14,980 nucleotides of DNA from positions 1 through 14,980 of the forward strand of contig JBHLOI010000074.1 in assembly GCA_048940645.1 (NCBI GenBank). Direction: 5' to 3'. The DNA is from Promethearchaeota archaeon (GTDB taxonomy: Archaea > Asgardarchaeota > Lokiarchaeia > Sigyniarchaeales > SOKP01). Both the position numbers and the translations under genes were made by a program. Position 1 is the first letter of the stretch. The number at the start of each line of letters is the position of its first letter. Positions 1 to 14,980 of this stretch are shown here, one piece after another. The notes under the pieces are model-generated. The model made no database searches, was not told the origin of the DNA, and worked only from the letters and a program-made list of their open reading frames with translations.

Positions 1-74
1 GGATTTGAACCCCCGAACCCCTACGAGACTGGATTCTGAGTCCAGCGCCTTTGTCCAGACTTGGCAATTCCCGC
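1..74 (-). tRNA. tRNA-Leu(CAG), 3' end truncated by the window edge
   Basis: The reverse complement folds as GCGGGAA (acceptor 5' strand), TT, GCC-AAGTCTGGACAAA-GGC (D arm), G, CTGGA-CTCAGAA-TCCAG (anticodon arm, CAG), TCTC-GTAG-GGGTTC (long variable arm with the GUAG loop typical of archaeal tRNA-Leu), GGGGG-TTCAAAT-CC... (T arm running off the window). No intron. Confidence 0.95.
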
Positions 75-258
75 TTAATTTTAATTCAATGTTTATTTTG
101 ATTTTATCATAAAAATACATTTTATAAGATTAATTAATTGATTATTACATGAATTATAAAATTCTTGAGAACACCTATCCATTTTAATACAAAAAATAAT
201 AATATATTATTAAAACTAATAAGTAATATAGACTTGAATACTATTTTTTTAATTTAAT

Positions 259-990
259 ATGTCAAACAAACCACCATCTTCAAGCATTGAAGAAAAAAAG
301 GAAGAGGAGAAGGTAAGTAGAAAAGAACAATCTATAATTGTCTACCAATTTAATGATCAAATTGGAGATTTTGAAGAATTAATAATTGATCCTGAGATCG
401 AATTGAAGGATCTATTGGATGATGATTTTATCCTTCTTTTTATTGACCCAAAACATTATCGAGTATGGTTATGGCATGGGTATAATACAACGACTAGAAT
501 GAAGTTTATTGCCGCTAAAATGGCATCTCCAATAAGAGATAAACATGGTATTGCTTTTAAAATAACAACAGTAGACCAAGATAATGAAACAATTGCGTTT
601 AAAGTTATGTTAGGACTAGAAGAAGAAATTGATTATAAAGTAGTTCAAACTGGACCTGCATATGAAGGGACTGAAGAAGATCTTGAATTATTAGAATCAT
701 TATCTAGAGAAAAGATCCTTTTAATACTTGAAAAAGCAGGTCTCCCTGAAGGTTATGAGAGAAAAATGGTTATTGTAAAAAACAAATTATTCGGATACAA
801 AGAGTATGACCGAAATTATCTAGGATCTGTCATCAAAGAAAAACAATTATTTCCATTAAAAGAGGAAGTTGAAGACGGTGCTTATTTAGCTGAAAACTAC
901 GTACCTAGGATGCTTCTCTCTTATAATAATGTTATTCTGACAGAGCTTTTACAAAAAGTAGAAGTTGAAGACAGTATAAAAAAGAATTAA
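259..990 (+). CDS. Single gelsolin-like domain protein with a C-terminal extra domain (Asgard 1DGelX-like architecture)
   Basis: About residues 25-120 follow the gelsolin-repeat pattern: LLDDDFILLFID (D + hydrophobic strand + D), VWLWHG (cf. IYVWxG), long helix TTTRMKFIAAKMASPIRD, and VDQDNETIAFKVMLG (cf. vxqGxExxxFxxxxg). An acidic linker and a ~100-aa non-gelsolin domain follow. The 1DGelX assignment rests on architecture only. Confidence 0.75.
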   Translation: MSNKPPSSSIEEKKEEEKVSRKEQSIIVYQFNDQIGDFEELIIDPEIELKDLLDDDFILLFIDPKHYRVWLWHGYNTTTRMKFIAAKMASPIRDKHGIAFKITTVDQDNETIAFKVMLGLEEEIDYKVVQTGPAYEGTEEDLELLESLSREKILLILEKAGLPEGYERKMVIVKNKLFGYKEYDRNYLGSVIKEKQLFPLKEEVEDGAYLAENYVPRMLLSYNNVILTELLQKVEVEDSIKKN

Positions 991-1005
991 ATTAATCATT
1001 TGATT

Positions 1006-1149
1006 ATGAGTTACCGAAGAACTCGAAAAATTAGAAAAAGTACACTTAAAAGGAAGAAGAGAAAGAGGCAAATTGCATTTCTGATTTTTTTTATTTTATT
1101 TATTGGAGTTCTTGCCAGTGTAGCAATAATAATTTTATCCGTACCTTAA
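1006..1149 (+). CDS. Small polybasic single-pass membrane protein, 47 aa (not in the ORF track)
   Basis: Manual translation: MSYRRTRKIRKSTLKRKKRKRQIAFLIFFILFIGVLASVAIIILSVP*. The ATG lies 15 nt after the gelsolin stop. 13 of the first 21 residues are K/R, followed by 25 uncharged, mostly hydrophobic residues. It fills the gap between two genes. Confidence 0.65.
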   Translation: MSYRRTRKIRKSTLKRKKRKRQIAFLIFFILFIGVLASVAIIILSVP

Positions 1150-1176
1150 AATGAGAATTTAAAATATAAAATAACT

Positions 1177-2715
1177 TTATTTATCACTCTCTTTAATCTC
1201 TATACCATCTGGTAATGTAATTTTTGATACCGTTAAGCCCTCTGCTTTTTTATAATCATCAAATGTTCTAGATTCAACGATTTTTATAAAGTAAAGCAAT
1301 TCATTATCTAAATCTCTAGGTAATTCGTTAGGTTTATGAGCTTGAAGGATTTGGTCTACTTTTTCCCGTGCACGAGTTATGATATCTTTAGCACCTTTCT
1401 TATACCACGTAGTACGTCTACTTCGATCTAATAATTTAGGGAAGTACAATTCTGATTTCATGTGATCTCGAGTATGTTTTTCAGCTAAGAAATTAACTCC
1501 CTTTTTTTCACTGGTAGCAACTTTCTTAATAACATCCAATCCTATTGTGACCTCATTTACTGTAATTCCTTCAATTGCTCTTTGTACCATCCCGGCAAGT
1601 TCATCATCTATTACTAATAATTCCAAAGCTTCGACCAATGTGGCTTCATATGTTCCCGCACAAGTGATATAATTCACTCCTGCTTGGGCTGCTAACATTA
1701 AAGTTTGTAAGCGCTCAACTCCATTTTGCATATCTAGAACTTTAGAATCTGTACCACCACCAGGACCTCGTGAGGGAATATTGTAAAAACGTGCTAGCTG
1801 CGCAATTCCAGCTGTAATTAATCCCATTTCAGGAGAACCCATCGCAGAATTTCCAGTACGCATATCTGTTATATGAGATACAGTTCCAAAAAATATTGGA
1901 GCACCAGGATTAAATATTTGGGAAAGGACTATACTTCCAAGGATTTCAGCATTAGTTTGAGTCAATAATCCCGCTAATGTTACTGGGGCAGATGCGCCTG
2001 CAAGTGCCTCTGGTGCAATAATGGTTGGTTGTTTATATTTTGTGAAAATTGAAAAACCATTAGTCATGATTTGTGGCAGATGTAAAGGGCTTGTTGGATT
2101 CATAAATCCAACTAACCTAGGTCTTTTTATTAATTCCTCATCTCCACCAACGATCATTGATGTCATTTTCATCATGTCTGTGCTCGCTAATTTACCAAGG
2201 CAGCCCAATCCGTATGGTTTTTTAGTATTTTTCGCCCATTGATAAATACAATGGACATGAATAGTAATGTATGAAATATCATTAGGCCACACGTCAATAT
2301 GTGAACATAAAATATTCTCTAGAGAATCAACGATTTTTATTTGTTGAATAGTATCAGAAAAAAGAGTTTTTCTCACTCCCTTTTTCTGCATTGGATCATA
2401 AATCTTTACTGGAGTCCCAATAGTGGCAAAAATAGTATCTTTTGTGTTAACTTCAAAATTAAATTTTCCATTGGGACCATATAGTCTAAAATGATCTGGA
2501 ACTATTTTCAATTTTTCTCTTATTAGTGATTCTGAAAATTTAACAAATCCGCTTTCATTATCTACTTCAGCACCATTTTCTTTAAGAAGATTCCTTGTAT
2601 CTTGGGCATCAATTTTCATTCCGACATCTGTTAATAATTGTATGGATGCCGAATGGATTTCTTGGATTTCATCTTTTGAAAAAACTTCAATCTTTCTTAA
2701 TTTCATTTTTTTCAT
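1177..2715 (-). CDS. mttB: MttB-superfamily (trimethylamine methyltransferase family) corrinoid methyltransferase, non-pyrrolysine, paralog 1
   Basis: Family motifs FSKDEIQEIHSASIQLLTDVG, NPTSPL, AGASAPVTLAGLLTQTNAE, DMRTG..MGSPE, QLARFYNIPSR, TDSKVLDMQNGVE, LVIDDE. No in-frame TAG. The true start may be Met4 (2706), by comparison with paralog 2. Confidence 0.92.
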   Translation of the reverse strand: MKKMKLRKIEVFSKDEIQEIHSASIQLLTDVGMKIDAQDTRNLLKENGAEVDNESGFVKFSESLIREKLKIVPDHFRLYGPNGKFNFEVNTKDTIFATIGTPVKIYDPMQKKGVRKTLFSDTIQQIKIVDSLENILCSHIDVWPNDISYITIHVHCIYQWAKNTKKPYGLGCLGKLASTDMMKMTSMIVGGDEELIKRPRLVGFMNPTSPLHLPQIMTNGFSIFTKYKQPTIIAPEALAGASAPVTLAGLLTQTNAEILGSIVLSQIFNPGAPIFFGTVSHITDMRTGNSAMGSPEMGLITAGIAQLARFYNIPSRGPGGGTDSKVLDMQNGVERLQTLMLAAQAGVNYITCAGTYEATLVEALELLVIDDELAGMVQRAIEGITVNEVTIGLDVIKKVATSEKKGVNFLAEKHTRDHMKSELYFPKLLDRSRRTTWYKKGAKDIITRAREKVDQILQAHKPNELPRDLDNELLYFIKIVESRTFDDYKKAEGLTVSKITLPDGIEIKESDK

Positions 2716-2719
2716 CCTT

Positions 2720-3364
2720 TTATTTTATGATTAAATTATTAATAAGTTCTACCGCCTCAATTGCATCATCTGCCCAACCATCTGCACCAATTTGTTCTGC
2801 CCAATCTTCCGAAGTAGGTGCTCCGCCTACAACTACAATATATTTATCTCTTAAACCTCTATTTTTTAATTCTTCAATGACTTGTCTTTGAAAATCCATA
2901 GACATTGTAAGTAAAGAAGATAATCCTATAACGTGTGCTCCGACCTCTTCAGCTTTAGAGATAAATTCATCGGCTGTTACTTCTACCCCTAAATTGAATA
3001 CCTCAAATCCATTAGCAAATAGAAAGGATCCTACTAGATCTTTCCCAATACTATGAACATCGCTTTCCACAGTTCCAATTACAACTTTCCCTAATGTTTC
3101 TTTTTTTCCTCCTAATTTTCTAATAGCAGGGTCTAAAACCCCATCAATAGCATCCTTTACTGTATCAGCTGCACCAATTAAATCTGGAAGGAAGATATCT
3201 TCATTTTCAAATTGATTACCAATAAATTTCATGATATTCCCAATAATTTTTAATAACTCTTCAGGACTAGCACGTTCTTTATTAATTAAGGATTTACACA
3301 TTTCTTTTAGTCCTTCTTTATCCCAATCTTCTACAAATTGTTTCATTTCCTCTTCAATAGACAT
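2720..3364 (-). CDS. Cognate corrinoid (cobalamin-binding) protein, MttC/MtbC-like
   Basis: N-terminal helical cap (IGNQFENEDIFLPDLIGAAD), then GTVESDVHSIGKDLV (DxHxxG), GLSSLLT (SxL) and VVGGAP of the B12-binding domain. Its stop lies 4 nt before the mttB paralog 1 start. Confidence 0.93.
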   Translation of the reverse strand: MSIEEEMKQFVEDWDKEGLKEMCKSLINKERASPEELLKIIGNIMKFIGNQFENEDIFLPDLIGAADTVKDAIDGVLDPAIRKLGGKKETLGKVVIGTVESDVHSIGKDLVGSFLFANGFEVFNLGVEVTADEFISKAEEVGAHVIGLSSLLTMSMDFQRQVIEELKNRGLRDKYIVVVGGAPTSEDWAEQIGADGWADDAIEAVELINNLIIK

Positions 3365-3542
3365 ATATTATCCCTAAATTATTGCGAAATTAATTTATTA
3401 ATTAAATTAAGTATTTTAAAAAATTATTTGTTATTTTATATTTCCTATCTTTAATATCTATTATGAAAAATTAATAGAAATGATAAATTACATCAAATCA
3501 TATTTTATTTAATCAAATAAGACTTATTATTGAGATATTTTT
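3365..3542. promoter_or_regulatory. Divergent promoter region between the corrinoid-mttB1 and mttB2-lyase operons
   Basis: A 178-nt, very AT-rich gap between head-to-head start codons. It holds several TATA-like words, but none can be singled out. Confidence 0.5.
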
Positions 3543-5048
3543 ATGAATTTAAAGCAATTAGAAGTATTATCAAAAGATGAGATTGAGCTAATTCATTCAA
3601 ATACTCTAAATTTACTAGAAGAGATTGGGGTAAAAGTTGAATCCGATGAAGCACAGGAGTTATTGGAAGAAAATGGATGTGTATTAGCAGAGAATCATTT
3701 TATTAAGTTCCCAGAAAATCTTGTCAAAGAACAATTAAAAAAAGTCCCTCTACTATTTTCTTTATGGGGGCCAGATGAGTCATTTAGCTTTGAAGTTAAC
3801 ACAAAAGATACTGTTTTTGCAACGGTAGGTACTCCAGTAAAAATTTATGATCCCTCAATGAAAGGAGGAGTTCGTAAAACAATTTTAGAAGATACGATAA
3901 AACAAATACGTATAGTAGATAGTTTAAAAAACATAATGTGTTCACATGTAGATGTCTGGCCAAATGATATTCCATATTTAGAACTCCATTACCACACAAT
4001 TCGTGCATGGGCGAAAAACAGTTATAAGCCATATGGATTGGGTTGTTATGGAAGAGTTGCTTCCCAAGATATGATGAACCTAACATCTATTATTGTTGGG
4101 GGGGAAAAGGAGTTAATTAATAAACCAAGAATGATTGGGTTTTTTAATCCAACAAGTCCTCTAACGCTTACTAAGATTATGTTAAATGGGTTATTTATTT
4201 TTGCTAAGTATAAACAACCAACAATTATTGCTCCAGCTGCAAGTGCTGGATCGACAGCTCCGGTTACTTTAGCTGGATTATTAATACAATCCAATATGGA
4301 AACATTATCCTCGATTGTGTTGACACAGCTAATCAATCCTGGCGCACCAGTTCTTTATTCCACCATGAATGCCCCAATGGATCCTCCCACCGGGAATGTA
4401 GCTTGGGGATCTATAGAGACAGGTTTAATAACTGCAGGTGCAGCACAGTTAGCTCACTTTTATAATATTCCTTCAAGAGGTCCTGGAGCTGTAACCGAAT
4501 CAAAATGTTTTGACATTCAATGTGGATTTGAACGTTTTATGACCCTTTATTTGGCAGCTAATGCTGGAATTAATTATATTACATGTGCAGGTACTTATGA
4601 ATCCTCATTGGCAGAAGCGTTAGAATTATTAGTAATAGATGATGAGTTGATTGATATTGTAAAACGAGGGAGCAGTGGAATTAGAGTAGATGAGGAATCA
4701 TTAGCTATTAACGAGATTAAAAGAGTAGCGAAAGAAGGTAAAAATTATTTAATGTTGAAACATACTGCAAAAAACACTCGAAAGGAGATATTTGTGCCAA
4801 AACTAGTGGATCGAGATCGCCGGGGAATTTGGAGTAAAAATGGAAATAAAGATATTATAATGAGAGCTAGAGAAAAAGTTGATAAAATTCTTGAAACTCA
4901 AAATGGACCTGGGATTTCTTCAGAAATTGATGTCAAATTACAGGAGTATTATAAGCGAATTTGCTCTAGAACTTATGATGATTTTCGAAAAGCGGAAGGG
5001 ATGGAAAAATCAGATATTACCGAAGGGATAACAGGTTTGGAGGGATAA
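3543..5048 (+). CDS. mttB: MttB-superfamily corrinoid methyltransferase, non-pyrrolysine, paralog 2
   Basis: Same family motifs as paralog 1 (LSKDEIELIH, NPTSPL, APVTLAGLL, FYNIPSRGPG, ESKCFDIQCGFE, LVIDDE) and colinear with it over the full length. No in-frame TAG. Confidence 0.92.
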   Translation: MNLKQLEVLSKDEIELIHSNTLNLLEEIGVKVESDEAQELLEENGCVLAENHFIKFPENLVKEQLKKVPLLFSLWGPDESFSFEVNTKDTVFATVGTPVKIYDPSMKGGVRKTILEDTIKQIRIVDSLKNIMCSHVDVWPNDIPYLELHYHTIRAWAKNSYKPYGLGCYGRVASQDMMNLTSIIVGGEKELINKPRMIGFFNPTSPLTLTKIMLNGLFIFAKYKQPTIIAPAASAGSTAPVTLAGLLIQSNMETLSSIVLTQLINPGAPVLYSTMNAPMDPPTGNVAWGSIETGLITAGAAQLAHFYNIPSRGPGAVTESKCFDIQCGFERFMTLYLAANAGINYITCAGTYESSLAEALELLVIDDELIDIVKRGSSGIRVDEESLAINEIKRVAKEGKNYLMLKHTAKNTRKEIFVPKLVDRDRRGIWSKNGNKDIIMRAREKVDKILETQNGPGISSEIDVKLQEYYKRICSRTYDDFRKAEGMEKSDITEGITGLEG

Positions 5049-5050
5049 TC

Positions 5051-6331
5051 ATGGAAGAGGAAAAGAAAAAGACAATGGATGAAATAAATAAAGAATTACG
5101 GAAAGTATGGGATAATCAAAATTTTGATTCACAACAAATTAGAGCAGGGGAAGATCCATATCCTTCAACAGAAAATAGTCTTCGCTTACCAATTTATGCA
5201 ACTAAGTCTTATGTTTTTTCTTCTATGACAGAATTCTTGAAAAAGCATTACATCTATTCCAGAACTGAAAATCCGACTTTATATGCTCTAGATAAAAAAC
5301 TAGCTACATTACATGGTGGAGCTGATGCGGTATCCTTAGCATCAGGTATGGCAGCAATCCATCTTGTCTGTTCAAGTGTATTGCAACAAAGATTAAAAAG
5401 AATAAGACCTAAAAAGTTAGCAAAATATTACCCTCAGAGCCATCCAGAACAAATCCCAAATATTATTATGCATAAAAGCACATATACAGGAACGTATAGG
5501 CTTTTCATGAATCTATACCCTCAATTTGGGATAGAGCCTAAAATTATTGATATGAGAAACTTGGATAACGTAAAAGATGCAATAGATGACCAAACAAAGT
5601 TGATATTCATTGAAACTCCTGCTAACCCTACTCTTGATATAATTGATATTCAAAAATGCTCAGAGTTGATACATGATATAGGCGGAAAGTGTATTGTTGA
5701 TAATACATTTGCCTCACCAGCTTTACAAAAACCAATAGAATTAGGAGCAGATTTCGTTGTTGAAAGTTTAACAAAATACATAAATGGACATGGAGATGCT
5801 CTTGGTGGAGCGATAATTGGTCCCAAAAATGAATTACAGCATATAAGATATTTTTGGTTAGAAGTACAAGGACCTGTCCTAAGCCCTTTTAACGCTTGGC
5901 TTATTTTGAGAGGATGTAGAACATTAAGTGCTAGAATGGAACGTCATTGTTTAACAGCAATGAAAGTCGCTAAATTTTTAGAAAAACATCCCAAAGTAGC
6001 AAAGGTTGTTTATCCGGGATTAGAATCCCATCCTGAGCATGCTATTGCTAAAAAGCAAATGAAAGATTTTGGTGGAATGATTGGTTTTGAGTTAGATTCT
6101 ATGGATGCAAGTTATAAGTTTATAGATCTCCTAAAGTTTATTAAAGTGGGTGTTTCTCTAGGTGATACAACTTCGCTTATAGAATACACTTCTGTTATGA
6201 CCGGGTTTGATCTTGCCTCTTGGGAAAAGCAGATTATTCCTATTTCTGATGCACATTTTAGACTTTCTATTGGTTTAGAAGATGTCAATGATTTGATTAA
6301 GGATTTAGAACAAGCCCTTAATAAGTTGTAA
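5051..6331 (+). CDS. PLP-dependent Cys/Met-metabolism enzyme (methionine gamma-lyase / cystathionine lyase family), substrate uncertain
   Basis: YSRTENPT (YxRxxNPT), ASGMAAI, IETPANPT, VDNTFASP, ESLTKYINGHGD (PLP lysine), YPGLESHP, GVSLGD, FRLSIGLED. It starts 2 nt after the mttB2 stop. Confidence 0.9.
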   Translation: MEEEKKKTMDEINKELRKVWDNQNFDSQQIRAGEDPYPSTENSLRLPIYATKSYVFSSMTEFLKKHYIYSRTENPTLYALDKKLATLHGGADAVSLASGMAAIHLVCSSVLQQRLKRIRPKKLAKYYPQSHPEQIPNIIMHKSTYTGTYRLFMNLYPQFGIEPKIIDMRNLDNVKDAIDDQTKLIFIETPANPTLDIIDIQKCSELIHDIGGKCIVDNTFASPALQKPIELGADFVVESLTKYINGHGDALGGAIIGPKNELQHIRYFWLEVQGPVLSPFNAWLILRGCRTLSARMERHCLTAMKVAKFLEKHPKVAKVVYPGLESHPEHAIAKKQMKDFGGMIGFELDSMDASYKFIDLLKFIKVGVSLGDTTSLIEYTSVMTGFDLASWEKQIIPISDAHFRLSIGLEDVNDLIKDLEQALNKL

Positions 6332-6360
6332 TTTAAAAGAGTTATAAAAATAAAAAAAAG

Positions 6361-7734
6361 TTAATTAGAATTTATTCTTTTTTCTTTTTCTTTATGCAGT
6401 TCCATTAGTTTTGACTTTATTTCTTCTACTTTTGGTTTTGAAAATGGGTAGAAATATAAACATATCAACAAAATACCTAATGCTATACCAGGAATTACAA
6501 TAAATAGCAACCTTAGTCCGAATTTTACATCTATTAATGGATCATATACTTCCCAATCGCTTTGAACAAAGACTAAACCTATTGTTACAATTGATAAAAT
6601 CATTGATAATCTCATAAAAAAATTGGTTACTCCAAAAAATGTTCCCTCATGTCTCACACCTGTTTTTAACTCATCTTCGTCTATTACATCCGCTATAATT
6701 AAATAAATGAAATACAGCATACCACCAAATCCAATACCCATAAAAATAGCAATAACCACGGCAATTTCATATAGTTCAACAAACATTAGGGGCAATGAAG
6801 CTATAAAATACGCGACAACCGATATCGCTAAACCTTTTCTTGAACCAATTTTTAAATCCAACCATTTCCAAAGAATTACAGATAAAGCACCCATGATATA
6901 CATAATCCCCATTATAATAGATGTTTGAAAAGGGTCGCTGTCTAAAATTTGTTTCCCGAAGATTTGAATCAGTGTAGCAAGAAGTAAAAGCACATATTCA
7001 TAGAGAAAAAACATTATTGTATATAGGATAAAACCTTTATTCTTAAATGAATATTTTACACCTTCAAAGAATTTGAATGATTTTTGATAATCTAATTTAA
7101 ATTCTTTTCTTTCGGTTACTCCCCATTTTAATGAAATTATCAACGAAATTGCGACAATTATGGATGTTACTATTCCATTTAGTAAATATGAAGTGGTATC
7201 ATTATCAACAATAAAGCCTGGAACTAATGCTGCTGCTAATAGTCCTAATACTGCGAGCAATTGCTTAATTGTATTTACTTCAGACCTTTCTTCTAGAGTC
7301 GTATATAATTCAGGGAATAAACTATCAAATGGAAGAGCAATCATTGTATAAAATGTATCATAGCAAAGGAGCATAATGAGTAAATATATAAAAGTAAAAA
7401 ATTGATTGCCTGTTGGAGGGAGCCATATAATAATTTCTAGAATTAACATCGGAATAGTACCAAGCATAATATAAGGTTTTCTACGTCCCCATCGAGTTTT
7501 TGTACGATCTGATAAATATCCAATGAAAGGATCATTAAAAGCGTTCCATAATGTCCAAATTACTGCAGCAAGTACATACCAATTGATATTTAAGCCAACA
7601 ACAGTGAAATAATAGGTAAAAACCCAAATATTAAAAGCCGTGTTTATAAACCACTGAGCAAAGCTCCCCATTCCAAAACTCCATTTTTGTCCCTTACTGA
7701 ACCTAGACTTTTGATTACTTATTTCTTCACTCAT
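6361..7734 (-). CDS. MFS transporter, glycoside-pentoside-hexuronide (GPH/MelB-like) family
   Basis: About 12 hydrophobic segments, with WNAFNDPFIGYLSDRTKTRWGRRKPY, PELYTTLEERSEV and IIADVIDEDELKTGVRHEGTFFG, all GPH-type signatures. Confidence 0.9.
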   Translation of the reverse strand: MSEEISNQKSRFSKGQKWSFGMGSFAQWFINTAFNIWVFTYYFTVVGLNINWYVLAAVIWTLWNAFNDPFIGYLSDRTKTRWGRRKPYIMLGTIPMLILEIIIWLPPTGNQFFTFIYLLIMLLCYDTFYTMIALPFDSLFPELYTTLEERSEVNTIKQLLAVLGLLAAALVPGFIVDNDTTSYLLNGIVTSIIVAISLIISLKWGVTERKEFKLDYQKSFKFFEGVKYSFKNKGFILYTIMFFLYEYVLLLLATLIQIFGKQILDSDPFQTSIIMGIMYIMGALSVILWKWLDLKIGSRKGLAISVVAYFIASLPLMFVELYEIAVVIAIFMGIGFGGMLYFIYLIIADVIDEDELKTGVRHEGTFFGVTNFFMRLSMILSIVTIGLVFVQSDWEVYDPLIDVKFGLRLLFIVIPGIALGILLICLYFYPFSKPKVEEIKSKLMELHKEKEKRINSN

Positions 7735-7884
7735 CTTATTTCCCTAATTAAATTTAATATAAATTTCTTTTAAAATAGAAATATATATTTTATTTTCTAT
7801 TAACTAAAATAAATAGTTGATCATTTATGGACTTCAAAATTATCTGGAATAGTTTTAAATGGGTATTTTTAAACTTGTATAATA

Positions 7885-8097
7885 CTATTCCTTTGAATAC
7901 TTTTCAATTATATAATTTTGAAGAGACCATGCATACTTTTCAAGATTAAGAATAAGAAGTTTTTGTTGAATTTCCCTCAAGTATGGTACATCTAATTCTA
8001 AAAATAATTTTCTTAAATTATCAATTGTGTCATAAATTCTCACAATAATATTCCAATCTTGAGCCCATTCCTCATCTTGAATTTCGGTTTGTTCCAT
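7885..8097 (-). CDS. Small helical hypothetical protein, 70 aa
   Basis: A stand-alone ORF filling an intergenic gap, with an amphipathic helical pattern and a TTATAAAA TATA-like element about 22-29 nt upstream on the same strand. No family recognised. Confidence 0.7.
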   Translation of the reverse strand: MEQTEIQDEEWAQDWNIIVRIYDTIDNLRKLFLELDVPYLREIQQKLLILNLEKYAWSLQNYIIEKYSKE

Positions 8098-8212
8098 TTT
8101 GGTGTATAATGTAAATTATTTTATAATATGCCCATAAGATGGGGTTTTATGAATTTTATATCAATCCACATTAAAAAATGTTTAGATATTTATGATTTAG
8201 TAATTTTGAAAT

Positions 8213-9361
8213 CTAAAGATATAATTCGAAATTTTTTTCAATAATCTGTTGAGCTTTTTTAAATTCTGAAACGTTAATTAATCGATTTAAATCTTGAATT
8301 TCATTTAACTCATTTTCATAAAAAGTTCTAAAATCGTGTGAAAATTTTTGGATTATTCTCTCTAAAATTGCATTTTTTTTTGATGTAAGTACAACTACAG
8401 CGAATCCATAATCAATATCATAATCAACAACTATATCAGCTCCTCTTGTTTGAATTACATCTATTTTATCAGATTTATCTACAAATTCACTTAGAATATA
8501 ATTTAATCCAATGATAATATTACCCCATATCTTTAGGTTATTCAAAATATTTTCCTTTTTTTTGAAATTATAGGAATATAGGAGTACTCCAGACTTGTGG
8601 TAAATATTTACTGAGTAAATTTTGTTTGGTAAAATGAAAAACATTTCAGGTTTTAAAATTATCATTATATCGACTCCAAAATTTGTAATCCAGATTAAAA
8701 TGATAAAAAGTTCTCTATAAACTTGACCTTGTAAGATTATATAAAGTATATAAAAAATTATAGGAGCTGTAAAAATACTGGTGTTTAAAAAAAGTGGTAA
8801 ACTCTCTTTAGGATCTTCTGATTTTAAATACACATAAACTGAAATATATATAAGATAAATTGTAATGGATATTTGAAAGATAATAACAATTGCTCCTGTC
8901 AAAAAATTAAATTGATACTTAATTGTAGAAACTTCTATAATAGAAAAAGGAGGAGCTGGAGGAAAGTTAATAGAAATCAATATAGAATTAGGTAAAAATA
9001 AAGTTCCAATTAAAAGACCGAAAAGAATCGAAATCATTAACATTGGAATTATTTGAATTTTTCTATACTCTTTAAAAAATGAATACGTAAAGGATGTAAT
9101 TATTAAGGAAATGAAGCCAGAGATAACTAAAATTTTCCATAATATCAGATTTATTAGATTTGAAATAAAAAATACAACTGAAAGTAAGTAGCAACTGGAA
9201 AAAATAAATCCAGAATTAAGAACAATTCCAACATTCAAATAAGCAATAAGGTTCGTACCATATCGCTTTCGGTTTTTAATTATATAGAATACTGTAATAA
9301 AAGAAATTAATGAAATCAAAAAATATCCGAAGATTAATGAAATACTTACAAAATTATACAT
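8213..9361 (-). CDS. Seven-TM membrane protein with a C-terminal longin-like domain (paralog A)
   Basis: Seven hydrophobic segments in about residues 1-237, with a long loop after TM4. Residues 248-382 start IYSVNIYHKSGVLLYSYNF and follow the beta-beta-alpha-beta-beta-beta-alpha-alpha pattern of longin domains, ending EFKKAQQIIEKNF. Confidence 0.75.
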   Translation of the reverse strand: MYNFVSISLIFGYFLISLISFITVFYIIKNRKRYGTNLIAYLNVGIVLNSGFIFSSCYLLSVVFFISNLINLILWKILVISGFISLIITSFTYSFFKEYRKIQIIPMLMISILFGLLIGTLFLPNSILISINFPPAPPFSIIEVSTIKYQFNFLTGAIVIIFQISITIYLIYISVYVYLKSEDPKESLPLFLNTSIFTAPIIFYILYIILQGQVYRELFIILIWITNFGVDIMIILKPEMFFILPNKIYSVNIYHKSGVLLYSYNFKKKENILNNLKIWGNIIIGLNYILSEFVDKSDKIDVIQTRGADIVVDYDIDYGFAVVVLTSKKNAILERIIQKFSHDFRTFYENELNEIQDLNRLINVSEFKKAQQIIEKNFELYL

Positions 9362-9539
9362 TTTTCTATCTATAATATTTATAATTTATTTAATTTTACA
9401 TTTTGAGGTATTATTGAGATTTCTTAAGACTTATATTTTACTTTTTTTATACTTTTAAGATAGAAGATTTACTTATATATATGCATTTGGTTAAAATTAA
9501 TAAAGAGAATAGCCTTCTTAGAAAGAGAAGTTGTAATGA

Positions 9540-10640
9540 TTAAGCCTTGACAAAATATTTACTAAAACATTCTTGGAGCAATTTCCCAGTGTCTTTAAAT
9601 ACTGTTACATCGATTATTCCACTTAACTTTAGTAAATTCTCCTTGTTTTTATCTGAAAATATTTTAATAAATTTTTGTACTGCTTCTTCAAGAATCTTGT
9701 TTTTATGTTTAGCAATTAATAATATAGCATAGCCTAAATCATTTTGAAAATTAAATACAACTCCCTTATCACTCATTTTTATGTGATCTAATTGATCCTC
9801 AACTCCAGAAAAATTTGCAAGAATATGACTTATCCCTATTAAAATACTCCCCTTCAATAGGGATTCATCACCTTCTTTACGAGTTTGGAAATTATATGAA
9901 TAAAGTAAAATTCCAGACTTATGAAAGATTATAAAGTCAAAAATTTTATTTGTGAATACTAAAAATAGAGCAGGTTTTTTTATAATAATATATGATACAA
10001 TGCTACTATTAAGAATATATAAATTTATATATAATACCCTAAAAGTAATATTTTGTGTTATAAGAAAAATTGAATAGGTAATTATATTTAATGAAAGAAG
10101 AAAAATATAGGTTGAGAAGAAATTGGCTAAGTCTTTGTCATTAAAGTTCTTATAACCCATGATTTGTGATATATATAAAAAAGTGATAACAGCTGAATTG
10201 AATATGAGAAGAATACTTAACAGCTTTACATCTTGAAAGAAAAATAAATAATCGGTACCTTGTTGAACCGCCAGAAATGAGTTTGGAAATATAAGCAAAC
10301 TAACTATTATCCCTTCCAAGAAAAAGTAAATAATGACTGCTAAAAATCTTATTTTACTATGTTTATGTAATTCCACGCTATGGATAGAAGATAATAATCC
10401 TATTGAAAAAATTCTAATAAAGATTGATATTTCCCATAAAGTTTGGGAAATTTCTATTTTAAAATAATTTTCTACTGATAAGTTGAATAAAATAAAAGAT
10501 GAGGTTTGACCAATGAAATATATAAGAATTATTATTGCGAATCCAGTTTCTACTTCGTACTTTCCTCTAGCATAAATGCCATGAGTAATACCAATTAATA
10601 ATAGTAGCATCAAAATGCTAATATAAATAATTCCAATCAT
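9540..10640 (-). CDS. Seven-TM membrane protein with a C-terminal longin-like domain (paralog B)
   Basis: Seven hydrophobic segments, then residues 233-366 starting IFDFIIFHKSGILLYSYNF. It aligns to paralog A at LW in TM3, PNS after TM4, KP after TM7, HKSG(V/I)LLYSYNF, GxI(I/L)IG and KNxILExxxQKF. Confidence 0.75.
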   Translation of the reverse strand: MIGIIYISILMLLLLIGITHGIYARGKYEVETGFAIIILIYFIGQTSSFILFNLSVENYFKIEISQTLWEISIFIRIFSIGLLSSIHSVELHKHSKIRFLAVIIYFFLEGIIVSLLIFPNSFLAVQQGTDYLFFFQDVKLLSILLIFNSAVITFLYISQIMGYKNFNDKDLANFFSTYIFLLSLNIITYSIFLITQNITFRVLYINLYILNSSIVSYIIIKKPALFLVFTNKIFDFIIFHKSGILLYSYNFQTRKEGDESLLKGSILIGISHILANFSGVEDQLDHIKMSDKGVVFNFQNDLGYAILLIAKHKNKILEEAVQKFIKIFSDKNKENLLKLSGIIDVTVFKDTGKLLQECFSKYFVKA

Positions 10641-10743
10641 GAATAATTTTGGATCCCAATTAAATGATTATTAATCAACAAATTATATATTTTAAAATTA
10701 TATAAATTTTAGTTTATATATAATCCTTATAATTTAGTTCAAA

Positions 10744-11250
10744 CTAACTTGTCCTATCTCTAATCTTATTTTTTAGCCAACCTATTTTATCTATTTCTCT
10801 GAAATCAAATTGAGGGACATAAGGTTTTATATCCAATACGGGAGTCTTGTCTAAAATATCAATATTATTTACTCTAATTACATTTTTGTTAATCTCTGAA
10901 ATTTCTAATAATGACAATCCAATAGGATTTGGTCGAAAGGGAGTTCGTATAGAAAAAACACCTTTTAGTTCATTCTGCAGAAAAGGTTTAGATAACAATG
11001 GAACTGGTAATTTTACCATATCAAAAACATATAAACAATAGATATGTGAAAAACCCTCCAAATCCTTTAAACCATTTTGATATGCTGAAAAAAGTTCAAT
11101 CATACCTGACGTTTTTGACATAGTTGGTTGGATTGGTATCCCTTTTAGAGTTTTAAATGGAGAGTGAATAACTCCAATAGGTTTAAAGCAAATTTCTTCA
11201 GGAAATCTTCGTTCTGTAAAACTTTTTAGATTTCCATTAATTATTTCCAT
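10744..11250 (-). CDS. tsaA: TsaA/TrmO (YaeB)-family SAM-dependent methyltransferase, single-domain form
   Basis: FKPIGVIHSPF, GLKDLEGFSHIYCLYVFD, GVFSIRTPFRPNPIGLS and DKTPVLDIKPY are TrmO/TsaA motifs. The tRNA m6t6A37 activity is inferred from the family. Confidence 0.9.
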   Translation of the reverse strand: MEIINGNLKSFTERRFPEEICFKPIGVIHSPFKTLKGIPIQPTMSKTSGMIELFSAYQNGLKDLEGFSHIYCLYVFDMVKLPVPLLSKPFLQNELKGVFSIRTPFRPNPIGLSLLEISEINKNVIRVNNIDILDKTPVLDIKPYVPQFDFREIDKIGWLKNKIRDRTS

Positions 11251-11351
11251 AATTGTGGATTACTCTCTATTTAATAAAAAATTTTTTTCTTAATTTTTGA
11301 ATCTATTCTAATATAAGCAAACTTGTCTATTTATAAGTAAAAAAAGATCCT

Positions 11352-13262
11352 ATGAAAGAATTTATTGATTTTCTTAAAAATAAAGGGATAATCCAATATT
11401 TAATGAAGGTTTATAGTTTAGACCAGCAAAATTCAGATGAAAGTGACTTTATTTATGCAATAATTGAAGTATTTGCCCACTTAGAAAGTAATAAGAATTT
11501 TGGCCATAAAGATATTCAAAAGGGTGGAATAGATATCATTGGAAATATATATGAGAGCAAAATTTCTAATACACAAAAGAAAAGATTGGGTGAATTTTAC
11601 ACACCGTCTCATGTCGTAAAATATATATTAAGTGCTGTTGGATACAGTATGGATAATGAAATAGAAGGGAAAAAAATAGTTGATCTTAGTTGTGGATGTG
11701 GAAGTTTTCTTATTCAAATTGTTAAAATTATAATGAATTTTTATGTTAAGAAATTTGATTTAAGAAGTTTATCTGATATTTCAATTGATCAGGCTAGAAT
11801 TATAATTAGAAAAATTCAAGAAAATGTTTTCGGCTTTGACGTAAATCCTGTTGCCTGTGTTTTATGTTGCATAAATCTCTACTTTTCGTTTTATGAATTA
11901 CTTAAGATTATTAATATGTGTGATGATAATTTTAAAATACCAGATTTAAAAATTATTAACGTTAATATCATTGATTATTCTAATTTCGATAGATTTGACT
12001 ATGTGGTAGGAAATCCTCCCTACTTATTTTTAAGGGATATACGCCCAGATGATAAACTCTTAATTGAACAAGGAAACTTTAAAACTATTAAAGGTCAATA
12101 TGATTATTATCAAATTTTTATTGAATTGGGCATTGGTGTTTTAAAGGAAAAGGGTCTTTTAGGCTATATCCTTCCAGATTCTCTCTTAGCTCTGTCAAAT
12201 CGAAAATTGATTAGAAAATTTATATTTAATAGAACCAAAATCAGAGAATTATACTATATTGGCCCAAGTTTTGAGGACCCGATTGTTTCAAATGTTATAA
12301 TAATTTTACAAAAAGAAAGAGACGAAGAAGAGAGACTTAGAAATTTAATATCAATAAATAATCCATTAATTAACAGCGGATTAAATATTCCTATCAAGCA
12401 ATCCACCCTTAAAGAGTGGGAATATAAGTTTTTAATAAATATTAACGAGGTTGACATCAAAATTCTTGAATATCTTAATTCCAATTTCCCAAAAATTAAA
12501 AATATCATGCAAAATCCAGAGTATAAAATTTTAATTTTTAGAGGTGTAGAATTAGGAAAAGAGGGAGCAATAGCTTATTGTAAAAAATGTAAGAAATATG
12601 TTCCCCTTCCCAAGAAAAAAGCAATATGTAAAGATTGTAATTCATTTTTGGATTTACATATTATAGAGAAAATTATTGATGACAAAATTCCTAAAGGATT
12701 AGAGGAAAATTACAAACCATTCCTATTTTCAATGAATAGATACCAAGTAAAACGATACAAATATATTAACATCAAAAAAATAGGAATCAACTACAAAAAT
12801 ATAGAGGATTATAAAAATAGAATTGTTATACGACAGCTAAGTCAAAATAACTTATTATGTGCTACTTATGATAAGGAATCTTTAACTTCTCAATCATTTT
12901 ATAATTTAAAAATTATCAAGTCTCCTATAACAGAATTTAATCATTTTTATGTATTAGGCTTAATAAATTCTCAATTATTATCTTATTATTTTATTAAGAT
13001 TTTTGGTTCTTATAAGAAGTTATTTCCTAGAATTCTTATTGAAAAAGTTAAAAATTTACCAATAAAGTTACCTAAATCACCTAAGGAACTACTAATTTCC
13101 AAAAGTATTCAAGAAAAGGTTAGGGACATTTTATCACTTAATGATTTAAATAATAAAGAGATTGATATCTTACAAAATGATATTGATTCTTTAGTTTTCA
13201 ATATATATCAGATTTCACATAAAAATAAACAATATATTTTAAAATTCTTAAGAAATTTATGA
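11352..13262 (+). CDS. N6-adenine DNA methyltransferase, gamma class (TaqI/Eco57I-like), with a C-terminal target-recognition region
   Basis: GEFYTP (motif X), DLSCGCGSFL (motif I), GFDVNP, FDYVVGNPPY (motif IV), FIELG..LKEKGLLGYILP, and C-terminal TaqI_C-like YVLGLINSQLLSYYF and KNLPIKLP. Only about 80 residues precede motif X, too few for a nuclease domain. Confidence 0.88.
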   Translation: MKEFIDFLKNKGIIQYLMKVYSLDQQNSDESDFIYAIIEVFAHLESNKNFGHKDIQKGGIDIIGNIYESKISNTQKKRLGEFYTPSHVVKYILSAVGYSMDNEIEGKKIVDLSCGCGSFLIQIVKIIMNFYVKKFDLRSLSDISIDQARIIIRKIQENVFGFDVNPVACVLCCINLYFSFYELLKIINMCDDNFKIPDLKIINVNIIDYSNFDRFDYVVGNPPYLFLRDIRPDDKLLIEQGNFKTIKGQYDYYQIFIELGIGVLKEKGLLGYILPDSLLALSNRKLIRKFIFNRTKIRELYYIGPSFEDPIVSNVIIILQKERDEEERLRNLISINNPLINSGLNIPIKQSTLKEWEYKFLININEVDIKILEYLNSNFPKIKNIMQNPEYKILIFRGVELGKEGAIAYCKKCKKYVPLPKKKAICKDCNSFLDLHIIEKIIDDKIPKGLEENYKPFLFSMNRYQVKRYKYINIKKIGINYKNIEDYKNRIVIRQLSQNNLLCATYDKESLTSQSFYNLKIIKSPITEFNHFYVLGLINSQLLSYYFIKIFGSYKKLFPRILIEKVKNLPIKLPKSPKELLISKSIQEKVRDILSLNDLNNKEIDILQNDIDSLVFNIYQISHKNKQYILKFLRNL

Positions 13263-13295
13263 AATATTTTTTAAATGGAAAAAATTAAGAATTTT

Positions 13296-13469
13296 TTAAT
13301 CCAATTTGCTCAAATTTTCTCGATTAGTATATGTTTTTAATATCTTATTCCATTTCTCTGCTAAATCATTCAAACCTGTCTTTTTAAATAATGTAACAGC
13401 GCGATCAAAAATTCGTATAATTTTTGCTTCTTTTGATAAATCATTATTAAACTTAATAGTTTCCATCAT
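13296..13469 (-). CDS. Helical microprotein A, 57 aa (not in the ORF track)
   Basis: Manual translation: MMETIKFNNDLSKEAKIIRIFDRAVTLFKKTGLNDLAEKWNKILKTYTNRENLSKLD*. It shares 19 of 40 ungapped identities with the adjacent ORF 13557..13709. Confidence 0.75.
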   Translation of the reverse strand: MMETIKFNNDLSKEAKIIRIFDRAVTLFKKTGLNDLAEKWNKILKTYTNRENLSKLD

Positions 13470-13556
13470 ACATTAAAAGAATTGTAAGTTCATTAAAAAA
13501 GAGTATAATATGGTGATGTAACTAATGGGATACATATAAAGGATTAATTAAATTGG

Positions 13557-13709
13557 CTATCTTAAATTTTTTGACTTAGAATAATATTTTAATACCTGTT
13601 CACCTTTTTTAGCTAGATCTGTTAAGCCTGTTTGCTTACATAATGATACGATACGGTCGAGAACTTTTGCGATATTCTCTTCATATTTAAATATATCATC
13701 TTCGGTCAT
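13557..13709 (-). CDS. Helical microprotein B, 50 aa (not in the ORF track), paralog of A
   Basis: Manual translation: MTEDDIFKYEENIAKVLDRIVSLCKQTGLTDLAKKGEQVLKYYSKSKNLR*. Shared motif with A: DRxVxLxKxTGLxDLAxK....LKxY....NL. Confidence 0.75.
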   Translation of the reverse strand: MTEDDIFKYEENIAKVLDRIVSLCKQTGLTDLAKKGEQVLKYYSKSKNLR

Positions 13710-13863
13710 GAAATGTAGGTATATTTTAAATAGATAAAAAATAATATGTTATGGGGATAATCAGATTATTCTAAAACAAGAATTTAATATGTTTCTAATA
13801 CCTATATTTATATTAATAAAAACTATATTAATCGTAAGAGATATATTTAAAGAGTGAAGCTTA

Positions 13864-14838
13864 ATGGAAAGCCTTCCAAATATTAATCTCATTACTACAC
13901 TATTGAAAAACTATATGTATGAAGTTGATGGAGCTGTAGCTGTTGCGCTCTGTGATAGAGATGGTTTTATTATAGCTTCTGAAAGTAAAAAGAAAGAAGA
14001 TCAAGACTCAGATTCTGTTATAGGTGCAATTTCAGCATTTTTAGATATTTATATCGATAGAATAAAAAGTGAATATCAGACTCAAAGTAATTTTTTTAAT
14101 ATAACCTCATTACAAAACAGAAAATTCGCATATTGTTCAATGGGGCATCACTCCATTCTGACTACTATTGCTGATCCATCAACTTCCGATGTTGAGCTAA
14201 AGGTTTATTCTGAACATATTGCAGGTAAAATTGAGATGCTATTAGAAGGTAATCAAAATGTCTCAATTAAAATTCCAGAAATAATTAGAGTGTTATCTAA
14301 AAGAAGAGAAGGAAAATTACCGAAAGGTCAATTTACAGCTAAATTAATACTAACTGGAGATTTTAAAGTAGGTAAAACTTCTTTAATTCGAAGATTTGTG
14401 GAGAATAACTTTAAAGAGGATTACCAAAGTACGATAGGTGTGGAAATTTCTAAGAAATCTATTATTATGGATGAGAATACCAAGTTGAATTTTGTTTTAT
14501 GGGATATAGGTGGACAGATAGGTCAAATTAGACCTTACAGGCAAAGATTTTATGAAGGTGCCAATGCTGCATTTATAGTAGTTGATAGAACGCGGGATCA
14601 TCTAGATAGTATTAATAATTGGCTTGATGATATTAAAAAATCTGTTCCAAATAATATCCCAATTGTTATTGTAGGCAATAAATCGGATTTAAATGAACAA
14701 ATTGTTATTACAGAAGAACAGATTAAAGTTATCGCAAAACAGTTCGATCTTCATTTCATAGTGACAAGTGCTAAAACGGGTGAAAACGTCAATGAAGCAT
14801 TCCTTTATATCGCTTATAGATTTATAGAAAAAGTGTAA
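13864..14838 (+). CDS. Roadblock/LC7 (MglB-like) domain fused to a Rab-like small GTPase
   Basis: N-terminal VDGAVAVALCDRDGFIIAS roadblock signature (about residues 1-130). GTPase motifs: G1 GDFKVGKTS, G2 STIGVE, G3 WDIGGQ, G4 NKSD, G5 SAK, plus RabF-like IGVEI and FYEGA. No C-terminal cysteine for prenylation. Confidence 0.9.
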   Translation: MESLPNINLITTLLKNYMYEVDGAVAVALCDRDGFIIASESKKKEDQDSDSVIGAISAFLDIYIDRIKSEYQTQSNFFNITSLQNRKFAYCSMGHHSILTTIADPSTSDVELKVYSEHIAGKIEMLLEGNQNVSIKIPEIIRVLSKRREGKLPKGQFTAKLILTGDFKVGKTSLIRRFVENNFKEDYQSTIGVEISKKSIIMDENTKLNFVLWDIGGQIGQIRPYRQRFYEGANAAFIVVDRTRDHLDSINNWLDDIKKSVPNNIPIVIVGNKSDLNEQIVITEEQIKVIAKQFDLHFIVTSAKTGENVNEAFLYIAYRFIEKV

Positions 14839-14980
14839 ATACTTTTAAAATATCTTTTTTAATTTGTTTAATTATAATAAAATAATTAAAATGGATTTTT
14901 TTTAATTAAAATTCAAAGGAGGTTATTGAAAAATAGTTTTAAAAGTGTCCTTCAATGAAGTTTTGGCTACATGAAATCAA

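Follow-up and report, generated by a model that had tools for sequence, protein, structure and literature searches.

The locus described here raises the question of whether an Asgard archaeon might couple a receptor-like membrane domain to its small GTPases by way of a longin domain. Eukaryotes use the longin fold to dock and switch small GTPases, and Asgard archaea carry dozens of small GTPases together with longin or roadblock proteins. In the 14,980-nucleotide stretch of Promethearchaeota DNA that was analyzed (the window), two neighboring genes, here called A and B, each encode a predicted seven-helix membrane domain followed by a longin domain (Table 1). A receptor-shaped membrane protein fused to a GTPase-platform fold is a concrete, assayable entry to the membrane recruitment and switching of Asgard GTPases, the handles for assay being two small soluble tails and a handful of nearby candidate GTPases. 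The reading that we tentatively favor, and hold with slightly less than even confidence, is that A and B are one-component-type 7TM receptors whose paired longin tails dock or switch a small GTPase under the control of the 7TM domain.

The Gene Pair and Its Products

Table 1. Features of the A/B locus (positions in the window)
Feature	Position	Strand	Evidence
Conserved 70-aa acidic helical ORF, 3' of A	7885..8097	-	ORF list
Gene A (P0001), 7TM-longin protein	8213..9361	-	ORF and translation, 382 aa
A cytoplasmic longin domain, aa 248-382	8216..8620	-	AF2 of domain alone, VIA-align, Foldseek, profile
A membrane half, aa 1-236, seven helices, N-out/C-in, β-hairpin in helix 4-5 loop	8654..9361	-	Hydropathy, AF2, charge bias
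Gene B (P0002), paralogous 7TM-longin protein	9540..10640	-	ORF and translation, 366 aa
B cytoplasmic longin domain, aa 233-366	9543..9944	-	33% identity to A domain, profile membership
B membrane half, aa 1-220, seven hydrophobic segments	9981..10640	-	Hydropathy and charge bias only
Ras/Rab-like GTPase, ~150-aa N-terminal extension, putative client	13864..14838	+	Pfam Ras, E 9e-38

An earlier sequence-only reading of the window had described two adjacent, co-oriented genes, and both ORFs were found as it gave them, on the minus strand with B upstream and a gap of 178 bp between the two (30-163 bp in the loci of four relatives). The products are paralogs, as BLASTP aligns them with 31% identity over 287 aa (E 5e-32). 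A threshold of E ≤ 1e-3 yields 262 homologs of A, with a best E-value of 1e-198 and, in nearly every case, a length of exactly 382 aa; this number of homologs and their near-constant length lead us to conclude that these are genuine genes and not chance ORFs. The same reading had held the membrane halves to be more diverged than the soluble halves, and this is borne out by A-B identities of 21 and 33%, respectively, with orthologs following the same trend. Pfam gave nothing usable for either protein, its sole match to the pair (Hol_Tox) being at chance level and dismissed. AF2 modeled full-length A with a pLDDT of 77.9 and a pTM of 0.70. Downstream of A, a gene of 70-74 aa occupies the matching place in the loci of relatives. 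A promoter and terminator scan of positions 7700-11400, based on a bacterial consensus, was uninformative, with 34 promoter-like sites vs. 30.7 expected.

Topology and Shape of the Membrane Halves

A Kyte-Doolittle scan located seven hydrophobic segments in each protein, and the AF2 model of A has helices at residues 4-34, 37-63, 68-94, 104-121, 153-180, 184-210, and 213-236. The charged loops that had been noted after TM1, TM3, and TM5 are all in place (KNRKRY, KEYRK, and KSEDPK in A; RGKYE, HKHSKIR, and KNFNDK in B), and their charge extends to the orthologs: in 49 sequences of the A family these loops hold a mean of 9.1 K+R residues vs. 1.9 in the other loops, and in 28 sequences of the B family 7.5 vs. 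2.8. Such a positive-inside bias supports the seven-helix, N-out/C-in topology that had been suggested, for A together with the predicted structure and for B together with hydropathy. The large second outer loop foreseen for these proteins is also present in the model of A, where the long loop joining helices 4 and 5 contains a β-hairpin.

Full-length A gave only Foldseek matches of E > 1e-3, with GPCRs mixed among longins; as these were weak, the domains were judged by VIA-align and by a separate model of the soluble domain. The best 50 VIA-align rows for the membrane half of A were all GPCR-fold chains (Z 14.3-16.7, rmsd 3.1-4.6, 200-229 residues aligned), a Z of 14-17 being only modestly higher than helical bundles attain through their shared arrangement. 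In the ESM Atlas, the neighbors of A 1-240 fell into clusters with HisKA_7TM on 62-78% of their members (TM by query 0.67-0.77); the feature score of 0.85 is a lead only. Sequence models gave a different picture. The HisKA_7TM model (PF16927) had no match in A, B, or 57 relatives, and a search of the whole genome with it yielded just two sub-threshold matches, both elsewhere than A/B; Pfam 7tm_1/2/3 and related models gave nothing at E ≤ 1 in the same proteins. The likeness to GPCRs and HisKA_7TM sensors that had been proposed thus holds for the predicted structure of A and finds no counterpart among sequence models, and we regard it as a supported resemblance of shape that does not imply homology.

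A microbial rhodopsin was also considered and rejected, as neither protein has a lysine in helix 7 (213-236 in A, 202-220 in B); the only lysines nearby come after the end of the helix. Rhodopsins were absent from the best 50 structural rows for the membrane half of A.

The Cytoplasmic Longin Domain

The soluble domain of both A and B opens with the hairpin HKSG(I/V)LLYSYNF, in agreement with the ~135-aa domain previously delimited by this motif. Modeled alone from 100 sequences, the domain of A reached a pLDDT of 82.4 with the element order β-β-α-β-β-β-α-α (by DSSP, E9-16, E21-26, H40-54, E62-65, E70-76, E81-87, and H92-108, then further helices). This longin order, with no N-terminal helix, is present in both AF2 models of A. 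The best 41 VIA-align rows were all longins (Z 13.2-9.2, 110-134 residues), led by Sec22 (Z 13.2, rmsd 2.5 over 119 aa) and including SRX (Z 11.8, rmsd 2.8), synbindin (11.6), CPLANE (11.4), the Lokiarchaeal longin 8yqg and Bet5 (both 10.8), and Mon1-Ccz1 (about 10). Roadblocks aligned with Z 8.6-9.1 over 95-103 residues, within model residues 5-115 at most. Foldseek concurred, with E-values of 2.7e-4 to 5e-3 to longins and roadblocks. The C-terminal domain of A, as modeled, is a longin fold, as had been claimed, and fits this fold better than that of a roadblock. The B domain belongs to the same profile family, with an E-value of 2.7e-37 in a search of its own genome.

Among PDB sequences the longin profile matched Trs23 best (E 0.003), with TRAPPC1 and Bet5 ranking lower. 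Matches to curated families occurred in the 57 relatives, to Sybindin in three (best E 0.019), Intu_longin_1 in two (best E 9.6e-5), Fuz_longin_1 in one, and SRP-alpha_N in one. Pfam Sybindin (PF04099) itself matched neither A nor B, and it gave the paralog P0123 15.1 bits vs. a cut-off of 25 bits. By sequence, the A and B domains are probably nearest to the TRAPP Bet5/Trs23 (sybindin) type of longin.

Longin pairs can also act as GAPs, and one alternative is that the A/B pair stimulates GTP hydrolysis instead of nucleotide exchange, in the manner of FLCN-FNIP, GATOR1 NPRL2-NPRL3, or C9orf72-SMCR8. GATOR1 and FLCN chains do occur among the structural matches of the A domain (Z 9.6-9.7), and Liu et al. 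(bioRxiv 10.1101/2020.10.19.343400) apply the name 'NPRL2-like' to many of the Asgard longins that are joined to two-component domains. However, GAP-type longins (FLCN, NPRL2, SMCR8) are marked by a GP motif where strand 2 begins and by a conserved arginine finger (PMC12290439), and neither mark was found: the residue after the invariant hairpin glycine is I or V in A and B and I, L, V, or M in the family, never proline, and in no column does arginine reach 50% in A as well as in B, or in the 100-sequence family. We therefore reject this alternative on its motifs and consider it highly improbable.

Fusion Partners of the Longin Subfamily

The longin subfamily of A and B comprises 1,735 cluster representatives at E ≤ 1e-3, with the domain placed C-terminally in 6-7TM, 10-12TM, and soluble proteins; short forms with one or two helices exist as well. 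Among 42 long members, 18 carry MFS_1, 12 PAS, nine HisKA, and five HATPase_c. The source genome alone has one MFS-longin gene and two PAS-HisKA-longin genes, and the latter fall in the same profile (E 1e-46) and the same tree as A/B. The subfamily is thus used modularly, as an output-like domain at the C-terminus of 7TM, MFS, and PAS-kinase modules, and the fusions to MFS and PAS-histidine-kinase modules fit what is expected of an output domain.

These fusions bear on whether the membrane halves sense anything. It is feasible, if unlikely, that the seven helices are a passive anchor that merely holds a longin platform at the membrane. Anchor-type parallels exist in Ragulator at the lysosome and in the SRX domain of SR-α with its membrane-bound partner SR-β. 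The poor conservation of the membrane half, seen in the A-B identity of 21% and in only about nine columns being shared at 70% or more, would suit such an anchor, as would the facts that no ligand site can be named and that conservation lies in the longin half. An anchor, however, would need no more than one or two helices, as in the short forms of the family, and elsewhere this tail is joined to genuine sensor modules, PAS-HisKA and MFS. The orthologs of A moreover keep an invariant cytoplasmic loop 2 and invariant residues within the membrane (S61, W75, P106, G115, G119, Y207, and W224), which also speaks against an inert anchor.

Conservation of the Pair and Possible Pairing of the Tails

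In family f1 (Promethearchaeia, Loki-class), 33 of the 39 genomes with a match, from eight genera, have B next to and upstream of A on one strand. A search of 161 further genomes of the phylum did not recover the pair. The tandem pair, whose conservation was to be surveyed in Asgard genomes, is accordingly conserved within this one family and was not found beyond it. In relatives, the B orthologs (364-372 aa) lie directly upstream of A, and a block of 15 kb or more around the pair is syntenic. Phylogenetically, A and B form sister clades within one 27-row clade (SH-aLRT 100). A second, distant tandem pair was found in genome G147, and single-copy 7TM-longin genes occur in genus g4, in family f2, and as P0237 and P0202.

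An interface between the A and B longins had been anticipated, and complex prediction gave this pair a score of 0.38 vs. 0.01 for the best control, with the verdict 'weak support'. The runs shared at least 66% of their contacts, and the partner had a pLDDT of at least 70. Of 80 solved complexes, 58 reach the mark for such support, as do two of 110 mismatched pairs; passes at 0.60 or under comprise seven of the 80 solved complexes and both passing mismatches. As longin dimers have already been solved structurally, the pass may stem from the predictor having memorized them. The proposed interface is weakly suggested by the prediction, which does not separate the heterodimer from homodimers.

This leaves room for another view of the pair, which we consider improbable but not strongly so, namely that A and B are two separate receptors, acting as homodimers or monomers on different ligands, and are adjacent merely through tandem duplication. 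Strong divergence of the membrane halves is what a change of ligand would be expected to produce, the single-copy genes mentioned above are common elsewhere, and the A-B score is weak, with homodimers outside its scope. Against such independence stand the fixed order of B then A in 33 genomes of eight genera, the retention of both of two distinct, well-supported ortholog clades, and the independent recurrence of tandem pairs.

Small GTPases Near Subfamily Members

The window itself encodes a candidate partner, a Ras/Rab-like GTPase with a weak Pfam match to MAPKK1_Int (roadblock-type) at aa 11-50. Its gene is on the opposite strand, 3.2 kb from the pair, and is separated from it by TrmO, a DNA methyltransferase, and two tiny ORFs; it is never in an operon with A/B. 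In six genera an ortholog of this GTPase maps 2-13 kb away from the pair, whereas in genus g4 the linkage is lost. The sister family f2 also has orthologs of the GTPase, but no A/B pair was found there. Since the syntenic block measures 15 kb or more, linkage of GTPase and pair may only reflect relatedness. Given this wider synteny, the loss of linkage in g4, and the orthologs in f2 genomes that have no pair, we do not regard a dedicated link between this GTPase and A/B as established.

A stronger version of our reading, in which A and B are an obligate heterodimeric receptor that serves as a ligand-controlled exchange platform for a dedicated GTPase, such as the roadblock-Rab-like protein 3 kb away, is in our view rather unlikely. 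If this version were nonetheless true, A/B would be a one-step archaeal receptor-GEF, functionally parallel to GPCR-Gα signaling, and a membrane-bound forerunner of Rab activation of the TRAPP or Mon1-Ccz1 type.

Across the source genome, which has roughly 90 small GTPases, a Ras/Arf-like GTPase ORF lies within 5 kb of 10 of the 24 subfamily ORFs, vs. 4.9 ± 2.0 at random (P about 0.015), an enrichment of about two-fold in this one genome, with A and B counted separately and three distance cut-offs read. Pfam confirms the GTPase neighbors. Both kinase-longin genes are among the members so flanked, as is a free-standing longin whose gene lies 194 bp from that of a Ras protein. Asgard genome layout seldom pairs a GTPase with its regulator (Tran et al., 2024, PMC10933270).

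The same neighborhoods weigh on the possibility that the tail does not act on GTPases at all and is instead a regulatory or adaptor domain that binds a helical peptide or gates a transporter- or channel-like membrane module. Binding of helical peptides is known for SNARE longins and AP σ subunits, and the best structural matches of the tail are SNARE longins and the small subunits of AP and COPI, none of which acts on GTPases; many subfamily members are, in addition, fused to MFS transporters. We consider this distinctly unlikely in view of the enrichment of GTPase genes near subfamily members, among them the 194-bp longin-Ras pair, of the GEF-core longins Trs23 and Bet5 as nearest sequence matches, and of structure searches in which the membrane half of A resembles receptors and not known 7TM transporters. 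Were it nevertheless the case, the family would still show that 'eukaryotic' folds were freely shuffled onto bacterial-style signaling scaffolds.

Proposed Mechanism and Relation to Known Systems

Returning to the reading that we tentatively favor, that of receptors with paired, GTPase-docking tails, we infer dimerization, GTPase binding, exchange-factor activity, and ligand control for A and B as follows. Each protein would be a seven-helix, N-out/C-in input module in which the usual kinase or cyclase output has been replaced by a cytoplasmic longin. The tails of A and B would pair beneath the membrane, as do TRAPP C1/C4 or Mon1-Ccz1, and the resulting dimer would be a docking and exchange platform, recruiting a small Ras/Rab/Arf-like GTPase to the membrane, with the state of the 7TM bundle modulating GTPase binding. 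In TRAPP, exchange activity also requires Bet3-type subunits. If the tails do act on a GTPase, membrane-to-GTPase signaling by longin dimers would predate eukaryotes, and the longin would be a general Asgard output module for sensors of prokaryotic type (7TM, MFS, and PAS-kinase).

The closest architectures are prokaryotic 7TM receptors (HisKA_7TM kinases, 7TM-GGDEF), which like A/B have an N-out/C-in seven-helix input with a single output directly after helix 7; their output is a kinase, cyclase, or phosphodiesterase, whereas that of A/B is a longin. The 7TMR-DISM and 7TMR-HD families of such receptors were reportedly described by Anantharaman and Aravind in 2003. On the side of the tail, TRAPP Bet5/Trs23 (TRAPPC1/C4) and Mon1-Ccz1 share the fold of the A tail (Z 10-11.6), and Trs23 also shares the hairpin motif. 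That A/B are two paralogous longins encoded together matches the heterodimer principle of these complexes, although the eukaryotic longins are soluble, peripheral, and free of any 7TM fusion. In the SRP receptor, the SRX longin of SR-α, whose fold matches the A tail, binds the small GTPase SR-β at the membrane; there the membrane anchor is on the GTPase, while in A/B it is on the longin protein.

The sequence-only reading had allowed that this architecture might already be catalogued. This was fair in so far as related longin fusions and Asgard 7TM proteins are in print: fusions of longins to two-component signaling domains in Asgard archaea appear in Liu et al. (bioRxiv 10.1101/2020.10.19.343400; Nature 2021), and a 2026 preprint includes Asgard 7TM/GPCR-like clusters in its lists. 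The kinase-type fusions of Liu et al. carry longins of the same subfamily as A/B, and it is these that their text describes, with no 7TM or MFS fusions or tandem pairs there. A search of article texts on Asgard longins and membrane or signaling domains, that of Liu et al. among them, found no description of a 7TM-longin fusion. The fusion is apparently undescribed in the literature.

The joining of receptor-like helices to a GTPase-regulatory domain does have eukaryotic parallels. Like A/B, 7TM-RGS proteins carry a domain of GTPase-regulatory type on the cytoplasmic tail of seven receptor-like helices; their regulator is an RGS box, a GAP on Gα, whereas the A/B tail is a longin that lacks GAP motifs. 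The plant protein AtRGS1 is of this kind. Heterotrimeric G proteins (Gα/β/γ) are not known from archaea. Naegleria also has 7TM-RGS proteins (PMC9283941). With eukaryotic GPCRs the model of A shares the arrangement of helices and the β-hairpin in outer loop 2, with no similarity in sequence, and the parallel to A/B would be a conceptual one, in that a receptor would be linked to the exchange of nucleotide on a GTPase.

Genes, topology and distribution

Two adjacent genes, A and B, encode paralogous 7TM-longin proteins (31% identity over 287 aa, E 5e-32), with B preceding A by a gap of 178 bp, and form a real, conserved tandem pair. No Pfam family was found for either protein. Hydropathy gave seven segments in each, in agreement with the manual count of the sequence-only reading, and the basic loop motifs which that reading quoted are located after segments 1, 3, and 5 in both. 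Loops after these segments carry on average 9.1 Lys+Arg vs. 1.9 in the other loops of 49 A orthologs, and 7.5 vs. 2.8 in 28 B orthologs, so by the positive-inside rule both families would be N-out/C-in, the orientation proposed earlier. The claim that the membrane halves are more diverged than the soluble halves also held (21 vs. 33% A-B identity). The public gene call of A (P0003, 96% coverage) has 368 aa, 14 residues fewer than our ORF; we consider the longer start better because almost all orthologs share the 382-aa length and Met1 is conserved among them.

Coordinates of the features considered (G000, the window's own genome; G147 and G183, other genomes; C, contig; L and P, loci and proteins)
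Feature	Location	Strand	Details
A, 7TM-longin ORF	window 8213-9361	minus	382 aa
B, 7TM-longin ORF	window 9540-10640	minus	366 aa
Ras/Rab-like GTPase, N-terminal extension	window 13864-14838	plus	3.2 kb from B, opposite strand to B
Conserved acidic, helical ORF	window 7885-8097	minus	70 aa, after A
Two MttB-family methyltransferases, corrinoid protein, Cys/Met PLP enzyme, MFS_2 transporter	window 1177-7734
Distantly related tandem pair, full-length 7TM-longin genes	G147 C13:2563-4793	minus
Third A/B-type copy	G183 C24:6667-10696		2 kb from GTPase ortholog
MFS-like longin fusion (L003, P0123)	G000 C19:36006-37643	plus	543 aa, 10-12 helices, weak MFS_1 match, longin end
Stand-alone longin and Ras-family GTPase (L099, L103)	G000 C48:1533-2736	minus	157 and 180 aa, 194 bp apart, same strand
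PAS-HisKA(-HATPase)-longin (L005)	G000 C85:24300-26300	minus	divergent Arf/Ras-like GTPase gene 3.0 kb upstream, same strand
PAS-HisKA(-HATPase)-longin (L004)	G000 C36:37825-39351	minus	divergent Arf/Ras-like GTPase gene 1.35 kb upstream, same strand

Detectable homologs of A number 262, nearly all exactly 382 aa; their MAG labels vary among Promethearchaeota, Hermod-, Hod-, Thor-, and Lokiarchaeota, and representative genomes are titled mostly Promethearchaeota or Promethearchaeia (Loki class). The protein is Asgard-only; one record (L028, DATKTW010000123.1) that encodes an ortholog with 51% identity is titled "Candidatus Nanopelagicaceae bacterium", and its MAG is probably mislabeled or contaminated. 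The survey of pair conservation suggested earlier was run on 201 evenly sampled genomes of the phylum, and A matched in 38/40 members of f1, the family to which the window belongs, vs. 1/161 others, where the match covered the tail only. Among the 39 matching f1 genomes (the window's genome included), 33 have B immediately upstream of A and co-oriented with it, two have A and B on separate short contigs, and each of the four from genus g4 has a single copy.

In a tree of 100 tails, A and B grouped in a single 27-sequence clade made up entirely of tails of 7TM proteins (SH-aLRT 100), with sub-clade supports of 97 for A and 93 for B; this nesting indicates a duplication in the ancestor of f1. 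More distant 7TM-longin genes are single. As G147, in which the A/B-type gene occurs once, carries a separate tandem pair, 7TM-longin genes seem to have become paired in tandem on more than one occasion. In G183 the gene near the GTPase ortholog is the third copy and not the A-B pair, which is on contig C71.

Membrane half

An AlphaFold2 model of A (pLDDT 77.9, pTM 0.70), built with 49 orthologs, shows seven long helices, with a beta-hairpin in the helix 4-5 loop of 30 residues; a short linker then leads to a less confidently modeled C-terminal domain with the element order b-b-a-b-b-b-a-a. The best 50 VIA-align rows for its membrane half were all GPCR-fold chains (Z 14.3-16.7, rmsd 3.1-4.6), and it aligned with HisKA_7TM-rich clusters of the ESM Atlas (TM by query 0.67-0.77). 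Thus the proposed likeness to GPCRs and HisKA_7TM sensors stands for predicted shape, but no sequence model linking the half to either was found; because of this, and because helical bundles can reach Z ~13-14 through common arrangement alone, we treat the half as receptor-like in modeled shape and claim no homology. A rhodopsin was rejected, as helix 7 has no lysine.

The best reading, which we hold tentatively, is that the seven-helix halves would act as a receptor-style membrane module, that the longin tails would pair, and that the paired tails would dock a small GTPase. Prokaryotic 7TM sensors with a fused output have the same plan, the output in A and B being a longin. A main rival is that the membrane halves are passive anchors.

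Longin tail

Folded again on its own, with an alignment of 100 sequences taken from an exhaustive profile search, the A tail showed the element order of the full-length model (pLDDT 82.4, pTM 0.77). Compared by VIA-align with 48,161 solved chains, its first 41 rows were all longin domains, and Foldseek agreed, bearing out the fold assigned earlier. Matches included Sec22 (Z 13.2, rmsd 2.5, 119 aa), VAMP7 (12.7), SRX (11.8), synbindin (11.6, 18% identity), CPLANE (11.4), the Lokiarchaeal longin 8yqg and Bet5 (both 10.8) and Mon1-Ccz1 (about 10); roadblock domains scored 8.6-9.1 over alignments limited to about 100 residues. The family profile best matched yeast Trs23 (E 0.003, across the first hairpin and helix 1), followed by TRAPPC1 and Bet5, and a few relatives gave hits to Sybindin, Intu_longin_1, Fuz_longin_1, or SRP-alpha_N of Pfam. 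The tail is a longin domain; it resembles the TRAPP type most in sequence but does not reach the thresholds of curated families.

The profile search found 1,735 cluster representatives at E <= 1e-3 (453 at E <= 1e-10). Among the best 148 the tail was always C-terminal, preceded by 6-7 helices in 55, 10-12 helices in 30, and long soluble regions, 1-3 helices or nothing in the remainder; 42 long members carried MFS_1 (18), PAS (12), HisKA (9), HATPase_c (5), or receiver domains (2). The tail is therefore a modular, output-like domain. The window's genome has 24-26 subfamily members, including one MFS-like and two PAS-HisKA fusions; the layout of P0123 recalls a transporter-like sensor. Kinase-longin fusions are already cataloged, and the searchable literature texts yielded no description of the 7TM-longin fusion, MFS-longin fusion or tandem pair.

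Possible tail pairing and link to small GTPases

The predicted complex of the A and B tails scored 0.38 (best control 0.01), with at least 66% contact agreement between runs and partner pLDDT of at least 70. The mark it passed was reached by 58/80 solved complexes and 2/110 mismatched pairs, passes at 0.60 or under comprising only 7/80 solved complexes and both mismatches; as longin dimers have already been solved, the pass may come from known structures learned by the predictor. The prediction weakly supports A-B pairing and does not separate it from A-A or B-B, a result compatible with a second main rival, two independent receptors, to which the conserved tandem order is the counterweight.

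The hallmarks of GAP-type longins (FLCN, NPRL2, SMCR8) are an arginine finger and, at strand 2, a GP motif (PMC12290439). In A and B, as throughout the family, I/L/V comes after the invariant hairpin Gly and there is no conserved arginine column, which makes a GAP of this type unlikely judging from the residues; a platform or exchange role like that of TRAPP or Mon1-Ccz1 would suit the tails better.

A third main rival gives A and B a role without any GTPase. In six genera the pair has an ortholog of the neighboring GTPase at a distance of 2-13 kb. However, GTPase and pair are separated by TrmO, a DNA methyltransferase, and two tiny ORFs, the block is syntenic as a whole in relatives, linkage is lost in g4, and GTPase orthologs also occur in f2, a sister family in which the pair was not found; the neighbor is therefore weak evidence. 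More in favor of docking, Ras/Arf-like GTPase ORFs lay within 5 kb of 10/24 subfamily ORFs vs. 4.9 ± 2.0 expected for random places (P about 0.015), an effect of about two-fold in the window's own genome with A and B counted separately. Among these GTPase-adjacent genes are the two kinase-longin fusions and the stand-alone C48 longin; the GTPase neighbors were confirmed with Pfam. The C48 longin and Ras genes probably form a two-gene unit, which may offer the simplest setting in which to study longin-GTPase binding.

Flanking block

The conserved 70-aa ORF also follows A in 4/4 relatives compared; most relatives carry, between it and A, an RDD-family membrane protein (177-186 aa) that the window lacks. 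The methyltransferase block is syntenic with the pair in relatives, so a conserved neighborhood alone carries little functional information.
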